This document shows, in pieces, positions 1 through 64,000 of a stretch of 64,000 nt of DNA. How positions within the stretch are numbered: position 1 is the stretch's first letter; the number at the start of each line of letters is the position of its first letter. This DNA comes from Escherichia phage vB_EcoM-RPN187, in sequence record OL770074.2. One strand, given 5' to 3'. A program made the translations under genes and the position numbers. The notes below the pieces were generated by a model, which saw only the letters and a program-made list of their open reading frames with translations, was not told the origin of the DNA and did not search any database.

Positions 1-397
1 TCGGGTGTTTTGCTTGTGACGGCTCAGGGAACCCATCCGGAGATGTTACTTCGATGTCGAAGTTAGCCACACGAATTTTTGTATGGTCGTATTTGATTTC
101 ATAGTTATAAGTGTCAGACAAATACGCCAATTTGAAATCGTCCATGCCAAGTGCTTCAAGTCCGATATCTTCCATGCGTTTAATCCATTGGGAGGCATCA
201 CGCATATTGGCGAACAACTTACGAGTACACGGCTTACCGTAGATATCGAAATATTTCGTAGCCTGACTTTCTGGACAATGAGCAAACAGTGATGGTTTAT
301 ATTCTACTTCACGAGTACGTTCACGGCCGTTAGAATCGATGTAACGTTCAAAAATTGAATCACCAATCTGTTCAACCGTTAAGTAAAATTCTTTCAT
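1..397 (-). CDS. 43: DNA polymerase gp43, N-terminal fragment (gene runs off the window start)
   Basis: Minus-strand translation from ATG at 395-397 reads MKEFYLTVEQIGDSIFERYIDSNGRERTREVEY...RMEDIGLEALGMDDFKLAY, matching the recalled T4 gp43 N-terminus; frame stays open to position 1. Confidence 0.9.
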   Translation of the reverse strand, partial: MKEFYLTVEQIGDSIFERYIDSNGRERTREVEYKPSLFAHCPESQATKYFDIYGKPCTRKLFANMRDASQWIKRMEDIGLEALGMDDFKLAYLSDTYNYEIKYDHTKIRVANFDIEVTSPDGFPEPSQAKHP

Positions 398-482
398 TTA
401 ATTTCCTTTAGACGAGTTATTGTCTTTTGTTTGTTGATGAACTTATTATACTCCAAATGGGACCGAAGTCCCATTGCTTGCT

Positions 483-851
483 TTAATTACCAATTGTATA
501 TTTTGCTTTCAAAGTCCAGTCATCTTTCTGTTTAAAAGAGATAACACGGAAGTTATTAGTCAGGCTAAATAGATCTTCACGAGCAGAGTCTTCAATAACA
601 ATCAATCCCCAGTCTTCAAGCAACTGAGCAATCGAATCACGTCGCTGATAGTCTTCACCATCAATATCAACCTGACGTCCGTCCATACGCAGCATTTCTT
701 TAAAGTGGACGATATAGTACTTACCTTGCTTTTGGAGGATATGACAAGACTGGTAAAGGACTTTATCCTTGTTATTAGCGATGCCCATACGGGTCAAAGT
801 CTCTTTGACTTTCAGAAAATCTTCAGGGTTCTTCAATTTAATTTCAATCAT
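483..851 (-). CDS. regA: RegA translational repressor
   Basis: MIEIKLKNPEDFLKVKETLTRMGIANNKDKVLYQSCHILQ... near-identical to recalled T4 RegA; sits immediately upstream of gene 43 as in T4; ATG at 849-851. Confidence 0.9.
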   Translation of the reverse strand: MIEIKLKNPEDFLKVKETLTRMGIANNKDKVLYQSCHILQKQGKYYIVHFKEMLRMDGRQVDIDGEDYQRRDSIAQLLEDWGLIVIEDSAREDLFSLTNNFRVISFKQKDDWTLKAKYTIGN

Positions 852-853
852 TT

Positions 854-1417
854 TTACCATTCCAATGCTAATTTTTTAAATTGTTTTTGTTCTTTCACAT
901 TTTTTGTAACTTCTTTGAGAAACTCATCAGTGACCATGGCCTTCAGTTCTTTAAGGACTATTGGCAACTTGTTATTTTTTTCAAGGAGCCGCTTATACTC
1001 AGTAGCATCATTCATGTTGATTGTGTAATGTTTCATCAACAGTTTGATAACTAGTAACTCTGAAGTGTCTTCGACTAGTTTAGCCCATTTAGAGAATCGA
1101 CGACCACGCGGAATTGCCGCCATCATATAGTTGAAGTGCGCTTCATCACTTAATTCAGAACCGACTAAGTTCATCATGTAAACAGCTGGCATACATTCTG
1201 GGAACTGGGATAATGAGTTCTCAACCATAAATTTTGAGTAGTCGACCTGAGCAATTGACATAGATTTCTTTTCATTAATAGCATTAATGATTTTAAAGAA
1301 TTCATTCTCAGGTTTTTCTTTAAACATATCAGCACATTTTTGAATCGCATCAGCGTCATTAGACTTCCATGCAATTTGGTGCTCGTTAAGCTGGACGTCA
1401 TCATCGAATAAGTTCAT
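854..1417 (-). CDS. 62: clamp loader small subunit gp62
   Basis: 187-aa ORF in the T4 position between 44 and regA; same length as T4 gp62; tight stop/start spacing with neighbours. Confidence 0.8.
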
Positions 1418-1418
1418 A

Positions 1419-2381
1419 TTATTTCCAAGTCAGTTCGCAGGTCAGTTGAAGAAGCATATACATAACATGTAATTCAATATTACTTGCTAATCCATGAAAC
1501 TTATTGTTTTCGCCTGCAATTTCATAAAGCGAAATAATACTTTTACCAGGTGCAACTTGGTCATAACATTCTGAAACTAATTTATCGATGAACCATGAAT
1601 AATCTGCGGCATATTTTGGAGCTAATGCACGAAGCTGTTTGATATCTTTGTTCTTCATTGCTTCGATAACATCAGAGACTGTGCCACGGTCATTAGTTAC
1701 GATAGACAAAATACCCGCATCAAGAACACCTTTAGACGAGTACTGGTCTAATTGACCAATTGTGCGACGAAAGTCTGGGAAGTTCTTTTTAACCAGAGCT
1801 GCAACAACTTTCATATCAGCGATTTCGATATTTTCGTTCTTACAGATTTCAACCATACGATGAATCATTTTCTTCATCATCGAGATTTTATCTTCTTCGG
1901 TTGGACGTCCGAATTCGATAACTCGACAACGACTACGTAATGGTTCAATAATTCCATCGATGTTGTTAGCAGTAATAATAATAGAGCAGTTACTAGAGAA
2001 TTCTTCCATAAACGTACGAAGGTGACGTTGTGATTCGGCGAGACCACTACGGTCAAATTCATCGATAACAATAACTTTCGGCTTGCCTTCCATTGAGACT
2101 GAACGAGCAAATGCGGTTAACGGTCCCCGTACAAAATCAATCTTACAATCAGAACCGTTGACGAACATCATTTCGGCATTGATATCATTACATAATGCTT
2201 TTGCTACGGTTGTTTTACCTGTACCAGGAGAAGGAGAGTGCAAAATAATATGAGGAAGTTTTCCTTTAGATACTAAAGACTTGAATGTTTCATGGTCATA
2301 CGCAGGCAGAATACATTCGTCAATGGAAGAAGGACGATATTTCTGTTCTAGAATGTGTTCTTTGGAATTGATAGTAATCAT
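1419..2381 (-). CDS. 44: clamp loader ATPase gp44
   Basis: 320 aa with Walker [11 protein letters not shown] and Walker B VIVIDEFD; RFC-like; T4 synteny 45-44-62. Confidence 0.9.
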
Positions 2382-2456
2382 GTAATTTTCCTCATTATCA
2401 TTAAACTGGAGGATTTCTCCTCCATAATAGTACTACATTAAACGTAAAGCTTTGAC

Positions 2457-3143
2457 TTAGAAGTCGTGAGTAGAATCGGCTTCCATCGCAATAACATAAC
2501 TTACTTGGGAGCTTTCAAACTTGGCTGCAACTTTATCACCAGCTCCCCACAACATTACTTTATAGTTACCTGGCTGGATTTTCATATTAGCCATATTGAT
2601 TACGAAGTTAAAATTGTTAGAACCGTCATAATCGGTAAGAGTCAAAGAATACTTAGGACGAGTTAGTCCAGAATCTTCAACTTTATTATAGCCATTGATA
2701 ACAATTTTACCATCTTTATTTGTAATAGCAATTGTATCAATCTGAAGACCACGTGAAACTCGAAGCAATTGTTGAAGGTCTTCAGCTTTAATTTCAGTAA
2801 TCACAGAAGCCACTGGGAATTGAATTGGCTTATTAGGAAAAACAATGGTGCTCTTGTCAGCGGCAGGCCAATAAACCGTGGAACGTGTATCTGCAATTTT
2901 AATATTGCCATCGGTGTGCATTGAAATTTCAGCATCATCAGACACTAGACTCAAAATGCTTAAGAAGCTATTCAAATCATAAAGTGCTACGTCAAAATCA
3001 ATTTCATCAGAGATATTTGCTTCCGCATAAGTGGTGCCATTAACTGCACGAGTCATAATAAATTTACCTTGACTCAGCAGAATGCCAGAGTTAATAGAGG
3101 CAAAGTTTTTCAGAATAGCGATAGTATCTTTAGACAGTTTCAT
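2457..3143 (-). CDS. 45: sliding clamp gp45
   Basis: MKLSKDTIAILKNFASINSGI... matches recalled T4 gp45; ATG at 3141-3143 (track ORF begins 5 codons earlier). Confidence 0.9.
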   Translation of the reverse strand: MKLSKDTIAILKNFASINSGILLSQGKFIMTRAVNGTTYAEANISDEIDFDVALYDLNSFLSILSLVSDDAEISMHTDGNIKIADTRSTVYWPAADKSTIVFPNKPIQFPVASVITEIKAEDLQQLLRVSRGLQIDTIAITNKDGKIVINGYNKVEDSGLTRPKYSLTLTDYDGSNNFNFVINMANMKIQPGNYKVMLWGAGDKVAAKFESSQVSYVIAMEADSTHDF

Positions 3144-3183
3144 TTTATTTCCTTTCAAGACAATTCAAAGTTTAACAAATTTA

Positions 3184-3600
3184 TTATGCAGTAACCATTT
3201 GCTTTTTAATAGCTTCAGGCAGTGATTCAATATATTCTGGAATTTTAGAAGCAACAATTTCGCCGGCTGCAATTAGTTGTTCGTCGGCATCAACACAGTA
3301 GAAATCTTCCAGACGCTCAGAACCATCTTTATCAAGAACGATTTTTCCGCCGGCTTCAATAGAATCTTTATAGTGCTTACGCATCAGATGAATCCACATA
3401 TCAGATACATCGTTATCAATAAAACCATAAATCATAAAACGAGTTTCTTGTGGCAAAGATTGGAGTTTTTTAGCACTTGCGTCATCACAATGCAGGACCC
3501 ATGCTTTACGAACACGATTATGGTTATGTGGGTTAGCGTCAGTACGGATAGAAGTAACTTTCAGATCAGCAGCAGTGAAACCTTTAGCAGTAGTAAACAT
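3184..3600 (-). CDS. rpbA: RNA polymerase-binding protein RpbA-like (by position)
   Basis: 138-aa ORF in the slot that rpbA occupies in T4 between 45 and 46; sequence not independently recognised. Confidence 0.45.
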   Translation of the reverse strand: MFTTAKGFTAADLKVTSIRTDANPHNHNRVRKAWVLHCDDASAKKLQSLPQETRFMIYGFIDNDVSDMWIHLMRKHYKDSIEAGGKIVLDKDGSERLEDFYCVDADEQLIAAGEIVASKIPEYIESLPEAIKKQMVTA

Positions 3601-3612
3601 ATTATTTCTCTC

Positions 3613-3813
3613 TTATTCGTAGAAGTCGGTAACTGTCCATGCGGAATTGCGATTAGACATTATTTTATTATACTCATCTTTAAAAGCAGATTTGAGCATT
3701 TGTTCAGTAACAATATGTTCTTCACCTGAAAACGTATTGGTCAAAACATATTTTTTAATTTCAGGGACAACGAGAAGATGTTGGCCAGTTGAATACTCCA
3801 TGTTGTTCTCCAT
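3613..3813 (-). CDS. hypothetical protein (66 aa), 45.2 position
   Basis: Small ORF packed between rpbA-like and gene 46 on the coding strand. Confidence 0.4.
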   Translation of the reverse strand: MENNMEYSTGQHLLVVPEIKKYVLTNTFSGEEHIVTEQMLKSAFKDEYNKIMSNRNSAWTVTDFYE

Positions 3814-3855
3814 TTAATTTGATGTGGTCATTATAACCACATCGTGTTAAAGCGT

Positions 3856-5544
3856 TTATGAAACAGTCATTACCGTAAATCGTCCAACTTTGCTCATCTG
3901 AAGATGCTGTCCATACCGTTGAGGGTCATGGTCTCGATGAGAGATAATGAACACATTAGTATTTTGTAAACTTCCAAGAATGGTATCTATAGCCTTAACA
4001 GCCTCAGAATCGACAGCGCCATCAAAAACCTCATCAAGAATCAGAGTGTTGATTTTAACACCAGAGACCTTTTCAGCAATATCTCGCCATGTAAACAACA
4101 ATGCGATATCGATACGTGCCTTTTCACCTTGACTAAATGAAGCATAACTAAAATCTTCACGACCACGTGATTTTATAGATTCATTGAATTCTTCGTCAAT
4201 AGAAAACACGTAATCAGCTTCCATGATTTTAAGATAATAGTTAATCTGCTTGTTGAACAGAGGCACATATTTTTTAATGATAGCACCTTTAATACCAGAA
4301 TCTTTTAACATATCTGTGATAATACCACGATGGTATTTTTCAAGAACGATATCCGATTTTGTTTTAATGATTTTATCAAGTTCTTTTTGAAGCAAAGCTA
4401 TCTCATCGGCATGGTCGATAAATTCCGCTGAGGCTTGTTCTATTGCAGCTTTAACTTTCTTAGCTTTATCAATAGTGGCAATCATTGCTTGTTTCTTGGT
4501 ACGAATATCAGATGCAAGGTCCTGTTTAGTCTTAACATTAGCTCTATATTCGTCCACTAGGACACTCAGATTATCTCTGTGACATGTAAGTTGCTCGAAT
4601 GAGTGATTACATTCGTGAAGCTTATCGGTAATCTTAGAGACAATAGGATCACCCTGGTGCAACTGTGATGCACAAGTAGGACATGTGCCGCCGTCATGAT
4701 ACATCTTAATAACTTTGTTATATGAGTCAATTTTAGATTTAATCAAGAATGCTTCTTGTCCTATCTTGTTGAATGCCTCAGTAGGGTCTTCATCAAGAAC
4801 GATATTAAGTAGTCGCTCATTAGCTTCTTCGATTTCTGCTTTTAATGAACGAGCTTCTTTGGCTAGGTCGTCATACATATTCTGTAGACGCGCTACATTA
4901 TCACCAGATAATTTCTTTTGACGTTCGATATTCTCGTTATAAATCTTAATTTGTTGGATAACACCATCTTTCTTGGCATCGAGAACTTGTCCCTGGGAAT
5001 TAAGTTCTCGAACTTGAGACTTATTGATTTTATCCATTTCAGCGAGTGTGCCGACTTCTAAAAGGTCTTCAACAAGTTTTCTGCGAGCAGGGGTGCTAAG
5101 AGCCATGAAAGGGGTATACCCTGCCGTCCCAAGCACAACGATTTGTTTAAAAGACGCGTATGACATTCCGATGCTACGTTCAAATTCTTCTTGGAAGTCA
5201 CGACTGCTGGCAGATTCATCAAGACGAACACCGTCAACGGAGATTTCGAAAATATTGGGCTTTTGGCCACGTTTAATGAAGTATTTTTTACCATCAAATT
5301 CCATCCAAAGCTCAACTAAGAGCTCTTTCTTGTTCGTGCTATTAATGATTTGCCCTTTCTTAACATCACGAAATGGTTTACCGAAAAGTCCAAAAGTAAT
5401 GGCTTCTAACATCGTAGATTTACCACCACCATTTTTACCAGTGATTAATGTCTTTTGGACTTTATCTAATTGGATGTCAATAGGATTCCCGCCTACCGAC
5501 ATGATGTTTTGATAACGAACACGATTTAATTTAAATGATTTCAT
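3856..5544 (-). CDS. 46: recombination endonuclease subunit gp46 (Rad50/SbcC-like)
   Basis: 562 aa, Walker A GKNGGGKST near N-terminus, long coiled-coil middle, CxxC hook (CPTC), C-terminal LILDEVFDG D-loop region. Confidence 0.9.
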   Translation of the reverse strand: MKSFKLNRVRYQNIMSVGGNPIDIQLDKVQKTLITGKNGGGKSTMLEAITFGLFGKPFRDVKKGQIINSTNKKELLVELWMEFDGKKYFIKRGQKPNIFEISVDGVRLDESASSRDFQEEFERSIGMSYASFKQIVVLGTAGYTPFMALSTPARRKLVEDLLEVGTLAEMDKINKSQVRELNSQGQVLDAKKDGVIQQIKIYNENIERQKKLSGDNVARLQNMYDDLAKEARSLKAEIEEANERLLNIVLDEDPTEAFNKIGQEAFLIKSKIDSYNKVIKMYHDGGTCPTCASQLHQGDPIVSKITDKLHECNHSFEQLTCHRDNLSVLVDEYRANVKTKQDLASDIRTKKQAMIATIDKAKKVKAAIEQASAEFIDHADEIALLQKELDKIIKTKSDIVLEKYHRGIITDMLKDSGIKGAIIKKYVPLFNKQINYYLKIMEADYVFSIDEEFNESIKSRGREDFSYASFSQGEKARIDIALLFTWRDIAEKVSGVKINTLILDEVFDGAVDSEAVKAIDTILGSLQNTNVFIISHRDHDPQRYGQHLQMSKVGRFTVMTVS

Positions 5545-5795
5545 ATGTATTCTCTTCGAATGAAGTCCTCTACATATTTTAACATGTCATCTCTATCAGC
5601 AAAATATTCATCTAGTTCTGCATACATAACAACACCCGGTGCGTACTCACAGGTAACATACATTGTTCCAAAGAAACGAGGAGTTGATTCCTCGTAATTC
5701 TCAGTCCATTCAACGACACCAATATAACCGTCACCAATACTAAATTCATGACGTTGGATTTCGTAATCAGTCTTCGTCATTATACGCGTCCTCAA
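5541..5795 (-). CDS. hypothetical protein (84 aa)
   Basis: ORF between 46 and 47, 4-nt overlap with gene 46 start; position of T4 46.1/46.2. Confidence 0.4.
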   Translation of the reverse strand: MRTRIMTKTDYEIQRHEFSIGDGYIGVVEWTENYEESTPRFFGTMYVTCEYAPGVVMYAELDEYFADRDDMLKYVEDFIRREYI

Positions 5796-6024
5796 TACAC
5801 GCTTCAGCCATTTTAAGAATAGAGCCAGGAGTATCGTTGTCCATTATATTAAAGCTAAATTCAATAGCCCAGTCAGTGCAGACATGAACTGCTTTAACTT
5901 CATTGCCTTCAACGCGTAATGGCTCAATCCAATACTTGATAGTGTTCTCGAATCCATCATCATCTTTAACGTCCATTTCAACTTCAAGCCTGAGTCCAGC
6001 ATTGTTAAATTCATCTAAAGTCAT
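5767..6024 (-). CDS. hypothetical protein (85 aa)
   Basis: ORF between 46 and 47, overlaps gene 47 stop; position of T4 46.1/46.2. Confidence 0.4.
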   Translation of the reverse strand: MTLDEFNNAGLRLEVEMDVKDDDGFENTIKYWIEPLRVEGNEVKAVHVCTDWAIEFSFNIMDNDTPGSILKMAEACIEDAYNDED

Positions 6025-7040
6025 TGTGTTGCCTCAATATAAAGTTCGTTGGAATATTTGACCAGCGCTTCTCTGTCTTCGTCTGAGATATCTGGAATCG
6101 CGTCAATATATTCTTTAATGATATCTTGAAGTGATTTAATCTCGATTTCCTGGTCGTCATCAGATTCAACACTGTTATCAACTTTAGAAACCATACGAAG
6201 AGAGTGAACTACTTTTTCAAGTTCAGATTCAAACTTAGTCAACTCTGAATCAATTTCTGATACTATAACACGTACGGCTAGATTAGTATAATCAGAATAA
6301 TTGATTTTGCCTTTAAACGGATAAGTGATTCGTCGATGCCATGTTGTTTCATTAGGAATAAATTCCATACGTTCAACATCGGTGTCAAATACCCAGAATC
6401 CTCGAGGGTCGTTTTCATCACCTGCAGTAAGGGTCCATGGTGTCCCAATATATTTGACGTTAGCAGCTTCAGAGATTGTGTGGAAGTGGCCGGACCAGAC
6501 TTGTTTATAGGTCTTTAAAAAATCAGGTTCAAGCCCATGAGACTTCATTCCTTTATAGAAATAAAAACCATTCAGTTCCCAGTGCCCAACACAATACGCG
6601 GCAGAAGAAGTCTTGATGTGCTCTAAGATTTCACCAGTATTTTCTTCGCACATCCAAGGAATTAAATCAATCAAACATCCGTCAAAATCTACTGTAGTAG
6701 GCTTATCATATACTTTAACATTAGGATATTTAGCTAAAAGCTCAGTAGAAGCGTTTGGAGTTAAAGTATTTTTAAAGTGCATATCATGGTTTCCTACAAC
6801 AGTATGTAGGGTAATACCAGCCTCATCAAGCATTTGAACTATTTCACGTGCGAACTCCATAGTTTTATGCGTGATTGCTTTTCGCACATCAAAAATATCG
6901 CCGTATTGAATCCATGTAGTAATTCCATTTTTCTTAGAATATTCTATCGCCTGCTTAATTCCATCCAACTGAATGGATTGAACCCACTCATCATCGGCTT
7001 TAACACCTAAATGCCAATCACCTAAATTTAAAATTTTCAT
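6021..7040 (-). CDS. 47: recombination endonuclease subunit gp47 (Mre11/SbcD-like)
   Basis: 339 aa; calcineurin-like phosphoesterase motifs (LGDWHLG, GDIFD, GNHD, GHWE, GHFH). Confidence 0.9.
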   Translation of the reverse strand: MKILNLGDWHLGVKADDEWVQSIQLDGIKQAIEYSKKNGITTWIQYGDIFDVRKAITHKTMEFAREIVQMLDEAGITLHTVVGNHDMHFKNTLTPNASTELLAKYPNVKVYDKPTTVDFDGCLIDLIPWMCEENTGEILEHIKTSSAAYCVGHWELNGFYFYKGMKSHGLEPDFLKTYKQVWSGHFHTISEAANVKYIGTPWTLTAGDENDPRGFWVFDTDVERMEFIPNETTWHRRITYPFKGKINYSDYTNLAVRVIVSEIDSELTKFESELEKVVHSLRMVSKVDNSVESDDDQEIEIKSLQDIIKEYIDAIPDISDEDREALVKYSNELYIEATQ

Positions 7041-7083
7041 ATTATTTCCTCATTAGTTAATTCATTCTATCATCCGTTTATAA

Positions 7084-7118
7084 AGCAAAAAAAAAAGGAA
7101 CTCCGAAGAGTTCCTATC
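7084..7118 (-). terminator. rho-independent terminator (GGAACTC-ttcg-GAGTTCC plus U-run)
   Basis: Minus strand reads GGAACTCTTCGGAGTTCC followed by TTTTTTTTTT; overlaps the stop of the 57-aa ORF and lies upstream of gene 47. Confidence 0.6.
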
Positions 7119-7287
7119 CACATAGTACACCGTACAGAGGCTCATTTGAACTTTTAAATCGAATGGGCTTGTATGTAATAGTTCCTTCGGCTTTAGCTTT
7201 ATCATAAGACTCTTTAAAACGTCTCATTCTTTCTGCTTTGCCTTTACGGATTTTATCGAAATTTTCAGAAGTCGGGATGTTCGTCAT
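7114..7287 (-). CDS. hypothetical small protein (57 aa, below the track cutoff)
   Basis: ATG at 7285-7287; MTNIPTSENFDKIRKGKAERMRRFKESYDKAKAEGTITYKPIRFKSSNEPLYGVLCG; stop inside the terminator hairpin. Confidence 0.3.
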   Translation of the reverse strand: MTNIPTSENFDKIRKGKAERMRRFKESYDKAKAEGTITYKPIRFKSSNEPLYGVLCG

Positions 7288-7326
7288 GCATAAGCACCTC
7301 TCAGAAAATGCCTAAATCGATTTCTC

Positions 7327-7548
7327 TCATCGTTTCCACCATTTCTTAACTTGAAATGAATCAACCCACACGAGTTGTTTTGGGTCTGCCTTTACAATAG
7401 GCGGACAAATTTCTGTAATAGAACCGTCGTGATATTCCTTTTCAGAGATTTTAACGCAAAGAGGACCTCCCAATTTAAGGGTGAACCCTGCGTTCAGCTT
7501 CAGACGTTTAAACTTTGTTTGAACTAGCGCCATTAATGATGTCCTCAA
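7327..7548 (-). CDS. hypothetical protein (73 aa)
   Basis: ORF on coding strand in the 47-55 spacer; start uncertain, overlaps next ORF. Confidence 0.3.
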   Translation of the reverse strand: MRTSLMALVQTKFKRLKLNAGFTLKLGGPLCVKISEKEYHDGSITEICPPIVKADPKQLVWVDSFQVKKWWKR

Positions 7549-7831
7549 TAGCCTGACGAGTAGTAACCCACTGGATTTTAATTAACTTGTCGTTATATGG
7601 TTGTCGTAGAATATCCCGAGATTTCTTAATAGCATATTCGTAAGCTTCGAAGTTGTTTTGAATTGCTGCTTCTTGAGCATGAGCATAAAGACGGTTTAGT
7701 TCAAAACGATTCTTTTTAAGAATCTTTTCGGATTTTTTACGTGCTTCAGCTTCATTTTTCTTTTGGATTTCTTGTAGCATTTTAGCTACTGCATCTTCTG
7801 CTTCTTTATTTTCAATAATCTCGGTAGTCAT
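7508..7831 (-). CDS. hypothetical protein (107 aa)
   Basis: ORF on coding strand in the 47-55 spacer. Confidence 0.4.
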   Translation of the reverse strand: MTTEIIENKEAEDAVAKMLQEIQKKNEAEARKKSEKILKKNRFELNRLYAHAQEAAIQNNFEAYEYAIKKSRDILRQPYNDKLIKIQWVTTRQAIEDIINGASSNKV

Positions 7832-7832
7832 A

Positions 7833-8126
7833 TTATCTCATTAAATTAAAATAAAAACGTCCATCCTCTTCAATACAGAACTCATACTCAACCGGAGTCC
7901 CATTTATCGAAAATGACACGTCATGTGGGTTCAAAGGGTCGATGTCAAAATTAATTTTAAATTCACGACCCAACAGTTTTACCAAATAAGGGATTGCTTC
8001 GTCAAAAGGTTCTTCTAAGTAGTTAGAGATGTCAATTGTCATCCTCATATAAAAAATCCAAACTAGGCGAATCGCTAACAACTTCCTTCTTTTCAGCCCC
8101 AGGAGCTTTATAAGCGGATTCTTCAT
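7833..8126 (-). CDS. hypothetical protein (start probably internal, about 70 aa)
   Basis: Track ORF overlaps the gp55 C-terminus; internal Met near 8042 gives a short overlap. Confidence 0.35.
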
Positions 8127-8589
8127 AATGCGTCATTTTATCGTAGATGTCTTGAATAAACGTTTCATCTACCAACGCTACCATATCATCGTCATGACTG
8201 TCGTAGACGTTATGAACGAAGTAACTATATTTCTTTGCAACTTCCTTACGTTCTTTTTTGATACGTTGGACAAAAGCATTAAAACAAGCTCGAGTTATGT
8301 ATGCATGTGGGTTATTGTACTTAGTTTCGTCGAAATTATGAAGTCCCTTAATAGAGGCTTCAATCCCATCTGCAATCATCTCCTGCTTCCAAGACTGGGT
8401 ATATCCTGAAAAGTTGAAACGTTTGGACAGGCCTTCAGCGATAAGCATAATTGCTAAACCGATGGTATCATTCTGACGAATAATTTTGTTTGGGTCTTTA
8501 TTATTTAAGAGCTCCTTTTTCCACTCGATTATAGCGGCGAGAAGCTCTTTATTATTCACATAGTTATTTTTAGGTTTTTGTTCAGTCAT
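8032..8589 (-). CDS. 55: late-transcription sigma factor gp55
   Basis: 185 aa; [24 protein letters not shown]...[53 protein letters not shown], close to recalled T4 gp55. Confidence 0.9.
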
Positions 8590-8599
8590 AAGTACCTCT

Positions 8600-8656
8600 T
8601 AGCTCAATTCATAGGTCTATTATATCATAATATTTAGAGACCTATCTTAAAGCACG
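8600..8656 (-). promoter_or_regulatory. promoter region upstream of gene 55 (MotA-box-like TGCTTTA plus TAAATA, inside palindrome TAGGTCT...AGACCTA)
   Basis: Minus strand: gTGCTTTAagataggtctcTAAATAttatgaTATAATagacctatg. Confidence 0.4.
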
Positions 8657-8661
8657 AGATA

Positions 8662-8931
8662 CTATCGGAGCAAACAATAAGCCTGAAACACTTTTTCCAT
8701 TAAACGTTTGAACTCATGGATATCGATATAAAGCTCAGTAAGACCGGCATTATAAAGAAAATCTAAAAAGTTCTCATGTGTTTCGTTATAGTCGCCTTCG
8801 TTTAATTGAGATACATGAGTTTCCCAAAAACCAACACCTTTAACGAATGGAAAATACGTGACTTTCATGTATTCGTCAACATAAAATTCGCCCAGCTTTT
8901 CTTCAGTTATACTGATTCGAGTTAATTTCAT
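8662..8931 (-). CDS. hypothetical protein (89 aa)
   Basis: Coding-strand ORF, 4-nt overlap with the next ORF. Confidence 0.4.
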   Translation of the reverse strand: MKLTRISITEEKLGEFYVDEYMKVTYFPFVKGVGFWETHVSQLNEGDYNETHENFLDFLYNAGLTELYIDIHEFKRLMEKVFQAYCLLR

Positions 8932-9155
8932 TCTAGTTCCTTTGCTGCTTCAAGAGCATCATCCAACGAATCAAATTGGTCAACGAAATCGATATTCAAC
9001 GCATCGTCAGCCGTAGCATATAGCCACCATTGTTTGAATTCATATTCTAGGATAAATCCAAGCCCTTCAATCTGAGAAAGACCTAGGCTATTTGTACCAA
9101 CTTCGTAACCAGCTAGACGCAGGTCATTAATCAAAGATTCTGTTAATACGCTCAT
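8928..9155 (-). CDS. hypothetical protein (75 aa), acidic
   Basis: Coding-strand ORF with ATGA-type overlaps at both ends. Confidence 0.4.
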   Translation of the reverse strand: MSVLTESLINDLRLAGYEVGTNSLGLSQIEGLGFILEYEFKQWWLYATADDALNIDFVDQFDSLDDALEAAKELE

Positions 9156-9484
9156 TTTACCGCCTTAACAATTTTCAGGTCAACGAATTTTTTCTTACGT
9201 TGATTTTTCATACGACGGATAGTCTTTTCAGAGATTTCATGTTTCTGATAAGCTTTAGATTCAACACCAAATGCAGCAACGTCAAATTCAGAAAGAATAT
9301 ATTGTACTAGAATTTCACGAATAGAATTACGTCCAATTTTCTGGTCGTGTTTTTGCATGATTTCATAAAGACGGAATTCCCATGCGTCAAGGACTTGAGG
9401 AGTAACAATATTGCCGGATTCCAGAAGAGCAACAACTTTATCGAAAGCGAAAGAATTAACTACGTTTTTGATTTTAGTAGACAT
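9152..9484 (-). CDS. hypothetical protein (110 aa)
   Basis: ATG at 9482-9484 preceded by CCGAGGAAAATAAT; the track ORF extends upstream through a non-ATG codon. Confidence 0.45.
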   Translation of the reverse strand: MSTKIKNVVNSFAFDKVVALLESGNIVTPQVLDAWEFRLYEIMQKHDQKIGRNSIREILVQYILSEFDVAAFGVESKAYQKHEISEKTIRRMKNQRKKKFVDLKIVKAVK

Positions 9485-9519
9485 ATTATTTTCCTCGGTT
9501 ATTTTATTATCCAATGAGA

Positions 9520-9550
9520 GCATTATACTCTGCTCTCAAGAGTTTGTGCA
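9520..9550 (-). promoter_or_regulatory. early promoter with hairpin (TGAGAGC-AGAGTATAAT-GCTCTCA)
   Basis: Minus strand: TGTGCA..AACTCTTGAGAGCAGAGTATAATGCTCTCATTGG; near-identical copy at 40078-40125. Confidence 0.5.
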
Positions 9551-9790
9551 TTATTCCGTGATAAGATAATGTAAATAGTTTGCTTGACGAACACTGATAT
9601 CAACACCCATATCAAAGATACCTTTATAGAACGGGTATTTGTTTTCAGTAGAATCTAGACTAAAAGCCTTTCCACCACAACTAACGGTAATAGCATCAGT
9701 TAAAGTGTCATATACAAACTTAATAGTTGAGCCATTCACTACGACTTCAAGACGTTTTTTCGATGTAATAACGTCTAATTCTTGTTCCAT
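9551..9790 (-). CDS. hypothetical protein (79 aa)
   Basis: Coding-strand ORF. Confidence 0.4.
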   Translation of the reverse strand: MEQELDVITSKKRLEVVVNGSTIKFVYDTLTDAITVSCGGKAFSLDSTENKYPFYKGIFDMGVDISVRQANYLHYLITE

Positions 9791-9853
9791 GATATTTTCC
9801 TCATTTTAAGACGATAGGAAGATAATAACACGTCTTCCTATCGTTGTACATTA

Positions 9854-10066
9854 TTAACCGAACTTTTTAGCGCCTTTCCAGCCTTCATACATAGCTGCAC
9901 AAGTCAGTAGTACAGCGTGCTGGCATTCTTTGTATTTGTAAATCCAGAACCAACGTAAAAAGTCTTCGTCCTCAACGCCGTTGAGTTTCATATTGGCAAA
10001 GAATTCGGCACGTTCTTCACGAAGTTGCCATGACACAATATTTTCAGGATTCATTTTGTGTTCCAC
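9854..10066 (-). CDS. hypothetical protein (70 aa)
   Basis: Coding-strand ORF. Confidence 0.35.
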   Translation of the reverse strand: MEHKMNPENIVSWQLREERAEFFANMKLNGVEDEDFLRWFWIYKYKECQHAVLLTCAAMYEGWKGAKKFG

Positions 10067-10192
10067 GTCCCATTTTCATCGATGAACTTAATCCAGTCAT
10101 TTACAGACCATTTAGTTGTATCACCCTTTGGATTAACATTTAAAGTATATAATCCCTGCTTAAAAAGCATTCGTTTGATATTCATAATTTCC

Positions 10193-10513
10193 TCAACTGT
10201 AACGATAACATTCATTAGCTTTACGTTTGGCTTCAGTATGAGAAGTATTATAATCATAATCTTCTTTACTGTAAACATCTTTTTTCAACTTACGAACTTC
10301 TTTGCGGAGTTGTCGATTCATTTCGTTCTTGACTTCAGAATCAACGCCTTTCATACGTTTCCATTTATCTGAGCGGAAAATGTTTTCAACCATGTCTTTG
10401 TGGCTAACACCGTCAGGAGCTTTACGTTTACCAAAATAGTCGTAATCACGAACTTTCAAATCTTTACGACGATACGTTTTACCCATAAGTACCTCAGAGG
10501 TTGATTGATACAA
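10193..10513 (-). CDS. hypothetical basic protein (106 aa)
   Basis: Lys/Arg-rich ORF on coding strand. Confidence 0.4.
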   Translation of the reverse strand: MYQSTSEVLMGKTYRRKDLKVRDYDYFGKRKAPDGVSHKDMVENIFRSDKWKRMKGVDSEVKNEMNRQLRKEVRKLKKDVYSKEDYDYNTSHTEAKRKANECYRYS

Positions 10514-10742
10514 TGCGTTTGATAAAATTTACTTCACTTACTGAAAGGTCTTTAAGACCAATTGATTCTAAACGCTGAGTAAGCGTCAACATTGGGATAT
10601 AGTCCCAATGTATTTTAGACGTTTGATAAGTACGGACGCCATTAGCAATTTCAACGTTCAAATCGGAAATGGTAATGAACACCAGACGTTCGTTGTTTAC
10701 ATTAAGAGTTAGAACAACTTTCTTTGAATCTAAACTAATCAT
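10494..10742 (-). CDS. hypothetical protein (82 aa)
   Basis: Coding-strand ORF. Confidence 0.35.
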   Translation of the reverse strand: MISLDSKKVVLTLNVNNERLVFITISDLNVEIANGVRTYQTSKIHWDYIPMLTLTQRLESIGLKDLSVSEVNFIKRIVSINL

Positions 10743-11083
10743 GGCTTAATTTCCTTCGCAATTGAACAGAAGATACCACGGTCACAAAGCATTTCACCAA
10801 TTTCTGGATATTTGATTGAACGGTACCAAACATCCAGGCTTGAAACTCTGGTTATCTGTACTGCATTACCATTGACAGAATAGTACTGGTCGACCTTAAT
10901 TTCTTTATCTTCAATTGTCATTTTATTTTCCTCTATAGTAGATGGTTTAATCTTAACACATCTATTGAGGATGTAAACTGTTTTATGAAAATATTTTCGA
11001 TTTGAGAGGGGCACAAGGAGATAGTGAAGTGAAGATTCCAATTGGATTATATTAGAAATGAGATAAAGAAGACCAGGCGGCAC
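10739..11083 (-). CDS. hypothetical protein (start uncertain)
   Basis: Coding-strand ORF; a likely internal start gives MTIEDKEIKV... Confidence 0.35.
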   Translation of the reverse strand: MPPGLLYLISNIIQLESSLHYLLVPLSNRKYFHKTVYILNRCVKIKPSTIEENKMTIEDKEIKVDQYYSVNGNAVQITRVSSLDVWYRSIKYPEIGEMLCDRGIFCSIAKEIKP

Positions 11084-11087
11084 CTGG

Positions 11088-11411
11088 TCAATCTTCTATG
11101 ATATCAGAGTCATATCCTAATGAAATCAAGGACTTTTTAAACTCTGCAATATTCTTTTGTTTCTTATCATTTAAAAATATGACAGGATAACGAATATTAA
11201 GTGAAGTGAATCCTGCACGTTTAGCAAGAGATACGATTAAAGGACGGTCATATTCAATCTTACCATTATTAGTGAGGACTTTATAAAATGTATAAGGAGC
11301 ATTGAGCTCCTTTAAAAGTTTTGTAACAGTATAACATCCCGGACAACGTCCTACTTCTTCAGGGATGCCATAAATTTCAATCTTGTTCTTTAAGTTCGAG
11401 TTTTGTTCCAC
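11088..11411 (-). CDS. nrdH: NrdH-like glutaredoxin (CPGC redox motif)
   Basis: KIEIYGIPEEVGRCPGCY... thioredoxin-fold CxxC; sits upstream of nrdG/nrdD as in T4. No in-frame ATG; GTG at 11409-11411 with AAGGA upstream is proposed as the start. Confidence 0.5.
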   Translation of the reverse strand: MEQNSNLKNKIEIYGIPEEVGRCPGCYTVTKLLKELNAPYTFYKVLTNNGKIEYDRPLIVSLAKRAGFTSLNIRYPVIFLNDKKQKNIAEFKKSLISLGYDSDIIED

Positions 11412-11694
11412 GAGAAATAATTCCTTGGTAAGCCCAATAAGGAGGATTAACAGAATCCTCACCAGAGTTTTCTTCAGGAAAATAAACCTGGATAACAAAT
11501 CCAGATTCATCAAAGGTAAAATAAACTGTAGGTAATTCACCTAACAATTCAGCACGATTATTAATTTCTTCGAGTTCTCGTTCACATCCAGCCCAAAAAC
11601 TAGGATTTAAACTACATTCGTAAAAATAATAGTCATTACCGAACATATCAAAACCATTCCAACTCTCAACCACATACCGCTCAAAACTAATCAT
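11377..11694 (-). CDS. hypothetical protein (105 aa)
   Basis: Coding-strand ORF whose stop overlaps the nrdH-like start region. Confidence 0.4.
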   Translation of the reverse strand: MISFERYVVESWNGFDMFGNDYYFYECSLNPSFWAGCERELEEINNRAELLGELPTVYFTFDESGFVIQVYFPEENSGEDSVNPPYWAYQGIISRGTKLELKEQD

Positions 11695-11696
11695 AA

Positions 11697-11912
11697 TTAA
11701 GCCTTTTTATCAAGAACAGAATTCAGTTTATTAGTAATTTTGTCCAAACGTTCATTGAATTCGCTGGAGGATAAACCCTTTTCCGGAGAAATTAAACTAA
11801 TCACGAAAAATACAACAGTAAAAGGAATAAGAAAAATAGCTCCAACTGCCATAAACAAAAAGAACGTTACAGTTGTAAGAAAATCAGCTAAACCTTTACG
11901 AAATTTATACAT
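11697..11912 (-). CDS. hypothetical membrane protein (71 aa)
   Basis: One strong hydrophobic helix (FLFMAVGAIFLIPFTVVFFVISLI). Confidence 0.4.
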   Translation of the reverse strand: MYKFRKGLADFLTTVTFFLFMAVGAIFLIPFTVVFFVISLISPEKGLSSSEFNERLDKITNKLNSVLDKKA

Positions 11913-12027
11913 ATTTTACCCTTAATTGATTATCCAAGCATTGATAAGCACTAAACTATATTGTGAATAAAATTCTGGACCAAAATTAAAAATCATATCA
12001 TTTATAGTATCCATAATATAATTCAAT

Positions 12028-12498
12028 TTAATCATGTTTCCACACCCCATCGGTATTTGACCAAAGTCGCTGATTATCTGATCCTCGCCACAGTTTTTTG
12101 GTCGGAAGATTTTTCTCATACTTCCCATCAATAATAACATCAACATATTTAAGCATTTCTAGTTGTTTAATATCTTCAAACTTATATCCTGTCCACAACC
12201 AAATGCTTTTATTGGGATAAAGATTTTTTACTGTTTGAACGATGCAATGAACAACATCTCGGTTATCAGGATAGAGAGGGTCTCCTCCAGTTATAGTTAA
12301 TCCTTCTATATAATCGTTATTCAAACATTCAATTAATTGCTCTAGTGTTTCACCCGTAAATGGAATACCATTTCTAGCGTTCCATGTTGATTTATTATAA
12401 CACCCCTCGCATTTATGCAAACAACCTGTAACGAAAAGAACGACCCTGCAACCAGGGCCATTCACAAAATCGCAAGGATAAAATCTATCATAATTCAT
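12028..12498 (-). CDS. nrdG: anaerobic ribonucleotide reductase activase NrdG (radical SAM)
   Basis: 156 aa; CDFVNGPGCRVVLFVTGCLHKCEGCYN cysteine cluster; 4-nt overlap with nrdD. Confidence 0.9.
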   Translation of the reverse strand: MNYDRFYPCDFVNGPGCRVVLFVTGCLHKCEGCYNKSTWNARNGIPFTGETLEQLIECLNNDYIEGLTITGGDPLYPDNRDVVHCIVQTVKNLYPNKSIWLWTGYKFEDIKQLEMLKYVDVIIDGKYEKNLPTKKLWRGSDNQRLWSNTDGVWKHD

Positions 12499-14312
12499 TG
12501 GTGTTTAACCCTATGCATGATTTCTTTATTTTTGCCGAGATTAAATCCGCGTTCGTTCGGATTTCCAAGATATCCGCATGTTCTTCTTATGGTGTTCATC
12601 TTTTTAGGATCAGTTTCTCCACAAACTGAACAAACAAATCCGTTTTCAGTAGGAGTCATTTCATGGGTACTTCCGCACGTAAAACATTTATCTACTGGCA
12701 TATTAACACCAAAATAATCTAAATGTTGTGCAGCATAATCCCATACAGCCTCAAGACCTTTTAGGTTATTTTTCATATCAGGAAGTTCAACATAAGAAAT
12801 GTGACCACCTGTCGCAATGAAATGATATGGCGCTTCACGAGAAATCTTTTCAAATGGAGTAATATTTTCTTCTACTGAAACATGGAAACTATTAGTGTAC
12901 CAGCCTTTATCAGTAACATCTTTTACACTTCCATATTTTTCTGTATCAAGTTTACAGAAGCGATAACAAAGGTTTTCAGCAGGAGTAGAATACAGGCTAA
13001 AAGCAAAACCGGTTCTTTCAGTCCACTGCTTAAGACGAGCATTCATTTTAGTCAAAATTTCCTGTCCAATATCACGTCCGACAAGAATATTCAATTCGTG
13101 AATACCAACGTATCCTAAAGACACCGAACTTCTACCGTTTTTAAATAACTCAATTATGTCGTCATCAGGTTTAAGACGAACCCCGAATGCACCTTCTTGG
13201 TAAAGAATAGGAGCAACAGTAGCTTTAACTCCTTTTAAGGAACTAATTCTACACATCAATGCTTCAAAACACAAATCCATTCGTTCATTGAACAATTCGG
13301 CAAATTTCTGTTCATTGAACTGTGTTCCAATATAAGAATCTAATGCAATACGAGGAAGATTCAGTGTTACAACGCCAAGATTATTACGTCCATCAAGAAT
13401 TTCATTACCAGTCGAATCTTTCCATACGCTCAAGAAACTGCGGCAACCCATTGGAGAAACAGGAACAGATGAACCGGTGATAGCTTTATTATTCTTAACT
13501 GAAATAATATCAGGATACATTCTTTTGCTTGCGCATTCTAAAGCAAGCTGCTTAATATCATAGTTCGGATCGTCTTTATAAAGATTAACACCCTCTTCAA
13601 CAAACATAACAAGTTTAGGGAAAATAGGAGTTATCCCATCGCGTCCAAGGCCTTTAATACGATTTTTCAGAATTGCTTTCTGAATCATTCGTTCAGTCCA
13701 GTCAGTTCCCGTACCAAACGTAATTGTTACAAAAGGCGTTTGTCCGTTTGAACTAAAGAGAGTATTTACTTCATATTCATACGCTTGGAATGCATCGTAT
13801 ACATCTTTTTCTGTTTTAGATTGGGCATAATTCAACGCATCAGCGATTTGCCATTTTTCTGCATCCTCAATATGTTTTGCATAGGTGCGTTTAACATAAG
13901 GAGAAAGAACTTTATCGACATTCGCAAATGTAGTTCCACCATACTGATGCGAAGCAACCTGTGCAGTAATTTGCGCCATAATTGCAGTAGCAACACCGAT
14001 TGATTTAGGAGTTTCAATCTGTGCATTACCGAGCTTAAATCCGTTCTCAAGCATTCCTTTTAAATCTACTAAACAGCAATTAGTAAACGGAAGAGCAGGG
14101 GAATAATCAATATCGTGCACGTGAATAATTCCGCTTTCATGCGCTTTCATAATAAAAGACGGGACCATATTTTTGGCAATGTGCTTAGACACAATACCAG
14201 CCATAAGGTCCCGTTGAGTTGGAAAAACACGAGAATCTTTATTAGCATTCTCGTTTAAAAGGTCTTTATTAGTTTTATGAATCAATCCTTCAATTTCTTT
14301 TTCAATTGTCAT
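12495..14312 (-). CDS. nrdD: anaerobic ribonucleoside-triphosphate reductase NrdD (no intron)
   Basis: 605-aa uninterrupted ORF; C-terminal Zn site CFTCGSTHE...CSVCG and glycyl-radical motif RRTCGYLGNP. Confidence 0.92.
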   Translation of the reverse strand: MTIEKEIEGLIHKTNKDLLNENANKDSRVFPTQRDLMAGIVSKHIAKNMVPSFIMKAHESGIIHVHDIDYSPALPFTNCCLVDLKGMLENGFKLGNAQIETPKSIGVATAIMAQITAQVASHQYGGTTFANVDKVLSPYVKRTYAKHIEDAEKWQIADALNYAQSKTEKDVYDAFQAYEYEVNTLFSSNGQTPFVTITFGTGTDWTERMIQKAILKNRIKGLGRDGITPIFPKLVMFVEEGVNLYKDDPNYDIKQLALECASKRMYPDIISVKNNKAITGSSVPVSPMGCRSFLSVWKDSTGNEILDGRNNLGVVTLNLPRIALDSYIGTQFNEQKFAELFNERMDLCFEALMCRISSLKGVKATVAPILYQEGAFGVRLKPDDDIIELFKNGRSSVSLGYVGIHELNILVGRDIGQEILTKMNARLKQWTERTGFAFSLYSTPAENLCYRFCKLDTEKYGSVKDVTDKGWYTNSFHVSVEENITPFEKISREAPYHFIATGGHISYVELPDMKNNLKGLEAVWDYAAQHLDYFGVNMPVDKCFTCGSTHEMTPTENGFVCSVCGETDPKKMNTIRRTCGYLGNPNERGFNLGKNKEIMHRVKHQ

Positions 14313-14782
14313 TTTAAACTCTTTCTAAGCTGCTTTTTGAATGAAGCTATTAATTGTGTTTTAGTATCAGATTCATTATATTCAAATCCTCTTTGAAGCA
14401 TCTCAGCCATCATTTCCTCTTTACCTAGTCTTGAGAACTCTTTAGTTTTGTCTGGAACAAAATTAGGATGGATATTATTATCAGAATAATCTTGTTTCAA
14501 ATAAGCGAGAAGAGCTTCAAGCCATTCGAGGTAGTCGACATCACGTCCTTTAAGACCGGAACGGTTGAACTTATGCTTCATTTGACCTTCTGCTGCGTTG
14601 CACAGATTACAGAGTAATCCACGAACTCTACCGGCTTTTGGCCCGTTTAATTCATGGTCGTGGTCAAGATGGTTACCTTGAACATCAGGGTCTAATTCAC
14701 GGTGGCAAATAGGACACTTACCGTTCTGTGCATCATAAAATTTTTGTTTTTCTTCTTTATATTTTGCGCCTGATAATAACAT
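14309..14782 (-). CDS. 49: endonuclease VII (Holliday-junction resolvase) gp49
   Basis: 157 aa; MLLSGAKYKEEKQKFYDAQNGKCPICHRELDPDVQGNHLDHDHELNGPKAG... near-identical to recalled T4 EndoVII. Confidence 0.9.
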   Translation of the reverse strand: MLLSGAKYKEEKQKFYDAQNGKCPICHRELDPDVQGNHLDHDHELNGPKAGRVRGLLCNLCNAAEGQMKHKFNRSGLKGRDVDYLEWLEALLAYLKQDYSDNNIHPNFVPDKTKEFSRLGKEEMMAEMLQRGFEYNESDTKTQLIASFKKQLRKSLK

Positions 14783-14817
14783 GATAAACCCTTACCTTAA
14801 ATAGATAAGGGTATTTA

Positions 14818-15243
14818 TTAACTTAAACGTCTTTCTAAATATTCAATGTATTCTGCGGCTGCTTGCATCAGGTTACCTTCATAGCCGTCGTTATTTTCTT
14901 GTCCAGCTAATTTAGCTAATGCATAAGAAATTCGTTCACCTTCGAATTCACCAAGTTTACTACCTAGCACATCCGCAATATCAGCCGAATCAATTTCTTC
15001 GAGTTCATCTATTGAATGGGATTCCCAGAAGCACCAAAGAGAAGTATCACGGTCATAGATGCAAAGTTTCTCACCTGTGTTCAACATCACTTCGATAATG
15101 CCATGGCCGCCATAACCATCTTCGGTAGTAGTACCAATTACCTTGATGATTGTTCCTTTCTTTAATTCAGGAAACTTGTCTTGTAGTTCTTCATCTTCTT
15201 TAACAATCTTGAACCATTTACCGCGAGTTTCAGAAATATTCAT
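14818..15243 (-). CDS. hypothetical acidic protein (141 aa)
   Basis: Coding-strand ORF in the 49-nrdC spacer (T4 pin/49.x position). Confidence 0.45.
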   Translation of the reverse strand: MNISETRGKWFKIVKEDEELQDKFPELKKGTIIKVIGTTTEDGYGGHGIIEVMLNTGEKLCIYDRDTSLWCFWESHSIDELEEIDSADIADVLGSKLGEFEGERISYALAKLAGQENNDGYEGNLMQAAAEYIEYLERRLS

Positions 15244-15543
15244 ATCAATATCCTCTATAAAAGTTGCGATGCGTGCGTTTCGCTTTGCGAAGCTGACGTT
15301 TAGTTGGTCGAACCGTAAATGGTCGTCCGGAGAAAAAATTTGGTTCGGTTTTAATCAACACATACCAATCGTGTTCGCCACTTTTTAATAAACGGTACAA
15401 TAATTTAACTTGCATAATAATCTCTTCCCATTTCCAAATCAATCATATCGTTTACTGTAGGTTCATCATAACACGTTTCTTCGTCGTTGTAAACTGTTTC
15501 GACGTCCGGCTCGACAGTTTCCCATCGAGCCGAATACCATGGT

Positions 15544-15861
15544 TTAACCCCGGAGTTTATTGAGCTCTTCATAATCAATCCAGGATTCTAGCCCTGACGG
15601 CAGGTCACATTCAATGTTCCACAGAAGCTCTTCGATGGCTTGTAGGCGATTATATTCTTCAACAGTAATAGTAACCATTGTTTCAGGCTTTTTAACCATC
15701 ATGTCATTCATCAGAATGTACAGGTCGTCCCATGTCCATATTTCAGCATCTCGAACTAATGAAGTCGGAATCGAATTTAAAACTTCAATCTTAGTAGGAG
15801 CGTCAGGGCCGAGAAGAGTTGCTACAAATTTATACGCTCTGGCGAAATCAATATCATTCAT
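15544..15861 (-). CDS. hypothetical protein (105 aa)
   Basis: Coding-strand ORF, 4-nt overlap with nrdC. Confidence 0.4.
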   Translation of the reverse strand: MNDIDFARAYKFVATLLGPDAPTKIEVLNSIPTSLVRDAEIWTWDDLYILMNDMMVKKPETMVTITVEEYNRLQAIEELLWNIECDLPSGLESWIDYEELNKLRG

Positions 15862-16121
15862 TTAAAATATTCTCGCAGTTGGTCAAATCCACCAATGTGA
15901 CTTCCGTCAGGAGCAAACACTTGAGGCATAGTCAATCCGACTTGTGATTCACGTCCAAGCTTAACCAGAAGCTCAGCAATTTTCTCATCATCAAAAACAC
16001 CTTTTTCTGGCATAACATTAATGAATTCAAATGGCTGTTTCTTAACAGTCAGCAATCGTTTCGCATTATCGCAATAAATGCATTTATGAATAGTAGAGTC
16101 ATACCCATACACTTTAAACAT
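15858..16121 (-). CDS. nrdC: thioredoxin/glutaredoxin NrdC
   Basis: MFKVYGYDSTIHKCIYCDNAKRLLTVKKQPFEFINVMPEKGVFDDEKIAELL... matches recalled T4 NrdC; ATG at 16119-16121. Confidence 0.85.
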   Translation of the reverse strand: MFKVYGYDSTIHKCIYCDNAKRLLTVKKQPFEFINVMPEKGVFDDEKIAELLVKLGRESQVGLTMPQVFAPDGSHIGGFDQLREYFK

Positions 16122-16527
16122 TATTTTTCCTTTCATCAATTAAATATGCAATGCCAAATACAATACATGTAATAAAACCTGTGATACAGATAGAAACCAA
16201 CAACACTGTACCAAAGAACCAAATCAAGTTATCTTTAGTAGTTTGTTTGATATCCATCTCACGAATTTCTATAGCTATCGTATCACCTTTATTAAGAAGC
16301 GTATAAAACGATGGTGATACATGCCTGTCAAAAACTCGTCCTTGTTCATCTTTATAAACTGCAATAAATTCTAATTTAGAATATTTTCCTGTAGATTGAC
16401 CTGAGATTAATTCTACTACCTCCACAGGAATTACTTTAGTTTCCATGTAAGTATTCTGGCTGTTCCAAATGAATGGAATGATGGCAAAAACTAAAGCTGT
16501 AATAAAACAACGAAGGCTATATCTCAT
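16114..16527 (-). CDS. hypothetical membrane protein (two TM helices flanking a soluble domain)
   Basis: N-terminal and C-terminal hydrophobic helices; ATGA-type overlap with next ORF. Confidence 0.45.
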   Translation of the reverse strand: MRYSLRCFITALVFAIIPFIWNSQNTYMETKVIPVEVVELISGQSTGKYSKLEFIAVYKDEQGRVFDRHVSPSFYTLLNKGDTIAIEIREMDIKQTTKDNLIWFFGTVLLVSICITGFITCIVFGIAYLIDERKNNV

Positions 16528-16832
16528 TATAATGTTCTCTCAAATTTGTGGAAGCATTTACGGCATTTCAATTTCAAGTTATCAGTGGTCCAGTTAACCA
16601 GTTGGACTTGGATAGTTCCACATTCCGGACATGGATGTTTTGCTGCCGATTTGGCAGCATTTTCACGTCGTTCAACCATTTTCATTATTTCGTTCCATGC
16701 CGGAGGAACGAACTCTTCTTCACCGTGGATTTTATCTCGCTGAACAAATTCAATCTTTGAACTATCGTCGATAAACTTAACCAAGCTGTGATTAGTGCTC
16801 ATGTCAATATCCTCTAAAAGACGTAGTTTCAT
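16527..16832 (-). CDS. hypothetical zinc-ribbon protein (101 aa)
   Basis: CPECG...CRKC pair of CxxC motifs. Confidence 0.45.
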   Translation of the reverse strand: MKLRLLEDIDMSTNHSLVKFIDDSSKIEFVQRDKIHGEEEFVPPAWNEIMKMVERRENAAKSAAKHPCPECGTIQVQLVNWTTDNLKLKCRKCFHKFERTL

Positions 16833-17782
16833 TATAAAACCTCAATGGCATTTCGTAAACCATCCGCTTTCGCATTCAGAGCTTTTAACGATTTAGTTTT
16901 TTCTGCAATCTGGGCTTCGACTTCTTTCAGTCGAGATTTGAGATATTCGCGTTCTTCTCTTAAATTATCAACTTTTTCTACTTTAGGTTCTTTAATAGGC
17001 TTAGGTTTATACGTATTAGGGTTCTTCAGTTTAATTAGAATGTGTGAACTGTACAGCATTGAACCATTATCTTCGGTTTCGTCATACATTTCCACTACGT
17101 CCATCATCTCCACCATCGTGCAGAGTTTATAAGACAACGAACGAATAGTTTTGTTGTGCTTATTAATTTCTTTAGAGTTCATGGTGCCTAGATTACGCGA
17201 GTAGTAATAAGGAACCTGGATATCAATTGTCAATGATGCGTTACCATTACCAGTTGGTTTGAATACTGCAGTAACCCAATCTTTAACATGAACTTTATTT
17301 GTACGACCATCGCCACCTGTGAATAATTTACGAGAATGTTTAAAAAGCATATTCACTTGGTTATTGAATTCACAAGCAAATTTATCAGCAAATTTAGTTT
17401 CAGGAATGGTAGATAACCAATCAGCCAAGTAGGTCTTTTTAACATCGTTAACAATAGTAAATTCAACCAAATCGGTTATAGATGTCGCAGTTTTAATGAA
17501 GCTCGGCTTCATAAAGTTTTTAATGTTATCGCGAGCTACAGTAGAAGATAATAAACGAGAACGTTTGAACCATTGAAGCAGTGTCCCTAATGAATGAGAA
17601 TACGCGTTTTGAGTATCTTTACAGATATGATTTTCTTGGCCTGTGTATGTACCAAAATCGCGAAGAATGCCACTTACTACAACTCGGTGTGGAACATCAA
17701 ATCCTAATGATCCAGAAGCACGTTGGGCATGAACGTTAGCGATAAGACCTGCAAAATAATCAATGTAATGTGAACGTGTCAT
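16832..17782 (-). CDS. hypothetical protein (316 aa) with C-terminal coiled coil
   Basis: Long ORF with own early promoter; C-terminal 45 aa have a heptad-like Lys/Glu pattern. Confidence 0.5.
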   Translation of the reverse strand: MTRSHYIDYFAGLIANVHAQRASGSLGFDVPHRVVVSGILRDFGTYTGQENHICKDTQNAYSHSLGTLLQWFKRSRLLSSTVARDNIKNFMKPSFIKTATSITDLVEFTIVNDVKKTYLADWLSTIPETKFADKFACEFNNQVNMLFKHSRKLFTGGDGRTNKVHVKDWVTAVFKPTGNGNASLTIDIQVPYYYSRNLGTMNSKEINKHNKTIRSLSYKLCTMVEMMDVVEMYDETEDNGSMLYSSHILIKLKNPNTYKPKPIKEPKVEKVDNLREEREYLKSRLKEVEAQIAEKTKSLKALNAKADGLRNAIEVL

Positions 17783-17810
17783 AATATTTTCCTCTCGTTA
17801 AGATAGAAAG

Positions 17811-17840
17811 ATTATACTCCAACCATCCTTGGTTGTAAAC
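17811..17840 (-). promoter_or_regulatory. early promoter (GTTTAC-N17-GTATAAT) with hairpin CAACC/GGTTG
   Basis: Minus strand: GTTTACAACCAAGGATGGTTGGAGTATAAT, then GAGAGGAAAATATT-ATG. Confidence 0.55.
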
Positions 17841-17844
17841 TGAT

Positions 17845-18777
17845 TTATGATTTTAATGCATTCATTGCGTTAAAAAGTTTAGAGTACTGCAACTGGAGCT
17901 TGGTGACTACTTGTTGAGCATCACGAAGCTTAGCTTGTGCTTTGTCAAGTTCAACAGACAGTTGGTCCACAGTGCCTTTGATTTGATTATAATAGTAATC
18001 TTCTGCAGGAAGAAGACCGTTAGAGATTTCCAGTTTAGTCGACGGTGTGCCATTAAACATAACAGGTTGTGCTGAAGCCGCATTAATCTTACCGATAGTC
18101 GGGGCGACAATAATTGACGCTTCGAACGTTGCATTTTCCTTTTTAAGATTTTTATAATATTCAGAGTCTTTGTGCCACCATGGTGCAGGAACCTTTTTAC
18201 CAATAGATACACGAGCCTGGATAGCGATATGGCCCTTATTCTTGATAGGGTCGATAATATTAAGCTCACGAGAATAAATTGCTTTAATCTGGTGGATATT
18301 ATCACCTAACACTTCCAACGCTTGGTGGAATACACGAGCAACGTTATCATTCTTAGGTTTATACGTAAGAGTGAACTCGTTCTCACTGATAACCATGATT
18401 TCTAACTTATCGTAAGTATATTTCAAATGTTTCATGTTAATTGCTTGAGGACGAATACGAGAAGCAATGGCCATCAAATTGTTAAGGTTATTCCGGAACT
18501 GCTTAGCGAAATATTGTCCTTCACCGCCAATACAAAAATTACGAAGTTTCTGTTTGGCTAATAAACGGCTGAACTCACCATTTTTAATGAACTCTTTAAC
18601 GGGTGTGTTAGTAACGCATTCAAATTGAGTAAACTTACGAGAAGTAATCCCATAATATGAACAGATTTCCTCAATCTCTTCAGGAGTCTTTACAGGCATA
18701 CGGATAGGATTAGGACCTGGGGTATATGCGTTCGAGGTAAATTCTTTGATAAGTTCTCTACGTGTAATAGAAGCCAT
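17845..18777 (-). CDS. hypothetical protein (310 aa) with C-terminal coiled coil
   Basis: Long ORF with own promoter; C-terminal heptad-like segment. Confidence 0.5.
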   Translation of the reverse strand: MASITRRELIKEFTSNAYTPGPNPIRMPVKTPEEIEEICSYYGITSRKFTQFECVTNTPVKEFIKNGEFSRLLAKQKLRNFCIGGEGQYFAKQFRNNLNNLMAIASRIRPQAINMKHLKYTYDKLEIMVISENEFTLTYKPKNDNVARVFHQALEVLGDNIHQIKAIYSRELNIIDPIKNKGHIAIQARVSIGKKVPAPWWHKDSEYYKNLKKENATFEASIIVAPTIGKINAASAQPVMFNGTPSTKLEISNGLLPAEDYYYNQIKGTVDQLSVELDKAQAKLRDAQQVVTKLQLQYSKLFNAMNALKS

Positions 18778-18803
18778 TTTATATTCCTCATGTTGAAAAA
18801 TTT

Positions 18804-18832
18804 ATTATACTCCAACCATCCTTGGTTGTACA
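18804..18832 (-). promoter_or_regulatory. early promoter, near-identical copy of the 17811-17840 element
   Basis: Plus-strand string ttatactccaaccatccttggttgta repeated at 17812-17837 and 18805-18830. Confidence 0.5.
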
Positions 18833-19828
18833 TCATTCCTTAAGAAGTTTTACTACTTGAATAAGATTAGCTCGTTCTGTTTTATTTTTACCGTTTAAGC
18901 CTGCTAATCGTGAGATTTCATCGTCAGTCTGTTGAATAGTTACATTAAGTTCGTTAATCAAAGCTTCAAAGTATTTGATTTGCTCAGCATGTTTTGATTC
19001 AAATTTCTGAACCGGAATAACGTCTTGGTTCAGTTCATCAATAAGGTCTTTAAGAGCATCTTCTTGATTGATATCATATTCAACTTCTTTTATTTCTTCA
19101 ACGAGCTCGTCTTTATATCTAACGTCTTTTAGTCCTGGTGCTGGTCCTGAAATCTCTTCTTTAAGAGTACAAACATATCCAATACGGTATCCAATGCCGT
19201 CTCGCTTGATATCAACTTCGTCAATAAATCCACAATGTTTAAGACCAGAGCCGATTAAGTCAAAATATCCTTGACGACGTCCTTCAAACGTTACACGAAC
19301 TACTAAGACAGTTTTACCTGCAACCTTTTGAAGCTCACATTTATAAAAGTTTGTTGAACCTGAATAACGTGGATGAGTTTTAAAGTTCATCTGACGATCT
19401 AGGCCCATTTGTAAGCGTGCTGATACGGCCATAAAACGTGTTTGGTTCTCGTTAAGATGAGCAACAATCCATTTCAAAGGCATTTTACACTGTTCACGTC
19501 CGAACAAATCAGTACGTCCTAGATTACGCAGGATGTTGTTAGAGTTAATCATCGACAGAACGTTAAGTTTATTCAGCGCGCTGAAGATTCCATCGGCCAT
19601 TGATTTTCCGTAACCTTTACACGCTTTAATAAGCGCTCGCGGTAGATTAGTATAGATTTCAGACGGCATATGAAAATCAAATTTACTAGTCAGTAATTGA
19701 TGAACTTGGATAGCAATTTGCTCATAATTAAGTGCTCTGCGATCATTATGGTCTTTAAACCACACTTTAATCTGTGAAGCACATAAACCGTTAATTTCAT
19801 GTTTTACCGCATCAGATGTAATGCTCAT
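18833..19828 (-). CDS. hypothetical protein (331 aa) with acidic C-terminal coiled coil
   Basis: Long ORF; N-terminal globular part, C-terminal Glu/Lys-rich helix. Confidence 0.5.
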   Translation of the reverse strand: MSITSDAVKHEINGLCASQIKVWFKDHNDRRALNYEQIAIQVHQLLTSKFDFHMPSEIYTNLPRALIKACKGYGKSMADGIFSALNKLNVLSMINSNNILRNLGRTDLFGREQCKMPLKWIVAHLNENQTRFMAVSARLQMGLDRQMNFKTHPRYSGSTNFYKCELQKVAGKTVLVVRVTFEGRRQGYFDLIGSGLKHCGFIDEVDIKRDGIGYRIGYVCTLKEEISGPAPGLKDVRYKDELVEEIKEVEYDINQEDALKDLIDELNQDVIPVQKFESKHAEQIKYFEALINELNVTIQQTDDEISRLAGLNGKNKTERANLIQVVKLLKE

Positions 19829-19890
19829 AACTATTTCCTCAGATTGAATTGGAACTCAAAACCATTATAACCCGTCCTTGGGTAAAGCGT

Positions 19891-20418
19891 TTATGCGTGA
19901 ACCGTCTTTAAACGTTCTTCAAATTTCCGAAGAGTACTAATACGTTCTGCTTTCTGTTTTGTATAGTTTGCAATACGTTCTGAAGTGAGAGCGTATCGTT
20001 CATTTACTGTTTCTTTCATGAAGTCAGGGATTTCACGAGAAGCTTTAATTTCATCAAACTTATCGAGTACTGCCTGGTCTTCAGTGATTAAATTTTCGTA
20101 CATCTCGATATCTTTCTTGATGAAGTCGATATCTTCCTGGGTTACTTTGGATAAACGAGATGCTTTATCCTTTTTGTACTGCTCGTTAGTTTCACGAGAC
20201 CAGAATAATGTACGTTTTTTGTTAGTGTTTTTGTAGACTTCCACAATTCCAACTGAATCAATGATAGCAATCCAATTCCAGCGAGATTTGAAAATCTGAC
20301 CTCCGTCCACGGTAATCTCGTTACCATAAGCAACGTCATTAAAGAACTTGCTTTGTGCTTCAGATTTAAATTTACCGTCGTTATAATTTACCAGGTTGAA
20401 AATATCTTTAGCGTTCAT
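19891..20418 (-). CDS. hypothetical protein (175 aa)
   Basis: Coding-strand ORF with own early promoter. Confidence 0.5.
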   Translation of the reverse strand: MNAKDIFNLVNYNDGKFKSEAQSKFFNDVAYGNEITVDGGQIFKSRWNWIAIIDSVGIVEVYKNTNKKRTLFWSRETNEQYKKDKASRLSKVTQEDIDFIKKDIEMYENLITEDQAVLDKFDEIKASREIPDFMKETVNERYALTSERIANYTKQKAERISTLRKFEERLKTVHA

Positions 20419-20445
20419 GTTTTACCTCCAGTAGTTGATAGGTCT

Positions 20446-20474
20446 ATAATAACACAACCATAGACCTTGTAAAC
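20446..20474 (-). promoter_or_regulatory. early promoter GTTTAC-N17-TATTAT inside palindrome GGTCTAT...ATAGACC
   Basis: Minus strand: GTTTACAAGGTCTATGGTTGTGTTATTATAGACC. Confidence 0.55.
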
Positions 20475-20476
20475 AA

Positions 20477-20764
20477 CTAAAAGAAACTTTTTTCGGTATT
20501 TTTTCCACTGAACCAAACAGACTTCGGGACTTTCTGTAATTTTTCAGATTTAAGTTTCTCTTCCTGTTCTTTCTTATATGCATCCTTGTCGTACTGGAAC
20601 AACTCTAGGGCATTCTTTTGTAGACGGTCTAAGGTAATTAAGGCTTTAGTTTTTCCTTTCAAGGAAGAGTCCTGGCGAACCTCCTCGCTATATTGCATCG
20701 TAGAACTAACCATACGATGAGCATACAGTTCGACTGCGGCTTTAATTTTTTGCATAAAATCCAT
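20477..20764 (-). CDS. hypothetical protein (95 aa)
   Basis: ATG preceded by AAGAGGA. Confidence 0.4.
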   Translation of the reverse strand: MDFMQKIKAAVELYAHRMVSSTMQYSEEVRQDSSLKGKTKALITLDRLQKNALELFQYDKDAYKKEQEEKLKSEKLQKVPKSVWFSGKNTEKSFF

Positions 20765-20902
20765 AACATATCCTCTTTGATTTGTACACCATTATTTTTA
20801 AATATTTCTATGCCCTCAGTAGGTTCCTGGTGTCCTTCTTTGAGGTAAGCCATATGATTATTCATCTTTATGGCTTTTGTTACCTCAGAACTTCCTATAA
20901 GC

Positions 20903-21904
20903 TTATTTCAGTAAAGTTACTTCAGAGATTTCTTCCCAACCATCTTTATCAGTTGAAATAAAATCTGCTACATAAAGAGCCGTACGTAATGATACATTGC
21001 GAAGACGAGATACGTTAGCCTTCATCCAGGACAATGCTTTATACGTTTCTGCATCGGTCAGACCACGTTTCTGCATCATGTCAGTAGATAATATTACATC
21101 TTCAACTCGAACCATAATCTCTTCATTAGAGTGTACTCCAAGGTCGAGATACACCGAACGAGATACTAAAGCTTGAAGGTGTGGGGCAAGTTTCGAACCG
21201 CGTTCTAACTCTTTATCGATATCAACGTTTGTAATGAAAACGATAGTACCTTCAAACTCAAATTCTTTATCAATACCCTTATCATCGAGATAAGATGACG
21301 CAGTGCTCCAGCAAACTTTGCGTTTATCTCCAGTATCTAATGCTGCTTTAAGAAGGTTCAAGATGTCCATATCTGAGAATACGTCAACGTCGTCGATTAA
21401 GAGAACGCTGTCTGCATCACGGTTGAGCCAAAGTTGTTCGTAAAGGCCAATACCGGAGATTTTACCATTAATGCTTTTGTATTTGATGAAACCATTATCA
21501 TTAGCGTTATTAAGTGCTTTATCCAGAGAATACGTCTTACCAATACCAGCTGCACCTGAAATAATGAGTGAACGAATTTTGCCATCGATAATGCCATTCG
21601 TCATCATGTTCATTACTTTAAAGCGTTTGTTGATACGAGTTTTCATATCTTCAGTGCTTTCAACAACTGCAACTGGTGATGTCTCAACTCCTTCCATTAC
21701 GATGTCTGATTTGAAGACCCATACTCCACGTTCAGAACCATCAATCATAACGAAAATTTTACCATCACCTAAGTGGGAACATTCAGGATTAAGCTTTGCC
21801 GGGAACCATGTCTTTGTGGCGACATAAGAACCAGAGATTTCGTTATTACGATAGATACCTTTTTTGATTTGAACGTTGAACATTTTATTCTCCAATTTAC
21901 TCAT
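20903..21904 (-). CDS. P-loop NTPase (333 aa)
   Basis: Walker A GAAGIGKT, Walker B VLLIDDVD; about 110-aa N-terminal domain ahead of the ATPase core. Confidence 0.55.
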   Translation of the reverse strand: MSKLENKMFNVQIKKGIYRNNEISGSYVATKTWFPAKLNPECSHLGDGKIFVMIDGSERGVWVFKSDIVMEGVETSPVAVVESTEDMKTRINKRFKVMNMMTNGIIDGKIRSLIISGAAGIGKTYSLDKALNNANDNGFIKYKSINGKISGIGLYEQLWLNRDADSVLLIDDVDVFSDMDILNLLKAALDTGDKRKVCWSTASSYLDDKGIDKEFEFEGTIVFITNVDIDKELERGSKLAPHLQALVSRSVYLDLGVHSNEEIMVRVEDVILSTDMMQKRGLTDAETYKALSWMKANVSRLRNVSLRTALYVADFISTDKDGWEEISEVTLLK

Positions 21905-21921
21905 TTCGTTTCGATAGGTCT

Positions 21922-21950
21922 ATAATAACATGTTTAAAGCAAAAGTAAAC
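21922..21950 (-). promoter_or_regulatory. early promoter GTTTAC-N17-TATTAT
   Basis: Minus strand: TGTTTACTTTTGCTTTAAACATGTTATTATAGACC. Confidence 0.5.
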
Positions 21951-21952
21951 AA

Positions 21953-22171
21953 TTATTTGCGACGAGATTTTTTGGTAAGAGGTTGAAAGAACACTGCTTT
22001 ACCTGCTGGGGTTAAGGTGACTCGTAACGCATTACCGATTCCCAAGGATGCTTTAACTAGACCTTTAGCTTTCAGTTCACCGAATGCTTGACGTTGGTCT
22101 GCATCACGAGTGTTAACCATAAGACCTTTATCACCAGCTTCACGAATCATTTCTAACATTTTGGTTTTCAT
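21953..22171 (-). CDS. hypothetical small basic protein (72 aa)
   Basis: ATG at 22169-22171 preceded by GAGGAGAA; MKTKMLEMIREAGDKGL... Confidence 0.4.
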   Translation of the reverse strand: MKTKMLEMIREAGDKGLMVNTRDADQRQAFGELKAKGLVKASLGIGNALRVTLTPAGKAVFFQPLTKKSRRK

Positions 22172-22199
22172 TTTGTTCTCCTCTTGTTTTGATAGGTCT

Positions 22200-22228
22200 A
22201 TAATAACATATCCTAAAAGCATGTACAC
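22200..22228 (-). promoter_or_regulatory. early promoter (GTGTAC-N17-TATTAT)
   Basis: Minus strand: GTGTACATGCTTTTAGGATATGTTATTATAGACC. Confidence 0.45.
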
Positions 22229-22251
22229 TACTTTTTTAAAAATATTTTAAC

Positions 22252-22280
22252 CCCCTAAAGGGACCCGAAGGTCCCCACAT
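22252..22280 (-). terminator. hairpin GGGACC-cgaa-GGTCCC downstream of the secreted-protein gene
   Basis: Perfect 6-bp GC stem with 4-nt loop immediately after the stop at 22281; weak U tract. Confidence 0.4.
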
Positions 22281-22562
22281 TTACTTATCACACTTAGCAA
22301 CATAATTAGGCATATCACAGAATACGGAGCGAGTAACTACTCGGCCCTTTGACCATGCTTCAGTTGCTTGTCCGGCTGTGCTATTGATATAGCTTGATCT
22401 AATGTTCTCAATACCCTGAGAATGTGATGCATTTACCGAACCATTAGAAGACCCAGAAGACTGGTTACCACCAGCTCCTGCGCTACCGCTGGCTGCACCC
22501 GTGGTAGCACCGACAGAGAATGCCATCATTACTGCGAATAAACCAATTACTAATTTTTTCAT
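22281..22562 (-). CDS. hypothetical secreted protein (93 aa)
   Basis: N-terminal signal-peptide-like MKKLVIGLFAVMMAFSVGA, then a Gly/Ser/Ala-rich linker and a C-terminal Cys pair. Confidence 0.45.
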   Translation of the reverse strand: MKKLVIGLFAVMMAFSVGATTGAASGSAGAGGNQSSGSSNGSVNASHSQGIENIRSSYINSTAGQATEAWSKGRVVTRSVFCDMPNYVAKCDK

Positions 22563-22593
22563 ATTTACCTCAAGTTAATGGTTATTTATCTAC

Positions 22594-23583
22594 TTATTTA
22601 TAGTAAGAATTATGATTTTCGAGATAGACTTGTTCAAGGAAGTCATCCCAGAAACTCATATCTACTTTTTGTCGCATACCGTTCTTGGCAGCTTGTTCTG
22701 ACGCATGTTCAACTTGGTCAACGATATCTTCTAGGAATTCTTGTACAGTTTTAAACGTATGTTTACCAAGCTTAACATCGAGAATAAATGGAGCATCCTG
22801 AAGTGGGTAAACCAGGTCGCCGGTTTTATAAATTTCTAATAGTTGAAGTCCACCACGACATGCATGACTCAATGCTTTCCAGTCAATACCTTCGTTAGCT
22901 TCTGCCTTACGAGCACGTTCACCATAGTTCTCTTCCAGTTTAACCAGGATGGCATTGAACTCTTTATTGGTTAATGTGTCTTGGAATTTACGGTCTAACA
23001 GATTATAGAATGTTTGCTTACCTGTTTTCTCGTTTTCAGTTTCAACCCACGAAGCAAATTCACCTACAGGCAGAACATTCTTCATATGTGATAAACGAAT
23101 TACTGCACCATTATCAAAGTATTGTCCCCATTCATTAGAACGTTTAAGGGCTTGACGAAGAACAGCCAGTCGAGAACCCTTGACACCGTATTTAGAAGCT
23201 TGCTTACGGACATACCCTAAATAAGATTTCATGTTAGTGGTATAGAAACGAGACCTGTTATCTTGAATATACTTCCATACATCAGGCAAATCAGATTTAA
23301 CTACTAAACTTGGTGGAGTGTGAAGCATATCTAATGCGACGGTTTCACCATCCGCCGCTAATTTAAAGAAATATTTGAGACTATACAACTCATGGTCCAC
23401 GTCGTCTTTTGTGTTCTTAGAAGATGTGTTATTCGTGTTCTTGCTCATGTGTTCTTTAACGTTACCTGTCAAGATGTCACGAGCATGAGGGACATAAATT
23501 TCTTTAAAATCGACGTCAGATTCAGGAGTAGACGTTCCGTAAAGGTGGCTACCAAAGTAGCCTTTCATAATTGTTTTCATCAT
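22594..23583 (-). CDS. nucleotidyltransferase-fold protein (329 aa), function unknown
   Basis: GSHLYGTSTPESDVDF (G-S-x10-D-x-D) and downstream VALDMLH fit the polymerase-beta-type minimal NTase signature; helical C-terminal half. Confidence 0.5.
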   Translation of the reverse strand: MMKTIMKGYFGSHLYGTSTPESDVDFKEIYVPHARDILTGNVKEHMSKNTNNTSSKNTKDDVDHELYSLKYFFKLAADGETVALDMLHTPPSLVVKSDLPDVWKYIQDNRSRFYTTNMKSYLGYVRKQASKYGVKGSRLAVLRQALKRSNEWGQYFDNGAVIRLSHMKNVLPVGEFASWVETENEKTGKQTFYNLLDRKFQDTLTNKEFNAILVKLEENYGERARKAEANEGIDWKALSHACRGGLQLLEIYKTGDLVYPLQDAPFILDVKLGKHTFKTVQEFLEDIVDQVEHASEQAAKNGMRQKVDMSFWDDFLEQVYLENHNSYYK

Positions 23584-24053
23584 TTAGCCTTATATTCAAG
23601 AGTAGGACAGATTTTTTCTTTACGAGCTTTAAGGTATTCACCTATTAATGATTTCTTACGTTCAATAGGTTCAAGTCCGTTTTTAATTCGTTCTTGGTTT
23701 TGCGCAATGAGCTCAATTTCTTTATAATATTTTCTGTCGTTATATTTGTCTAACAACCAAGACGGACCAATTACCAACCCGGTAGCAATAAAAGCCATGA
23801 CTGCTACCATTAAAATGCCTACACCAATTGAGGCCGGAACTAATGTCCATAGACTGCTAAAAACAAAGAATCTAGTTAAAATTTCCTGGCCAATGATTAC
23901 GACTGCTGCTAAAATAGCAAATCCGATAATTGAAACAGACAATACCGGGATTAACGTTTTCCAAAAATAAGCACACAACGTTTTCGGGCGATTCCATGTA
24001 CTATTGAACGCGGCATAAATTTTAAAGTGCCAAGAGTTTTCATTAATAATCAT
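23580..24053 (-). CDS. hypothetical membrane protein (157 aa)
   Basis: Three hydrophobic helices; basic C-terminal tail; 4-nt overlap with the NTase-like ORF. Confidence 0.45.
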   Translation of the reverse strand: MIINENSWHFKIYAAFNSTWNRPKTLCAYFWKTLIPVLSVSIIGFAILAAVVIIGQEILTRFFVFSSLWTLVPASIGVGILMVAVMAFIATGLVIGPSWLLDKYNDRKYYKEIELIAQNQERIKNGLEPIERKKSLIGEYLKARKEKICPTLEYKAK

Positions 24054-24062
24054 AATAATTCC

Positions 24063-24593
24063 TTATTTCAAAGTCGGGATAATAGAATCAAGATAAGCTT
24101 TAAGAGCAACTGCTTCATCTTTGTCTAATGTAATGATATGTTGACGAAGGTCATCAATTTGACGAATAACTACGACATCACCATCTTCATACGAAGGATT
24201 AACGCCTAAGACCGTTGTAGAGTCAGGGTTGGCCGGATTTGTAATAAAAGCATTACGGCATTTAGCCCATTGAAGTTTGGCCTTTTTGGCTGTTTCAGAT
24301 TCCACGAATTCTTTCACCTTAGTGACGAATGTTTTCCAATTATTAATAGAAAAACATTCGTCTTCAGTTTCGATATTAACCCCACTATAAAGTCCATGAT
24401 AAAAACGAACTTGAAGGTCTTCATTAATGTTAATTACAGATGCATGACCCGGTGGATTGAGTTTCAAAATCTTGTCCAGTTCCATAGGAAGAATAGTAGC
24501 AGCATCATCTTCTTGTGTCAGAACATACACATAACCACGTTTTTCGATACATAAATCACCAAACAACTCGGTTGTTTCAATTACAGTTTTCAT
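24063..24593 (-). CDS. hypothetical protein (about 176 aa)
   Basis: ATG at 24591-24593 (MKTVIETTELFGDL...); the track start is an upstream non-ATG codon. Confidence 0.45.
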   Translation of the reverse strand: MKTVIETTELFGDLCIEKRGYVYVLTQEDDAATILPMELDKILKLNPPGHASVININEDLQVRFYHGLYSGVNIETEDECFSINNWKTFVTKVKEFVESETAKKAKLQWAKCRNAFITNPANPDSTTVLGVNPSYEDGDVVVIRQIDDLRQHIITLDKDEAVALKAYLDSIIPTLK

Positions 24594-24594
24594 A

Positions 24595-24774
24595 TTATTC
24601 ACCAATTAAAGTTTCAACAAAATTCACCAAAGCATTCTGACAAGCATCAACCTGATTTTCATAAAAGCCTACATTATCATTTACCGCATGATAAGCTACA
24701 TCATTCAAATCTGAATCAGCTTCGCGCAAGTCACGAATAAGGTCCATCAATTTATTAGCTTGTTCACGGGTCAT
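24595..24774 (-). CDS. hypothetical small protein (59 aa, below the track cutoff)
   Basis: MTREQANKLMDLIRDLREADSDLNDVAYHAVNDNVGFYENQVDACQNALVNFVETLIGE; its stop TAA abuts the next ATG. Confidence 0.25.
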   Translation of the reverse strand: MTREQANKLMDLIRDLREADSDLNDVAYHAVNDNVGFYENQVDACQNALVNFVETLIGE

Positions 24775-24909
24775 TTTACCATACTCGTTTCAATAAGATT
24801 CACTATGCCGTTTACCATGTTATAAGTAAACATCGGATAATTGTATTGTACTACAACATAAGCGATAAGCAAAAGTTTCATTTTGTTCTCCATTTGTTTT
24901 GGTAGGACT

Positions 24910-24939
24910 ACTATAACATAGTCCTACCAAGACGTAAAC
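24910..24939 (-). promoter_or_regulatory. early promoter GTTTAC-N17-TTATAGT with hairpin GGTAGGAC/GTCCTACC
   Basis: Minus strand: GTTTACGTCTTGGTAGGACTATGTTATAGTAGTCCTACC. Confidence 0.5.
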
Positions 24940-25229
24940 TACCGATTATGTTTTAAAATACTATAAAGAGCTTCTACTTGGCTTGCATCCAGGTAAATAA
25001 CATCATCATCTTGCTCAATGGAAATTCCGCCAGTATTACCTTCAACGAAATTACATTCGCATACTTCAACGGTGCGATATACATCACCAACTGGATGCCC
25101 AGGCTCCAGAACAATCACACCATCTTCAGAACAACCGCTTGGGTCATATAACATTACAGTTTCCTCGCTAACCATGAAAAGAATAAACCAATTAAAACAG
25201 GTCCTACAGCCATTGTTAACCAAGCCCAA
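24939..25229 (-). CDS. hypothetical small protein (71-96 aa depending on start)
   Basis: Two candidate starts, both with an SD; C-terminal part MLYDPSGCSEDGVIVLEPGHP is paralogous to the next ORF. Confidence 0.35.
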   Translation of the reverse strand: MGLVNNGCRTCFNWFILFMVSEETVMLYDPSGCSEDGVIVLEPGHPVGDVYRTVEVCECNFVEGNTGGISIEQDDDVIYLDASQVEALYSILKHNR

Positions 25230-25245
25230 GGTTCAAGATAATAAA

Positions 25246-25410
25246 TCATCTCATGCTCCTGTGCCAACAGTTTCTTGGTTCACGTTTAAAAATTTCATCA
25301 TGCATTGATTGACAACCAACACAATATATCACCACCATATCATCTTCAGCGCTTTCAGGTAAAAGTTCAAGTACACCGTCTTCAGATTTTCCAGTATAAT
25401 CGTAAAGCAT
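25246..25410 (-). CDS. hypothetical small protein (54 aa), paralogue of the previous ORF
   Basis: MLYDYTGKSEDGVLELLPE... shares the N-terminal motif with 24939-25154. Confidence 0.35.
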   Translation of the reverse strand: MLYDYTGKSEDGVLELLPESAEDDMVVIYCVGCQSMHDEIFKREPRNCWHRSMR

Positions 25411-25417
25411 AATATCC

Positions 25418-25597
25418 TCACATAATCTCGTTAACATACATTTGCAATTCGGTGTGGGCTTCGGCCATCTTTTTCATAGCTCTGTTAATGTCGATGTCTC
25501 CATCTTCGCAACCATGAGCATTTTCCCAATCAGATACAGCATTAGCGTACTCTTCAATCAAAAACATTAACTTAGAAATTTTTTCTTTACGTGACAT
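25418..25597 (-). CDS. hypothetical small protein (59 aa)
   Basis: ATG preceded by GAGGAGAA; MSRKEKISKLMFLIEEYANAV... Confidence 0.35.
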   Translation of the reverse strand: MSRKEKISKLMFLIEEYANAVSDWENAHGCEDGDIDINRAMKKMAEAHTELQMYVNEIM

Positions 25598-25624
25598 AAC
25601 GTTCTCCTCTAGTAAGTAAAGACT

Positions 25625-25653
25625 ACTATAACACAACCTGAGGAGAAGTAAAC
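25625..25653 (-). promoter_or_regulatory. early promoter GTTTAC-N17-TATAGT
   Basis: Minus strand: GTTTACTTCTCCTCAGGTTGTGTTATAGTAGTC. Confidence 0.5.
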
Positions 25654-25663
25654 TGCTAAATGC

Positions 25664-25692
25664 AAAAAAGCCCCAACCGTAAGGAAGGGGCT
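25664..25692 (-). terminator. rho-independent terminator (GCCCC...GGGGC plus U6), copy 1
   Basis: Minus strand: GCCCCTTCCTTACGGTTGGGGCTTTTTT just after the rI stop; same element at 41024-41052, variant at 41570-41598. Confidence 0.6.
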
Positions 25693-25698
25693 AGTAAA

Positions 25699-26001
25699 TT
25701 AGATAGATGTAGGCTCTAATTTTATTTTCATGAACTCGGCAAATTGTCTGGCAGTTTTTATGCCTTGTTCATGACATTCAAATGCATCATCACAGGGGCT
25801 ATTTTTGTAATGCTTTACCATATACTTATAGAATTTTTCAGAATTCTCAACATTTTGAATTTCAAACAAAGTATATACGTTTTTAATCCCTGATTCCATA
25901 AAGTTATCAAAATATGGGTCGGTATACGCAGTACCAACGTTAGGAGTTGTTGCTGCAAAAAACCCCAGCATCGCCATTACAGCTATCGCTCTTAAGGCCA
26001 T
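25699..26001 (-). CDS. rI: lysis-inhibition antiholin RI
   Basis: Signal-anchor N-terminus then DPYFDNFMESGIKNVYTLFE...FYKYM...YKNSPC...FEC..., matching the pattern of recalled T4 RI; next to tk as in T4. Confidence 0.7.
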   Translation of the reverse strand: MALRAIAVMAMLGFFAATTPNVGTAYTDPYFDNFMESGIKNVYTLFEIQNVENSEKFYKYMVKHYKNSPCDDAFECHEQGIKTARQFAEFMKIKLEPTSI

Positions 26002-26013
26002 ATAGGCCTCCTG

Positions 26014-26226
26014 TTAATTTTGGCCAGTATTTATTTTTCGCCTTTGGACGGCCTTAACATCTGTGAGGTATTTTTCCAGCTTGCGCTTGCGTGTATAATC
26101 AGCTTTAGAACCGGTTTGACGGATATCCTCGTTTAAATGAGAAATAGAATGTCCTAATTCTCTTCGGATTTCATCCAATTGGGTTACAGTAAGATTACGA
26201 AGTTGTCTTTCGTTTAATTGCTGCAT
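26014..26226 (-). CDS. hypothetical protein (70 aa), rI.1 position
   Basis: Small basic ORF between tk and rI. Confidence 0.35.
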
Positions 26227-26253
26227 ATATACCTCTTGGTTAGATATTAGTAT

Positions 26254-26835
26254 TTATAACAACCCTGTCAAATCATTCCAATGCTTCCGGCATAATGACA
26301 CATATCTATCAGTATCACCAATTTCAATTTGACTGCCATCTGTAATTGGAAGTCCGTCTTCCGTGACTCTAGCTACCATTGTGGCCTTTTTACCGCAATG
26401 ACAGACACCTTTAAGTTCAACAAGCTTATCGGCAATAGCCATTAATGCTTGAGAACCTTCAAATAGATTACCTTTAAAATCTGTTCGTAGTCCATATGCC
26501 ATTACCGGCACATTGTATACGTCAACAATACGACTAAGTTGATACACCTTTTCAGTAGTTAAGAACTGAGCTTCGTCAACAAATACACAATGAATATCCT
26601 TTTGTGCTGCGGCCCATTTATAGAATTCAAAGATATCCATGTCTTTTGTAATTATATTGGCGTCCTGACGAATACCAATACGAGAGACTATTTCACCTTT
26701 TGAATCGCGAGTATCAATAGCCGGTTTAAGAACTAATACACCCATGCCACGTTCTTTATAGTTATGTGCGGCAGTAAGTAATGAAGCAGACTTACCAGCG
26801 TTCATAGCGGCATATGTAAAAATTAAACTAGCCAT
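26254..26835 (-). CDS. tk: thymidine kinase
   Basis: 193 aa; P-loop AAMNAGKSASLL; C-terminal Zn cysteines CHCGKKA...CRKH. Confidence 0.9.
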   Translation of the reverse strand: MASLIFTYAAMNAGKSASLLTAAHNYKERGMGVLVLKPAIDTRDSKGEIVSRIGIRQDANIITKDMDIFEFYKWAAAQKDIHCVFVDEAQFLTTEKVYQLSRIVDVYNVPVMAYGLRTDFKGNLFEGSQALMAIADKLVELKGVCHCGKKATMVARVTEDGLPITDGSQIEIGDTDRYVSLCRKHWNDLTGLL

Positions 26836-26844
26836 AAGAGTCCC

Positions 26845-27027
26845 TTATAGTGAATTCACGTAGTCAATGAGTTCTTGTTCTTTCCTATCAAATGATTCCA
26901 ACAATGCTTGATATTCTTCATCTGTTAAAGGAGCATATTCATCGTACGCATTGGTGGCTGCTTGCTCATCCAATAGGTCATGGATAAGATCAAACAGTTT
27001 AGCTTTCTCTTCTTTAGTTAATTTCAT
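26845..27027 (-). CDS. hypothetical acidic protein (60 aa)
   Basis: Coding-strand ORF with 4-nt overlap. Confidence 0.3.
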   Translation of the reverse strand: MKLTKEEKAKLFDLIHDLLDEQAATNAYDEYAPLTDEEYQALLESFDRKEQELIDYVNSL

Positions 27028-27230
27028 TTAGGTTCACCTTCTTTAACGAAATCTGGGTAAGGGTAAAATCCTGAGTAAAACCCTTCACCTTTATGATTGC
27101 TACAACCTTTGTTCGAACAGTAACACCAATAATCAAAATCACAAGCCATTTCGTCATTGCATAAAGCAAAAACTACAGGCCATTCGCATTTTTCGCATTT
27201 AGCACCTGTAAGAATTTTTGTTTGACTCAT
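27024..27230 (-). CDS. hypothetical cysteine-rich protein (about 68 aa)
   Basis: Ten Cys in 68 aa (CEKCEW...CNDEMACDFDYWCYCSNKGCSNH). Confidence 0.35.
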   Translation of the reverse strand: MSQTKILTGAKCEKCEWPVVFALCNDEMACDFDYWCYCSNKGCSNHKGEGFYSGFYPYPDFVKEGEPK

Positions 27231-27439
27231 AGCCATGTCACCTTTAAGCAATATTCTTCTACATGTTGTTTACGACCTTTCTTATCAATAAAGGTATATT
27301 CAACGAATGTTCCGATGTAGTCTTTATCTACATCATGTGGACTATTAATTGGACATTTGGTACGACAAATGCGTTCCCATTGACGAATAATTACTGCCTT
27401 ATTCTTTGGGTCATACGGATGTGGATAATGTATATTCAT
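27227..27439 (-). CDS. hypothetical protein (about 70 aa)
   Basis: Coding-strand ORF; likely start MNIHYPHPYD. Confidence 0.35.
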   Translation of the reverse strand: MNIHYPHPYDPKNKAVIIRQWERICRTKCPINSPHDVDKDYIGTFVEYTFIDKKGRKQHVEEYCLKVTWL

Positions 27440-27933
27440 AATAATGGTTCCCAATCAACAATCACAATTTCTAGTTTAGTGGAATACGTATCTAAAATCT
27501 CTTCGATGACATCCCAGTTTCCACCACCGATACCTGCACCAATTCTTGGCATGTAAATTACAGGCTTTGTTATCTTATTCTTTCCGAATTCATTTAATTC
27601 TATTATACAATTCATTAAAGCAAAGTACTCAAAATTAGGTCCAGGCTCAAACTGCGTATAAAGATTAAAGCAATAAGCTTTATGTGTCTTAAAATATTTT
27701 TCATAAACTGAATAAGTCCCGAGTTTAGACTCGTCTCCGAATTCAGTTTGAAGTTTATCGGCTTCTAGAATTTTTGGATAAGCCTTTGCTAATTGTCCTG
27801 CCACACCAGCGCCCATTGTATGAAAACAATTACACCCATGAGCAATATTATTACCTTTAGAAAACAGGGCGACAATATCGCCCTTGATATAGTTTTTAAT
27901 CACTTGCTGCAAGTCCTCTAGTATAAGAGTCAA
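27436..27933 (-). CDS. macrodomain-like protein (165 aa)
   Basis: NIAHGCNCFHTMGAGVAGQL and PRIGAGIGGG resemble the two glycine-rich ADP-ribose-binding loops of macrodomains; size fits a single macro fold. Confidence 0.5.
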   Translation of the reverse strand: MTLILEDLQQVIKNYIKGDIVALFSKGNNIAHGCNCFHTMGAGVAGQLAKAYPKILEADKLQTEFGDESKLGTYSVYEKYFKTHKAYCFNLYTQFEPGPNFEYFALMNCIIELNEFGKNKITKPVIYMPRIGAGIGGGNWDVIEEILDTYSTKLEIVIVDWEPLL

Positions 27934-28243
27934 CTAGACGGTCCACCATAGAATTGCATGCTGCCTTATCTTTAGGTTCCGCCACCGAGCATTCTAATAT
28001 TTGCCATTTTTTATAGTATCTTTTAATTAAGGTGGACGCCTTGAACCTACTAGTCGCCCCATCTTTTTCTCCGTCTTTATACGCATATAACAATTTTTGT
28101 GAAAAATCTACTTTACACTCTTGACTTTTACCACAATAATCAGACGCTGTTCTGTTTGTATACTCCGTTACATCAGTATATGTAGTATTAGCAAGAGCGT
28201 TAAACGAAACCAAGCCAACTATTAAAGCCAACATTTTGGTCAT
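27896..28243 (-). CDS. hypothetical secreted protein (115 aa), vs position
   Basis: Signal peptide MTKMLALIVGLVSFNALA; four Cys. Confidence 0.4.
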   Translation of the reverse strand: MTKMLALIVGLVSFNALANTTYTDVTEYTNRTASDYCGKSQECKVDFSQKLLYAYKDGEKDGATSRFKASTLIKRYYKKWQILECSVAEPKDKAACNSMVDRLVDSYTRGLAASD

Positions 28244-28782
28244 TCTTTTATTTCCAGTAGTTTGTTTGATTTAAGGTAATTAGCCTTTTCTAGGACTTCA
28301 GAAGCATATTTACTTCCAGCACTTGTCTTCCATCCCGCATTATATGAGGATATAGCTTTTCTTATATCCCCGTTATGTATATTTAACCAATAAGAAAATT
28401 CGATATAAGCCCATCTGGCTGAATTAGACCGCTTAGATAGCATTTTCTTAATTTGGGCATCAGTCATATTATAACCAAGCTGGTTAATTCTTGCCCTCAT
28501 TGTTGGTAGATAATTTTGGAACATTCCATACGCATGGTGACCTTTCTTATCTTTAAGATTAATACCGGCAGATGATTCCTGCCATAGTATTGCGGCCATT
28601 ATGTATCCAAGTCCTTTCTTATGCATGTTTTCATGCGTTTTAAATTTTCCATCCTTAGAAAACTGTTCCCCAAACTGATAAGCATAATTCAAGTTATCGA
28701 GTTGGACATTACTAAAAGTATGCTCGGAGCTATGTGCTGATAATGAAAGAGCAAATAGACCAGCGAGTAGTGCTTTTCTCAT
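28240..28782 (-). CDS. periplasmic lytic transglycosylase-like protein (180 aa)
   Basis: Signal peptide MRKALLAGLFALSLSAHS; family-1 lytic transglycosylase motifs WQESSAG, YGMFQ, SYNAGW. Confidence 0.55.
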   Translation of the reverse strand: MRKALLAGLFALSLSAHSSEHTFSNVQLDNLNYAYQFGEQFSKDGKFKTHENMHKKGLGYIMAAILWQESSAGINLKDKKGHHAYGMFQNYLPTMRARINQLGYNMTDAQIKKMLSKRSNSARWAYIEFSYWLNIHNGDIRKAISSYNAGWKTSAGSKYASEVLEKANYLKSNKLLEIKE

Positions 28783-28790
28783 GTTTACCT

Positions 28791-29249
28791 CTAGATTTTA
28801 ATCACTGCTTTAGAAGCTTTTCCTGGTAGTCGTTTACTGTTAATAATAGCCATTCTGCATTGAAGAGTCTTCATTTTGAACGCTGGATTTTCGCGACAAA
28901 CTGTAAGTCCTAACCAAAGATTTCCGTCAGTTATTTCTAAACGGCCTGGGCGATATTCGACACCTTCGACAAAATCTTCATCAACATCTGGACGTGCCGG
29001 CATTGATAAAAATTCTGTAACTTCTTTAACATGATTTTTTACTTTACGAAATAATTCAAAAACGTAGTTCTCATCTATTTCTCTCTGGATGGCACGATCT
29101 AAGAGATGTTGAGAATACTTGATATGAAAGCCTGGTAGTCCAAGAGACTTTGCAGCATCTTTTATACCGGCATTTATTTTGCGGAACTCCGTTTCAAAGA
29201 TTCGACGGAGTTTATTACGGCGGATAAAAACGTCAGAATTGATAGTCAT
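28791..29249 (-). CDS. regB: RegB site-specific endoribonuclease
   Basis: MTINSDVFIRRNKLRRIFETEFRKIN...SQHLLDRAIQREIDE...RLPGKASKAVIK, close to recalled T4 RegB. Confidence 0.85.
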   Translation of the reverse strand: MTINSDVFIRRNKLRRIFETEFRKINAGIKDAAKSLGLPGFHIKYSQHLLDRAIQREIDENYVFELFRKVKNHVKEVTEFLSMPARPDVDEDFVEGVEYRPGRLEITDGNLWLGLTVCRENPAFKMKTLQCRMAIINSKRLPGKASKAVIKI

Positions 29250-29278
29250 TTTTTATTTCTCCTCTAGTTGACAGGTCT

Positions 29279-29307
29279 ATAGTAACACAACTAGAGGAGA
29301 AGTAAAC
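29279..29307 (-). promoter_or_regulatory. early promoter GTTTAC-N17-TACTAT upstream of regB
   Basis: Minus strand: GTTTACTTCTCCTCTAGTTGTGTTACTATAGACC. Confidence 0.5.
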
Positions 29308-29311
29308 TACT

Positions 29312-29527
29312 TTATTGATAAAATGGAGTTAAAGCCCAAGATTCTTTAGATACCATATCGGCGAAATGCCTCATCTCTTCGATTTGGCGACGACGCTGGT
29401 CAGCATAGTCTTCTTCGCCTTCTTCCTTACAATCTTCAAGGTCTTCTTCAAGATACTTTAAGTATTCACTACAAATTTTGTTGACCTTTTCTTGAAAGTC
29501 CAATAACCCAGTAATAGTAGAAGCCAT
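29312..29527 (-). CDS. hypothetical acidic protein (71 aa)
   Basis: Coding-strand ORF upstream of regB. Confidence 0.35.
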   Translation of the reverse strand: MASTITGLLDFQEKVNKICSEYLKYLEEDLEDCKEEGEEDYADQRRRQIEEMRHFADMVSKESWALTPFYQ

Positions 29528-29793
29528 TAGTATTTTTCCTCAGGTCGAAATACTGCACGACATGCCCACATGCTGGCTTCTTTTAGATGTTGCTTAGCAT
29601 ACTTAAGAGCCTGCACTGCATCCATATCTTCTTTGGTTTGTTGCTCTGATTCATTTTCTTTCAAGATATATGCTTCTTCAATCAGAGCATCAAACATCAA
29701 TCCAAGACGGACTTCTGCATCTTTAATAGCGTTCACTTTACTGATTTTATCATCGGTATGCGGCTTGTAGCCTTTGATGTCTTCAATCGACAT
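29527..29793 (-). CDS. hypothetical protein (about 88 aa)
   Basis: Internal ATG with GAGGAAA SD (MSIEDIKGYKPH...); the track ORF is longer. Confidence 0.35.
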   Translation of the reverse strand: MSIEDIKGYKPHTDDKISKVNAIKDAEVRLGLMFDALIEEAYILKENESEQQTKEDMDAVQALKYAKQHLKEASMWACRAVFRPEEKY

Positions 29794-30007
29794 AAGGAAT
29801 TTCCTCATCGGTGGCAAGGTCATATTCGACCAATTGGATAGGCTCATTAATACCATATCCGCGTACAGTGATATCGGTTGACGGATATTTTCCAGTAATA
29901 TCACCAATTCTAAATGATTCAATGAATGATTGCTCGCCTGAGCAACTAAACCAGGCGGCAAAACATTTTAAAACATCTTCAGACCCTTCTATAATCAATT
30001 TAGCCAT
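29783..30007 (-). CDS. hypothetical protein (74 aa)
   Basis: Coding-strand ORF; its stop overlaps the next start. Confidence 0.35.
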   Translation of the reverse strand: MAKLIIEGSEDVLKCFAAWFSCSGEQSFIESFRIGDITGKYPSTDITVRGYGINEPIQLVEYDLATDEEIPYVD

Positions 30008-30369
30008 TATAGGCTCTCAGTAAAGGTACGAGCGATAACGTCGCGCTGCTGTTCCGGAGTCAGAGAGTTAAAGCGAACTGCATAACCGGATACACGGATG
30101 GTCAGCTGCGGATATTTTTCCGGATGCTTAACTGCATCTTCCAGAGTTTCACGACGCAGAACGTTAACGTTCAGGTGTTGACCACCTTCAATTTTAACTT
30201 TAGGTTGATGTTCAATTTCAATTTCACGGGCATTCAAACCGTAGAAAATTTCTGGGTCTACAATAGCGTCTTCTTTAAAAGTCTTAGAGACAATAATCCG
30301 GGCTTGAGCACCGTCTTCAAAATAAATAGTGCCTTTATGTACACCTTCAAGAATTTGATATGCTTTCAT
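30007..30369 (-). CDS. grcA: autonomous glycyl-radical cofactor (GrcA/YfiD-like; T4 Y06I family)
   Basis: C-terminal [59 protein letters not shown] with glycyl-radical motif RVSGY; 3' half of the gene is markedly GC-richer than the surrounding phage DNA. Confidence 0.8.
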
Positions 30370-30375
30370 ATAACC

Positions 30376-30684
30376 TCAATTAGAAAATAAATTTATCCAA
30401 GATTTTTCTTTAATCAAAAATGGGTCGGAATTAAACGCCATTAAACTTTGGGTGATTAATCCCTTAAATGGTCCATCAATAAATTCCATTTTGAAATGTG
30501 GAATACTAGTCATCAACCGTGCATTAGGAGCAGTACAAAGAACCTGCTGACCTGCGAACGGACCTTTAGTCAAACGATATCGTTTAGGTTTAAAATGGTA
30601 AATCTCGTAATTTTCTACAAGAGCCCTTTTATTGCATACTGGGCTGTTATAACAATACTCAAAAACTTCAATAGTGGTCATCAT
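30376..30684 (-). CDS. hypothetical protein (about 102 aa)
   Basis: Coding-strand ORF; internal start MMTTIEVFEY gives an ATGA-type junction. Confidence 0.35.
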   Translation of the reverse strand: MMTTIEVFEYCYNSPVCNKRALVENYEIYHFKPKRYRLTKGPFAGQQVLCTAPNARLMTSIPHFKMEFIDGPFKGLITQSLMAFNSDPFLIKEKSWINLFSN

Positions 30685-31220
30685 TGCATTCCAATCACAA
30701 AAAATTGAGGACGAGCAATACCGCCGATGCAATATTTGCTTTTGCAGCAGTGCTGTATTGCTTTAATATGGACATTGTAAATCTTATCCATATCAGGAGC
30801 TTTAATAGGCTCGTCAATTATATACAGAATACGAGAAAGCGTTAATCCACGGAATTTAGAACCTTCATTACCAATAAAACTACGGACAGAATCAGTAAAT
30901 AAACGGAATCGAATATCATCGCTAGAATAACGTGAAAATTCTTTTTTAATGTTGCCAGCAGAAATTTTAGCATAAGCTGAAGTATTAGAAAGAACAATAA
31001 CTGTTCCACCATCGAGCAGCCAATTAGCGGCAAAATTAGTTACTGCGGTAGATTTACCAGATTGTCTGCCACCGTCTAAACGAAGTGTACAGTACTGCTT
31101 GAGTACGTCTTCAAATGGTGGGGCACAACCGTTCTTACAAATTTCTTCTACTCTAGCATCAGAATGGTGTGTAAAAGCATTCATCAGGGATAGATAAGGT
31201 CCAGTTAAAAATGTTCTCAT
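30681..31220 (-). CDS. small P-loop protein (about 179 aa)
   Basis: Walker A GGRQSGKST; Walker B-like ILYIIDE. Confidence 0.45.
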   Translation of the reverse strand: MRTFLTGPYLSLMNAFTHHSDARVEEICKNGCAPPFEDVLKQYCTLRLDGGRQSGKSTAVTNFAANWLLDGGTVIVLSNTSAYAKISAGNIKKEFSRYSSDDIRFRLFTDSVRSFIGNEGSKFRGLTLSRILYIIDEPIKAPDMDKIYNVHIKAIQHCCKSKYCIGGIARPQFFVIGMQ

Positions 31221-31466
31221 ATTATTTCTCTTAAGGTTTGGGCCATTCCATGGCACATGTTAGGTCCTTCGATTCGCTATGTAAACCCATTACCGCACTT
31301 GGGCTCGACCTTATTACAGGTTGGCGGGAATCCCTCATAGAATCATGAGGTCCAGGTTGTTCCCATGTTATTTGAATGTAAATATTTTTGCCGTAATACT
31401 TATACCAGTGTGGCTTCGTTAAAATTTTTTCATCGAGTCATTTTACCTCTCCAAGTAATTATGAAT

Positions 31467-31496
31467 ATACTATCACAATTTTAGGAGAAAGTAAAC
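31467..31496 (-). promoter_or_regulatory. early promoter GTTTAC-N18-TAGTAT
   Basis: Minus strand: GTTTACTTTCTCCTAAAATTGTGATAGTAT; followed by about 180 nt without an ORF. Confidence 0.45.
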
Positions 31497-31498
31497 TG

Positions 31499-31801
31499 TT
31501 ATTTACCTTTAATTACTTTAGCTGCTTCGATAGCCGCTTGCTGAAGGTCATCCATCGACATACCGAATTTAGAAGCAAAGTTATCAATTTTCTTTTCGAC
31601 AGCATTCAAAGGCTTGGCCTGTTTACCTTCATTAGCGCCAGGAAGAGCGAGAATACGCTCTTTGTCAATATAAAGGCTTACAAGTTTCTTACGGTCTTTA
31701 TCGGACAAATCATGAAATGAATGGGCCTTTTTATTTATAGCGGCTTCTAATTTACCTGCACTCACTCGCGCTTCAGTAATAAATTCTTGATATGTTTTCA
31801 T
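31499..31801 (-). CDS. ipII: internal protein II (capsid-targeted, injected)
   Basis: 100 aa; capsid-targeting leader MKTYQEFITE then ARVSAGKLEAAINKK...; recalled T4 internal-protein family. ipII versus ipIII naming rests on length. Confidence 0.7.
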   Translation of the reverse strand: MKTYQEFITEARVSAGKLEAAINKKAHSFHDLSDKDRKKLVSLYIDKERILALPGANEGKQAKPLNAVEKKIDNFASKFGMSMDDLQQAAIEAAKVIKGK

Positions 31802-31842
31802 ATGTTTCCTTTAAATGTAAATAGGCCTAAATATAGGCCTTA

Positions 31843-32421
31843 TTAATTACCACGGGCTGCATTAGCAACGGCGTAAGCGTACTGAACATTAGCGTCTTTA
31901 AACGTACCTTTAGAGGTATCTAGTTCTGCCTTAAAGCCACCTTTAGCCATAACATCGGCAAATTCTTTACGGAAGGCCATTGCATCAAGACCTTTCCATG
32001 ATGATTTGTGCTTGGCGAATTCAAGACCAGCGTAGTTGACAGCCTTAGCTAATTTATTATCAATGACCCATTTACCGGCTTTAGGCACAAACACCGGGCC
32101 TTTCTGTTTAGAGAATAGTTTTAAATTCCAGCGACGAAGATCACTGTCGGCTTTAACAAAAGCTGCGTCTAAGTTACTAGCAACAACATCTTGAATATGG
32201 CCAAATTTAAGCCCATCAACTTCAATATTTAAATCGGTACGCCAGCGAAGTCCTTCCCAAGCGAAGGCTTTAAAATCAGAAGCTTTTGTGGCTAGATATC
32301 GTTCAAGTGGAGCAGTTTTAGGGTCAAAGCCGTTACCGCCACGATAAGTCCACTCGTCCTTATTAATGCCTTGAGCTTTTCCTGCAAAGGCCTCGGCGAT
32401 AAATTCTTTATATGTTTTCAT
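31843..32421 (-). CDS. ipIII: internal protein III (capsid-targeted, injected)
   Basis: 192 aa; leader MKTYKEFIAE; basic Lys/Ala-rich body. Confidence 0.65.
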   Translation of the reverse strand: MKTYKEFIAEAFAGKAQGINKDEWTYRGGNGFDPKTAPLERYLATKASDFKAFAWEGLRWRTDLNIEVDGLKFGHIQDVVASNLDAAFVKADSDLRRWNLKLFSKQKGPVFVPKAGKWVIDNKLAKAVNYAGLEFAKHKSSWKGLDAMAFRKEFADVMAKGGFKAELDTSKGTFKDANVQYAYAVANAARGN

Positions 32422-32484
32422 TTTTGTTTCCTTGTTTGTTTTGATAGAGTAATTATACCATATTAATACTTAAGCGTAAACTGT

Positions 32485-32745
32485 TTAAGCTTTACCGCCG
32501 GAAATAATTCCGAAGTTGTTAAAATCGTATCCAATATCGTCAACATCTACTTTAGGACTTGTAGCAACATAAGCAATTTCACTACGTTTTGCATAGGTGT
32601 TGATTTCTTTACCATCGCCACCTAAGAAAAAATACCCATTACGTTTTAATGAGCCAAAGTCTTCCGCATCACCAATGAAAGCTTTAACTTTAAATTTAGG
32701 ACCTTTGGCATCTGCTTCAGCGATAAATTCTTGATACATTTTCAT
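32485..32745 (-). CDS. capsid-targeting-leader protein (86 aa), unassigned internal-protein candidate
   Basis: N-terminus MKMYQEFIAE-A shares the IP leader and the I-x-E site. Confidence 0.5.
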   Translation of the reverse strand: MKMYQEFIAEADAKGPKFKVKAFIGDAEDFGSLKRNGYFFLGGDGKEINTYAKRSEIAYVATSPKVDVDDIGYDFNNFGIISGGKA

Positions 32746-32751
32746 TTTTCC

Positions 32752-33165
32752 TTAGTAAATTGATTTACCATAGTATTTGTACCAAGTAGGACGTTGAGCA
32801 ATTTTTTCATCTAAGCGTGCTTGACTTATCGCAATGGACGCTTCGGACGGGACATAATTATTACGAAATTCGGCAGGGATGTCGGAAATATCCTGGACAG
32901 TCGTGTCCTTGATTTTGAAACCACGTTTCAAGCATTCAGCGATTAGCTCGATTTGTCGTAAACGTAAAAATTCGAGTTTGTCGTAAAAGAATGTTACGTG
33001 GCCGGTGCCTAAGATAAATGTTGGAGAGATTTTAAAATCCCTTACACGTTTACCGTTTTGAACATGTTTACGGACTGCACTAAATACACGTGGTAATTCA
33101 CGATACTCAGCCATAAGATGTTGGTCGGTCAGTTCAGAAACAAGTGTTAAATTGATACGAGTCAT
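32752..33165 (-). CDS. denV: endonuclease V (pyrimidine-dimer DNA glycosylase) DenV
   Basis: [35 protein letters not shown]...[23 protein letters not shown], near-identical to recalled T4 DenV; ATG at 33163-33165. Confidence 0.9.
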
Positions 33166-33192
33166 AATTTCCTCCAAGTAGTTGATGAATGT

Positions 33193-33222
33193 ATAATATC
33201 AAAACCCTTGGAGGAAGTAAAC
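33193..33222 (-). promoter_or_regulatory. early promoter GTTTAC-N18-TATTAT upstream of denV
   Basis: Minus strand: GTTTACTTCCTCCAAGGGTTTTGATATTATAC. Confidence 0.5.
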
Positions 33223-33223
33223 A

Positions 33224-33505
33224 CTATTTTTCTGAAGCGCCTGAAATATATTTTTCAAGACGTTGTTTCATTAGCGAGCCGTTCTTAGCGATTTCTTCCG
33301 GTTTATCGCACATACGCAACAAGGCTTCAAGCTTAACGATATCGCTGGTACGTTCAAATTTGCGAGTATCTATCTTACTAGCAAGTTCAGAAATACGTGC
33401 TAATAGACTTTCAGCTTCAACCAAAGCTGCGCCTAGCTTAGTTGCAAATGTGTCAGTAGCTTCGTTAAGAATAGATTCTGATAAAAATTCACTATATGTT
33501 TTCAT
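33224..33505 (-). CDS. capsid-targeting-leader protein (93 aa), unassigned internal-protein candidate
   Basis: ATG at 33503-33505 gives [11 protein letters not shown]...; start overlaps the lysozyme stop (ATGA). Confidence 0.5.
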
Positions 33506-33990
33506 ATATACGCTTTCCAAGTTCCTGTTTTAAATGTTGAGATTACGCGTTTCGCGCGATTAGGTGTCTGACGATACCATTTAGATTGGGCTAGATTTAC
33601 TGCCGCTTCATCCCAACGTTTCTGTTGAAGCATACGAAGAGAATTAGTAAAACCAGCAACGCCTGCTACACCCATTTGGAAGACCATATTGACCAATGCA
33701 CATCGACGAACCGCATCTAAAGAATCATATACCGGTTTAAGTTTAGCATTACCCAAGATTCCTCGAACGGCTTTATCAACGTCTTCATTAAATAGCTTTT
33801 CGGCCTCATCAAGGGTAATTGTACCGTTGCATTTACGTCCGATCATTCTGTCAAGTTCAGCTTTAGCTACGGCTAAAGACGGGTTCTTTGTTACTAAATG
33901 ACCTATGCCAATCGTCCAAAAGCCTTCAGTGTCTTTGTATAAAGACAGTCTAAGACCTTCGTCATTACGAAGCATTTCAAATATATTCAT
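33502..33990 (-). CDS. e: endolysin (T4 lysozyme e)
   Basis: [32 protein letters not shown]...[25 protein letters not shown], very close to recalled T4 lysozyme. Confidence 0.92.
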
Positions 33991-34024
33991 AATACCTCCC
34001 ACGTTTATAGGAGGTATTTATTAC

Positions 34025-34483
34025 TTATAGGAGGGTAGTGAGCACCTTATATAATGATTTGCCCATTACATATTCCCATTGAGAAGGTTTAATTAACGCG
34101 AATGCATCAAATTCAGGAATCTGTCTTCCGTCCGGGAACGTATGATAGGAATTACAAACACTGTTTCTGAATTGCTCGTGCTCTACAGGGATGGTATATA
34201 GGAACAGATGAATATTCTTATTGTCTGAGTAATGATGTTCACCTAGGTCTTTCAGGAAGGCAGGGTCATATTGTGTAAACCCAGTTTCTTCTTCGCATTC
34301 ACGAATAGCGGCTTCGATAGGAGATTCACCGGGCTCGACACGACCTTTAGGAATATCCCACCGATGAGCTAAAGAACCTTTAGGACGAGAACCAGTTACA
34401 CGCCCCATGAATAATTCTTTATCTTCGGTAAGGAAAATAATACCAGCTGATAGTTCTTTCACTTTATTTTTCTTACTCATCAT
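34025..34483 (-). CDS. nudE: Nudix hydrolase NudE
   Basis: Nudix box GRVEPGESPIEAAIRECEEETGF; adjacent to e as in T4. Confidence 0.75.
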   Translation of the reverse strand: MMSKKNKVKELSAGIIFLTEDKELFMGRVTGSRPKGSLAHRWDIPKGRVEPGESPIEAAIRECEEETGFTQYDPAFLKDLGEHHYSDNKNIHLFLYTIPVEHEQFRNSVCNSYHTFPDGRQIPEFDAFALIKPSQWEYVMGKSLYKVLTTLL

Positions 34484-34971
34484 CTCAAATTCCTGCATTC
34501 GGTAATAAAACGTTCAACTTCATTATTCTTGGCCTTTATCTTGTCTTTATGTTCTTGTAAACTACTTTTAATAAGATTAATAATGATGGCGGCGGTACCG
34601 CCGCCAATGATGCCACCAACAACACTTATGATAATAGATGCTAATAAGATAGCAATAATATCAACAAAACCGAAAGAACTCACCTTAGTACTGAAAAACC
34701 ATATAGATGGTACAAATATAATCCATCCTGTTATCCATTGGCACTTATTGAAAAACTTTTCAAGCTCAGCTTGAGTTGTTCGTATTACTTCATCGATAGG
34801 TTGATATCCATTAATGTATCTGTTCACAATAATACCTGCTGGCTGGTCGATTTTAAATTCTTGGCAAATACGTTTCACTAAGTAGGATGGACATCCTGTC
34901 CATCCTACTGAATAGTATGAAATACCTTCGTTGCCATCGTCTATATTAGACCAATATGTTTTGTTAATCAT
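34480..34971 (-). CDS. hypothetical membrane-anchored protein (163 aa)
   Basis: C-terminal TM helix plus Gly-rich helix; ends in ERFITECR motif. Confidence 0.4.
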   Translation of the reverse strand: MINKTYWSNIDDGNEGISYYSVGWTGCPSYLVKRICQEFKIDQPAGIIVNRYINGYQPIDEVIRTTQAELEKFFNKCQWITGWIIFVPSIWFFSTKVSSFGFVDIIAILLASIIISVVGGIIGGGTAAIIINLIKSSLQEHKDKIKAKNNEVERFITECRNLR

Positions 34972-35657
34972 TACCAGCCTTCCATAGGGAATTCCAGATA
35001 AACTTGGGCGTTGACACGAATTTCATTGGTAATCTTTTTAAATCGGTCTGTATTACGAGATACACGTCCGAACCAACGCCATCCATTACTAATTGCACGA
35101 GAACCAGTGTGCCATGTTTGCCAATCAAACTGAAGAAGAGTACGATCTGGAGCTTCCCATTTCTCTAGTTCACCTTTTTCAATTTTTTCGAGGACTTCTT
35201 TGTGCCACTGGCGATAGATAAGTTCGCCATCAGGAATCTGACTGAACTCTGCAGTTCCTGTTGCAAAATGAGTAGGACACACATCAGCGTTAACAAGACC
35301 AAGAATATGTTCAGAATGGTAACGAGGGTTATCATAATCAGGTTGTCCTGCAGTAATAAAGTGTTGACCAACTGGAATATCAGGGCGTGGTACATCATCA
35401 TGGTGATATCCAGGAATAGCAGGATACCAACCAGGCATCAGCATGTGAACTCGTGAATCAAATACTACATCCGAGTCTTTCCAATCATCAGGAAGATTTT
35501 GGATAAAGCTACGAGTAATTGGGCCACCATTATCAAAAGCAAAATTCAAATCGCAGTTAAAGAACATAGGCTCGTTTTTAATCTGGTTGTTTTTAATCTC
35601 ATGAGCAAAACCACCTACTGCACGAGCTTGGCTATTAAACACTTTAGAACTATTCAT
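34971..35657 (-). CDS. hypothetical protein (228 aa)
   Basis: Coding-strand ORF with GAGGAAAATAAT-ATG; His/Asp-rich segment PGYHHDDVPRP. Confidence 0.45.
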   Translation of the reverse strand: MNSSKVFNSQARAVGGFAHEIKNNQIKNEPMFFNCDLNFAFDNGGPITRSFIQNLPDDWKDSDVVFDSRVHMLMPGWYPAIPGYHHDDVPRPDIPVGQHFITAGQPDYDNPRYHSEHILGLVNADVCPTHFATGTAEFSQIPDGELIYRQWHKEVLEKIEKGELEKWEAPDRTLLQFDWQTWHTGSRAISNGWRWFGRVSRNTDRFKKITNEIRVNAQVYLEFPMEGW

Positions 35658-35658
35658 A

Positions 35659-35964
35659 TTATTTTCCTCGGCATTCTTTAATGAAATTTTCTAGATTGGT
35701 AGATTCAATAGCTTTTTTACGAGCTTCTGCGTGTTCTTCTTCAGACAATTTACATTTATAATTGACCCAGGCATTATGGTCGAAACTAGTCGTGGCATAT
35801 AATAACAATGCTCCGACGAATAATAAAAACGGTGATAAGAATACAAAACCAGGAACACCATCCATATCGTAAGCCTTTTGTAATACTGCAACAGAAAGGG
35901 CCGCGTAAAAAGGTGATGCAAATATTGTTAAAAGACCAATTCGGTTGGTTTCTGTTAATTTCAT
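35659..35964 (-). CDS. hypothetical membrane protein (101 aa)
   Basis: Two TM helices; ends in ENFIKECR motif. Confidence 0.4.
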   Translation of the reverse strand: MKLTETNRIGLLTIFASPFYAALSVAVLQKAYDMDGVPGFVFLSPFLLFVGALLLYATTSFDHNAWVNYKCKLSEEEHAEARKKAIESTNLENFIKECRGK

Positions 35965-35992
35965 ATTATTCTCCTCATGTTTTAATAGGACT

Positions 35993-36022
35993 ACTATAAC
36001 ATAGTCCTATCATGTTGTAAAC
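35993..36022 (-). promoter_or_regulatory. early promoter GTTTAC-N17-TTATAGT with hairpin TAGGACTA/TAGTCCTA
   Basis: Minus strand: GTTTACAACATGATAGGACTATGTTATAGTAGTCCTA. Confidence 0.55.
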
Positions 36023-36034
36023 AGTTTTGTGAAG

Positions 36035-36991
36035 TTATTTGAAAGGTTTCACCATATGAAAATTTTCTTTAAACCGTTTGATGTAATCATTTTTGCCGAG
36101 CTTATGATACATAGCCACTACTTCATAATAGTTCTCGTATGCGTACTCACGGAACCAACCAGAGGTGATGCTTGTACAGACCTTTTCCAATGCCATCATG
36201 AAACTGGCTTCAGGGTTAATTTTAAAGTCATTAGGAATCTGAGAACGTTCTAATGCTAGTACACATGATTCTTCGTATACACCGGCCAATTTGACCATTT
36301 CTGGTAATGATTCGAACTTCTCTCGTGAGGTCATGACTTCAGAACCGTCTTTCATATAAAATGTATACGCTGGACGGTCTGTTAGCGCAATGGCTTCATG
36401 AATAGTATCATGGTCATATGTATAGATGTCATCTTTAAAGAACGCACTTTTAGAAGTGTCAAGAACTGGGTGAGCATAGTTCAAGGTTTCTTTCTGGCGT
36501 TTCAGCATAATTTCAGTAAGTTCATCGTTCAGTGTAACACCTTTACCGCGAAGATACTGAATATGGTTCATAGTCTTTAAAAAGAATGGATTATTTTTCT
36601 TGAAACGATGAGACATCTTAATTGCAAGACACATCTCAGGAGTTGCCCAGTAAAACCCGTTCAAACGGTCTTTAGTCAAATTTTTCTTGGCGTATTTTAA
36701 AAGGTCATAAGAAGACGTGAAATCTTCAGGAGTGAGTTCACCGACTAATTCACGGACATTAGTGATTGCCGGAACAATATATGCTTCAAAATGAGTTTCG
36801 CGTCCGTTATGGAAACATTTGAAAACTTGGACACCAGGGTTATCTTGATGAACGTATACACCCATCATTTGATTTTTGAATGCATTCCAAGAACCTTGGT
36901 CTGCAATAAAGTCCCAGTCACTATTTTTGATAGCGTTAGAATCAATAAGACCGTGATAGTGAAGTGCACGAGAACCAATAACTAACATCAT
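36035..36991 (-). CDS. hypothetical protein (318 aa)
   Basis: Long ORF with strong SD (CCGAGGAAAATATT-ATG); no motif recognised. Confidence 0.5.
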   Translation of the reverse strand: MMLVIGSRALHYHGLIDSNAIKNSDWDFIADQGSWNAFKNQMMGVYVHQDNPGVQVFKCFHNGRETHFEAYIVPAITNVRELVGELTPEDFTSSYDLLKYAKKNLTKDRLNGFYWATPEMCLAIKMSHRFKKNNPFFLKTMNHIQYLRGKGVTLNDELTEIMLKRQKETLNYAHPVLDTSKSAFFKDDIYTYDHDTIHEAIALTDRPAYTFYMKDGSEVMTSREKFESLPEMVKLAGVYEESCVLALERSQIPNDFKINPEASFMMALEKVCTSITSGWFREYAYENYYEVVAMYHKLGKNDYIKRFKENFHMVKPFK

Positions 36992-37019
36992 AATATTTTC
37001 CTCGGATTAATTCATTAAC

Positions 37020-37259
37020 TTAAATTTCACGACATGCGATATCATATTCATCCCATAGGTCATCGTGTGAAGCCTCTACTAATGGAACGATTGTACCATT
37101 TATGTCTTCATTATAAGGGCAAATTGTACAGTGTGCATCTTCGAATCGGATGCCTTTGTGTTCAGATTTTTTATAACGCATATCGAATATCTTTGCAAAC
37201 TTTTCACGAGTAATGGTTTTAGCAACCACTTTGGTTCCAACACTTTCGTAATAAATCAT
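37020..37259 (-). CDS. hypothetical protein (about 79 aa)
   Basis: ATG (MIYYESVG...) preceded by GGAG; contains HCTICPYNED. Confidence 0.4.
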   Translation of the reverse strand: MIYYESVGTKVVAKTITREKFAKIFDMRYKKSEHKGIRFEDAHCTICPYNEDINGTIVPLVEASHDDLWDEYDIACREI

Positions 37260-37286
37260 TGTGGACTCCATTTAATTTGATAGGAC

Positions 37287-37316
37287 TACTATAACATAGC
37301 CCTATCTTGTTGTAAA
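37287..37316 (-). promoter_or_regulatory. early promoter GTTTAC-N17-TTATAGT with hairpin
   Basis: Minus strand: GTTTACAACAAGATAGGGCTATGTTATAGTAGTCCTATC. Confidence 0.55.
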
Positions 37317-37321
37317 CTGTT

Positions 37322-37519
37322 TTAGCAAGAATAACTAGATGATACCCAGCCTTGAACAGTAATACTATTATTTGATACCGAGATTGCATTCTGGAGATTC
37401 AAACCTGCATTATCTTCAATCCACAATGTAACTTCTTCGCGTTCTTCTGTTGCAATTTGGAACAGGTTTTCTAGGGCAGCTACTGCCGTACGTACAGCAC
37501 AATCCAATTCACGAGACAT
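37322..37519 (-). CDS. small protein with C-terminal GWVSSSYSC tail (paralogue 1 of 3)
   Basis: 65 aa; begins MSRE, ends ...VQGWVSSSYSC. Confidence 0.4.
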   Translation of the reverse strand: MSRELDCAVRTAVAALENLFQIATEEREEVTLWIEDNAGLNLQNAISVSNNSITVQGWVSSSYSC

Positions 37520-37528
37520 ATAGTTTCC

Positions 37529-37801
37529 TTAGCAAGTGTGAGAAGATGCAATCCAACCACCAGTTTCAAGGCTCAGGTTGTAGTCGTATTGGTAAACGTC
37601 AGCCCATTCAGCATAGCCGTTTTTTGTACAACGTTCAAGATCGGCTTTAAGTTGTCCGGGTGAATGATATGTTCCACCCATACCATAAGCTGGATACAAG
37701 TCGAATGTTGTGTTTTGTTTATCAGCAATTTCTTTGGCAGCCTCAATAGCTGCATAGATTTTTGCTACGGCTTCAGCCAGTTCGGTTTGTTCTTTAGACA
37801 T
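37529..37801 (-). CDS. small protein with C-terminal GGWIASSHTC tail (paralogue 2 of 3)
   Basis: 90 aa; begins MSKEQ, ends ...ETGGWIASSHTC. Confidence 0.4.
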   Translation of the reverse strand: MSKEQTELAEAVAKIYAAIEAAKEIADKQNTTFDLYPAYGMGGTYHSPGQLKADLERCTKNGYAEWADVYQYDYNLSLETGGWIASSHTC

Positions 37802-37810
37802 AATGATTCC

Positions 37811-38116
37811 TTAGCACAACGCAGAAGACGAAACCCAAGCACCTTCAGTAATAACGTAACCATTACCTTCACGCTTAACATCGCCACCATTATTTTCAAT
37901 TTCATCTTTCATCCACTGGGATACGATTTCACCCTTAGGATAATAAGTACGACCGCTACCATAATCACCTACAGAAAATGATACGGCGTATTGGTCTGCG
38001 ATCTTTGTTGCTTCTTCTTCGATACGTTCAGCTTGATTCAGAAGTTTATAAATTGCATCTGAAGCGGATTTGGCATCATTAAACTCTGGTACTTTAATTT
38101 CAATAATCTTACTCAT
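37811..38116 (-). CDS. small protein with C-terminal GAWVSSSALC tail (paralogue 3 of 3)
   Basis: 101 aa; begins MSKI, ends ...ITEGAWVSSSALC. Confidence 0.4.
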   Translation of the reverse strand: MSKIIEIKVPEFNDAKSASDAIYKLLNQAERIEEEATKIADQYAVSFSVGDYGSGRTYYPKGEIVSQWMKDEIENNGGDVKREGNGYVITEGAWVSSSALC

Positions 38117-38472
38117 TTTCTACATTCCTTAATAAAGTTTTCGATTGTTTCATTTTCACGTCTAGCTAGGAGTTCATTATAACTAATCATTTGAGAAGCG
38201 TAAACCTTTTTATTTTTCTTGTTATGGTTTATAAAATCGTAGTAAAAATAGACTACAGTACAAAATGATGCGATGGATGCAAAGGCTTGGGTATACCGTA
38301 AGTCCTGCCATTGGTCTGTGAATCCACCAGTGTTCCCTATAAATCCTAACACAACGCCGTCAATAAGAAATCCAACTAATCCAAAGGCAAATCCCATGCC
38401 AATACTCATAATAAAAATTAGAATGTTCTCACCAAGAGAAGGCCATACGGTTAAGAGTTGAGGCTTTTGCAT
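38113..38472 (-). CDS. hypothetical membrane protein (119 aa)
   Basis: Two to three TM helices; ends in ENFIKECRK. Confidence 0.4.
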   Translation of the reverse strand: MQKPQLLTVWPSLGENILIFIMSIGMGFAFGLVGFLIDGVVLGFIGNTGGFTDQWQDLRYTQAFASIASFCTVVYFYYDFINHNKKNKKVYASQMISYNELLARRENETIENFIKECRK

Positions 38473-38846
38473 CTTATTTCCTTAACGAATTCCATAGCTT
38501 CTTCATATTCGTACTTTTTAACAGCTTCATCATACTGAGCTTGGGCTTTTGCGCACTGAACTTTCCATTCTCTTAATCGGGCTCTATAATGACGTCCTTG
38601 GTGCCAATATCCTACCCAATTAATAGGCATTAATAAAAACGGTACAATAAGTGGTGCGACGAACATTAATGAAAATGCTGCATCAGACGATATAACTTCA
38701 CTAGAATCTAAAACAGCTCCTATAATCATAAAGATTAAAAATGCTAAAGCTAAAATAGGGCCAAATAGTACTTCGTTTGGGATTAATTTACGCTTGTATT
38801 CATACGCCCAGGGCTTAATTGGCATGTATAGGGTTGGCTTTGACAT
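38451..38846 (-). CDS. hypothetical membrane protein (about 131 aa)
   Basis: Internal start MSKPTLYMPI; two TM helices; tail ...MEFVKEIRCK. Confidence 0.4.
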   Translation of the reverse strand: MSKPTLYMPIKPWAYEYKRKLIPNEVLFGPILALAFLIFMIIGAVLDSSEVISSDAAFSLMFVAPLIVPFLLMPINWVGYWHQGRHYRARLREWKVQCAKAQAQYDEAVKKYEYEEAMEFVKEIRCKSLNS

Positions 38847-39411
38847 ATTCTCTACATTCCATAATAAATTGCTCAAGGATTAAATTGTTAGTGAAATTAG
38901 GACTAACAACCATGGTTTCATAAAGCGCATCAATAGCACTTAAAGCATCAACTCTTTTAAGCAAAGGCTTGCCTTCATACATAGTTTCAGAATCGACGAT
39001 TAACGTAAAGTAATATTTTTTATTATTGACCAGAACTTCTGTATCAATATAAAACATGTTAGATCTTAAAAGCTTATCTCTAAAACCATAATAATCTTCA
39101 GAGCGTTCGCTGATATATTCCAATTCAGTGTTTAAACAACAAACAGACCACGTAGGAGCAACGAAATCAGTGAATCTAATATCATGGTCTGCAACTAGTT
39201 TAGCAATAGCTCCGATATCATGAATCATAATACCTGGGGCTAATAAAGATTTTCGGTTATTTGCATATTCAGTTGTCTCATAAGAAGACGACCAGTACCA
39301 TTTACGTCCAGTTGCAACATATCGTAATGAATCAACTAAAGACGTAGGTGGATTTACCTTATTTCGGAACTCTTCGAACATTGAGTCAATATCATTATTT
39401 TGGTTTCGCAT
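38815..39411 (-). CDS. hypothetical protein (about 198 aa)
   Basis: ATG preceded by AAAGGAG; C-terminal ...EQFIMECREYV. Confidence 0.4.
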   Translation of the reverse strand: MRNQNNDIDSMFEEFRNKVNPPTSLVDSLRYVATGRKWYWSSSYETTEYANNRKSLLAPGIMIHDIGAIAKLVADHDIRFTDFVAPTWSVCCLNTELEYISERSEDYYGFRDKLLRSNMFYIDTEVLVNNKKYYFTLIVDSETMYEGKPLLKRVDALSAIDALYETMVVSPNFTNNLILEQFIMECREYVKANPIHAN

Positions 39412-39432
39412 GTTAACTCCTTTATTATCCAA

Positions 39433-39460
39433 AAGGAGGACCGGAGTCCTCCGTATTATT
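39433..39460 (-). terminator. terminator hairpin GGAGGAC-N4-GTCCTCC plus U tract
   Basis: Perfect 7-bp stem directly after the stop at 39461, followed on the minus strand by TTTTGG. Confidence 0.5.
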
Positions 39461-40054
39461 TTATTTCAAAGAGTTAATATATTCTTGTACATCAGCAGAA
39501 GTGGTTTCGACACCAGCTGGAGTGCCATTGAACGTTTCAACACGAGTCAGAGTGTCTTCGATATCAACCTTAGTCAGTGCAGCGATTTCAATTACATCGT
39601 CAGCCGTAGAGATACCAAGGGCATTGGCTGCTCGAGTTTCACGAATGTATTCGAGTTTGATTGCCAGGTTCTGACGAGCATCGTCAAGTTCAACCACCTT
39701 ACGAGCAATTTCAATTCGCATAGCAGCGTACCCGTCAGCTTTTGTATTAAGTTGTTCGGCGGTTCGACGATACAGAAGACCAAGCTTAGCATGCATGGTA
39801 ACATCTTGTCCTTCAGCCAGGAGCTTACGAATTTCAAGTTCCTTAGAAGCGGCTTGCTTATTCTTTTCATTAACAAGTTCGCGAATACGTTTTTCTTCAT
39901 TAATAGATTTAACAGAAGCCGTTTTTAGTTCTTTGATTTGGGTAATCAACTTATCTGCGGCTGCGTTATACTGTTCTTCGACAGTCAGATTTTTAGCCAT
40001 AGCAGTACCCAGTTTAGTGCGGATGAATTCAACAAGTTTCTTCAGTGTGTTCAT
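39461..40054 (-). CDS. hypothetical coiled-coil protein (about 197 aa)
   Basis: Largely helical Ala/Lys/Glu-rich sequence. Confidence 0.45.
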
Positions 40055-40077
40055 ATTATTACCTTTCAATTGGTGGT

Positions 40078-40127
40078 TTATTATCCAATGAGAGCATTAT
40101 ACTCTGCTCTCAAGAGTTTGTACACTT
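40078..40127 (-). promoter_or_regulatory. early promoter with hairpin, copy of the 9520-9550 element
   Basis: Plus-strand string ttattatccaatgagagcattatactctgctctcaagagtttgt repeated at 9506-9550 and 40078-40122. Confidence 0.5.
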
Positions 40128-40374
40128 ATTTGTACGAATTAATAATCTCTTCCATTTTATCCAGAACATGGATATCGATTATACGAGGAAGTGCCGAAAG
40201 ATTAGAACCGTCGAAAGATTTAAGGTCTTCCAAAATAATATTTTCAATGGCCTTTAAAGCTTCCGCAGATTCTGATGCAGAATTAAATTCAGGAATTTCT
40301 CCAAAAAGACGTAAGAATGAACCAAAGTATTCTGCGGCGATTTCTTTAGCTTGTTCGATATCAGACTTAAACAT
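40126..40374 (-). CDS. hypothetical acidic protein (about 82 aa)
   Basis: ATG with GAGGAAAA SD (MFKSDIEQAK...). Confidence 0.4.
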   Translation of the reverse strand: MFKSDIEQAKEIAAEYFGSFLRLFGEIPEFNSASESAEALKAIENIILEDLKSFDGSNLSALPRIIDIHVLDKMEEIINSYK

Positions 40375-40431
40375 TTTGTTTTCCTCATTTGTTGGTGGAG
40401 TAATCATATCACCATCCTTGGCGTTTGTACA

Positions 40432-40935
40432 TCATTTATTTTTAATTTTGCAAATTTTTTCTGCTTCAGCAATTGCAGCGTCAATGATGCTTTGTGCAAT
40501 TTTATTACTAGTTGACCTGGCAATCACACTAAGAACAATTTCTTTTTCTTCACCACCCCAACCCCAAGTCCTTTGTTCGTGGGTACCTTTAACTACAGCT
40601 GAAACTTCAACAGAACGTCCACCATCAGAAGTTTTAACATCTACAACCCAATCACCATCTTTCTCTTCTACCCTTGATTTATCCCAAGAAATACTAATAT
40701 ATGATTCGTTGTCAATAGAAGTCGCCGGGTTTTTCTCTACCGTAAGACCTTCACTTTCCAGCCATTCAATAGTATTTGCGCATAAATCGGAGGAACACCT
40801 CATCGGGAACCGGCAAGATTTTTCACCTTTAGATGCGGCGTTATACATCTTTTCTAAAATACGCTTTTGCACGTTTTTAAAAATAGTTTCAGCAGATTCT
40901 TCAGATTTTTTATTCAGTTCAGTATAAAGACTCAT
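40432..40935 (-). CDS. hypothetical protein (167 aa)
   Basis: Coding-strand ORF with its own promoter at 40964-40992. Confidence 0.45.
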   Translation of the reverse strand: MSLYTELNKKSEESAETIFKNVQKRILEKMYNAASKGEKSCRFPMRCSSDLCANTIEWLESEGLTVEKNPATSIDNESYISISWDKSRVEEKDGDWVVDVKTSDGGRSVEVSAVVKGTHEQRTWGWGGEEKEIVLSVIARSTSNKIAQSIIDAAIAEAEKICKIKNK

Positions 40936-40963
40936 AACATTTTCCTATGTTGTTGATAAGTCT

Positions 40964-40992
40964 ATAGTATCATGTCCTTAGAAGAAGTAAAC
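40964..40992 (-). promoter_or_regulatory. early promoter GTTTAC-N17-TACTAT
   Basis: Minus strand: GTTTACTTCTTCTAAGGACATGATACTATAGAC. Confidence 0.5.
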
Positions 40993-41023
40993 ATCTTTAT
41001 GAAATATTTTTATGCCCTAGATA

Positions 41024-41052
41024 CCAAAAAGCCCCAACCGTAAGGAAGGGGC
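41024..41052 (-). terminator. rho-independent terminator, copy 2 of the GCCCC...GGGGC-U6 element
   Basis: Same string as 25664-25692, just after the stop at 41059. Confidence 0.6.
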
Positions 41053-41058
41053 ATTCTA

Positions 41059-41523
41059 TTATTTAATTTGTTTAGCAGACCAGATACGGTCTTTAATAAG
41101 TTTTTGGATATCTTCAACATACTCAAGGCTATGAGCGTGAGGATTATCTTTGAAGCTATGTGCTCGTGCCAGTTTCTGGCCTTCTGTTTTGATTACTAAA
41201 AGCTCTTTAAGAATTGCTTCATACTTAGAAATAATTCCTTTGGCGATATTTTTTTCTTGAGCGGCTTTAGGGTCCGCTTTTGGCGCAGGTGCTTTACCTG
41301 TAGCTTTCTGGAACAATTCACCTGATGCAGCTAGGCTTTTAAAAACTCGGCTAACAGTATTAGCATTAGTAAAACCTTCGGCTTTAAAATCTCTAATAAA
41401 ACGGAAACGTTCTTCATCAGAGGCGTCTTTGTAAGAATATTTACCTGCTCTAATTGCTGCAATCGCAGCGGCTTTTACATCTGAACTAGATTGTTCAGTC
41501 AAAAATTCAGCGTATGATTTCAT
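41059..41523 (-). CDS. capsid-targeting-leader protein (154 aa), unassigned internal-protein candidate
   Basis: N-terminus MKSYAEFLTE-Q with the L-x-E site; Ala/Lys-rich body; isolated between two terminators. Confidence 0.5.
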   Translation of the reverse strand: MKSYAEFLTEQSSSDVKAAAIAAIRAGKYSYKDASDEERFRFIRDFKAEGFTNANTVSRVFKSLAASGELFQKATGKAPAPKADPKAAQEKNIAKGIISKYEAILKELLVIKTEGQKLARAHSFKDNPHAHSLEYVEDIQKLIKDRIWSAKQIK

Positions 41524-41569
41524 GTTGCTTTTCCTAAGTTAATTAACTTATCTATTTATTATTATGCAA

Positions 41570-41598
41570 AAAAGCCCCAACCTTTCGGAAGGGGCTAT
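41570..41598 (-). terminator. rho-independent terminator, variant copy (end of the tRNA/stable-RNA unit)
   Basis: Minus strand: GCCCCTTCCGAAAGGTTGGGGCTTTTTT. Confidence 0.55.
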
Positions 41599-41644
41599 GC
41601 CTTGCGGCAACCTTGTCGGGGTTCCACCTGCTAAGGCAAGTGTT

Positions 41645-41795
41645 TGTACGAAACGCCGGGATTCGAACCCGGTTATTAAGCAGTTGACGCTACTCAATAT
41701 TTTTAAAAGGCCATATCTCGACCATATCCGAACGTTCCGTCAAAAACGCTACTCGGCTTACGGCAAAGATATTTCCTCGAATCGATAATTCTGTG
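41645..41795 (-). ncRNA. candidate tRNA-like stable RNA (about 140 nt), analogous in place to T4 RNA species C/D
   Basis: No ORF; minus strand carries a perfect T-arm CCGGG-TTCGAAT-CCCGG followed by CGTTTCG, which can pair with GAAACG about 140 nt upstream; lies between tRNA-Arg and a terminator. Confidence 0.3.
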
Positions 41796-41907
41796 CGCCG
41801 TTTCAGCTGTGATAGTAAAGAACCAGAACACAGTAAAACTGTGGGAGGAACTATACTCCAGGGAACATCAGTCCGACGACTTACCGGTAGCGACCCGGTT
41901 TCTTGTT

Positions 41908-41983
41908 TGGTCGAGGCAGTAGGGGTCGAACCTACGACCTAGGACTTAGAAGGTCCTTGCTCTTCCTTCTGAGCTATGCCTCG
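41908..41983 (-). tRNA. tRNA-Arg (anticodon UCU)
   Basis: Hand-folded cloverleaf: acceptor CGAGGCA/TGCCTCG, D-arm GCTC/GAGC, anticodon loop CUUCUAA, T-arm GTAGG-TTCGACC-CCTAC, encoded CCA. Confidence 0.8.
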
Positions 41984-41987
41984 GATT

Positions 41988-42062
41988 TGGCGGACATGCA
42001 TGGATTCGAACCATGGACCAATTGATTAACAGTCAACTGCTCTACCACTGAGCTACACATCC
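41988..42062 (-). tRNA. tRNA-Asn (anticodon GUU)
   Basis: Acceptor GGATGTG/CATGTCC (two G-U pairs), D-arm GCTC/GAGC, anticodon stem GTTGA/TCAAT with loop CUGUUAA, T-arm CATGG-TTCGAAT-CCATG, CCA. Confidence 0.7.
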
Positions 42063-42066
42063 AAAT

Positions 42067-42153
42067 TGGTTGGGAGTGATGGAGTCGAACCACCTGAGTC
42101 GCAATGACAATGGATTTACAGTCCACACCGCTACCTCTACGGGATAACTCCCC
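42067..42153 (-). tRNA. tRNA-Tyr (anticodon GUA), class II with long variable arm
   Basis: Anticodon loop CUGUAAA; T-arm GGTGG-TTCGACT-CCATC; CCA encoded; the acceptor stem pairs only with a mismatch or bulge, so the 5' boundary is uncertain. Confidence 0.55.
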
Positions 42154-42162
42154 AAATTAATT

Positions 42163-42237
42163 TGGTGGCCCTGGGTGGAATTGAACCACCATCTGGCGAT
42201 TATGAGTCGCTTGCTTGAACCTTCCAGCTACAGGGCC
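42163..42237 (-). tRNA. tRNA with anticodon CAU (Met or lysidine-type Ile)
   Basis: Acceptor GGCCCTG/CAGGGCC, anticodon loop CUCAUAA, T-arm GGTGG-TTCAATT-CCACC, CCA; occupies the T4 tRNA-Ile position. Confidence 0.7.
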
Positions 42238-42238
42238 T

Positions 42239-42314
42239 TGGTGCTGATTGACGGAATCGAACCACCGACCTTCTCATTACAAGTGAGTTGCTCTACCTAC
42301 TGAACTAAATCAGC
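42239..42314 (-). tRNA. tRNA-Thr (anticodon UGU)
   Basis: Acceptor GCTGATT/AATCAGC, D-arm GTTC/GAGC, anticodon loop CUUGUAA, CCA encoded. Confidence 0.75.
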
Positions 42315-42319
42315 AAAAC

Positions 42320-42410
42320 TGGCGGAGGCGATAGGATTTGAACCTATGAGTCGCCGGAGCGACTGCCGGTTTTCAAGACCGGTGCATTAAACCACTCTGC
42401 CACGCCTCCA
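42320..42410 (-). tRNA. tRNA-Ser (anticodon UGA), class II
   Basis: Acceptor GGAGGCG/CGCCTCC, anticodon stem CCGGT/ACCGG with loop CUUGAAA, long variable arm, 91 nt. Confidence 0.8.
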
Positions 42411-42411
42411 G

Positions 42412-42485
42412 TCTCCATACAAGGATTTGAACCTTGGACCTCCTGATCCCAAATCAGGCGCTCTACCAAACTGAGCTACACGGAG
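42412..42485 (-). tRNA. tRNA-Pro (anticodon UGG), CCA not encoded
   Basis: Acceptor CTCCGTG/TATGGAG, D-arm GCTC/GAGC, anticodon stem CCTGA/TCAGG with loop UUUGGGA, T-arm CAAGG-TTCAAAT-CCTTG; one nucleotide separates it from tRNA-Ser. Confidence 0.75.
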
Positions 42486-42495
42486 TAAATTAAAT

Positions 42496-42569
<74 letters not shown>

Positions 42570-42574
42570 AAATT

Positions 42575-42661
42575 TGGTGCGAGAAGTGGGACTCGAACCC
42601 ACAAGGAAATCATTCCGCAGCATTTTAAGTGCTGTGCCTTTACCAATTTGACCATTCTCGC
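42575..42661 (-). tRNA. tRNA-Leu (anticodon UAA), class II
   Basis: Acceptor GCGAGAA/TTCTCGC, anticodon stem CAGCA/TGCTG with loop CUUAAAA, variable arm GGAA-TGAT-TTCC, T-arm GTGGG-TTCGAGT-CCCAC, CCA. Confidence 0.8.
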
Positions 42662-42662
42662 G

Positions 42663-42735
42663 CTGGGAATAAAGGACTCGAACCTTTGCATCCTGGAATC
42701 AAAATCCAGTGCCTTACCAACTTGGCTAATTCCCA
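42663..42735 (-). tRNA. tRNA-Gln (anticodon UUG), CCA not encoded
   Basis: Acceptor TGGGAAT/ATTCCCA, D-arm GCC/GGC, anticodon stem CTGGA/TCCAG with loop UUUUGAU, T-arm AAAGG-TTCGAGT-CCTTT; one nucleotide from tRNA-Leu. Confidence 0.75.
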
Positions 42736-42799
42736 ATTATTAACAAAGGCTCTCAAGCAAGAACCCTTGATGATAGAGGGTATTAATCAGTGCGATATG

Positions 42800-42832
42800 A
42801 GTTAATAATAACAAATAATTCTTAAAGCATAT
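42800..42832 (-). promoter_or_regulatory. candidate MotA-dependent middle promoter upstream of the tRNA cluster
   Basis: Minus strand: aTGCTTTAAgaattatttgtTATTAT (MotA-box-like TGCTTTA, 12 nt, then TAnnnT). Confidence 0.4.
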
Positions 42833-43126
42833 TTACCATTTATGATAATACATATTTACGATGCATTCAAGACCCAAAGGATTCTTGAAAATATCATATT
42901 CAAGAGGACCTTTTTCCGTTTCAATAAAGAAATCAAAGTTAACTGTGTTAAATTTACGGTCTTCCTTTACTAATTTAACTTGAGAAGATGAACGGTCAAT
43001 GTAAACCTTTTCAACTTCAAAACATGTTAAAATGCCATAATCATCAATCAAGGCTTTAGCCGCATCTTGATCATATTTATATCCATTTTCAATGGATGAT
43101 ACTTTCGCATAAAGAATCATTATCAA
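42833..43126 (-). CDS. hypothetical protein (97 aa)
   Basis: Coding-strand ORF with 4-nt overlap. Confidence 0.4.
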   Translation of the reverse strand: MIMILYAKVSSIENGYKYDQDAAKALIDDYGILTCFEVEKVYIDRSSSQVKLVKEDRKFNTVNFDFFIETEKGPLEYDIFKNPLGLECIVNMYYHKW

Positions 43127-43503
43127 CCTTCATCAACAATAGTATGCGTATTGGCATTTACAATTTGCCACCAATCAAAGAGATTAGAACCATACATCAG
43201 TTTGTTTTCATTTTCTTTGATAATATCACGGAGTTCATCTTCAGTGGCGGCTTTCGCGATTAAATCAGCATATCCACCACGAGGATAATAATTATCACCT
43301 GCAAAAAGTAAAAAGTTTGGTTTAATGTTATTGAACTCTTCAAGAGTAATAACTTTTCCTGACGGTTGAACAATCTCTACATATTTATATCCCAATTTTT
43401 GAGCAGCATCTACTGCTTCAAGCAAAGTATCATGAGCCCATCCAATTTGACAACCTGGCTTTTCAGATGGATTAGCCTGATAATCCGCATACACTTTGTA
43501 CAT
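43123..43503 (-). CDS. hypothetical protein (about 126 aa)
   Basis: Coding-strand ORF; likely start MYKVYADYQ. Confidence 0.4.
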   Translation of the reverse strand: MYKVYADYQANPSEKPGCQIGWAHDTLLEAVDAAQKLGYKYVEIVQPSGKVITLEEFNNIKPNFLLFAGDNYYPRGGYADLIAKAATEDELRDIIKENENKLMYGSNLFDWWQIVNANTHTIVDEG

Positions 43504-43504
43504 T

Positions 43505-43690
43505 CTATTCACCTTTAGAAATTTTATCCATAACGATAGCAATTAAACCAATTAAAAATGCTACTACAAGTGAAAACACATTTTCTGCTGTAGTTAATAA
43601 TCCGCATATAAATCCAACAAACATTGAAAAACTAAAAGCGGAAGCAGAAATTGCAATAGCAACATTTCGAATTAATTCACAACGTTTCAT
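43505..43690 (-). CDS. hypothetical small membrane protein (61 aa)
   Basis: Hydrophobic core FSFSMFVGFICGLL...LVVAFLIGLIAIVM. Confidence 0.35.
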   Translation of the reverse strand: MKRCELIRNVAIAISASAFSFSMFVGFICGLLTTAENVFSLVVAFLIGLIAIVMDKISKGE

Positions 43691-43718
43691 TTTATTCTCC
43701 TCTGTAGTTGATAGGGTA

Positions 43719-43748
43719 ATAGTATCACTACCCCATCTAAAAGTAAAC
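43719..43748 (-). promoter_or_regulatory. early promoter GTTTAC-N18-TACTAT
   Basis: Minus strand: GTTTACTTTTAGATGGGGTAGTGATACTATTACC. Confidence 0.5.
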
Positions 43749-44021
43749 TCATTTTAAATAAATTGCGTATTTTTTATAGCCACCAGGCTCGTGTCGAAGA
43801 CCCTTATCATTAGCAAAACGCTCAATGTTGTTAATTTGATTCTGGTCAAGTTCAGAGATGTCAAACACGAAATAGTTACGTTTGTTACCAACTGTTACAT
43901 AGTCAGTTAAATCAATACCATATAGGTAATTGATGTCAGCAATCATAGTCTTGACAGCTTTGCTAATTTTTACTTTTTCGTTAAAAGTAGCTTCATTGAT
44001 AAATTCTTTAAATGTTTTCAT
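43749..44021 (-). CDS. capsid-targeting-leader protein (90 aa), ipI-locus internal-protein candidate
   Basis: N-terminus MKTFKEFINE-A; own promoter at 44053-44082. Confidence 0.5.
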   Translation of the reverse strand: MKTFKEFINEATFNEKVKISKAVKTMIADINYLYGIDLTDYVTVGNKRNYFVFDISELDQNQINNIERFANDKGLRHEPGGYKKYAIYLK

Positions 44022-44052
44022 TTTATTTTCTTAATTAATTTTGATAGGACCT

Positions 44053-44082
44053 ACTATAACATAGTCCTATCAACATGTAAAC
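44053..44082 (-). promoter_or_regulatory. early promoter GTTTAC-N17-TTATAGT with hairpin GATAGGAC/GTCCTATC
   Basis: Minus strand: GTTTACATGTTGATAGGACTATGTTATAGTAGGTCCTATC. Confidence 0.55.
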
Positions 44083-44084
44083 TA

Positions 44085-44348
44085 TTAAATACCTGCTTCG
44101 CGCTTAACATAAGCAACATAAGCTTCGATAGCTTTCTTGCTGGTAATTTTTACCTGACCGCGTCCGTTGCCTTCTTTAGAGTTTTTCTTAACAACTACAT
44201 TACCATCTTTAACACCCCATACATGGACATAAGTACCGATGTTTCGGTCGTAGAACATTGCATGGTCGTTGTTGTAAGAGAATGATTCGTAGTTCTCTGT
44301 CAGAGTAGAAGATTGAGATTCAGCGATAAATTCTTTATACGTTTTCAT
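44085..44348 (-). CDS. capsid-targeting-leader protein (87 aa), ipI-locus internal-protein candidate
   Basis: N-terminus MKTYKEFIAE-S; sits just upstream of 57B where T4 carries ipI. Confidence 0.5.
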   Translation of the reverse strand: MKTYKEFIAESQSSTLTENYESFSYNNDHAMFYDRNIGTYVHVWGVKDGNVVVKKNSKEGNGRGQVKITSKKAIEAYVAYVKREAGI

Positions 44349-44382
44349 TTTATTTCCTTGAGGTCGTTTATTTGATAGGATG

Positions 44383-44412
44383 ATAGTAACACACCATCAT
44401 CCTTATGTAAAC
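44383..44412 (-). promoter_or_regulatory. early promoter GTTTAC-N17-TTACTAT with hairpin
   Basis: Minus strand: GTTTACATAAGGATGATGGTGTGTTACTATCATCC. Confidence 0.55.
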
Positions 44413-44425
44413 TGTTTTGTGAAAA

Positions 44426-45111
<686 letters not shown>

Positions 45112-45115
45112 TTTA

Positions 45116-45850
45116 TTACCTTAAGATTGTTTCAATTTTAGAATAAAGCTCTTCTAAAGAGCCGTCGTTTGTAATAACTAAATCGCCTTCTTCAATAGGC
45201 AACCCAGCTTCTGTAATATGTTTATCAGTGGATTCCGTACCAGAGCGAACCACATGAATAACTGTAGCACCCATCGCTCTAGCGGTTTCCATTTCATGGA
45301 CTTGACGTGTATCGGTTACAACATAGTAATCGAAATCACTTCCAATATAATCCATATAGTTTAATGCAAAAAGTTTAACCCAATACATACGGTCAAATAA
45401 ATTAACGACAATATCCGTACCGAGGGCTTGCATAAGACGGCGGATTGACCATGTGTCGTTGATATTATTTATAGCTTCACGCAGGGCTTCATACGGTTTA
45501 ACATCTAGATATGAATACCCACCTTCTAATGATGATAATACTTTAACATTATTAATTGGTAAATATTGACTTTGTAAATAAATTAGCGTTTCTTCCATTA
45601 ATTCAATAACATCCAACTTATTGATATTTAATGGTGTTTCACGGTCGTATCCAACACCTTCAAAGTATTCATATTTCAACTCAGTGAATACATCAGGGTT
45701 TTCGGCATGTTTACGTCCCCAGGCTATTGCTAGAGCGTCTTTAATCGGATATGCCAATTGGTATTTTACGGATTTAAAGTTTGAATTGATGTAATCAGCA
45801 GTAGTGTCTTTACCACTACGTTTGATGCCGCTTAAAAAGATTAGCTCCAT
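45116..45850 (-). CDS. 1: dNMP kinase gp1
   Basis: 244 aa; P-loop-like LSGIKRSGKDTTADY at the N-terminus; T4 synteny. Confidence 0.9.
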   Translation of the reverse strand: MELIFLSGIKRSGKDTTADYINSNFKSVKYQLAYPIKDALAIAWGRKHAENPDVFTELKYEYFEGVGYDRETPLNINKLDVIELMEETLIYLQSQYLPINNVKVLSSLEGGYSYLDVKPYEALREAINNINDTWSIRRLMQALGTDIVVNLFDRMYWVKLFALNYMDYIGSDFDYYVVTDTRQVHEMETARAMGATVIHVVRSGTESTDKHITEAGLPIEEGDLVITNDGSLEELYSKIETILR

Positions 45851-45903
45851 AGGTTTTCCTCATATAATTTATGAGTGATTATAACATACGGAGCTAGAAG
45901 CGA

Positions 45904-46488
45904 TTAACGCAAGGAAGGGTGTCTAGAAATGGATTTAGATTCGACTGCTTGACGTGGTTGTTGAGATACAATGACTTCGCCATCCTTTTCTATCGTCATA
46001 TACGCGTAGTGAATAGTTGCTACGCACGTAACGGCAGGGTCAGAGTCTTCAGTGTAACTAAATTCAATTTCACTCAAATCAGAAATCCATGGTTTATAGA
46101 AATTTGCTGTCAAAACTACTTCGGTCTTATTGTTGTTTAAAATGTGCAAAGTAACAAACTCAGGACCATCGGAGTGGGCCGTATTATGTCCGGTTATATA
46201 GTTATTAGTGCTGAGCATCCATTTATACATGTTCATCCAGGACGTCATGTCTTCATCAACTATAAATCGTACAACAAAAGGGTCGTATTCAAATGTGGTG
46301 CCTGCACGCATTGCACGTCCTAACCCCATTGTGCCTGTCACAGTTTCAACAACAGGAATTCTCACACCGGGCAATGGAGCCGTTTGGGCATTGAGCACAA
46401 AACCTGAAGTTCGTGTACTATCTGGGATATCAACAACAAAGTTTGTTATATTTGTTTGGTTAAAAATCTGTCTCGCTGGACGAGTCAT
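45904..46488 (-). CDS. 3: tail completion/sheath stabiliser gp3
   Basis: ATG at 46486-46488 (MTRPARQIFNQ...); T4 order 1-3-2-4. Confidence 0.8.
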   Translation of the reverse strand: MTRPARQIFNQTNITNFVVDIPDSTRTSGFVLNAQTAPLPGVRIPVVETVTGTMGLGRAMRAGTTFEYDPFVVRFIVDEDMTSWMNMYKWMLSTNNYITGHNTAHSDGPEFVTLHILNNNKTEVVLTANFYKPWISDLSEIEFSYTEDSDPAVTCVATIHYAYMTIEKDGEVIVSQQPRQAVESKSISRHPSLR

Positions 46489-46590
46489 AAGCACCTCAAA
46501 AACGCTTTAATAAAAATGCAGTATAATGGTTTTAGGTCTCTTCCATTAATCCGGTTCAACAGAATATCAGAAGAACGGAAGAGAATAGAA

Positions 46591-47412
46591 TTAAGATTTC
46601 CAAACAGTATTCGCAGAGAAACGTTTTCCTTTTGACATAAACTGCTGAGTAGGTAACATGATTATGTTAGCCCAGTCTTTAGGAGCTATTTCTGTTATTG
46701 TTCCTCTAATGTGGCCTGGCAGGTATGCTTTAATCATTTTGTCAGCACCTTGAAATCCTTTCACCTTGCTCCAGTCTATCTTCAACTTTGTGTTATTAGT
46801 AATAGTAGTTGTGCTAGCATATTGCTTCAGCAATTCTTCAAGAAACTGTTGTCGTGCTTTAGGTGGGATATAGTGCAAGTTTAACCCATACATCAAATTA
46901 TGTTTACCTAATCCTAAATAAATAATCAAAGGATATCGGTCCCAATACGGCAGAGTATCTTTATGTTTAGCATCATACACGTAAGTATAAATTTTGCCTG
47001 GCGTAGGCTTGACTACTTTATGACCTTTTACACTTTTCTTAATTGTTTCAATAAACCACTTAGATGATTTGTTGTTTACTGCTGCGCCTTCATTTCTAAT
47101 CTTTTCTCGTATTGAACTGCGAAACGAGTTTATCATCAGAAGTTGACGTTCTTGCTTATTGAGTTTATTTTTAGGTTTAGATTCAAGCGTTTCAATTTTC
47201 TGTGCAGTCTTAATAGATGATGCATATCTAGACATTGCAGATGTAAACGACGAGTATTTTATTCCTTTTGATTCTGCAAATGCTTTTGCAGTGATTCCTT
47301 TCTCTTTAGCTTTCTTGTATTCTAATCCTATCTCAATCCATTTTCTTTCATTCATAGACTGAGCAATCTTAGGGGCTTGTACGCCTTCAGATATAATTTG
47401 GAATATGCTCAT
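46591..47412 (-). CDS. 2: DNA end-protector gp2
   Basis: 273-aa basic protein in the T4 gene-2 position and of its size. Confidence 0.8.
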
Positions 47413-47414
47413 AA

Positions 47415-47864
47415 TTACCCCTTGTATCCGAGTTTTCTAAGACCATCTTCGGTTAGAACTCGAAATTTTATATTTCTCTTTTCAGCAACAGCTGAGGCAG
47501 CTTTCCATTTGTCACAGTTCACAGACCAGGTATATATTTCATTCATATAACGTTTCTTTGCTGCAGTCGTAAGATTTACAGGCTTAATAGGCGGTTGAGT
47601 TTCTTTCTTTGGTTTTATTTCTACAAAGAACTCTTGACCTGATGCATCTTTCATCCATATGTCCATATAGTATCGACGTTTCTTACCTTCAGCATTACAA
47701 AAATATGGAATTACTGCCGTTTCACTACCCCATGCAATAATTTCTGGATTTTTATCCAACCATTCGAAAAAGAATTTTTCCCAGTTTGAACGATACGTTA
47801 TTTTGGTATGGTCTCCACGGTATTTTTTTAAATTTTTTGGGACCCATTTACCAGAGTAGGCCAT
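47415..47864 (-). CDS. 4: head completion protein gp4
   Basis: [55 protein letters not shown]..., near-identical to recalled T4 gp4; ATG at 47862-47864 with AAGGAGG SD. Confidence 0.88.
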
Positions 47865-47875
47865 GTTGTCCTCCT

Positions 47876-47883
47876 TATAAATA
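47876..47883 (+). promoter_or_regulatory. late promoter TATAAATA for the 53/5 operon (plus strand)
   Basis: Exact TATAAATA 43 nt upstream of the gp53 start; divergent from the gene-4 late promoter. Confidence 0.6.
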
Positions 47884-47890
47884 GTATTAT

Positions 47891-47898
47891 TATTTATA
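47891..47898 (-). promoter_or_regulatory. late promoter TATAAATA for gene 4 (minus strand)
   Basis: Exact T4 late -10 consensus 27 nt upstream of the gene 4 start. Confidence 0.6.
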
Positions 47899-47925
47899 CC
47901 AATTTCATATTGGAAGGAGACTATC

Positions 47926-48501
47926 TTGTTATTTACATTCTTCGACCCAATAGGATATAGTGCTAAAACAGTTAATAAGAACGCACCTACTATTCCTATG
48001 ACAGACATATTTCGTAACTATAAAGAGTACTTTAAACGTGTTGCTGCCAATTATAGATTACGTTCTTATTATATTAAAGGCTCTCCACGTCCTGAAGAAC
48101 TAGCAAACATAATTTATGGCAACCCTCAATTATACTGGGTCCTTTTGATGTGTAATGACAACTATGATCCATATTATGGTTGGATTACATCTCAGGAAGC
48201 CGCGTATCAAGCTTCTATTCAGAAATATGCTAATGCTGGCGGCGACCAAGTTCTTTATCATATTAATGAAAATCGTGAGAAATTTTACAATTTGGTTTCA
48301 TATCCGGATGAGCCTTTAGTGTGGTATGATAAAGGTGATGAAGCTCGTAAGTATCCGCAATATAAAGGACCTTTAGCTGCAGTAGATACTTATGAAGCGG
48401 CAGTATTAGATAATGAAAAACTTCGTAAAATAAAAATTGTTGCAAAAGAAGATATAAACTCGTTTATCACAGATTTGATTCGTGAGATGGAGATTGCATA
48501 A
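47926..48501 (+). CDS. 53: baseplate wedge protein gp53
   Basis: MLFTFFDPIGYSAKTVNKNAPTIPMTDIFRNYK... matches recalled T4 gp53; the first codon here is TTG, preceded by GGAAGGAGA. Confidence 0.85.
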   Translation: MLFTFFDPIGYSAKTVNKNAPTIPMTDIFRNYKEYFKRVAANYRLRSYYIKGSPRPEELANIIYGNPQLYWVLLMCNDNYDPYYGWITSQEAAYQASIQKYANAGGDQVLYHINENREKFYNLVSYPDEPLVWYDKGDEARKYPQYKGPLAAVDTYEAAVLDNEKLRKIKIVAKEDINSFITDLIREMEIA

Positions 48502-50234
48502 TGGAAATGATTAGCAGTAGCCTTAATTGGTTCGTGGGTGTTGTCGAGGACAGAATGGACCCATTAAAACAAGGGCGAGTTCGAGTTCGAGTCGTTGGTC
48601 TTCATCCGGCGCAGAGAACACAAGGTGATGTACAAGGTATTCCTACAGAAAAACTTCCATGGATGACTGTTATTCAACCTATTACGTCTGCATCAATGTC
48701 AGGTATTGGTGGTTCTGTTACAGGTCCTGTTGAAGGAACTCGAGTATATGGTCATTTCTTAGACAAATGGAAAACAAACGGGATTGTACTTGGTACATAT
48801 GGCGGAATAGTACGTGAAAAGCCTAATAGACTTGAAGGTTTTTCAGACCCGACAGGCCAGTATCCGCGACGTTTAGGTAATGATACGAACGTACTAAACC
48901 AAGGTGGTGAAGCTGGTTATTATTCGAACTCTAACGTAATTCAAGATAACAACTTGGATTATGGTATAAACCCAGACGATACAGATTTAGCAAATATTCC
49001 AGAAGATGATGACCCTAATTTTACAATAACAGAAATGTTACGTCGTGACGAAGGTCTTCGTGATAAAGTGTATTGGGACCATCTAGGGTATCCTACAGTA
49101 GGTATTGGACACCTTATCGTAATGGAAAAGACCCGAGACATGACTCGAATTAATAAATTGTTATCCGATCAAGTAGGGCGTGAAGTAACAGGAAATCCGG
49201 GAACTATTACATTAGAAGAAGCAACAGCGTTATTTGAGAAGGACCTTGCTAAGATGCAGAAAGACATTCGTTCTAATTCTAAAGTAGGTCCTGTTTATGC
49301 TAAAATGAACAGATCTCGCCAAATGGCATTAGAAAACATGTGCTTCCAGATGGGCGTTGGCGGTGTAGCAAAATTCAATACTATGCTTAAAGCAATGGCC
49401 ACAGGCGATTGGAAAACCGCATACAAATCTGGGCGCGATTCGTTATGGTTCCAACAGACTAAAGGGCGTGCTTCACGTGTAACAACAATTATTTTAACTG
49501 GTAACATGGAATCATATGGCGTTCCTGTTAAAACACCACCTTCACCAGGAGTTGGTGCCGATTTAGTTACTAGAAATACCGATCCAGAAGACCCAGCTGG
49601 TCCTCCTGTTCCGTTAGATTCACGTATCCTTTTTAAAGAACCTGAATCAAGTTATCGTGGTGAGTATCCATACGTTCATGCTATGGAAACAGAAAGTGGT
49701 CATATCCAAGAATTTGACGATACTCCAGGTAATGAACGTTATCGCTTAGTTCATCCAACAGGGTCATATGAGGAAGTTTCTCCGTCTGGGCGTCGTACTC
49801 GTAAAACTGTAGAAGACCTTTTTGACATCACTAATGGCGATGGGAACTTCTTGATTTCTGGCGATAAGCTTGTTAACGTTGGTGCTAATGAAATATATTA
49901 TAATATGGCAGACCGCCTCCATCAAATAGACGGCAATGATACAATCTTTATTCGTGGTAACCAATCTAAAACTGTTGAAGGCGATGGAACTCTTTACGTT
50001 AAGGGCAATATCAAAATAGTCGTTGACGGAAATGCAGATATTCTTGTTAAAGGCGATGCTAAAACTCAGGTCGAAGGGAATCATGATTACACCGTAAACG
50101 GAAACGTTAAATGGACTGTTAATGGTAATGTTGATATGACTGTTGCTGGGGATTGGGCAGAGACAATGTCTACAATGAGCTCAGTAGCTTCAGGACAATA
50201 CACTGTTGACGGATCTCGTATTGATATTGGGTAA
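48501..50234 (+). CDS. 5: baseplate hub and tail lysozyme gp5
   Basis: 577 aa; N-terminal OB domain, central lysozyme domain (RRDEGLRDKVYWDHLGYPTVGIGHL), C-terminal VxGxxxxx beta-helix repeats. Confidence 0.92.
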   Translation: MEMISSSLNWFVGVVEDRMDPLKQGRVRVRVVGLHPAQRTQGDVQGIPTEKLPWMTVIQPITSASMSGIGGSVTGPVEGTRVYGHFLDKWKTNGIVLGTYGGIVREKPNRLEGFSDPTGQYPRRLGNDTNVLNQGGEAGYYSNSNVIQDNNLDYGINPDDTDLANIPEDDDPNFTITEMLRRDEGLRDKVYWDHLGYPTVGIGHLIVMEKTRDMTRINKLLSDQVGREVTGNPGTITLEEATALFEKDLAKMQKDIRSNSKVGPVYAKMNRSRQMALENMCFQMGVGGVAKFNTMLKAMATGDWKTAYKSGRDSLWFQQTKGRASRVTTIILTGNMESYGVPVKTPPSPGVGADLVTRNTDPEDPAGPPVPLDSRILFKEPESSYRGEYPYVHAMETESGHIQEFDDTPGNERYRLVHPTGSYEEVSPSGRRTRKTVEDLFDITNGDGNFLISGDKLVNVGANEIYYNMADRLHQIDGNDTIFIRGNQSKTVEGDGTLYVKGNIKIVVDGNADILVKGDAKTQVEGNHDYTVNGNVKWTVNGNVDMTVAGDWAETMSTMSSVASGQYTVDGSRIDIG

Positions 50235-50237
50235 CAT

Positions 50238-50753
50238 ATGGCACAAATACTTCCTTTAAATACCGACTTAGGAGAAGACATGGAAGGGGCGTCTATTGAC
50301 GTCCTTTTTACTCCACAGTTAGAAACAACCGAAACTTTAGTGTCAATAAATATAACAGATTATGAACCGACACAAGGCATTACGGTAGATGGTAATCGTT
50401 TATATGGAACATATGAAAGTGTGTTTAGCTTTTCTTCGGATGCATTGAAATACCGATTAAATGATGATTTTGAAACCGCATCTTCATGGGATGATTTACC
50501 AAAAGATGAATCCACACAGTTATATTTGTGGAGAGCTCCTCAGAATCTTCGTAAAGTGTTTAGTTATACGGTTGAAATGATTTATAACTACCAAGAAGAA
50601 AGTTCATCAGGCGGCTCTAGAAGTGACTCTGGTACAGAACCTCCACCGGCTCCAGTACAAAAAACTCTTACTAAGGTTTATACAAAAACTATAGTAGGAA
50701 ATTGGAGCAAATGGGCTCAACAATTACGAAACTATGTTTATGTGAGGCCGTGA
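50238..50753 (+). CDS. 5.1: gp5.1-like protein
   Basis: 171-aa ORF between 5 and 5.4. Confidence 0.6.
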
Positions 50754-50755
50754 AA

Positions 50756-51049
50756 ATGTCTGGCTTAAGTTACGACAAGTGCGTTACAGCAGGTCATGAA
50801 GCATGGCCTCCTACTGTAATAAATGCTTCCCAATCTAAAGTGTTCACCGGTGGTATTCCTGTTCTTGTGGCAGGAGACCAAATAACACCTCATACAGAAA
50901 CTAAAAAACCATACGAGACTCATGGAGGTGTTACTGAACCTCGTACATCTAAAGTATACGTCACCGGTAAAAAGGCCGTTCAAATGGCCGACCCAATTTC
51001 ATGCGGGGATACTGTTTCTCAGGCCTCGTCAAAAGTCTTTATAAAATAG
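50756..51049 (+). CDS. 5.4: spike-tip PAAR-like protein gp5.4
   Basis: ATG at 50756; [41 protein letters not shown]..., near-identical to recalled T4 gp5.4. Confidence 0.88.
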
Positions 51050-51057
51050 GAATTAAA

Positions 51058-53031
51058 ATGGCAAACACTCCTGTAAATTATCAATTAACCCGAACAGCGA
51101 ATGCTATTCCCGAGATTTTTATCGGGGGCACATTTGCCGAAATCAAACAGAACATTATCGAATGGCTCAATGGACAGAATGAATTTCTTGATTATGATTT
51201 TGAAGGTTCGCGTTTAAACGTATTGTGTGACCTTTTAGCATATAACACTCTTTACATCCAACAGTTCAGTAATAGTGCAGTGTATGAAAGTTTTATGCGT
51301 ACTGCAAACTTGCGTAGTTCTGTTGTACAAGCGGCTCAAGATAACGGATATCTGCCTTCATCTAAATCAGCAGCACAAACAGAAATTATGCTCACATGTA
51401 CGGATGCATTAAATAGAAACTATATCACCATTCCACGCGGCACTCGTTTCTTAGCATACGCTAAAGATACTTCTGTTAACCCGTATAACTTTGTTTCTAC
51501 TGAAGATGTCATTGTAGTTAAAGACAAAAATAACCAATATTTTCCACGTCTTCGATTAGCTCAAGGACGTATTGTTCGCACTGAATTAACATTTGATAGA
51601 TTAAAACCTATCATTATTCGTGATAAGAATATTGACCGTAATTTGGTTAAGTTGTATGTTGACGGAGCAGAATGGATTAACTGGACTCGTAAGTCGATGG
51701 TTCACGCTGGTTCTACGTCAACAATCTATTATATGCGTGAAACAGTTGATGGGAACACCGAATTTTATTTTGGTGAAGGCGAAATCTCTATTAACACATC
51801 AGAAGGTGCGTTAACATCTAACTATATTGGTGGCCTTAAACCTGTTCAGGGTTCTAAAATTGTAATTGAGTATATTTCTACTAACGGCGCAGATGCTAAC
51901 GGTGCTGTAGGATTTTCTTATGCCGATACATTAGCTAATATCACGGTAATCGGTATTAACGAGAACCCTAGCAATAACCCAGACTTTGTTGGGGCTGATG
52001 GTGGTGGCGACCCTGAAGATATTGAACGTATCCGCGAATTAGGCACAATTAAACGCGAAACTCAACAACGTTGTGTAACTGCTTCCGACTATGACACATT
52101 CGTCTCTGAGCGGTTTGGTTCTATTATTCAAGCGGTTCAAACATTCACAGATTCATCTAAGCCTGGGTACGCATTTATTGCTGCTAAACCTAAGTCTGGG
52201 TTGTATTTGACTTCTGTTCAACGTGATGATATCAAAAACTATTTAAATGATTATAACTTAGGGACTATTACACCTGTTGTTATTTCGCCTGATTATTTGT
52301 TTATCAAAATGAATATCAAAGTTACGTACGCGTTGAATAAACTCCAAGAATCAGAACAATATCTTGAAGGGCAGATTATTAATAAAATAGACCGTTATTA
52401 TATTGAAGATGTAGAAATTTTTAACTCATCATTTGCAAAATCTAAAATGCTAACTTATGTCGATGATGCAGATATTTCTATTATTGGTTCTTCAGCTACT
52501 ATTCAAATGGTTCGCGAAGTACAAAACTTCTATAAAACGCCTGAGGCCGGTATTAAATACAATAATCAGATTAAAGATAGATCGATGGAATCTAATATAT
52601 TCTCGTTTGATTCACACAGACCTAATCCAGAAAATGCAAACGAAACTATTAAATATGGTGTTCGCATAGTATCTTCTGACCGTAATGACCGTGGCATAGG
52701 TCAAGTTATTATTGGTCCATTTGCAGACGGCGATGTTGTTGAAAACGAAAATATACAACCTTATACAGGTAATGATTTTAATAAACTTACTGTTACTGAC
52801 GGACGAAACAAATACTATTCAATTGGTGAAGTGAATTATCCTGCCGATTCGATTTATTGGAACATTGCTAAAATTGACCTCACTTCAGACCGTTTTGAAG
52901 TTCAAACAATTGAACTTTATTCCGACCCTGCAGATGATATTATTTTTACAAAGGATGGTTCTTTAATCGTATTCGAAAATGACTTACGTCCTCAGTACTT
53001 AACTATAGATTTGGAGCCTATTTCACAATGA
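51058..53031 (+). CDS. 6: baseplate wedge protein gp6
   Basis: ATG at 51058 (MANTPVNYQL...); 657 aa; 4-nt overlap with gp7. Confidence 0.9.
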   Translation: MANTPVNYQLTRTANAIPEIFIGGTFAEIKQNIIEWLNGQNEFLDYDFEGSRLNVLCDLLAYNTLYIQQFSNSAVYESFMRTANLRSSVVQAAQDNGYLPSSKSAAQTEIMLTCTDALNRNYITIPRGTRFLAYAKDTSVNPYNFVSTEDVIVVKDKNNQYFPRLRLAQGRIVRTELTFDRLKPIIIRDKNIDRNLVKLYVDGAEWINWTRKSMVHAGSTSTIYYMRETVDGNTEFYFGEGEISINTSEGALTSNYIGGLKPVQGSKIVIEYISTNGADANGAVGFSYADTLANITVIGINENPSNNPDFVGADGGGDPEDIERIRELGTIKRETQQRCVTASDYDTFVSERFGSIIQAVQTFTDSSKPGYAFIAAKPKSGLYLTSVQRDDIKNYLNDYNLGTITPVVISPDYLFIKMNIKVTYALNKLQESEQYLEGQIINKIDRYYIEDVEIFNSSFAKSKMLTYVDDADISIIGSSATIQMVREVQNFYKTPEAGIKYNNQIKDRSMESNIFSFDSHRPNPENANETIKYGVRIVSSDRNDRGIGQVIIGPFADGDVVENENIQPYTGNDFNKLTVTDGRNKYYSIGEVNYPADSIYWNIAKIDLTSDRFEVQTIELYSDPADDIIFTKDGSLIVFENDLRPQYLTIDLEPISQ

Positions 53032-56000
53032 CAGTAAAAGCGCCAGCAGTCACAAGTCTCAGAATATCCAAGTTGTCCGCTAACCAAGTTCAAATACGCT
53101 GGGATGACGTTGGTGCTAATTTCTACTATTTCGTAGAAATCGCTGAGACTAAAACGTCAGACGGGGAAATAATTCCACCTGCCAACTACAGATGGATAAA
53201 TTTAGGATATACTCCTAATAGCAACTGGTTCGAAAGTAGCTTAGACCCATTAACTTCTTATATTATTCGTGTATCAACTGCCGCCGAAGGCTTCGAGAGA
53301 TCTGATTGGGTATACACCGAAATATTTGAATCATTTCAGACCAACGCGTATACATTTCAACATATGATTGAAATGCAATTGGCTAACAGTTTTATTAGAG
53401 AAAAATTTACAAATAACAACATGGCTTATGTCGATTTTAATAACGACACTATAATGGCAGCTCTAATGAATGAATCGTTCCAATTTAGCCCTGCTTATGC
53501 GGATATTTCATCTATTAAAAATTTCATTATTGGCGAAAACGAGTATCATGAAATTCAAGGTTCGATTCAACAGGTGTGTCATGATATAAACCGTGTTTAT
53601 TTGATGGAATCCGAAGGAATTCTTTATTTGTTTGAACGGTATCAGCCTGTGGTTAAAGTCTCTAATGATAAGGGACAAACCTGGAAATCGGTTAAATTGT
53701 TTAATGACCGTGTAGGGTACCCTGTATCAAGAACAGTGTATTACCAGACGGATCACACCACGTATGTTCTTGGGTATGATAAATTATTTTACGGCCGTAA
53801 ATCAACCGACGTTCGTTGGTCTGCCGATGATGTGAGATTTAGTTCTCAAGATATAACATTTGCTAAAATTGGCGACCAATTAAATTTAGGATTTGATGTA
53901 GAAATATTTGGTAACTACGCATCATTACCTGCTAACGTATCACGTATTGCAGAAGCTATCGTTTGCAATGACGATTATGTATACGTTGCTGCTCGAGATA
54001 AAGTTCGTTTTATTAAAACTAGTAATGCCCCTATTGATTCGGACCCGTTATCTCCGACATATTCCGAACGTTTGTTTGAACAAGAAACATTTAACATCAC
54101 AGGTAACCCTAAGGCAGTTTGCTATAAAATGGATTCTGTCGGTGGTAAAATATTTGCACTGATTGTCGGTGAAGTTGTTAATCTTAATGACGACCCGAGG
54201 ACCACTCCTATTGTTGATTCTGCTGATAAGGGTGTTTACGTTCTAGACCATGATGCTGGCACATTTAAACGTGTGTTTGGTAATACTGAAGAAGAACGCC
54301 GTCGTATTGAACCTGGGTACACCAGTATGTCTACTGATGGTGTTGAGTTATCTATTTCATCTAGTAATTTTAAATTTTTAGAATCAGATATTGTTGATGA
54401 CCAAAAAACACAAGTCAAGTACGGTTTAAACGGTGCTGTTAAATACGAGTATCCTCGCGAATGGTTGGCTGATAAACATTATCATATGATGTCATTTATT
54501 TCAACTGAAGACTCTCAATGGGAATCGTTCACTCCTCAACCGATGGAATACTATGCTGAGCCATTCTTTAGTTATTCTAGAAAGTCTGGTACTCGTTGTT
54601 GGATTAATAACTCAGACAAGGCCGTTGTAATTTATTCTGATTTACTTTACACTAAGGTTATTGAGAGTCATCCACTTAGTTCTCCAGACCGTGAAGTTCA
54701 TGAATATTGGAAGGACGGTGACTGTACAATAGTGATGCCTAACGTAGATTTCACCGGATTTAAAAAATATGCATCCGGCATGATTTTCTATAAAGCATCA
54801 GGTGAGATTATTTCTTATTATGATTTTAGTTACCGTGTTAGAGATAATGTTTCTATAATTTGGAAGCCTACTAATGTATTCTTAACAGCATCGTTACAAA
54901 ACCAAGAAAAAGATACCACATGGTCTCCTGTGGAAGAGAACGGTATTGCGGACCCAGATTTACGACCATTGCTCACTACAATGATGCCGGAGTCTTATCT
55001 TTTAGATAATACAAACTTCGAAGCATTCTGCGAGGCTTATATTCAGTATCTTTCTGACGGCTATGGGACCCATTATAACAACCTTTTAAATCTTATTAAA
55101 AATCAATATCCGCGAGAAGAACATGCGTGGGAATATTTATGGTCTGAGATTTATAAACGAAACATTTACTTAAACGCCGAAAAACGCGATTTAGTGTCTC
55201 GTTTCTTTGAATCAAGAAGTTATGACTTCTATTCAACTAAAGGAACTGAAGCATCATATAAATTCTTGTTTAAAGTGCTTTATAATGAAGATGTTGAAAT
55301 TGAAATTGAATCTAGTTCCGGGACCGAATATGATATCATCATTGAATCTGATTCGTTGACAGAAGATTTGGTCGGACAAACCATATACACCGCTACAGGA
55401 CGTTGTAATGTGACGTATATCGAGAGAAGTTACTCTAAAGGTAAATTACAATGGGCTGTAACAATTCACAACCTCTTAGGTCGTTTAATCCAAGGACAGG
55501 AAGTTAAAGCTGAAAGACTCCCTGGTTTTGAAGGTGAAATTGTTCGTGGTATTAAAGGTAAAGAGCTTTCTCAGAACAACATCGATTACATAAATCGTGG
55601 TAGAGCATACTACGTAATGAAGATTAAATCTAAACTTCCATCATCTCGTTGGAAATCAGACGTATTACGTTTTGTTCATCCGGTTGGATTTGGATTTATC
55701 GCAATTACCCTTCTCACAATGTTTATTAACACCGGATTAACACTTAAACATGTTGAAACCATTATTAATAAATACAAAAACTATAAGTGGGATTCTGGAT
55801 TACCGACTAAATATGCAGACCGAGTGGCTAAATTAGACCCACAAGGAAATGTTGAGTTTGACCCTATTACAGGTGAAGCGATATATGAAATAGGCCCTAT
55901 GGCTGGTCAAGATTATCCATTGCCTGAAGATTATAACGCTGAAAACAATAACTCCATATTTCAAGGTCAACTTCCATCGGAACGACGTAAACTGATGAGC

Positions 56001-56126
56001 CCATTATTTGATGCGTCCGGAACAACATTCTCTAGATTTAGAGATTTGGTTGAACAGCGGTTAATCGATAATGTAGGAAATCCAAGAGACCCCGTGAATC
56101 CACCACAGGTTAAATTAGATGAATGA
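53028..56126 (+). CDS. 7: baseplate wedge initiator gp7
   Basis: 1032 aa, the same length as T4 gp7; synteny 6-7-8. Confidence 0.9.
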   Translation: MTVKAPAVTSLRISKLSANQVQIRWDDVGANFYYFVEIAETKTSDGEIIPPANYRWINLGYTPNSNWFESSLDPLTSYIIRVSTAAEGFERSDWVYTEIFESFQTNAYTFQHMIEMQLANSFIREKFTNNNMAYVDFNNDTIMAALMNESFQFSPAYADISSIKNFIIGENEYHEIQGSIQQVCHDINRVYLMESEGILYLFERYQPVVKVSNDKGQTWKSVKLFNDRVGYPVSRTVYYQTDHTTYVLGYDKLFYGRKSTDVRWSADDVRFSSQDITFAKIGDQLNLGFDVEIFGNYASLPANVSRIAEAIVCNDDYVYVAARDKVRFIKTSNAPIDSDPLSPTYSERLFEQETFNITGNPKAVCYKMDSVGGKIFALIVGEVVNLNDDPRTTPIVDSADKGVYVLDHDAGTFKRVFGNTEEERRRIEPGYTSMSTDGVELSISSSNFKFLESDIVDDQKTQVKYGLNGAVKYEYPREWLADKHYHMMSFISTEDSQWESFTPQPMEYYAEPFFSYSRKSGTRCWINNSDKAVVIYSDLLYTKVIESHPLSSPDREVHEYWKDGDCTIVMPNVDFTGFKKYASGMIFYKASGEIISYYDFSYRVRDNVSIIWKPTNVFLTASLQNQEKDTTWSPVEENGIADPDLRPLLTTMMPESYLLDNTNFEAFCEAYIQYLSDGYGTHYNNLLNLIKNQYPREEHAWEYLWSEIYKRNIYLNAEKRDLVSRFFESRSYDFYSTKGTEASYKFLFKVLYNEDVEIEIESSSGTEYDIIIESDSLTEDLVGQTIYTATGRCNVTYIERSYSKGKLQWAVTIHNLLGRLIQGQEVKAERLPGFEGEIVRGIKGKELSQNNIDYINRGRAYYVMKIKSKLPSSRWKSDVLRFVHPVGFGFIAITLLTMFINTGLTLKHVETIINKYKNYKWDSGLPTKYADRVAKLDPQGNVEFDPITGEAIYEIGPMAGQDYPLPEDYNAENNNSIFQGQLPSERRKLMSPLFDASGTTFSRFRDLVEQRLIDNVGNPRDPVNPPQVKLDE

Positions 56127-57123
56127 TTCAAGTGTTATCTATCGTGCAATAGTTACATCAAAATTTAGAACAGAGAAAATGCTGAATTTTTATAATTCAG
56201 TTGGGGATGGAGATGATAAGAACTCCATTTATATTACGTTTGGACGTTCAGAGCCTTGGGCGTCAAATGAAAATGAGGTGGGCTTCGCCCCACCTTATCC
56301 TACAGATTCTGTTCTTGGTGTTACTGATATGTGGACCCATATGATGGGTATCGTTAAAGTTTTACCTTCAATGTTAGATTCTGTTATTCCTAGACGTGAT
56401 TGGGGAGATGTGCGATATCCAGACCCTTACACGTTTAGAATTAACGATATAGTCGCATGTAATACTGCTCCGTACAACGCGACAGAAGTTGGAGCTGGTT
56501 GGTTAATTTACCGTTGTTTAGATGTCCCTGACGTAGGGCTCTGTTCAATAGAATCTTTAGATAATAAAGATGAATGTCTTAAATTAGGTGGTAAATGGAC
56601 TCCGTCTGTTCGTTCTATGTCTCCTCCTGAAGGCAGAGGCGATGCTAATGGGGTTATCGAAACCGGTGATGGATATATTTGGGAATACCTTTATGAGATT
56701 CCTGCCGATGTGTCAATTAACCGTTGCACTAATGAATATCTTGTAGTTCCATGGCCGGAAGAAATTAAAGAAGACCCCACCCGTTGGGGATATGAAAATA
56801 ACTTAACTTGGCAACAAGATGACTACGGCTTGATTTACCGTGTTAAAGCCAATACGATGCGGTTTAAAGCATATTTTGATTCTGTTTATTTCCCTGAGGC
56901 GGCTTTGCCTGGTAACAAGGGTTTTAGACAGATATCAATTATCGCAAACCCGTTAGAAGCTAAGAAAAATCCAAATGACCCTAATGTTAAAGCAGAAAAG
57001 GATTATTATGACCCTAGAGACCTGCAGCGTCATTCCGGTGAAATGATTTATATGGAAAACCGACCACCTGTTATTATGGCAATGGACCAAACAGAAGAAA
57101 TTAACATTTTGTTTATGTTTTAA
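56119..57123 (+). CDS. 8: baseplate wedge protein gp8
   Basis: 334 aa, the same length as T4 gp8. Confidence 0.9.
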   Translation: MNDSSVIYRAIVTSKFRTEKMLNFYNSVGDGDDKNSIYITFGRSEPWASNENEVGFAPPYPTDSVLGVTDMWTHMMGIVKVLPSMLDSVIPRRDWGDVRYPDPYTFRINDIVACNTAPYNATEVGAGWLIYRCLDVPDVGLCSIESLDNKDECLKLGGKWTPSVRSMSPPEGRGDANGVIETGDGYIWEYLYEIPADVSINRCTNEYLVVPWPEEIKEDPTRWGYENNLTWQQDDYGLIYRVKANTMRFKAYFDSVYFPEAALPGNKGFRQISIIANPLEAKKNPNDPNVKAEKDYYDPRDLQRHSGEMIYMENRPPVIMAMDQTEEINILFMF

Positions 57124-57150
57124 TTAGGGAGCCTTCGGGCTCCCATTTTT
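57124..57150 (+). terminator. rho-independent terminator after gene 8 (GGGAGCC-ttcg-GGCTCCC plus U tract)
   Basis: Plus strand: GGGAGCCTTCGGGCTCCCATTTTTGT. Confidence 0.7.
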
Positions 57151-57155
57151 GTATC

Positions 57156-57163
57156 TATAAATA
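57156..57163 (+). promoter_or_regulatory. late promoter TATAAATA for gene 9
   Basis: Exact TATAAATA 33 nt upstream of the gp9 start. Confidence 0.6.
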
Positions 57164-57195
57164 GAATATAATATCGGACAACAAAAGGCAGAATT

Positions 57196-58068
57196 ATGGC
57201 ATTTTTTAAGCAAACTCCTAAACAATTAATCGATACCGGCGAAATTGGTAATGCCTCAACAGGTGATATCTTATTCGACGGTGGTAATAAAATAAATGAC
57301 GATATCAACGCTATTTACAATGCATTTGGCGATCAACGTAAAATGGCCGTAGCAGATGGAACCGGACCTACAGGTCAAACTATTCATGCCACAGGCTATT
57401 ATCAAAAAGGAAAGGCTGTCGATTATCAAACTCCTATTAAACCAGGCACAATGCATGATATTGATGCTTCTGATGGTGGTGTGATTGTTATTATTGACCG
57501 TCCTGAATTAGGTGACTCTGTAGAATTCATAAACTCTAATGGGTCTATTTCTGTTAACAATCCTTTAAGTATCCAAGTAACCGATGGTTCAATTAAAGGT
57601 GTTCTTAATAATCTTGTTATTTCCACCCCTTATACACATGTTGTTCTTCGTTGTATTGAAATTAATGGGCCAACTTCAGTATGGAATTATTCTACTGATA
57701 GCATGTTTGGACAGAAAGAATCTCCTGTCGATGGGACTTGGAGTCTTACAGGAAACACAGTTTCTATTCCTCTGTTTTATCGCACAGATTATAACATGGC
57801 TAAATTGCTTGTTACATGTCAATCCGCCGACGGTAGAAAAATAAAAACATGCGAAATAAATATTCTAATAGATACAATTAACTCAGAAGTTCTTTCTACC
57901 GAATTTGCAGTAATGCGAGTTGGTAATGTAGATGAAACCGACGAGATTGCTAATATTAGCTTTAGTATTATTAACAACTTTGTTACTATGACGATTACAT
58001 CTGATATTATTGGATTACGTTCAGCAGTTAAAATTATCTCAACTCAGAAAATTGGGGTCGCTCAATAA
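57196..58068 (+). CDS. 9: baseplate long-tail-fibre connector gp9
   Basis: LIDTGEIGNASTGDILFDGGNKIN...NAFGDQRKMAVA...KIGVAQ, close to recalled T4 gp9. Confidence 0.9.
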   Translation: MAFFKQTPKQLIDTGEIGNASTGDILFDGGNKINDDINAIYNAFGDQRKMAVADGTGPTGQTIHATGYYQKGKAVDYQTPIKPGTMHDIDASDGGVIVIIDRPELGDSVEFINSNGSISVNNPLSIQVTDGSIKGVLNNLVISTPYTHVVLRCIEINGPTSVWNYSTDSMFGQKESPVDGTWSLTGNTVSIPLFYRTDYNMAKLLVTCQSADGRKIKTCEINILIDTINSEVLSTEFAVMRVGNVDETDEIANISFSIINNFVTMTITSDIIGLRSAVKIISTQKIGVAQ

Positions 58069-59873
58069 TGAAACAAAATATTAAAATTGGTAACGTCGTT
58101 GATGACGGACAAGGCGATTACCTTCGTCGAGGTGGTGAAAAAATAAATGAGAACTTTGACGAAATCTATTATGAATTAGGTGATGGTGAAGTTCCTTATT
58201 CCGCTGGCGCATGGAAGACTTATGATGCGGCTGATGGTCTTAATCTTAATGCCGCTTGGGGTAAATCTTATGCAATTAATACTACTTCTGGGCGAGTTTC
58301 GGTAAATCTTCCTAAAGGGACAATTGCAGACTATAATAAAGTTATTCGTGCTCGTGACGTATTTGCAACTTGGAACATTAACCCTGTTACTTTAATTCCG
58401 GCAAACGGAGACACGATTAAAGGTTCTTCATCTCCGGTAGAAATTAACGTTCAGTTCTCTGATTTAGAATTAGTTTATTGTGCTCCTGGACGTTGGGAAT
58501 ACATCAAGAACAAACAAATTGATAAAATAGTTAGCTCTGACATTAGTAATGTTGCTCGTAGAGAATATCTGGTTGAAACCCAAGGTCAGACCGATTTCGT
58601 GGATGTTTTTAACGGGACCTCTTATAACGTTAATAACATTCGCGTAAAACATCGTGGCAACGAATTGTATTATGGTGATGTATTCAGTGATAATAGTGAT
58701 TTTGGTTCTCCAGGCGCTAATCCTGGTGAACTGGTTGCACTTGATGGATTTAATATTAGATTACGCCAACCATGTAATGTTGGCGACACTGTACAAATTG
58801 AGACATTCTTAGATGGTGTTTCTCAGTGGCGCAGTTCATATACTCGTCGCCAAGTTCGCATTTTAGATAGTAAATTGACCGCTAAAAAGTCTATTGATGG
58901 AAGTATTTACGTCACTGATTTGAGTACGTTCCGGTCTATTCCATTTACAGCATTTGGTATTAATCCTACGGAACCACCTAACCCGAATTCGTTAGAAGTT
59001 CGCTTCAATGGTATTCTCCAAGAATTAGCTGGTACTGTTGGAACTCCTATTTTCCGTTGTGAAGGTGTGGATGCTGATTCTGAAGAGACATGCGCTAATC
59101 TCGGTGGGACATGGACTCAATCATATACAGATTATGCGATTGAATATACTGATAATATCCCTAGCGCAATTTTGTTTGACCGTCAATTTGAAGACCAAGA
59201 CATTATTACCATCACATGGTTTAATAACGATTTAGGAACTCTTCTTGAAATGGAAGAAATCCTTGATGTCGCTGATGAGAAATATGTTTCTCAAGGGTCT
59301 AACATTGAAATTACTGGTGACGTTGCATTAACCGATTTCGATAAAATTGGATGGCCTAATGTAGAACCTGTTCCTAAGTATGAACGTGAATTCTCGACTA
59401 TCTCAGCAATATTTGATACAATTTATCCTGTCGGGACTATTTACGAAAATGCGGTTAACCCTAATAATCCGGCAACTTATTTAGGTTTTGGTTCGTGGAA
59501 AATTTGGGGACAAGGCAAAGTATTAGCAGGTTGGAATGATGACGCGTCAGATCCTAATTTTGCATTAAATAATAATGACCTTGACGTCAATGGTAACCCT
59601 ACTCATACCGCAGGTGGGACCGTTGGTGTAACAACCATCACATTAGAAAATGCTGATTTACCAGCTACACAAACCGATGAAAAGGTTCTTATTTCTGATG
59701 ATAATGGTACAGTAATTATAGGCGGTTGCCAATATGACCCAGATGAAGAAGGTCCTATTTACACTAAATATCGTGAAGACCATGCAAAGACTAATGGATC
59801 TCATGTTCCAGCGCGTTCTATAACTAATATTCAGCCATCTATAACTGTATACCGTTGGGTAAGGATTGCATAA
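58068..59873 (+). CDS. 10: baseplate wedge/tail pin gp10
   Basis: 601 aa; T4 synteny and size. Confidence 0.9.
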
Positions 59874-60532
59874 TGACTGTACTTAATACAAAGGCGGGAG
59901 TTATTTCCCGTCATGCTGATTTTTTGAATTACAGAAAAAATCCAGCTCAAATTGATGTTTTAAACAACCAAGCTGTAGGTTCCGTGACTATTTCTCAGTT
60001 AGCTCGCGGTTTTTATGATGCCAACGTAGAATCTGCAATAAATGATGTCCATAATATGGCACGAGCTGATATTGGTACTGTTGTCACAAACACTTCAGGC
60101 GTATCGCCTGAAGGTGCAGCACAAGTTGATTATTGGACTTTTTCCGGTGATGTTCTCGACGATACTTTGGACACTGGAACGCCAGTCGTTATTAACGTAT
60201 TTGGACTTGCCGTTAAAGCAACAATCGGTATGACTGATAACGAATTAACGGCACAAGTTCGTATAGCTTTACAAGAAGCCATTGCTAATCAAATCGCTAT
60301 TTCTTCTTATAAAGACCATCCGTCCGAAGGTAATAAACTTCAGGTGACATATTTAGATAACCAACGTCATGTGTTGCCAACATATGCTTCGTTTGGTGTA
60401 ACAATTTCGCAAGAAATTTTGTCTGAAGCAAAATCCGGATACGGAACATGGAATTTATTGGGTGCCCAAACGGTTACTCTTGATAACCATAGCACTCCTA
60501 CCGTTTTCTACCACTTTGTGAGAGCCTCATGA
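59873..60532 (+). CDS. 11: baseplate wedge/short-fibre connector gp11
   Basis: ATG at 59873 overlapping the gp10 stop (TAATG); about 219 aa. Confidence 0.88.
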
Positions 60533-62112
60533 GTAATAACAATACATACCAACACGTTTCAAACAAATCCATTTACGTTGAATTCGACCCCGTAGGGTCG
60601 AATTTTCCAGATACAGTCACTAATGTCCAAGCCGCATTAGCTGCTATTTCTCCTTCAGGTGTTAATGGCGTACCGGAAGCAACAACTACTACACCAGGAA
60701 TTATTCAAATAGCTACTCCACAAGAAGTTATTGATGGATTAGATAATAGTAAAGCTGTTACTCCGGCAACACTGAATGCTCGTCTACAATATCCTAATGC
60801 AACCGAAACTCAATACGGCTTAACTCGTTATGCTACTGAAGATGAAGCAGTAACCGGAGCTATTGACGATGCATCAATTACTCCGCTTAAATTGAATCAA
60901 AAAATAGACAATGTATTTCAGACAAAAGTGTCAACAGAAGCAACAAATGGTGTAATTAAAATTTCAACTTCTGCCGCGGCATTAGCTGGTTCTGACGATA
61001 CAACGGCAATGACTCCGTTAAAAACGCAACAATTAGCAATTAAACTTATTTCGCAAATTGCTCCAAATAATAGTGACGCCACCGAATCTATTACAGGTGT
61101 TGTTCGTTTGGCTACAGTTGCTCAAGCACAGCAAGGCACCCTGCGTGAAGGATATGCAATTTCACCTTATACCTTTATGAATTCAGTAGCGTCAGAAACT
61201 AATAAAGGTGTCGTTAAACTAGGGACACAGACTGAAGTAAATAGTAACAACTCTTCAGTTGTAGTGACCGGTGCAACATTAAACGGGCGTGGGGCTACAA
61301 CTTCTTTACGTGGAGTTGTTCGTTTAACTACACAAGCTGGTAGTCAATCAGGTGGTGATGGTTCTTCTGCCCTTGCTTGGAATGCTGATGTTATCCACCA
61401 ACGAGGTGGACAAACTATTAACGGCACGCTTCGCATTAATAATACGTTGACGGTTGGTTCTGGTGGAGCTAATATAACTGGTAATGTCAATATGACAGGT
61501 GGTTATATTCAAGGCAATCGTATTGTGACTCAAAATGAATTAGACCGAATTCTTCCAGTTGGCGCTATTACAATGTGGGCTGCGGATAGTTTACCGAGTT
61601 CTGACTGGCGCTTCTGTCACGGTGGGACTGTTTCTGCTTCAGAATGTCCGGTATATGCTTCCAGAATTGGGACACGATATGGTGGTAGTTCTTCTAACCC
61701 GGGCTTGCCTGATATGCGTGGATTATTTGTTCGCGGCTCAGGTCGTGGTACCCATTTAACTAACCCTAATGTTAATGGTAATGACCAATTCGGTAAGCCT
61801 CGTCTGGCGGTAGGTTGTACCGGTGGATATGTTGGTGAAGTGCAAAAACAACAGATGTCATATCATAAGCATGCTGGTGGTTTTGGCGAGCATGACGATT
61901 CCGGTGCATTTGGTAATACTCGTCGTTCAAACTTTGTTGGTACTCGTAAAGGACTTGACTGGGATAACCGTTCGTATTTTACTAACGAGGGATATGAAAT
62001 TGATCCAGCGTCTCAGCGTAACTCTAAATATACCATGAATCGTCCAGAATTAATTGGAAATGAAACTCGCCCATGGAATATTTCTTTAAACTATATCATT
62101 AAGGTAAAATAA
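60529..62112 (+). CDS. 12: short tail fibre gp12
   Basis: 527 aa, the same length as T4 gp12; repetitive Thr/Gly/Ala-rich fibre sequence. Confidence 0.9.
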
Positions 62113-63560
62113 TGACTGATATAACTCTGGTAGATTTACCATATGTTGACGGCCCACCAGACGCGGGTCAGAGTCGTATTGAATGGATTAAAAACGATGA
62201 AGAAATAACAGGTGCTGACACAAAATACGGTTCTGAAGGTGTAATGAACCGTCCTATTGTTGAAGTTCAACGTAACGTAGAAGCGTTAGATGTTAATATT
62301 AAAACTATAGCATCTTCTCTGAATACAGCCAATGAAGATATCAAAGTTATTCAAGGTATTTTAGATGTTTCTGGGGATGTTGATGCTCTTGCACAGATAG
62401 GCCAGAACACCCAAGATATCGATGTCATTAAAGTCACAGTTCAAACCCATGCTAGTGAATTGAATGATTTGAATGAACATATTGATGCGAATACTGATGA
62501 TATTGGTGTTTATAATCAGGAAACAGATTCAGTTTATAGAACTGTTCGTAACGACCTGCTTTGGATTAAAAATGAATTAGGACAATATACGGGTCAAGAT
62601 ATTAACGGGGTTCCTACTCCAGGAAATGATAGCACCGGTATGAAACGCCGTATTATGACTAATAGCTCCGTGATTGTTGACCACGGTGTTCGATTAACTG
62701 ATTTAGAAACTAAATTTGCTGATTCTGACGTCGGCTCTTTAACTAATGAAGTCGAACACTTACGCGAAGAAATGGGACCTCGCACTTCTTTCACTACTCC
62801 AGTATTTAGTCGTCTTTCCGGTATTGATTTAACTTTGTCGCGTCAAAATGCTGACTTGGATGGCATTAAACAGTCTATTGGGTATCCTAATACGACTTCT
62901 ATTATTACCACAACTAATGCGAATAGTTCAGCAATAAATGACATTAATCTTGAGCTCAATCAATCGGGCGGTATTAAACCTCGTTTGACTACAGTAGAAA
63001 CTGCCATTGGCTCTGATGATTTGCCTACTACAATCCAAGGACGTATTAAACTCAATACTGATGCTATCGGAGCATTGAACACTGTTGTCGGCTCTGATTC
63101 TTCGTCAGGATTGCGTTTTAATGTGTCATGGTTAAATAACGTAGTTGGTGTTGACGCTTCAGGTGGGAAACCGGAACCAGACGGCTCTTTGCTTTATCGT
63201 ACTCGAGTGCTTGAAGGATCTATCAGTGAGATGAGTAATGACATTCAGAACGTTCAAACTGATGTTGGGACTAATACCACAGGAATTAAGGGTTCTGTAA
63301 ACACATTAAATACTCTTATAAACGGCACCAACCCAAATGGTTCGACTGTTGAAGAACGTGGTATATTGCCTACAGTTAAAAGTCATGATACGACAATTAA
63401 TGGTTTAACTTCTAGAATTGCTACTCTTGAAACTGATTTGGCCGCTGCAGAAGCTGAAATCCAAACTCTTAAGGACGCTGGATATATTGAAGATGCTCCT
63501 TCAGACGGTAAATTCTATGTTCGCAAAGACGGTGCATGGGTTGAACTTCCTACAGCTTAA
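62112..63560 (+). CDS. wac: fibritin (whisker) Wac
   Basis: 482-aa coiled-coil protein ending in the foldon-like GYIEDAPSDGKFYVRKDGAWVELPTA. Confidence 0.9.
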   Translation: MTDITLVDLPYVDGPPDAGQSRIEWIKNDEEITGADTKYGSEGVMNRPIVEVQRNVEALDVNIKTIASSLNTANEDIKVIQGILDVSGDVDALAQIGQNTQDIDVIKVTVQTHASELNDLNEHIDANTDDIGVYNQETDSVYRTVRNDLLWIKNELGQYTGQDINGVPTPGNDSTGMKRRIMTNSSVIVDHGVRLTDLETKFADSDVGSLTNEVEHLREEMGPRTSFTTPVFSRLSGIDLTLSRQNADLDGIKQSIGYPNTTSIITTTNANSSAINDINLELNQSGGIKPRLTTVETAIGSDDLPTTIQGRIKLNTDAIGALNTVVGSDSSSGLRFNVSWLNNVVGVDASGGKPEPDGSLLYRTRVLEGSISEMSNDIQNVQTDVGTNTTGIKGSVNTLNTLINGTNPNGSTVEERGILPTVKSHDTTINGLTSRIATLETDLAAAEAEIQTLKDAGYIEDAPSDGKFYVRKDGAWVELPTA

Positions 63561-63562
63561 TG

Positions 63563-63585
63563 AAAAGGGCCTTCGGGCCCTAAAG
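63563..63585 (+). other. hairpin GGGCC-ttcg-GGCCC between wac and gene 13
   Basis: Perfect 5-bp GC stem with UUCG loop; no U tract, so a terminator role is uncertain. Confidence 0.35.
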
Positions 63586-63592
63586 GATTTAT

Positions 63593-64000
63593 ATGTCAGG
63601 TTATAATGCACAAAACCCTAAAGAATTAAAGGACGTAATATTACGTCGTTTAGGCGCTCCTATTGTAAATGTTGAATTAACTACAGATCAAATTTATGAT
63701 TGTATTTCACGAGCGTTAGAACTTTATGGCGAATACCATTTTGACGGGTTGAATAAAGGTTTCCATGTATTTTTTGTTGATGACGAAGAAAAATACCGTC
63801 ACGGCGTATTTGATATGCGTGGTTCTAACGTATTTGCTGTAACAAGAATTATAAGAACAAACGTTGGCTCTATTACTTCAATGGATGGTAATGCAACTTA
63901 TCCATGGTTCACTGATTTCCTTTTAGGAATGGCAGGTGTTTCAGGTGGTATGGGTAGTAATTGCGGTAAATTCTACGGCCCGAACGCTTTTGGCGCTGAT
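63593..64000 (+). CDS. 13: neck protein gp13, N-terminal fragment (runs off the window end)
   Basis: ATG at 63593 ([30 protein letters not shown]...); frame open to position 64000; follows wac as in T4. Confidence 0.8.

Follow-up and report, generated by a model that had tools for sequence, protein, structure and literature searches.

The DNA analysed here, referred to below as the window, is a stretch of 64,000 nucleotides from Escherichia phage vB_EcoM-RPN187 (OL770074.2). Between 31.5 and 34.0 kb, it carries one string of minus-strand genes in the order e, ORF93, denV, ORF86, ipIII, and ipII. The lysozyme gene e (33502..33990, minus strand) is followed by ORF93 (33224-33505, minus; 93 amino acids from its ATG), by the endonuclease V gene denV (32752..33165, minus), and by ORF86 (32485-32745, minus; 86 amino acids). 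Homologs of ipIII (31843..32421, minus; 192 amino acids; phrog_5341, E 3e-117) and ipII (31499..31801, minus; 100 amino acids; phrog_7857, E 5e-55), both also named as such in related records, come next, with the leaders MKTYKEFIAE/A and MKTYQEFITE/A (here and below, a slash marks a predicted cut). ORF86 starts MKMYQEFIAE/ADAKG, and ORF93 starts with a 10-residue leader followed by /SILNE/ATD. The first-pass annotation, which gave no strand, had these two ORFs at the same coordinates and with the same sequences. In the program-made ORF list, ORF93 reaches up to a TTG at 33520; all related annotations, however, begin it with the ATG at 33505. Three further ORFs with the same kind of leader lie elsewhere in the window, at 41059-41523, 43749-44021, and 44085-44348. 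Across the locus as a whole, identity is 99% with Escherichia phages AV112 and AV113 and about 97% with PHB12, with Shigella phage phi25-307, and with mogra. The last two are placed in the RB69-like genus Mosigvirus, to which the window also belongs.

Several features bear on how the two genes may be expressed. The genes e and ORF93 overlap in an ATGA at 33502-33505, which holds the TGA stop of the former and the ATG of the latter. The denV stop lies 6 nucleotides upstream of the ORF86 start, ORF86 has a Shine-Dalgarno sequence of its own, and the Shine-Dalgarno spacing is correct for both ORFs. An early-type sigma-70 promoter-like site (33193..33221, minus; TTTACT-17-TATTAT with TG) stands upstream of denV and ORF86, and a similar early-type site (32452..32480, minus; TTTACG-17-TATAAT with TG) stands upstream of ipIII, each being a consensus match only. 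No perfect T4 late promoter (TATAAATA) is found directly upstream of ORF86 or ORF93. On the coding strand, no terminator separates e, ORF93, denV, and ORF86; the only one at the locus, a terminator-like hairpin (31823..31840, minus), lies after ipIII, between it and ipII. Since transcription from e would meet no terminator before the end of ORF86, and since the ATGA couples ORF93 to e, late expression of both ORFs by read-through from e is plausible.

When the six-frame translation of the window was scanned with a strict leader pattern, M[KR]x[YF]x[ED][FY][ILVM]xE, seven occurrences were found, every one (7/7) at the first ATG of a minus-strand ORF, against a chance expectation of about 0.005 (200 nucleotide and 200 residue shuffles; maximum 1). 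The first-pass annotation had proposed that ORF86 and ORF93 share a leader and an [LI]-x-E site with ipII and ipIII, that this leader corresponds to the capsid-targeting sequence (CTS) of T4, and that the bodies behind it are unrelated to ipII/ipIII and to each other; our analysis bears out all three points. Experiments on IPIII assigned targeting to the aromatic residues 4 and 7 and cleavage to positions 8 and 10 (PMC9026906), and these determinants are retained in the leaders of both ORFs. Both have an N terminus resembling MKTYQEFIAE, with aromatics at 4 and 7, and an [LI]-x-E of the gp21 type at the propeptide end (IAE/A in ORF86; LSE/S and LNE/A in ORF93). An all-against-all BLASTP comparison of the seven leaderless bodies in the window gave no significant similarity (best E 0.026).

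The leader could also be a retained or recombination-derived 5' cassette, that is, a translation-initiation region or a recombination hotspot, in which case the proteins would be cytoplasmic and unpackaged, for example produced early with denV. Such a cassette would account for the conservation of the leader DNA itself: among the seven genes, the 30 leader nucleotides have a mean identity of 79%, compared with 33% for the next 15 nucleotides and 39% for the 30 upstream. It would also agree with the position of ORF86 just past denV and behind an early-type promoter, with the lack of a perfect late promoter before either ORF, and with the partly degenerate leader (MKTYMNFYQN) of RB69 ORF127c. 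However, the differences among the leaders include synonymous ones (ATT/ATC, GAA/GAG, TAT/TAC, and ACA/ACG), so the constraint appears to act on the peptide, and even the degenerate RB69 leader keeps residues 4 and 7 and an [LI]xE. Moreover, the 10-residue CTS suffices alone to package foreign proteins in T4 (PMC9026906), late read-through from e is plausible, as described above, and a distant member of the ORF86 family has been found in virions (see below). We therefore consider an unpackaged pair of proteins behind a shared 5' cassette quite improbable.

Processing had been proposed to occur after the shared [LI]-x-E. This fits Glu10 of ORF86, but for ORF93 the conserved site is probably Glu15, not Glu10. 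In ORF86, whose leader occupies codons 1-10 (32716..32745, minus), the predicted cleavage site IAE/A is the single [LI]xE of the whole protein, as it is in ipII and ipIII, and in the family alignment, residues 8-10 are an invariant I-x-E, with Ala or Ser as the next residue. The putative propeptide of ORF93 spans codons 1-15 (33461..33505, minus), ends in SILNE, and offers two candidate sites, after Glu10 (LSE) and after Glu15 (LNE). Within the Ip5 family, of which ORF93 is a member (see below), residues 8-10 vary (LSE in the window, YQN in RB69, LTV in VR25, ATK in GiZh and Bas37, and ATE in RB68), while residues 13-15 always form an [LI]-x-E (LNE or ITE) with Ala or Ser directly after it; Y/F4 and F7 are present in every member. 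A comparable arrangement is seen in IpI: the RB27 protein begins MKTFKEFTSTTTTPVSTITE/ATL, with ITE at residues 18-20, and the solved mature IPI* (PDB 2JUB) aligns from IpI residue 21, directly after this distal ITE. Because the 13-15 site is the only one conserved across the Ip5 family, and by analogy with IpI, mature ORF93 probably starts at Ala16, and Glu10 would be a further site that this allele offers. Starting at Ala16, it would comprise 78 amino acids (8.6 kDa, pI 8.1; pI 6.3 with the other cleavage site), and mature ORF86 would be of about 8.2 kDa with a pI of 6.4. The ORF93 body contains two further family-conserved [LI]xE motifs, LVE30 and ISE40, inside a predicted long helix, which makes the final ORF93 product uncertain. 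The AlphaFold2 model of ORF93, built on a shallow alignment and of medium confidence (mean pLDDT 72.7), is all-helical, with helices predicted at 10-44, 54-64, and 69-91.

The leaderless ORF93 body matches 496 phage records. About 240 of these, at 90% identity or more, belong to Mosigvirus and VR7-like phages, and about 258, at 44-49% identity, come from Tequatrovirus, where they are annotated ip5, ipV, or "Ip5". A comparison with the polymorphic internal-protein ORFs of T-even phages, which the first-pass annotation had suggested as a check, was thus positive: against the annotated Tequatrovirus ip5/ipV, the body is 47-49% identical over about 74 residues (tblastn E 1e-11 to 3e-12). ORF93 also falls in phrog_3499, "internal head protein" (E 1e-46), and its RB69 ortholog, RB69ORF127c, carries the same annotation. 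On the strength of these matches, ORF93 is an Ip5 homolog and the ortholog of RB69ORF127c. The Ip5 group corresponds to the polymorphic ORFs that Repoila et al. 1994 described at the ipI locus, as conveyed by GenBank notes and citing papers, from which the Ip numbering is taken. The GiZh record, for instance, bears the note "similar to RB15 T6 T2 RB70 Ip5 RB69ORF127c replaces ipI", and in GiZh, RB68, MLF4, and Bas37, the Ip5 gene adjoins 57B, in the ipI slot of T4. In VR25, an annotated ip5 lies between e and denV, exactly the position of ORF93.

The leaderless ORF86 body matches 217 phage records, from Mosigvirus (83-100% identity), Gaprivervirus (about 71%; VR7 and VR25 gp125), and Gelderlandvirus (64-70%; these matches include STP4-a gp116 and a Proteus phage). 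It is 93% identical to RB69ORF125c, annotated "internal head protein", and falls in phrog_2667 of the same name (E 6e-20). By this identity, ORF86 is the direct ortholog of RB69ORF125c, in a family that has no trivial Ip number. The leader MK[MT]Y[QE]EFIxE is kept across the three genera. When 1.8 billion representatives were searched exhaustively with HMMER, one more, distant lineage emerged (P0017; 44% body identity, leader MQTFHEFLVE), which occurs as a second copy in Gaprivervirus and Gelderlandvirus and at the 57B locus in Morganella phage MP1; against an HMM built from the bodies of the ORF86 family only, the MP1 protein scores E 1e-5. Among public assemblies, there are deletion derivatives of ORF86 that lack residues 18-65 (P0018 and P0010) and one in which the N terminus of denV is fused to the C terminus of ORF86 (P0011). 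The gene can thus be lost and is dispensable in at least some settings. In the AlphaFold2 model of ORF86, again of medium confidence and from a shallow alignment (pLDDT 70, pTM 0.59; only one of five models confident), the leader is disordered and the remainder forms a small alpha/beta domain.

Both ORFs are short, and scans of the leader-bearing ORFs against Pfam and NCBIfam gave no family match, as would also be expected of chance open frames or annotation artefacts. The probability of that explanation is next to nil; the conservation of the ORFs and the selection acting on them already refute it. The two ORFs are conserved in the 217 and 496 phage records described above and have well-spaced Shine-Dalgarno sequences and PHROG matches with E values of about 1e-20 and 1e-46. 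Their dN/dS is about 0.11-0.35, with values against diverged orthologs of 0.11-0.20 for ORF86 and 0.13-0.33 for ORF93, which places both genes under purifying selection. Beyond these families, the large protein searches returned T-even-phage relatives and fragments only, with no bacterial or remote homologs; IMG/VR scans added no diversity, and PDB sequence searches with ORF86, ORF93, ORF87, and ORF90 gave only noise.

The genes around ORF86 and ORF93 differ considerably among related phages. In the T4-type order, represented by RB55, the locus reads e-ipIII-ipII-denV-vs.8, compared with e-ORF93-denV-ORF86-ipIII-ipII in the window. Downstream of the ORF86 ortholog, RB69 has the CTS ORFs 124c (Ip10-like) and 123c in place of ipIII and ipII, phi25-307 has ipIII and ipII together with 124c/123c-type ORFs, and mobillu has none of the four and continues directly to vs.8. 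Orthologs of ORF93 and ORF86 are present in all three phages. In VR25, STP4-a, and the Proteus phage, the ORF86 homologs lie inside the e-to-vs.8 interval amid other CTS ORFs (ip7, ip10, and ipIII-like), and locus content again differs in VR25 and STP4-a. Thus, ORF86 and ORF93 are the only internal proteins (Ips) found in every Mosigvirus locus examined, with ipII, ipIII, ORF123c, and ORF124c coming and going. Genes of the Ip class lie in the hypervariable loci e-denV-vs.8 or 57B-tRNA; in the window, ORF86 and ORF93 lie in the first of these, between e and ipIII, and in other phages, both families also occur at the second, beside 57B. Movement between the two Ip loci, as read from these gene orders, is cassette behavior typical of ip genes.

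The proteomic support that we found for either family comes solely from MP1. The MP1 homolog of the ORF86 family, a distant member, is encoded next to 57B, and its mass is calculated as 11,213 Da. In an ESI-MS/MS analysis of MP1 virions, a protein of 11,210 Da encoded directly before gp137 (57B) was detected as "gp136" with six unique peptides and 59% coverage (PMC5384007), and the homolog matches it by mass and position. The same virion preparation also contained obvious nonstructural proteins, such as ligase, the sliding clamp, and a RecA-like protein (PMC5384007). Our literature search found no virion proteomics of a Mosigvirus at useful depth: the HY01 study analysed five major bands only, and the study of arabinosyl-hmC in RB69 applied mass spectrometry to DNA sugars only. 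Taken together, the leaders, the protease sites, the families, and the locus argue that ORF86 and ORF93 are probably packaged and processed internal proteins of the T-even Ip class.

The first-pass annotation had presented these proteins as extra ones. As members of the Ip class they stand, but they are not new: both are annotated in RB69, RefSeq, and PHROGs. In RefSeq, the phi25-307 orthologs of ORF86 and ORF93 are both named "internal head protein", and the two ORFs are the long-annotated RB69 ORFs 125c and 127c, in catalogued internal-protein families; no papers on RB69ORF125c or RB69ORF127c turned up in a literature search. The Ip class and its detection by the leader go back to Repoila et al. 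1994, as cited in PMC3012670 and PMC12373910. No new concept is therefore involved, since the class, the leader-based detection, the loci, and these very ORFs are already in the literature or in databases. What our analysis adds is the family-conserved Glu15 of Ip5-type leaders, the proteomic link to MP1, and the observation that, of the Ips in the Mosigvirus locus, ORF86 and ORF93 are the ones that stay constant.

In the mechanism that we propose, the N-terminal CTS would attach each protein to the scaffolding core while the prohead assembles, and a gp21-type prohead protease would then cut after the Glu of [LI]-x-E, at Glu10 in ORF86 and most likely at Glu15, possibly also at Glu10, in ORF93. 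The small, soluble mature proteins would then stay in the head with the DNA and be injected into the next host, where they may block a first-line defense against hypermodified (arabinosyl-hmC) DNA, such as a variant of a type IV restriction enzyme. CTS docking, gp21 cleavage, retention with the DNA, and injection form the route described for T4 (PMC9026906, PMC3012670). T4 Ip1, Ip2, and Ip3 each block a different GmrSD, IPI* acting on GmrSD-CT596, Ip2 on GmrSD-ECOR21, and Ip3 on GmrSD-ECOR17 (PMC12373910; compare Srikant et al.). McrBC is inhibited by Bas37_0260, which also bears a CTS (HIDEN-SEQ preprint, bioRxiv 10.1101/2025.11.20.689424). All four Ip-class proteins with a known function (T4 Ip1-3 and Bas37_0260) are thus inhibitors of type IV restriction, and Silas et al. 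propose that every accessory protein of the two Ip loci is directed at some variant of this immune system (PMC12373910). By analogy with these proteins, anti-restriction is the likeliest role for ORF86 and ORF93, although its chance may be only close to even, if slightly below it. Neither body gave a homology or fold match to a known anti-restriction protein.

Packaged and processed proteins could instead serve the head itself, as filler of the core or scaffold, in DNA condensation, or in helping ejection. Historically, internal proteins were taken to be small proteins that are abundant in the head and lie within its DNA (PMC3012670). Both families are found in essentially every genome of Mosigvirus, even in that of mobillu, from which ipII and ipIII are missing; this looks more "core-like" than would be expected of a typical arms-race gene, and the long helices predicted for ORF93 could be scaffold-like. 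However, the mature proteins are predicted to be near neutral rather than basic, which argues against a simple role in neutralizing DNA charge. Furthermore, ORF86 is deleted in some assemblies, both families move between two accessory hotspots, and the four Ip-class proteins of known function all inhibit restriction. A function in the head itself accordingly seems unlikely to us.

Returning to an anti-restriction role, a more specific version would make ORF86 and ORF93 dedicated injected inhibitors of defenses, for instance new variants of GmrSD or of other type IV systems, that recognize arabinosyl-hmC DNA. We put this forward tentatively and consider it rather doubtful. If it were true, each protein would represent a new pair of inhibitor fold and target, and the Ip5 family would use a propeptide of 15 rather than 10 residues. 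More generally, injected internal proteins are the first countermeasure of a phage to host immunity and also serve as protein-delivery tags. The two families, found in about 200 to 500 sequenced phages of which many are being considered for therapy against E. coli and Shigella, are reasonable candidates for screens that pair inhibitors with defenses.

Known internal proteins resemble ORF86 and ORF93 to different degrees. Bas37_0260 is a small CTS protein in an Ip hotspot of Bas37 (phage KarlGJung), where it adjoins an Ip5 homolog; it is not homologous to the leader ORFs of the window, and BLASTP of its body against all seven window bodies gave no match better than E 3.3. Ip5 as the McrBC inhibitor of Bas37 was considered and rejected, bas37_0260 being an Ip6-type neighbor and bas37_0261 the Ip5 homolog. 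That the inhibitor is this neighbor and not the Ip5 homolog itself is an observation that we count against our main reading.

IPI* of T4 (2JUB), the inhibitor of GmrSD-CT596, shares with the Ip5 family a longer propeptide in which the cleavage motif is displaced downstream, to ITE 18-20 in IpI. Similarity to IPI* in sequence or fold was found for neither ORF86 nor ORF93, and the PDB sequence searches and the comparison with IpI/2JUB led us to reject every ORF of the window as IpI.

Among known systems, ORF93 is close to the Ip5/IpV proteins of Tequatrovirus (T2, T6, RB15, RB68, RB70, GiZh, and Bas37_0261), with which it has in common a homologous body, an MKT[YF]xEF start, and the PHROG. In Tequatrovirus, Ip5 is encoded at the 57B locus, replacing ipI, while ORF93 occupies the slot between e and denV; compared with these proteins, ORF93 has an extra canonical LSE at residues 8-10 and a C terminus about eight residues longer. 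For ORF86, the corresponding group is the RB69ORF125c family (VR7 gp127/VR25 gp125, STP4-a gp116, and MP1 gp136). It is about 70% identical to the VR25 and STP4-a proteins, and with RB69ORF125c it shares the slot directly downstream of denV and the leader, the differences being allelic only.

Finally, T4 IPII and IPIII have bodies unrelated to those of ORF86 and ORF93 and are basic (pI 9.6), in contrast to the near-neutral forms predicted here. They nevertheless have the leader and the protease site in common with both proteins, and their homologs adjoin ORF86 and ORF93 in the window. All of these proteins would presumably follow the same route of packaging, processing, and injection.

The Ip5-family protein ORF93 has its RB69 ortholog in RB69ORF127c (locus L004, 1711-1992), whose leader, MKTYMNFYQNLSLNE-A (the hyphen marks the predicted cleavage point, here and below), is partly degenerate. 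It lacks both Glu6 and the [LI]xE motif at positions 8-10 but retains Tyr4, Phe7, and LNE at positions 13-15, a pattern suggesting that it is Glu15 that serves as the cleavage site in the Ip5 family. ORF93 itself carries two internal [LI]xE motifs, LVE at residues 28-30 and ISE at residues 38-40 (about 33386-33424), which are conserved as LAE and IKE in its Tequatrovirus Ip5 counterparts; no such motif occurs beyond the leader site in ipII, ipIII, or ORF86. The LVE and ISE motifs are either protected within a helix or additional processing sites.

The ATG of ORF93 overlaps the TGA stop codon of the lysozyme gene e (ATGA, 33502-33505), suggesting that this Ip5-like gene is translationally coupled to e. 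Early-type promoter-like boxes of the form (G)TTTAC-N17-TAT(A/T)AT with TG are found on the minus strand upstream of denV (33193-33221), ipIII (32452-32480), ORF87 (about 44350-44420), and ORF90 (about 44022-44090), and between ipIII and ipII lies a terminator-like hairpin (31823-31840). Neither ORF86 nor ORF93 is immediately preceded by a perfect late promoter (TATAAATA).

Deletion derivatives of ORF86 in public assemblies (P0010, P0011, and P0018) show that this gene can be lost. In two of them, an internal deletion brings ...AKGPK directly up against VDVDDIGYDF...; the third is a fusion of the denV N terminus to the ORF86 C terminus. Such derivatives probably explain why ORF86 also matches the 38-residue phrog_35655. 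The region 3' of ORF86 is polymorphic within Mosigvirus, as seen by comparing RB69, phi25-307, and mobillu. RB69 (L004, 2795-3465) carries the leader-bearing ORFs 124c and 123c in place of ipIII and ipII, the Ip10-like 124c being 90 aa long versus 104 aa and apparently altered at its C terminus. All four genes are present in phi25-307 (L001, 1115-1444 and 2507-2821) and none in mobillu (L020, 2471-2908).

Three further leader-bearing ORFs lie on the minus strand of the window. ORF154 (41059-41523; MKSYAEFLTE-Q; phrog_2280, "unknown function") is 77% identical to RB27_136, which adjoins e.8 and rnaC. ORF90 (43749-44021; MKTFKEFINE-A; phrog_7673, "internal head protein") and ORF87 (44085-44348; MKTYKEFIAE-S; phrog_13302, "unknown"), the latter with a second protease-type motif (LTE at residue 18), seem to fill the ipI position close to the tRNA cluster. 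Since none of these three ORFs is an IpI homolog, the phage appears to lack IPI, in contrast to RB69, which reportedly has it.

Gene labels require care in Bas37 (KarlGJung; L023, 1471-2038), where bas37_0260 and bas37_0261 are easily mistaken for each other: in the GenBank record, the Ip5 homolog bas37_0261 is labelled "internal head protein ipI," and "hypothetical protein" designates bas37_0260, the Ip6-type, experimentally defined McrBC inhibitor.

Follow-up and report, generated by a model that had tools for sequence, protein, structure and literature searches.

A tandem array of three small genes in a Mosigvirus genome

The window analyzed here is the whole 64-kb (64,000-nucleotide) stretch of DNA from Escherichia phage vB_EcoM-RPN187 (OL770074.2), a Mosigvirus of the RB69-like T4 type. 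Between e.3 and the counterparts of RB69 ORF135c/134c, the ORF listing and the sequence show three tandem minus-strand open reading frames encoding proteins of 101, 90, and 65 residues; T4 has e.2 directly beside e.3, without such an insertion. The 3.5 kb surrounding the triplet match Escherichia phage AV112 at 99.9% identity and RB69 at 96%. The genes, the codons for their C-terminal tails, and the junctions between them are:

37811..38116, minus strand: paralogue 1, 101 aa, MSKIIEIK...YGSGRTYYP...GAWVSSSALC, canonical member, phrog_899
37529..37801, minus strand: paralogue 2, 90 aa, MSKEQTEL...YGMGGTYHSP...GGWIASSHTC, canonical YGMGG-type member, phrog_899, equivalent of RB69ORF137c
37322..37519, minus strand: paralogue 3, 65 aa, MSRELDCAVRT...QGWVSSSYSC, divergent member, phrog_4882, equivalent of RB69ORF136c
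37814..37837, minus strand: tail of paralogue 1, W-V-S-S-S-A-L-C, the eight codons before the stop
37532..37555, minus strand: tail of paralogue 2, W-I-A-S-S-H-T-C
37325..37348, minus strand: tail of paralogue 3, W-V-S-S-S-Y-S-C
37797..37816, minus strand: junction of paralogues 1 and 2, TGC-TAA-GGAATCATT-ATG-TC (Cys codon, stop, overlapping Shine-Dalgarno sequence, next start)
37515..37534, minus strand: junction of paralogues 2 and 3, TGC-TAA-GGAAACTAT-ATG-TC

The proteins start with MSK, MSK, and MSR and end with GAWVSSSALC, GGWIASSHTC, and QGWVSSSYSC (101, 90, and 65 residues, respectively), with TAA after each, so that the ending common to the triplet is G-x-W-[VI]-[SA]-S-S-x-x-C. A first-pass annotation of this DNA had reported a tandem paralogue triplet with a Cys-terminal tail; its coordinates and sequences are accurate, it left the minus strand of the genes unstated, and the pattern extends well beyond the window. 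It had also proposed aligning the three proteins, and on alignment the pairs are ≈30% identical, with the W, S, S, and C of the tail invariant across all three. Paralogue 3 keeps the tail and lacks the YGxGG loop; in the RB69 reference genome, a frameshift breaks the counterpart of paralogue 1 into ORF139c and ORF138c. Within the window, 14 of the 608 stop-to-stop segments of at least 40 residues end in Cys, and an ending in W-x-[SA]-S-S-x-x-C is confined to the three ORFs of the triplet. The occurrence of a triplet with this shared ending is not due to chance.

The tail is conserved as protein

The junctions within the triplet, which the first-pass annotation had also described as alike, follow the pattern TGCTAAGGAA-N5-ATGTC. 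In the 64-kb window the pattern TGCTAAGGAANNNNNATGTC has two exact matches, both on the minus strand, against an expectation of zero from 100 shuffles, and 15 of 20 positions agree between the two internal junctions. Such likeness is what would be seen if the shared ending were an artefact of DNA, arising from a conserved junction of Cys codon, stop, and ribosome-binding site, or if the ORFs were non-coding and their resemblance accidental. The codons say otherwise. Across 158 distinct gene ends, each of the two invariant Ser positions draws on the full set of six Ser codons, TGC and TGT both serve for Cys, the stop may be any of the three, and the bases that come next are variable; it is therefore the protein that is under selection. 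The gene that closes the array, moreover, retains the tail with no junction following it, each paralogue has orthologues conserved from genus to genus, and the predicted fold described below is confident. The nucleotide-level account is thus refuted, and we assign it virtually no weight. The likeness of the junctions in the window has a simple origin, since the conserved Cys codon is followed by a stop that shares bases with the Shine-Dalgarno sequence TAAGGA, making the resemblance a by-product of this arrangement.

A large family defined by its C terminus

Using a profile built from seven long members, we searched 1.84 billion representative proteins and obtained 249 matches at E ≤ 1e-3, each representing a cluster at 50% identity. 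Because the profile included the tail, relatives without it may be under-detected in the tail counts, by which Cys is the C-terminal residue in 133 of the 144 short matches listed, with five more having one residue after the Cys. Among the 133 Cys-ending matches listed, Trp occupies position −7 in 132, Ser position −4 in 132, and Ser position −3 in 130; position −5 is Ser, Ala, or Pro, and the Trp-to-Cys spacing is seven in 132. The short matches listed carry a mean net charge of −7.4, and 78 of the 144 have a single Cys.

A typical member spans 60 to 120 residues and consists of an N-terminal helix (...EAE.IADE.G), a segment of the form F.F...YGMGGTY(Y)P, a variable acidic linker, and the tail. 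The β-hairpin usually bears Y-G-M/S-G-G-T-Y-Y-P, and the linker often contains extra copies of W-x-S-S(-x-C). What defines the family is the C-terminal G-x-W-x-[SAP]-S-S-(x0-3)-C, and all three window proteins carry W-x-[SAP]-S-S-(x0-3)-C ending 0 to 1 residue from the C terminus. The distance from Ser to Cys varies, being 0, 2, or 3 residues, and one subfamily combines an internal W-x-N-S-S-C-Y-G-E-E copy with a terminal W-x-P-S-S-C. Because the motif occurs in internal copies and in endings with one residue after the Cys, the free α-carboxylate of the Cys is probably not essential.

No feature of the family is better conserved than the tail across Mosigvirus, Dhakavirus, Karamvirus, Aeromonas, Acinetobacter, Pseudomonas, jumbo, and metagenomic phages. 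Word-based searches recovered orthologues of each paralogue from Aeromonas phages as well as from Mosigvirus, Dhakavirus, and Karamvirus, and every one of them has the tail. The first-pass annotation had proposed looking for the motif in other phages and named its absence from related phages as the observation that would count against it; the tail is kept in the homologues. Many tail-bearing ORFs in related loci have bodies without detectable similarity to one another, and when paralogue 3 is compared with the main family, hhalign aligns the 13-residue tail only (probability 92%). The 101-residue and 90-residue proteins match the C-terminal half of the phrog_899 profile (1.3e-22 and 1.9e-18, respectively), and the 65-residue protein matches phrog_4882 (1.6e-36); both are unannotated families of unknown function. 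A search of 185,579 bacterial and archaeal species genomes returned six matches, all on contigs of metagenome-assembled genomes. The family is large and apparently phage-only. These small proteins constitute a real, ancient, phage-specific paralogue family whose W-x-x-S-S-x-x-C tail is under selection at the level of the protein.

Predicted fold of the small proteins

An AlphaFold2 model of the 101-residue protein, computed from seven sequences, has a mean pLDDT of 90 and features a long helix, a β-hairpin with the YGSG loop, a short helix, and further strands. The W-V-S-S segment lies in the last strand and is followed by a helical turn, with a pLDDT of ≈86 for W-V-S. The modeled fold is compact, and some of the tail may thus serve the structure instead of being exposed as a loose peptide. 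The small proteins have no fold match among solved structures, the window proteins and ten diverse members match no Pfam, NCBIfam, or PADLOC family, and our literature search found no paper on the small proteins or on the DUF7275 and DUF7277 domains introduced below.

Several candidate identities were discarded. The 101-residue protein gives weak Pfam matches to Peptidase_S78_2 (0.007) and E217_Gp32 (0.01) that are below the cut-off and absent in other members. A Dhakavirus homologue from vB_EcoM_ESCO10 is labeled "inhibitor of prohead protease", and it bears no resemblance to T4 Inh (227 residues, ...FVTLK). In the ESCO10 record, several small ORFs in succession have implausible names, as would be expected if the annotation had slipped out of register. 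For the 65-residue protein, UniRef gives "Ig-like domain-containing protein", an unsupported name that we disregarded.

The array is linked to a single downstream gene

Downstream of the array on the same strand, the window contains these features:

37288..37316, minus strand: promoter-like site TTTACA-17-TATAGT with a TG extension, a match to consensus just past the stop of the triplet
37020..37271, minus strand: 83-aa CxxC-containing ORF, RB69ORF135c-like, phrog_3723, between the array and the enzyme-like gene
36035..36991, minus strand: 318-aa nucleotidyltransferase-like protein with DUF7277 and DUF7275 domains (Pfam, 7e-27 and 1e-77), RB69ORF134c
36911..36976, minus strand: codons for G6-S7...D25-x-D27 of that protein, matching the minimal nucleotidyltransferase pattern hG[GS]-x(n)-D-h-D-h

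The array thus ends at 37322 and lies upstream of the DUF7277/DUF7275 gene, which starts at 36991. As judged from its consensus match, the promoter-like site may be the own promoter of the ORF135c and enzyme genes.

We examined this arrangement in both directions. In the forward direction, a search of IMG/VR with a degenerate DNA pattern encoding YGMGGTY yielded 73 loci; family members were present in 41 of these, often as tandem arrays of two to six genes. Clustering of the neighbors yielded one outstanding family, present in 30 loci and homologous to the window ORF at 36035–36991. In every one of the 30 loci with enough downstream DNA, the next gene on that strand is the DUF7277/DUF7275 gene; the other 11 of the 41 end within ≈900 bp of the last family gene. 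In the reverse direction, 80 loci representing 20 lineages at 60% identity were fetched by means of the enzyme, and in 73 of them the enzyme gene is preceded on its own strand by one to six tail-ending ORFs. Another two carry the variant tails W-V-Q-S-S-C and W-E-S-S-E-S-S-E-C, bringing the count to 75 of 80, and five have no tail ORF. Over the thousands of ORFs in these 80 loci, which serve as an internal control, no tail ORF occurs downstream of the enzyme gene or on the opposite strand, and no other neighbor is common to more than 4 of the 20 enzyme lineages. Counts of the two genes by genus among GenBank phages run closely together as well: 259 versus 252 for Escherichia, 59 versus 59 for Aeromonas, 18 versus 18 for Shigella, and 68 versus 67 for Acinetobacter. 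The family is therefore strictly and directionally linked to one enzyme-like gene. We regard functional coupling of the small-protein and enzyme genes as very probable, and the data suggest a previously undescribed module of protein plus enzyme.

The RB69ORF135c-like ORF was found in 3 of the 41 loci of the neighbor clustering and in a Dhakavirus locus; with so few lineages carrying it in the loci examined, it can be no more than an accessory component of the module. We also considered, and set aside, a connection with tRNA genes or RNA repair: a tRNA lies within 4 kb in only 4 of 60 loci, and no such neighbor is conserved. In T4-type phages the module is located near the tRNA cluster, and Pnk or Rnl2 adjoins it in a few phages. 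More distant but genuine DUF7275/DUF7277 proteins, from KVP40 and from Gordonia, Streptomyces, and DSS3 phages, have no tail-bearing neighbor, so the enzyme is not strictly dependent on tail proteins. The DUF7275/7277 genes of KVP40 and of the Gordonia and Streptomyces phages adjoin a different family of small acidic proteins.

The tail could also serve a purpose that does not involve the enzyme, as a structural cap, a Cys for metal binding or oligomerization, a signal for degradation or targeting, or a host-binding motif, with the gene linkage reflecting shared regulation or co-inheritance. The confident AlphaFold2 model, with W-V-S-S in a β-strand followed by a helical turn, is compatible with such a role, as are the DUF7275 enzymes that exist without tail proteins; the single Cys of most members (78 of the 144 listed) could pair between subunits, and the extra W-x-S-S(-x-C) copies in the linker are what is expected of short motifs that act by avidity. 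Against this stands a linkage that extends over 20 enzyme lineages, from phages of Enterobacteria, Aeromonas, Acinetobacter, and Pseudomonas to jumbo and metagenomic phages, in strict order and on one strand, with no other neighbor conserved. Co-inheritance by itself is hard to square with mosaic accessory regions, and the sharing of the tail by unrelated-looking bodies argues that it is not simply part of one fold. We consider an enzyme-independent tail improbable.

The partner resembles a minimal nucleotidyltransferase

The 318-residue partner scores 94.4 bits against DUF7277 and 260.4 bits against DUF7275 (cut-off 27 for each), and both domains are matched by all 24 homologues that we aligned. 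Its N-terminal part is laid out as (β-strand)-G-S-(helix)-...-D-h-D-h followed ≈40 residues later by an h-[ED]-h strand. G6, D25, and D27 are invariant in the 24 diverse homologues and S7 is at least 90% conserved; the h-[ED]-h stretch is present in all 24 by inspection, the alignment there being ambiguous for the T4-like members. The partner accordingly contains the Pol β-type motif hG[GS]-x(9-20)-D-h-[DE]-h with a third acidic residue, and some homologues have been labeled "nucleotidyltransferase" or "putative antibiotic resistance protein" by their depositors. In the DUF7275 domain, the residues K125, H128, R129, K139, T140, R165, H194, D195, H198, E240, E241, E248, R249, K270, and R281 are invariant among the 24 homologues, and a nearly invariant Cys lies in the motif KVCTSITSGWFRE.

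This motif suggests a Pol β-type nucleotidyltransferase fold for the partner. Sequence searches of the PDB gave no match to it even at E ≤ 10, and none of the 24 homologues matches a nucleotidyltransferase Pfam family, save one member against DUF6036 at E = 0.25. An hhalign comparison with a streptomycin adenylyltransferase ANT(6) sequence aligned the GS..DxD stretch only, at a nonsignificant E of 0.32, and a single-sequence AlphaFold2 model of the partner has a pLDDT of 36, too low for use. T4 NrdC.11, a "nucleotidyltransferase" considered as a possible relative, belongs to the RlaP family and is unrelated by hhalign. The partner also matches no HD Pfam family of the HD-domain phosphohydrolases; H128, H194-D195, and H198 are invariant, but their spacing is atypical.

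What the tail may do

We propose that the small, very acidic cytoplasmic proteins and the DUF7277/DUF7275 enzyme form a two-part module in which the invariant tail would be the site where the enzyme binds the small proteins. The enzyme would most likely then modify the tail covalently, by nucleotidylylation of the Ser-Ser hydroxyls or of the Cys thiol, and the diversified bodies of the one to six paralogues would act as different payloads or address different targets in host takeover. Covalent modification is favored because the invariant tail residues Ser, Ser, and Cys are nucleophiles, because one enzyme gene accompanies one to six diversified partners, and because the enzyme has a catalytic-looking motif. 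The ratio of one enzyme to one to six small genes fits an enzyme acting on substrates or adaptors better than a 1:1 complex. The first-pass annotation had suggested that the terminal Cys after a Ser-rich stretch could be a modification or processing site, an idea made more plausible by the nucleotidyltransferase-like identity of the one conserved neighbor; the fold of that enzyme is deduced from its motif, and the physical interaction, the covalent modification, and the role in host takeover are all things that we infer. Taken as a full statement, in which the tail both binds the enzyme and is covalently modified by a nucleotidyltransferase activity, this is a tentative reading that we place somewhat short of an even chance.

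The same linkage data would be produced by docking without modification, with the tail plugging into the enzyme and the small proteins acting as antitoxin-like inhibitors or as target adaptors. Very variable bodies joined to an invariant tail suit this idea, and so does the charge of the two partners, the small proteins being strongly acidic and the enzyme having many invariant Lys, Arg, and His residues; MenT/MenA and HepT/MntA provide precedents for the pairing of a nucleotidyltransferase with a small partner. Up to six anciently diverged paralogues per enzyme would be unusual for an inhibitor, however, and the invariant residues, Trp excepted, are nucleophiles rather than typical binding hot spots. 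The distant enzymes without these partners also speak against it. We judge docking without modification possible, though on the unlikely side.

A special case of modification is RiPP-like cyclization to a thioether or AviCys ring. Here a tail Ser would be phosphorylated or AMPylated and converted to dehydroalanine, to which the Cys would add to give a lanthionine-type ring; alternatively, an AviCys-like oxidative decarboxylation would take place. The AviCys ring of epidermin joins Ser19 and Cys22, and the C-terminal S-x-x-C of the window proteins has the same spacing; ring formation would tolerate Ser-to-Cys distances of 0, 2, or 3, and the invariant Lys, His, and Arg residues of DUF7275 could serve in phosphate binding or elimination. 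The likeness to lanthipeptide and AviCys systems (EpiA/EpiD) comprises a Ser-rich stretch with a C-terminal Cys in S-x-x-C and tandem diversified genes beside one enzyme. No lanthipeptide enzyme (LanB/C, LanM, LanKC, LanL, or LanD) was found among the RB69 neighbors, in the Pfam scans, or among the neighbors over 20 lineages, and none of LanB, LanM, LanKC, LanL, or LanD has a look-alike among conserved neighbors; nor was homology to lanthipeptide enzymes detected. The putative precursors are folded proteins of 60 to 150 residues (AlphaFold2 pLDDT 90) rather than leader-plus-core peptides, and it is their C-terminal site that is conserved and their body that varies, the reverse of a leader and core. 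Cyclization is, in our estimate, quite improbable.

Comparison with known systems

The pair formed by GlnD and PII is similar in that a nucleotidyltransferase-type enzyme, with a mostly helical domain bearing conserved His and Asp, is paired with a protein of ≈100 residues, which here too would be modified on a hydroxyl side chain. However, neither GlnD nor PII showed sequence or fold homology to the phage proteins; PII is modified on a loop Tyr, whereas the candidate site here is a C-terminal Ser/Cys tail, and the phage module is almost restricted to phages and has multiple paralogous partners.

Type VII HepT/MntA and MenT/MenA resemble the phage locus in placing a minimal nucleotidyltransferase gene beside a small partner gene, and in HepT/MntA the nucleotidyltransferase AMPylates its partner. 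Unlike HepT, the small proteins described here lack the HEPN Rx4-6H motif, a fold match, and a PADLOC hit. In contrast to both pairs, the phage enzyme has one to six partners and no Pfam or NCBIfam hit links it to them, and the genes reside in lytic phage genomes rather than bacterial toxin–antitoxin loci.

In MccB/MccA, ThiF-ThiS, and MoeB-MoaD, the extreme C-terminal residue of a small product is the site on which a nucleotide-using enzyme acts, and in the TglA/TglB "pearlin" system the reactive residue of TglA is a C-terminal Cys. The enzymes of these systems are E1-like or LanB-like, not Pol β-like; in the phage proteins the Cys is genetically encoded, and its α-carboxylate seems dispensable. 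Phage sponges and DNA mimics (Tad1, Tad2, Acb2/Vs.4, Ocr, and Arn) are likewise small, acidic accessory proteins from the early regions of large lytic phages, and the small proteins showed no fold similarity to the solved structures of Tad1, Tad2, Acb2, Ocr, or Arn. Since the testable defining features of each comparison system are missing from its sequences, the module appears to lie outside these known kinds of system.

Implications for large lytic phages

T4-type, rV5-type, Pseudomonas, and jumbo phages carry the module in their hyperplastic early regions, in which genes for host takeover and anti-defense are concentrated. If correctly described, the module is present in more than 700 deposited phage genomes and ≈250 sequence clusters, and neither of its parts has characterized relatives: the small proteins would represent a fold without a solved counterpart that carries an almost invariant Cys-terminal motif, and the other part would be a DUF enzyme. 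At its most ambitious, the proposal is that large lytic phages possess a new protein-modification system, in which a Pol β-like enzyme, its C-terminal domain of a new kind, would target the Ser-Ser...Cys tail and install a nucleotide or a thioether ring on effectors directed against the host or its defenses; this we consider unlikely but worth stating. Were the modification reading true, it would establish a new class of enzyme–substrate module and of ribosomal protein modification. Even without modification, the strict linkage gives DUF7277/DUF7275 a partner. If correct, the module would provide a function for several "hypothetical" genes in many phages that are therapeutic candidates, and possibly a new protein chemistry.

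Tail-bearing arrays in related phages

The triplet of minus-strand paralogues has counterparts in other loci whose small acidic proteins end in the G-x-W-x-[SAP]-S-S-(x0-3)-C tail. Dhakavirus phages (vB_EcoM_ESCO10, L003 2492-3739; also L079-L089) carry five tandem tail-bearing paralogues of 97, 93, 65, 70, and 74 aa, mostly spaced 9-10 nt apart, whereas the window carries three. The labels given to these genes in ESCO10, such as "inhibitor of prohead protease," "helicase," and "group I intron endonuclease," are implausible for ORFs so small, suggesting that the annotation is shifted. Six tail-bearing paralogues occur in one metagenomic phage (IMG/VR contig, L038 6081-9089), the fifth and sixth separated by an inserted enzyme gene. 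Their degenerate tails (GWQPSAGTC, GGWYSSHC, GWKNSSSYC, GWTNSSTYC, GWEGSAC, and EWMSSSDQC) show the extent of possible tail drift, with S replaced by A and spacing shortened.

Where the window has a single 101-aa gene (37811-38116), two ORFs are annotated in the RB69 reference (AY303349; L001 5811-6117): ORF139c, of 71 aa and ending ...SQWYEK, and ORF138c. This division implies a frameshift, which would reflect an error in sequencing or else mark a pseudogene in the laboratory strain; the gene is intact in every other Mosigvirus record among those listed. Some copies of the 65-aa protein (cluster of window 37322-37519) bear the UniRef label "Ig-like domain-containing protein," which has no support in the present analysis and is probably an automatic false positive.

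Genes and sites around the triplet

Features flanking the array in the window
35659-35964, minus strand, RB69ORF133c equivalent
35993-36021, minus strand, promoter-like site TTTACA-17-TATAGT with TG extension, directly past the enzyme gene
37020-37271, minus strand, 83-aa ORF, RB69ORF135c-like (phrog_3723), separating the array from the enzyme gene
37288-37316, minus strand, promoter-like site TTTACA-17-TATAGT with TG extension, directly past the triplet
38113-38472, minus strand, e.3 equivalent
38451-38876, minus strand, e.4 equivalent
38815-39432, minus strand, e.5 equivalent
39435-39452, strong bidirectional terminator-like hairpin, upstream of e.5

The two promoter-like sites are near-identical. 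The 83-aa ORF, found in few of the lineages examined (3 of 41 loci by neighbor clustering, plus the Dhakavirus locus), contains H-C-x-x-C and further His and Cys residues, and its product may be a zinc-binding accessory protein. Separately, RB69ORF133c, e.3, e.4, and e.5 have in common a C-terminal motif other than the Cys tail (...NFIKECRGK, ...NFIKECRK, ...FVKEIRCKSLNS, and ...FIMECREY...), and Dhakavirus and Karamvirus homologs carry it too (FIKECKS, FIKECREY, and FLKEMRK). The FIKEC type could represent another recurring module at gene ends, in proteins most of which are membrane proteins.

Distant enzymes and their neighbors

T4 NrdC.11 (NC_000866; L168 436-1446), annotated as a nucleotidyltransferase, matches Pfam RlaP (4.6e-12), the RNA repair pathway Pol-beta family, and proved unrelated to the DUF7277/DUF7275 enzyme. 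In KVP40 and in Streptomyces and Gordonia phages, the DUF7275/DUF7277 enzymes are more distant and have no accompanying tail proteins; each is adjoined by a small acidic protein of another family (L160 2360-2656, KVP40.0036; L159 3899-4234; L158 3601-3888), and these neighbors have ...EV.P[KR].V... in common. Their presence suggests that enzymes of the DUF7275/DUF7277 family pair more generally with small acidic proteins.

Follow-up and report, generated by a model that had tools for sequence, protein, structure and literature searches.

The gene at 41059-41523 of Escherichia phage vB_EcoM-RPN187 (record OL770074.2; the window is the whole stretch of 64,000 nucleotides analysed here) probably encodes an internal protein that is packaged into the phage head and processed at an N-terminal leader. 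With its own promoter and terminator it forms a cassette (543 bp here, 559 bp in Tequatrovirus) beside the tRNA/stable-RNA unit, at a site that is polymorphic among related phages. The elements of the locus, in the order of transcription on the minus strand, are as follows; the last lies outside the cassette.

41908-42735: ten tRNAs, upstream of rnaD and rnaC
41793..41903, minus strand: homolog of rnaD (species 2 stable RNA); blastn to T4 rnaD gives two pieces at 92-96% identity
41647..41785, minus strand: homolog of rnaC (species 1 stable RNA), 98.6% identical to T4 rnaC over 139/139 nt
41568..41595, minus strand: upstream hairpin GCCCCUUCC-GAAA-GGUUGGGGC-U6, which terminates the tRNA/rnaC unit and is the left of the two direct-repeat copies
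41553..41560, minus strand: octamer AATAAATA resembling a late promoter, with its end 29 nt upstream of the ATG
41532..41535, minus strand: Shine-Dalgarno AGGA, read from the sequence, 8 nt 5' of the ATG
41494..41523, minus strand: codons 1-10, capsid-targeting-sequence-like propeptide MKSYAEFLTE, with a predicted gp21 cut after E10 (L8-T9-E10)
41059..41523, minus strand: coding sequence of a candidate internal-protein precursor of 154 aa (cassette A)
41026..41052, minus strand: downstream hairpin GCCCCUUCC-UUAC-GGUUGGGGC-U5, cassette terminator and right copy of the direct repeat
40964..40992, minus strand: T4-early-type promoter (GTTTAC, 17-nt spacer, TACTAT) driving the next gene (40935..40432)
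25665..25691, minus strand: third hairpin copy, identical to the 41026 copy and followed by GTTTAC...TATAGT

The gene and its distribution

The preliminary description had placed an open reading frame (ORF) beginning MKSYAEFLTE-Q at 41059-41523, and such an ORF is present there. Its ATG lies at 41523, the N-terminus reads MKSYAEFLTEQ, and an in-frame stop occurs five codons 5'. The window is from a Mosigvirus: over 40900-41700, identity is 100% to Escherichia phages AV112 and AV113 (Mosigvirus, RB69-like) and 96-99% to many further Mosigvirus genomes; in all matching Mosigvirus genomes the ORF is annotated as 'hypothetical protein'. Its substitution pattern marks the ORF as a real gene, with purifying selection acting strongly on it: dN/dS against the Tequatrovirus orthologs is only 0.06-0.09 (dN 0.13, dS saturated). 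Conservation is highest in the C-terminal 62 residues, which share 94-95% amino-acid identity with these orthologs (dN/dS ~0.03).

tblastn finds the cassette A protein in 511 phage records. About 70 of them match at 95% identity or above (Mosigvirus), about 400 at ~74% (Tequatrovirus, e.g. RB32ORF133c, RB68_138, wV7 and AR1), and about 40 come from Klebsiella T4-like phages. Distant members occur in Yersinia phages fHe-Yen9-01 and MHG19 and in Serratia phage PS2. An exhaustive profile search recovers only 10 family representatives among 1.84 billion proteins, so there are no distant annotated relatives, and the family as seen by these searches is tiny and phage-restricted. The product matches phrog_2280, a PHROG of unknown function. 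Essentially all of the ~500 family records bear the label 'hypothetical protein', the sole exception being a Klebsiella phage KPKp entry in UniRef named 'Internal head protein'.

In Mosigvirus, Tequatrovirus and Klebsiella T4-like phages alike, the gene adjoins the tRNA/stable-RNA unit on its 3' side. It is missing in T4, T2 and PST, and tblastn finds no remnant of it in T4 or PST. Truncated copies are also known, as are frameshifted ones in otherwise intact phages.

Hairpins flanking the cassette

The last gene of the tRNA/stable-RNA unit, rnaC, stands 5' of the cassette. Ten tRNAs, rnaD and rnaC adjoin the gene upstream, which bears out its earlier placement directly 3' of this unit. The two flanking terminators had been called identical: this is right for the 9-nt arms, but the loop is UUAC in the downstream copy and GAAA in the upstream one, and the tails are U5 and U6.

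The window holds three instances of the hairpin pattern, where 0.00-0.01 would be expected, and the two flanking copies have folding energies of -16.3 and -17.7 kcal/mol, with z-scores near -3. They constitute the only direct repeat within 40900-41700 (32 nt, 84% identity, 543 nt apart). Each has the marks of an intrinsic terminator at the sequence level, namely a GC-rich stem-loop, a U-tract and a position at the end of a unit. A simple terminator scanner missed them because the stem contains a 2x2 internal mismatch; both terminators flanking the fPS-2 ortholog have been marked by independent annotators. A homologous hairpin stands at the corresponding position in T4, PST, RB68, fD1, fPS-2, Bas37 and RB69. 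An Rfam search over 40900-42800 returns tRNAs only, and the hairpins match no family.

The leader as a capsid-targeting sequence

T4 IPIII mutagenesis, as summarised in PMC9026906, assigns residues 4 and 7 of the capsid-targeting sequence (CTS) to targeting and residues 8 and 10 to processing. MKSYAEFLTE has Y4, F7, L8 and E10, all four of these determinants, and it conforms to the CTS pattern M-K-x-[Y/F]-x-E-F-[I/L]-x-E. The gp21 motif [L/I]-x-E is present at residues 8-10 as L8-T9-E10, where cleavage is predicted. For comparison, the leader of T4 IPII and IPIII reads MKTYQEFIAE and that of T4 IPI begins MKTFKEF.

Nearly all relatives, even those only ~36% identical, hold the pattern of an aromatic residue at 4, a hydrophobic residue at 7, L8 and E10. 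Divergent relatives carry leaders such as MLNFNELLSE and MKSFSSFLNE, and MKFKEFLAE, MITFNDILVE and MINFSDFLNE stand in members at the ~36% level. The pattern is held in T4-like phages of Escherichia, Klebsiella, Yersinia and Serratia. The persistence of the pattern through such divergent leader sequences points to selection on the peptide signal and not on DNA identity. The Tequatrovirus leader has two tandem sites (MKSYAQFLNE-AVLNE); in the Tequatrovirus-type version from fD1, AVLNEASSTEIQAVAK begins at A11 and ASSTEIQAVAK at A16. In the variant P0002, which has FLMTE, the L-x-E spacing is broken.

A six-frame scan of the 64 kb for the leader pattern returns seven ORFs, all on the minus strand and all matching at the ORF N-terminus. 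A motif with so few matches, and those confined to N-termini, is not a product of chance. Three of the seven ORFs have PHROG 'internal head protein' matches. Six lie at the two classical internal-protein loci, and the seventh (41523..41059) is away from both:

33505-33224, minus strand: leader ORF, ipII/ipIII-type locus (31499-33505)
32745-32485, minus strand: leader ORF, same locus
32421-31843, minus strand: IPIII ortholog, same locus
31801-31499, minus strand: IPII ortholog, same locus
44348-44085, minus strand: leader ORF, ipI-type locus (43749-44348)
44021-43749, minus strand: leader ORF, same locus

The mature protein

After residue 10, the protein has a mass of ~16 kDa, a pI of 9.70, 16.0% Ala and 13.9% Lys. 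The Ala/Lys-rich body noted earlier is thus close in composition to T4 IPII (pI 9.56, 16.7% Ala, 15.6% Lys) and T4 IPIII (pI 9.65, 14.2% Ala, 13.7% Lys). The protein contains one internal [LI]-x-E site, L105-K-E, within a predicted helix.

In an AlphaFold2 model built on a 13-sequence alignment (pLDDT 78), the leader is disordered, residues 13-67 make up an N-domain of three helices, a Pro/Ala/Lys linker follows at about 73-92, and a long antiparallel helical hairpin (85-151) forms the C-domain. The mature protein is accordingly modelled as all-helical and two-domain. The N-domain is common to several genera (the versions from Klebsiella phages are 56-60% identical to it), and within the family at least two types of C-domain occur.

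Searches for relatives return little. Foldseek finds nothing in the PDB at E <= 0.001 and only family members in BFVD; a Pfam search gives only a sub-threshold MerR_1 match (E = 0.064), the NCBIfam search of the protein no match, and a PDB sequence-profile search only spurious low-complexity matches. Homology of the mature part to IPII or IPIII was considered and rejected, as the BLASTP similarity is leader-driven and hhalign gives a probability of 13%. PST 'IpIV' is 157 aa long, like the Tequatrovirus ortholog, but its sequence is unrelated.

Late promoter and expression

The octamer AATAAATA is one base off the canonical late promoter. The canonical form, TATAAATA, sits directly 3' of the homologous hairpin's U-tract in RB68, fD1, fPS-2, Bas37 and Klebsiella phage RCIP0032, that is, at the corresponding place in orthologous loci of three genera. 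Within the window, the late promoter of the lysozyme gene e likewise reads AATAAATA where T4 has TATAAATA. Motif-to-ATG distances of 24-32 nt are like those of canonical sites.

A scan between the upstream hairpin and the ATG finds no sigma-70 or T4-early (GTTTAC) promoter; most other leader genes of the window have an early promoter. Reading GCTT in the hairpin tail as a MotA box (middle promoter) was rejected by eye, since TAnnnT is missing at the right spacing. These elements suggest late-only, monocistronic expression, with terminators that would insulate the gene on both sides. Such expression would fit a prohead component, and at the sequence level the gene has a late-promoter motif, of the kind expected to be active at prohead-assembly time.

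One site, four states

A comparison of this junction across T-even relatives, proposed in the preliminary description, turns out as predicted there: the module is present in some and absent from others. In fD1, RB68 and fPS-2, a repeat of ~36 nt, cttaGCCCCGACC[G/A]AAAGGTTGGGGCTTTTTggtat, occurs twice, 559 bp apart and with 0-1 mismatch, and the late promoter and gene occupy the space between the copies. In T4 and PST the gene is missing and the hairpin is present once. To the left of this single copy stands the rnaC trailer, and to its right ctaggcctttcc..., which in the filled phages follows the second copy. The empty site of T4 and PST is therefore the filled site minus the gene and one repeat copy, joined exactly within the repeat. 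megablast with the T4 junction gives a one-piece match in T4, T2, Sf24 and others; in filled phages the match falls into two pieces spanning ~886 nt, against 331. As rough figures, 511 records have the protein and ~680-711 have the junction.

RB69 has a different leader-bearing gene, ORF149c/148c (cassette B), at the corresponding site, after the same hairpin and AATAAATA. The full-length version of cassette B is bas37_0243, of 187 aa with a MKTYAEFLTE leader, and the cassette occurs in 165 records. Bas37 and PhAPEC2 carry cassettes A and B in tandem. Both products match phrog_2280, cassette B over its full length as A does, but homology between them was rejected: the PHROG lumps them, direct comparison aligns the leader alone, and neither BLASTP nor hhalign relates the mature parts.

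One site thus exists in four states (empty, A, B and A+B); every cargo is leader-bearing, and the junctions lie inside the hairpin repeat. Recombination between the hairpin repeats would explain these states. They support the view that T-even phages have here a third internal-protein locus, polymorphic and absent as such in T4. The proposal of a self-contained module at a third internal-protein locus accordingly gains support from comparative genomics, together with virion data on the fD1 ortholog (below).

In Klebsiella T4-like phages, the gene sits at the corresponding place, and the terminators on its two sides do not form a repeat. Because these phages hold the gene between non-repeated terminators, the more economical reading is that the ancestor had it and that the T4/T2/PST lineages lost it through recombination between the repeats. 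Insertion by the reverse recombination would be the less economical route.

Virion and knockout data on orthologs

Virion proteomics, the other check proposed at the outset, has been published for an ortholog. Yersinia phage fD1 g140 (157 aa, 80% identical over aligned columns) was detected by LC-MS/MS of purified virions and is listed as 'PPAP' (PMC8309999, Table S3). The strict threshold of that study demands two or more peptides together with a mean spectral count of 2 or higher, and its search was fully tryptic. The neighbouring products g139 and g138 were undetected in the same virion preparation, which also gave 113 of the 277 phage proteins and 672 host proteins (PMC8309999); particle association there is not specific. 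The paper on fPS-2/65/90 contains no proteomics.

Knockout data come from Bas37. On E. coli K-12, the ortholog bas37_0244 scores as non-essential, with 29/34 TA sites disrupted (HIDEN-SEQ preprint, 10.1101/2025.11.20.689424); it shows a log2FC of -0.11 (q = 1) in one host comparison and is not highlighted by the authors. Cassette B, bas37_0243, is scored 'Essential' in the same transposon screen. Small (16 kDa), basic (pI 9.70), non-essential and polymorphic (T4, T2 and PST being without the gene), the cassette A protein has the general properties of internal proteins.

Proposed pathway and alternative explanations

The reading that we favour, and consider fairly likely, is that of a head-packaged, leader-processed internal protein. 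The gene would be transcribed alone from the late promoter directly after the rnaC terminator. Residues 1-10 would dock the precursor onto the prohead scaffolding core as a CTS, and the gp21 prohead protease would then cut after Glu10 (L8-T9-E10). The basic (pI 9.7), all-helical, two-domain protein of ~16 kDa would stay in the head with the DNA and leave together with it at infection. Homologous recombination between the terminator repeats would remove or install the cassette. Core targeting, cleavage and injection are inferred, and once injected the protein may have an accessory role, DNA-associated or against host defence; in any specific role our confidence is much lower than in packaging. 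Several observations run against this reading: the C-domain is unusually conserved (95% across genera, with saturated dS), unlike hypervariable anti-restriction internal proteins; the P0002 variant shifts the L-x-E spacing; AATAAATA deviates by one base from the canonical late promoter; the fD1 detection is not specific to particles; bas37_0244 had no fitness effect in one host comparison; and no fold or sequence match points to an activity.

The same data could describe a late accessory protein that remains in the cytoplasm. It would share its leader-like N-terminus with internal-protein genes because the translation-initiation region and the first codons serve as a common recombination joint, and its detection in fD1 would be a carry-over of an abundant late product. 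The 672 host proteins and numerous non-structural phage proteins of that preparation are in keeping with carry-over, and the near-identical leaders of cassettes A and B (MKSYAEFLTE, MKTYAEFLTE) on unrelated bodies look as if leader DNA travels with the joint. However, the pattern is kept at the amino-acid level across divergent leader sequences, g140 passes the strict threshold with g139 and g138 undetected, and the putative late-only expression suits a prohead component; we regard an unpackaged product as unlikely. About equally improbable is a scaffold-associated prohead-core component that enters the core by its leader, acts in head assembly and is afterwards degraded or expelled like gp67/gp68 fragments, or that stays to condense DNA, without being an injected effector. 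Against it, the gene is dispensable, T4, T2 and PST do without it, and frameshifted copies persist in otherwise intact phages; moreover, core proteins are multiply cleaved, whereas this one has a single internal [LI]-x-E (L105-K-E).

As for the hairpins, they might be ordinary convergent terminators, and presence or absence of the gene might stem from unrelated illegitimate deletions. GC-rich tetraloop hairpins are frequent across T4-type genomes, and the flanking terminators of the Klebsiella phages are not mutual repeats. Against this, the repeat in fD1, RB68 and fPS-2 reaches past the stem (~36 nt, 0-1 mismatch), and the T4/PST flanks are joined exactly inside it. The Mosigvirus copies also share the stem variant TTCC, which weakens pairing and so indicates common descent or conversion and not convergence. 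Convergence is thus very improbable, and recombination at the repeats is the reading that we retain. A bolder version combines an undescribed third locus at the rnaC-e.8 junction, with late-promoter cassettes of unrelated leader-bearing cargo swapped at the terminator hairpin, and a cassette A cargo that is a conserved two-domain effector of novel fold, injected with the DNA and neutralising a host function. This combination is possible, and we advance it only tentatively.

Host defences meet injected internal proteins before any other phage product. Each added internal protein is a candidate anti-defence factor and host-range determinant, including in therapeutic T4-like phages. Recognising cassettes A and B would extend the internal-protein repertoire to a third locus, and the site offers a natural example of terminator-repeat-mediated cassette gain or loss beside the SegB-marked tRNA region. 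The arrangement of leader, late promoter and terminator may also serve as a natural design for packaging foreign proteins in T4-type heads. If the bolder version is true, cassette A would be an injected anti-defence or takeover effector in ~500 sequenced phages.

Comparison with known systems

T4 IPII and IPIII are capsid-targeted, processed by gp21 and present in about 360 copies per head. The cassette A protein resembles them in the key residues of the leader (MKTYQEFIAE versus MKSYAEFLTE), and all are small, basic (pI 9.6-9.7), rich in Ala (~14-17%) and Lys (14-16%) and dispensable in the laboratory. It differs in having no detectable homology past the leader, a locus after rnaC (theirs lies between denV and e), a late-type promoter only, with neither an early nor a middle promoter, and a strongly conserved C-domain.

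T4 IPI is a leader-bearing, injected inhibitor of type IV restriction that blocks GmrSD. Leader-bearing Bas37_0260 inhibits McrBC (10.1101/2025.11.20.689424); IPIII is required on ECOR17 (Srikant et al.). Cassette A shares with IPI and Bas37_0260 the leader logic and the status of a polymorphic, cassette-like gene that differs between close relatives. Its sequence and fold are dissimilar, however, its product is longer (154 aa versus 78-95 aa), and bas37_0244 was without effect in one host comparison.

Cassette B (RB69ORF149c/bas37_0243) is a parallel in arrangement, with the same site, the same hairpin and AATAAATA, and a near-identical leader. Its mature part is unrelated, its product has 187 aa, and it is 'Essential' in the Bas37 screen, whereas A is non-essential.

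PeSL elements (promoter-early stem-loops), in which a sigma-70-like early promoter, an SD and a start codon come directly after a stem-loop, mediate modular shuffling in T4-type genomes (Arbiol 2010; Comeau 2014, PMC4122927). The consensus in PST and T4 is TTTACW...TAYWAT (PMC4122927), which the promoter at 40964-40992 matches. Like a PeSL, the present site has a short conserved stem-loop/promoter joint beside a single accessory gene, with a precise indel between close relatives that leaves one joint behind, and its four states place it at indels and replacements between related T4-type genomes, where PeSLs are located. The downstream joint, with the hairpin at 41026-41052 and GTTTAC-N17-TACTAT at 40964-40992, agrees with the PeSL definition. 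The upstream joint carries a late octamer and no sigma-70-like early promoter, and thus falls outside it; here, moreover, unlike in a PeSL, it is essentially the terminator that serves as the recombining repeat.

The internal-protein concept in T-even phages is already well established. Cassette A probably encodes an additional internal protein within it.

Alternative genes at the cassette A site

The site of cassette A, the candidate internal-protein gene (window 41059-41523, (-)), holds in Bas37 and RB69 an alternative leader-bearing gene, cassette B, found at >=95% identity in 165 phage records. On the locus sequences of the two phages (L010, Bas37; L011, RB69) it lies as follows:

L010 2029-2592, (-), cassette B of Bas37/KarlGJung (MZ501089), bas37_0243, 187 aa, MKTYAEFLTE...
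L011 4429-4991, (-), cassette B of RB69, divided by the annotation into ORF149c and ORF148c

Both the cassette A protein and the cassette B protein (from L010 2029-2592) match phrog_2280 over its full length (E ~1e-53 each), and the 10-residue leader is the only part that BLASTP and hhalign find in common between them. Phrog_2280 appears to be two unrelated families lumped together, with the leader as the join.

In the HIDEN-SEQ transposon screen, bas37_0243 was hit at 1 of 48 TA sites and graded 'Essential', a score that the preprint does not discuss. Given that many relatives lack this internal-protein-like gene, the grade is odd.

Cassette A orthologs are frameshifted or truncated in several phages (proteins P0006, P0007, P0008, P0009, P0042 and P0073), leaving 93-119 aa, or 78 aa in KpV477. 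The gene is decaying in some lineages.

The window also carries leader-bearing ORFs in addition to the IPI-, IPII- and IPIII-like ones:

44348..44085, (-), 87 aa, MKTYKEFIAE..., matching only PHROGs of unknown function; 'hypothetical' in the AV112 annotation
32485-32745, (-), 86 aa, matching PHROG 'internal head protein' families
33224-33505, (-), 93 aa, likewise

Neighboring genes, promoters and hairpins

Three further features concern the surroundings of the cassette and related elements elsewhere in the window:

40432-40935, (-), 167-aa gene 3' of cassette A, its N- and C-halves matching different PHROGs
~34015-34022, (-), late promoter in front of lysozyme e, whose ORF starts at 33990; AATAAATA here versus TATAAATA in T4
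25665-25691, (-), third terminator hairpin copy, identical to the 41026-41052 copy, UUAC loop included

Residues 1-92 of the 167-aa protein match phrog_18312 and residues 86-167 match phrog_8232; in the related Mosigvirus SA79RD this position is occupied by no more than a 306-nt ORF, and e.8 is absent. The gene may be a fusion or a replacement at the downstream joint of the cassette. Upstream of lysozyme e, the counterpart in the window of T4's second TATAAATA has decayed to TATAAACG. This Mosigvirus may regularly use AATAAATA as a variant of the late promoter.

The third hairpin directly follows ORF 26001..25699, close to the thymidine kinase gene, and is itself followed by GTTTAC...TATAGT, a joint resembling the promoter-early stem-loop (PeSL). 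All three copies in the window share a TTCC stem variant that produces a 2x2 mismatch, whereas Tequatrovirus copies have GACC and pair perfectly, which suggests conversion among the hairpin copies.

Mosaic tRNA region

The tRNA region is a mosaic between Mosigvirus and Tequatrovirus:

41908-42735, (-), ten tRNA genes, a Tequatrovirus-like array in a Mosigvirus

SegB-type homing endonuclease genes are located in the tRNA region of T4, RB68, fPS-2 and Bas37. In contrast to the ten tRNA genes of the window, the set in RB69 and SA79RD is limited to two, Arg and Met.

Follow-up and report, generated by a model that had tools for sequence, protein, structure and literature searches.

The rnaD and rnaC RNAs at the end of the tRNA operon of Escherichia phage vB_EcoM-RPN187: identity, comparative structures and candidate roles

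Locus, gene order and identity

The 64,000-nt stretch of Escherichia phage vB_EcoM-RPN187 that was analysed (sequence record OL770074.2, hereafter the window) belongs to a T2/T4-like coliphage (Tequatrovirus). Region 41599-41907, on the minus strand and directly downstream of a cluster of ten tRNA genes, belongs to the 3' end of the tRNA operon, where the order is tRNA-Arg, rnaD, rnaC, a conserved trailer of about 50 nt and the operon terminator (Table 1). Base-for-base alignment matches it to the rnaD and rnaC genes annotated in RB3, Aplg8, T4T and the T4 tRNA-region record X03016, in all of which the two genes keep the same order between tRNA-Arg and the terminator; two such RNAs are therefore present at the locus. 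Judged by this alignment, they are the orthologues of T4 rnaD (species 2 RNA) and T4 rnaC (species 1 RNA), and the feature itself is thus already known and is found here as a local copy. The T4 species have been known since the 1970s, are annotated in several T-even genomes and are produced together with the phage tRNAs. A preliminary description of this DNA had considered one or two T4-type stable RNAs likely at this place, and both were found. With the query that runs from tRNA-Arg to beyond the terminator, Escherichia phage AV112 matches at 99.8% identity, and matches are present in 774 to 811 phage records. In many of the GenBank phage records listed, the stretch is unannotated or covered by "hypothetical protein" CDSs.

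Table 1. Features at the 3' end of the tRNA operon (positions in the window)
Feature	Position	Strand	Remarks
tRNA cluster	42735..41908	-	10 tRNAs: Gln Leu Gly Pro Ser Thr Met Tyr Asn Arg (ARAGORN)
tRNA-Arg (UCU)	41908..41983	-	last of the 10, upstream boundary of the feature; ARAGORN; Rfam tRNA model 66.9 bits
rnaD (species 2 RNA), T2-type	41791..41906	-	116 nt; mapped from RB3 and Aplg8 annotations
rnaD P1 hairpin ACCGG-GUCGCUA-CCGGU	41883..41899	-	compensatory changes in 5/5 pairs, 36 distinct homologues
rnaD P2 5' strand G[U]CGUCG	41874..41880	-	pairs with CGGCGC 41800..41795
rnaD P4 hairpin CACAG-UUUUA-CUGUG	41829..41843	-	within the T2-type insert
rnaD P2 3' strand CGGCGC	41795..41800	-	followed by ACAG (T4: ACCA)
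rnaC (species 1 RNA)	41648..41784	-	137 nt, X03016 boundaries
rnaC acceptor-like stem, 5' strand CGAUUCG	41778..41784	-	pairs with CGUUUCG 41655..41649; two U.U positions
rnaC long-arm apical loop UUGACG	41738..41743	-	one side of the 6-bp loop-loop (kissing) helix
rnaC arm 2 loop CGUCAA	41684..41689	-	other kissing side; whole arm 41699..41674
rnaC T-arm CCGGG-UUCGAAU-CCCGG	41656..41672	-	then acceptor 3' strand 41655..41649, discriminator U 41648
Conserved 3' trailer	41596..41647	-	two hairpins and linker GAACCCCGACAAGGU
Trailer hairpin CACUUGC-CUUA-GCAGGUG	41642..41625	-	
Trailer hairpin UGCC-GCAA-GGCA	41609..41598	-	
Intrinsic terminator GCCCCUUCC-GAAA-GGUUGGGGC-U6	41568..41595	-	read from sequence; G+C-rich hairpin and U run

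Both genes were also recovered by a covariance-model search, which had been proposed as a check: model R1 scores rnaC at 165.2 bits and model R2 scores rnaD at 127.5 bits. The rnaC gene is identical to that of RB3 (139/139) and nearly so to that of T4T (137/139) when it is delimited in the style of the T4 genome annotation (41785..41647, 139 nt). With the boundaries of X03016, the acceptor stem begins at the 5' C of rnaC, and the 3' U serves as the discriminator. rnaD shares 96 identical positions with the T4T gene. The trailer is nearly invariant among T4-like phages, is kept even in phages without rnaC and recurs in Erwinia phage Cronus (87% identity over 53 nt); its fold together with the terminator has a z-score of -2.76. 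The terminator, rightly placed beyond the region by the preliminary description, was missed by a simple scan, presumably because of its internal U.U mismatches, and the homologous hairpin carries a terminator annotation in Aplg8 and X03016. In T4, transcription stops after species I RNA (PMC2330249). Upstream of the cluster, late-promoter motifs (TATAAATA) are found at 43081 and 43389, with a count in the window at chance level.

At gathering thresholds Rfam reports the ten tRNAs only, and Rfam 15 gives no match for rnaC or rnaD. A permissive Rfam scan of 41400-42000 yielded nothing credible; its best tRNA-type match was tRNA-Sec with 16.6 bits (threshold 47), and ARAGORN calls no gene in 41599-41907. 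Six copies of the motif GGNTCGANTCC are present in the window, between 41659 and 42684 and each of them on the minus strand, compared with 0.14 expected by chance; five copies lie within called tRNAs and one in the T-arm of rnaC.

The region had been described as free of ORFs of any size, which does not hold, as mechanical ORFs of 74, 49, 49, 42 and 37 aa overlap it. Together with the CDSs annotated in many GenBank records (sometimes two or three in one record), these ORFs speak for small proteins encoded by the region. The longest ORF shrinks to 34 aa in T4, RB3, Aplg8 and VR7, however, and has no PHROG family match, while the substitutions track base pairing and not codons. Neither a conserved ORF nor a protein-family match was found, and a coding function has almost no probability left.

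Folds and covariation of the two RNAs

rnaC takes on a four-way junction in which an acceptor-like stem of seven positions is stacked on a canonical T-arm and is accompanied by a long arm and a 10-bp arm. The 6-nt loops of the latter two are complementary to each other and covary. The rnaC part folds far more stably than shuffled sequence (z -4.55), and so do the 351 nt as a whole (z -4.74). In RNAalifold, 26/43 pairs of rnaC carry compensatory changes. When 26 distinct sequences of about 12 genera are compared, paired cells amount to 91.9%, as opposed to 37-46% with slid partners, and compensatory changes occur in 33/50 pairs, a number that none of 500 shuffles reaches; pair counts from alignments made to the covariance models (A5 and A8) are biased towards the modelled structures, and plain MAFFT alignments (A3 and A6) recover identical helices. 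In the acceptor-like stem, an A-U pair is replaced by G-C in nine sequences, and the two U.U positions read U-A and C-G in Tegunavirus, while both are U-A in PM2. A weak R1 match in Citrobacter phage Moon (L013, 1071-1192) was discarded, as it is ordinary tRNA sequence.

The kissing helix UUGACG/CGUCAA is paired in 99.4% of cells and has undergone two independent double changes, to UUGGCG/CGCCAA in Marfavirus and to UUGAUG/CAUCAA in Tegunavirus. A metagenome scan for rnaC variants altered at the invariant G-C of this helix gave nine matches, none of which is real. Neither the four-way junction nor the kissing loops of rnaC are reported in the literature searched. The loops could instead pair in trans and join rnaC molecules into dimers or larger assemblies, since covariation is blind to cis versus trans, and since the arms are very unequal (about 22 bp plus internal loops versus 10 bp), so that an intramolecular contact would need a sharp bend. 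A hinge could be provided by the long arm's internal loops, however, and the duplex alone is weak (-5.5 kcal/mol); pairing between molecules thus appears quite improbable.

The fold of rnaD is a 5' hairpin (P1) followed by one long irregular helix that is built from P2, P2b, P3 and a swappable insert; it is closed by a helix with ACC(A)-like bases behind it. Taken alone, rnaD folds no better than shuffled sequence (z -1.1). Its comparative support comes from 92.7% paired cells (30-43% with slid partners) and compensatory changes in 16/20 pairs. P2 is paired in 100% of cells, with G-C changed to C-G in 12 sequences and to A-U in two. The hairpins CACAG-UUUUA-CUGUG and CCGG-loop-CCGG, which had been noticed in the region without assignment to a gene, correspond to P4 and P1 of rnaD, and P4 is kept in T2-type Tequatrovirus, PsgM04F, PBES02 and L128. 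A K-turn at the internal loop GACUGA/GAAA was considered and dropped, as tandem G.A pairs are absent from Karamvirus copies. The rnaD fold and its occurrence outside T4-like phages are likewise absent from the literature searched.

The locus holds two separate RNAs with their boundary at 41791/41784, and a tRNA-like acceptor/T-arm is present in rnaC only, not in rnaD. The preliminary description had recognized the perfect T-arm correctly and had let the CGUUUCG behind it (41655..41649) pair with GAAACG (41804..41799), which would give one tRNA-like RNA of about 155 nt. The two strands are indeed perfectly complementary, and in the minimum-energy fold of the unprocessed 351 nt, as read from the dot-bracket string, the strand just 3' of the T-arm appears to pair with the GAAACG region. 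As stem partner, however, covariation supports CGAUUCG (41784..41778). GAAACG belongs to the 3' part of the annotated rnaD and not to the 5' end of rnaC; it overlaps the 3' strand of P2 and the internal loop preceding it, and its CG lies in the covarying helix. In genera in which rnaC comes after a tRNA and not after rnaD, GAAACG is absent, and the covarying partner of the 3' strand is CGRUYCG, with which rnaC begins. In X03016, species 1 starts at the C of CGAUUCG. A single RNA closed by GAAACG:CGUUUCG is thus highly improbable.

Processing and candidate functions

By analogy to T4 and to tRNA maturation in E. coli, rnaC and rnaD would be cut from the primary transcript that they share with the tRNAs. 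RNase P would create the 5' end of rnaC at C41784, while its 3' end would be trimmed to the discriminator U41648 before the host enzyme adds CCA. The 3' end of rnaD would arise from the RNase P cut at rnaC and subsequent exonuclease trimming to the closing helix of rnaD. For this phage, these steps are transferred from T4 and in part from the literature of the 1970s-80s. In the 1975 sequence, species 1 RNA is said to be 140 nt long, a length that CCA addition to the 137 encoded nt would yield. The T4 precursor of about 1.75 kb carries eight tRNAs and both species (PMC2330249). Identity, anatomy and processing as given here are, taken jointly and with processing carried over from T4, very probably correct.

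Reviews give the roles of the two RNAs as unknown (PMC3014915), and the question has been open for about 50 years; the comparative structures now define concrete mutants, with the acceptor/T-arm and kissing loops as targets in rnaC and the conserved core and swappable insert as targets in rnaD. In other phage genera, rnaC or rnaD stands alone between two tRNA genes with spacers of about 6 nt, like an extra tRNA unit. Such copies of rnaC lie between tRNA-Trp and tRNA-Gly or tRNA-Phe and tRNA-Trp, those of rnaD between tRNA-Asn and tRNA-Asp, after tRNA-Met or before tRNA-Thr. rnaD is further present in Vequintavirinae and phapecoctavirus-like phages, which are unrelated large coliphages. No homologue was found in 5,426 complete E. 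coli genomes and 72,556 plasmids. A loose rnaD pattern gave at least 120 matches in bacterial genome contigs, mostly of high-G+C bacteria; none of the first 100 scored with R2, so they are regarded as chance matches, and bacterial copies may still exist.

The preferred reading, tentative and speculative, takes rnaC and rnaD to be host-specific accessory RNAs that mimic tRNA and, working in trans, occupy a host factor by which tRNA is bound or cut. The RNAs would therefore be dispensable on laboratory hosts and useful on some wild hosts. Functional evidence concerns rnaD only and comes from published lines of BW-1 adapted to E. coli ECOR34, in which the T to C change at position 164264 is the sole mutation common to all three lines and virulence on ECOR34 rose from 0.17 to 0.98. 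This change corresponds to A to G in the RNA and turns CUAUG into CUGUG, which restores the third base pair of rnaD P4, a link that is not made in the literature searched. The mutation could instead act via processing of the tRNA precursor. It supplies ECOR34 as a host on which an rnaD phenotype can be measured.

A more specific and rather unlikely extension of the accessory-RNA reading is that both RNAs are counter-measures against a host factor that targets tRNAs, with rnaC as a tRNA decoy that its covarying loop-loop helix locks in shape or joins into multimers, and rnaD as a host-range determinant with a core common to unrelated families of large coliphages and an insert swapped between them. 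If true, neither RNA would have had a reported phenotype before the BW-1 change.

The two RNAs may also be mainly cis-acting, tRNA-shaped spacers, which organise processing by RNase P and RNase E and shield the 3' end of the precursor, with the stable products as by-products without a role in trans. They always lie within tRNA clusters with short spacers, rnaC carries exactly the recognition elements of RNase P, and it is absent altogether from some natural relatives. The apparent pairing of GAAACG in rnaD with the 3' acceptor strand of rnaC in the unprocessed fold could furthermore link the maturation of one RNA to that of the other. Conservation of the loops, internal loops and kissing helix goes far beyond the needs of a spacer, however, and the rnaD core stays invariant in phage families that are unrelated and have different tRNAs next to it. 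T4 RNAC has also been detected on a Northern blot, and both RNAs are classed as late RNAs (PMC9697503). A role confined to spacing is hence considered unlikely.

With still lower probability, the RNAs are regulators whose conserved unpaired stretches bind host or phage mRNAs. Candidates are CCCUG, GACUGA and the CCUCC-containing insert of rnaD and the rnaC linker UUUUAAAAAU. Invariant single-stranded motifs would suit such a role, and the CCUCC of the T2-type insert, as read from the sequence, resembles an anti-Shine-Dalgarno. Hfq-dependent small RNAs usually carry a terminator hairpin and a U-tail; at this locus, these elements sit after the trailer and at the end of neither RNA. The two are termed "small regulatory RNAs" of unknown function in PMC9697503. 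No target was found for either RNA in the present analysis. The stretch CUUUUAA in the rnaC linker was also considered as a mimic of a tRNA-Lys anticodon loop and dropped, as it is partly base-paired and the linker varies between genera.

Comparison with T4 and with other structured RNAs

T4 rnaC occupies the equal slot as the last gene of the operon before the terminator and has an equal acceptor/T-arm end. It differs from the gene described here in two substitutions only, both of which keep the pairing (G.U to G-C in the long arm and U-A to U.G in arm 2), and the two are, from their sequences, one and the same gene. T4 rnaD likewise directly follows tRNA-Arg. The 5' part of about 49 nt (P1 and AAGUCGUCGGACUGAUGUUCCCUG) and the 3' part of about 25 nt (AUCACAGC.GAAACGGCGCAC) are near-identical, whereas the central insert of about 45 nt is swapped for the T2-type UUCCUCCCACAG-UUUUA-CUGUGUUCUGG, which is nearer to the rnaD of phapecoctavirus-like PsgM04F/phiWec188 (81% over 89 nt). 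The 3' ends also differ: rnaD here ends in ...GCGCACAG (...GGCGCACAG) with ACAG and not, as in T4, in ...GCGCACCA (...GGCGCACCA) with an encoded ACCA, so the T4-like encoded CCA end is absent. Relatives read ACCG, ACCU, ACCC or ACAG, and the encoded CCA is therefore a T4 trait that does not define the family.

rnaC shares with canonical tRNA (RF00005) the slot in the operon, the acceptor stem of seven positions on a 5-bp T-stem, the UUCGAAU loop and the discriminator. Of the two RNAs, rnaC alone has an acceptor stem coaxial with a T-arm that bears GTTCRANYC. In contrast to tRNA, rnaC has neither a D-arm nor a 7-nt anticodon loop and instead carries two long arms joined through their loops; it is no full cloverleaf and is called neither by ARAGORN nor by the Rfam tRNA model. 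The tRNA-like domain of tmRNA, bacterial YrlA, the vtRNAs of herpesvirus MHV68 and the tRNA-like structures of plant viruses are tRNA mimics processed by tRNA enzymes. All of them share with rnaC an acceptor/T-arm minihelix on a non-tRNA body, and RNase P and the CCA-adding enzyme are probably at work in rnaC maturation, as in these mimics. tmRNA differs by its tag reading frame, which rnaC lacks, and by its architecture. ARAGORN finds no tmRNA, Rfam tmRNA_permuted reaches 10.1 bits against a threshold of 47, and no other Rfam family is at threshold. ColE1 RNA I/RNA II and the HIV-1 dimerisation site resemble rnaC in 6-nt hairpin loops that pair over their full length and covary. The difference to these kissing complexes is that both loops of rnaC lie within one 137-nt RNA, where they may meet in cis or in trans.

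Identity and boundaries of the two RNAs

The region 41599-41907 immediately follows tRNA-Arg on the minus strand, on which all motifs quoted in the preliminary description read 5′ to 3′. About 800 phage records match the query 41540-41990, nearly all of them from Tequatrovirus and relatives infecting Escherichia, Shigella, and Yersinia; the identity to Escherichia phage AV112 is 99.8%. The homologous stretch is annotated in RB3 (KM606994), Aplg8 (KT184308), T4T (HM137666), and X03016 (the original T4 tRNA-region record), and the gene order in all four is tRNA-Arg, rnaD (species 2 RNA), rnaC (species 1 RNA), and terminator. Alignment with these genes, in the same order after tRNA-Arg, bears out the proposal that T4-type stable RNAs C and D are encoded here. 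By sequence and position, the two RNAs can be assigned to the T4 rnaC and rnaD families; the feature as such is already known. The identity of rnaC within the 139-nt boundaries is 139/139 to RB3 and 137/139 to T4T. Species 1 RNA in X03016 is two bases shorter than rnaC of the T4-genome style, and the ends 41784 and 41648 coincide with the start of the acceptor-like stem and with the discriminator, respectively. The encoded 137 nt plus a post-transcriptional CCA would match the length of species 1 RNA, which we take to be 140 nt.

Features of the tRNA region and its 3′ end
Feature	Coordinates	Strand	Remarks
tRNA cluster	42735..41908	minus	10 genes: Gln Leu Gly Pro Ser Thr Met Tyr Asn Arg; ARAGORN and Rfam
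rnaD	41906..41791	minus	116 nt; annotation transferred via alignment
rnaD P1, ACCGG-GUCGCUA-CCGGU	41899..41883	minus	hairpin
rnaD hairpin CACAG-UUUUA-CUGUG	41843..41829	minus	
rnaC, T4-genome-style ends	41785..41647	minus	139 nt; annotation transferred via alignment
rnaC, X03016-style ends	41784..41648	minus	137 nt; C of CGAUUCG to U after CGUUUCG
rnaC T-arm CCGGG-UUCGAAU-CCCGG	41672..41656	minus	
Trailer	41647..41596	minus	~50 nt, between rnaC and terminator
Operon terminator	41595..41568	minus	

The perfect T-arm and the further hairpins that had been noted are present. Of six copies of the T-loop motif GGNTCGANTCC in the 64-kb window (0.14 expected by chance), five are in called tRNAs and one is in the rnaC stretch. 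The stretch is structured as described, with z-scores of −4.74 for its whole length and −4.55 for the rnaC part relative to shuffled sequence, but rnaD alone folds no better than shuffled sequence (z −1.1). The statement that it has no ORF of any size is inaccurate, as the region is overlapped by mechanical ORFs, the longest of 74 aa, though these are not conserved: the 74-aa ORF matches no PHROG family and is shortened to 34 aa in T4, RB3, Aplg8, and VR7. The proposed pairing of CGUUUCG with GAAACG is possible in the unprocessed transcript, the minimum-energy fold of which appears to use it, but was rejected as a conserved stem. GAAACG lies inside rnaD and is absent where rnaC follows a tRNA instead, and in these phages the CGUUUCG-side 3′ strand covaries with rnaC’s own 5′ end. 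Protein coding and the single long RNA of the preliminary description are essentially excluded.

In many of the matched GenBank records, the stretch carries no annotation or “hypothetical protein” CDSs; many T4-like records place one to three such CDSs over rnaD and rnaC. The RNAs are annotated in few matched records (RB3, RB5, RB7, RB9, RB68, Aplg8, T4T, and X03016), and one labels the site “tRNA-OTHER.” Upstream, tRNA-Met, tRNA-Tyr, and tRNA-Asn (window 41988-42237, minus strand, 4-9 nt apart) replace T4’s homing-endonuclease gene segB before tRNA-Arg, so that 10 tRNAs are found here versus 8 in T4; tRNA-Tyr scores barely above the Rfam threshold (30.9 bits versus 29). Near-identical terminator hairpins (GCCCCUUCCUUACGGUUGGGGC) follow other minus-strand genes at 41031-41052 and 25670-25691 (minus strand), two further uses of the terminator module in this genome.

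Folds and distribution of rnaC and rnaD

Neither RNA is matched by Rfam 15. Homologs of rnaC are found in Karamvirus, Moonvirus, Tegunavirus, Gelderlandvirus, Winklervirus, Kagamiyamavirus, Kanagawavirus, Gaprivervirus, Marfavirus, and Pectobacterium phage PM2. There, rnaC is located away from rnaD and sits between two tRNA genes (Trp/Gly or Phe/Trp) with spacers of ~6 nt, in the manner of an additional tRNA gene. Thirteen sequences aligned with plain MAFFT yield a 43-pair consensus, with compensatory changes in 26 pairs. When 26 distinct sequences are aligned with the rnaC covariance model R1, 91.9% of cells are paired compared to 37-46% with the partners slid, and compensatory changes occur in 33 of 50 pairs; the observed values were reached by none of 500 shuffles. 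The covariation-supported fold is a four-way junction composed of an acceptor-like stem of seven positions, a long arm with interruptions that is entered through a 3-bp AGG/CCU helix, a second arm of 10 bp, and a canonical T-arm, which stacks without a gap on the 3′ strand of the acceptor. At two acceptor-stem positions, the U.U of T4-like phages is replaced by U-A and C-G in Tegunavirus and by U-A at both in PM2.

The 6-nt loops of the two long rnaC arms, UUGACG and CGUCAA, are complementary. Their central positions change in only two lineages, and in both loops together (UUGGCG/CGCCAA in Marfavirus, UUGAUG/CAUCAA in Tegunavirus), while the PM2 loops differ only at outer positions and keep four of six pairs. 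The loops are read as a putative loop–loop (kissing) helix within one molecule or between two, as covariation cannot separate intramolecular from intermolecular pairing. That the loops serve to form rnaC multimers is, in our judgment, very improbable.

BLAST searches, first with the window and subsequently with remote copies as queries, detect rnaD well beyond the T-even group. Copies occur in Vequintavirinae (A7_1 and UPEC06, after tRNA-Met, and Certrevirus PBES02) and, ahead of tRNA-Thr, in the phapecoctavirus-like phages PsgM04F and phiWec188. In Karamvirus and Jiaodavirus, the gene is flanked by tRNA-Asn and tRNA-Asp; it is also present in Moonvirus, Marfavirus, and PM2. The consensus starts with the 5′ hairpin P1 and the invariant AAGUCGUC(G/C), of which G[U]CGUC(G/C) makes up helix P2 together with a 3′-proximal (C/G)GGCGC. 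It further contains the 4-bp helix P2b, an invariant unpaired CCCUG, and helix P3, which closes a central insert. Among 36 distinct sequences, 92.7% of cells are paired (30-43% with slid partners), with compensatory changes in 16 of 20 pairs. P2 is followed by ACC and one base in most copies, by ACCA in T4, and by ACAG in the window; the rnaD end thus resembles a tRNA 3′ end, but without conservation of the encoded CCA. The insert is completely different between lineages. The window harbors the T2-type insert, which contains the CACAG hairpin; ~160 records match a T2-type-insert query versus ~810 for rnaD as a whole. The T2-type insert resembles the phapecoctavirus-like copy (81% over 89 nt) more than that of T4, which suggests an exchange of inserts between phage families.

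Eight copies from Vequintavirinae and other phages (loci L039, L060, L068, L089, L103, L113, L128, and L131) lack the simple P1 hairpin and carry another 5′ domain with the common motif GCCCAGAUGG; in some of them, this domain has grown to ~60 nt. In Karamvirus and Jiaodavirus (L037 575-713, L038, L040, L010), a further ~130 unannotated nt between rnaD and tRNA-Asp open with the hairpin CCGAAAGUU..CUUUCGG and may be yet another RNA of the tRNA cluster.

The trailer and relatives without rnaC

The trailer is almost invariant in T4-like phages. In relatives without rnaC (IMG/VR loci L026, L033, L034, L035, and L036), it follows rnaD directly, with rnaD ...GGCGCACCG joined straight to AACACUUGCC of the trailer. 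Based on this junction, rnaC and its AAUUAU spacer behave as a present/absent cassette. A trailer copy with no rnaC before it is also found in Erwinia phage Cronus (L009 601-653, 87% identity over 53 nt). The trailer folds into two small hairpins, the second of which has one pair changed from G-C to A-U in the variant-trailer relatives L030, L033, L035, L036, and L026; it could be a third stable fragment from the transcript 3′ end. In Cronus, an unannotated structured stretch of ~250 nt (L009 660-906) lies between two tRNA-Met genes and includes a long hairpin with UUUAAUUGAUAACAGUG/CACUGUUAUCAAUUAAG as its closing sequences and, after it, a tRNA-like 3′ half (GGGUUCGAGUCCCAGCGAGGGGUAACC, the end of which pairs with CACCCCUC).

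Proposed maturation and possible function

In T4, one ~1.75 kb precursor carries eight tRNAs and both species and ends after species I (PMC2330249). RNAC has been detected by Northern blot, and both RNAs are classed as late RNAs (PMC9697503). Beyond identity, order, folds, and tRNA-slot context, which are results of the analysis, we infer the processing from T4 and from tRNA maturation in E. coli. RNase P would cut before C41784, which would generate the rnaC 5′ end and release the rnaD 3′ trailer. Exonucleases would then trim the rnaD and rnaC 3′ ends back to the closing helices, and the host CCA-adding enzyme would complete rnaC. A role of the two RNAs that is purely cis-acting in this processing seems unlikely.

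A phenotype is available from the T4-like phage BW-1, which was evolved on the semi-permissive host E. coli ECOR34, with virulence rising from 0.17 to 0.98. The single SNP common to all three evolved lines is a T-C transition at genome position 164264, placed in rnaD by the authors (PMC12685909). BW-1 rnaD is of the T2-type like that of the window, and the hairpin differs at one base. In the GenBank record (OR125554.1), position 164264 is a T on the plus strand, hence an A in the RNA, within CACAG-UUUUA-CUAUG. The transition converts CUAUG to CUGUG and thereby restores the third hairpin pair (C-G), the paired state seen in the window and in all other T2-type copies examined. This points to rnaD being important on some hosts but not on K-12. 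Besides this SNP, no phenotype for rnaC or rnaD was found in the searchable literature.

Reviews list the function of both RNAs as unknown (PMC3014915). Tentatively, they could act in trans as accessory RNAs that mimic tRNA and engage a tRNA-binding or tRNA-cutting host factor. This proposal draws on the tRNA-like end of rnaC, the strictly conserved loops and internal loops, the exchange of the rnaD insert between lineages while the core stays fixed, the ECOR34 result, and the lack of a counterpart in 5,426 complete E. coli genomes and 72,556 plasmids. Base-pairing regulators are an alternative that we consider distinctly less probable. As tRNA mimics, the RNAs would benefit the phage on some wild hosts but could be dispensed with on laboratory strains. 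In the searchable literature, no report was found of the covariation-tested folds, the kissing helix, the occurrence of rnaD in unrelated coliphage families, or the BW-1 SNP as a base-pair restoration. These results would open the long-standing question of function to testing. Compared to known systems, rnaC is not a tmRNA; it is tRNA-like, yet is called by neither ARAGORN nor the Rfam tRNA model, and represents a tRNA-like RNA rather than a tRNA.
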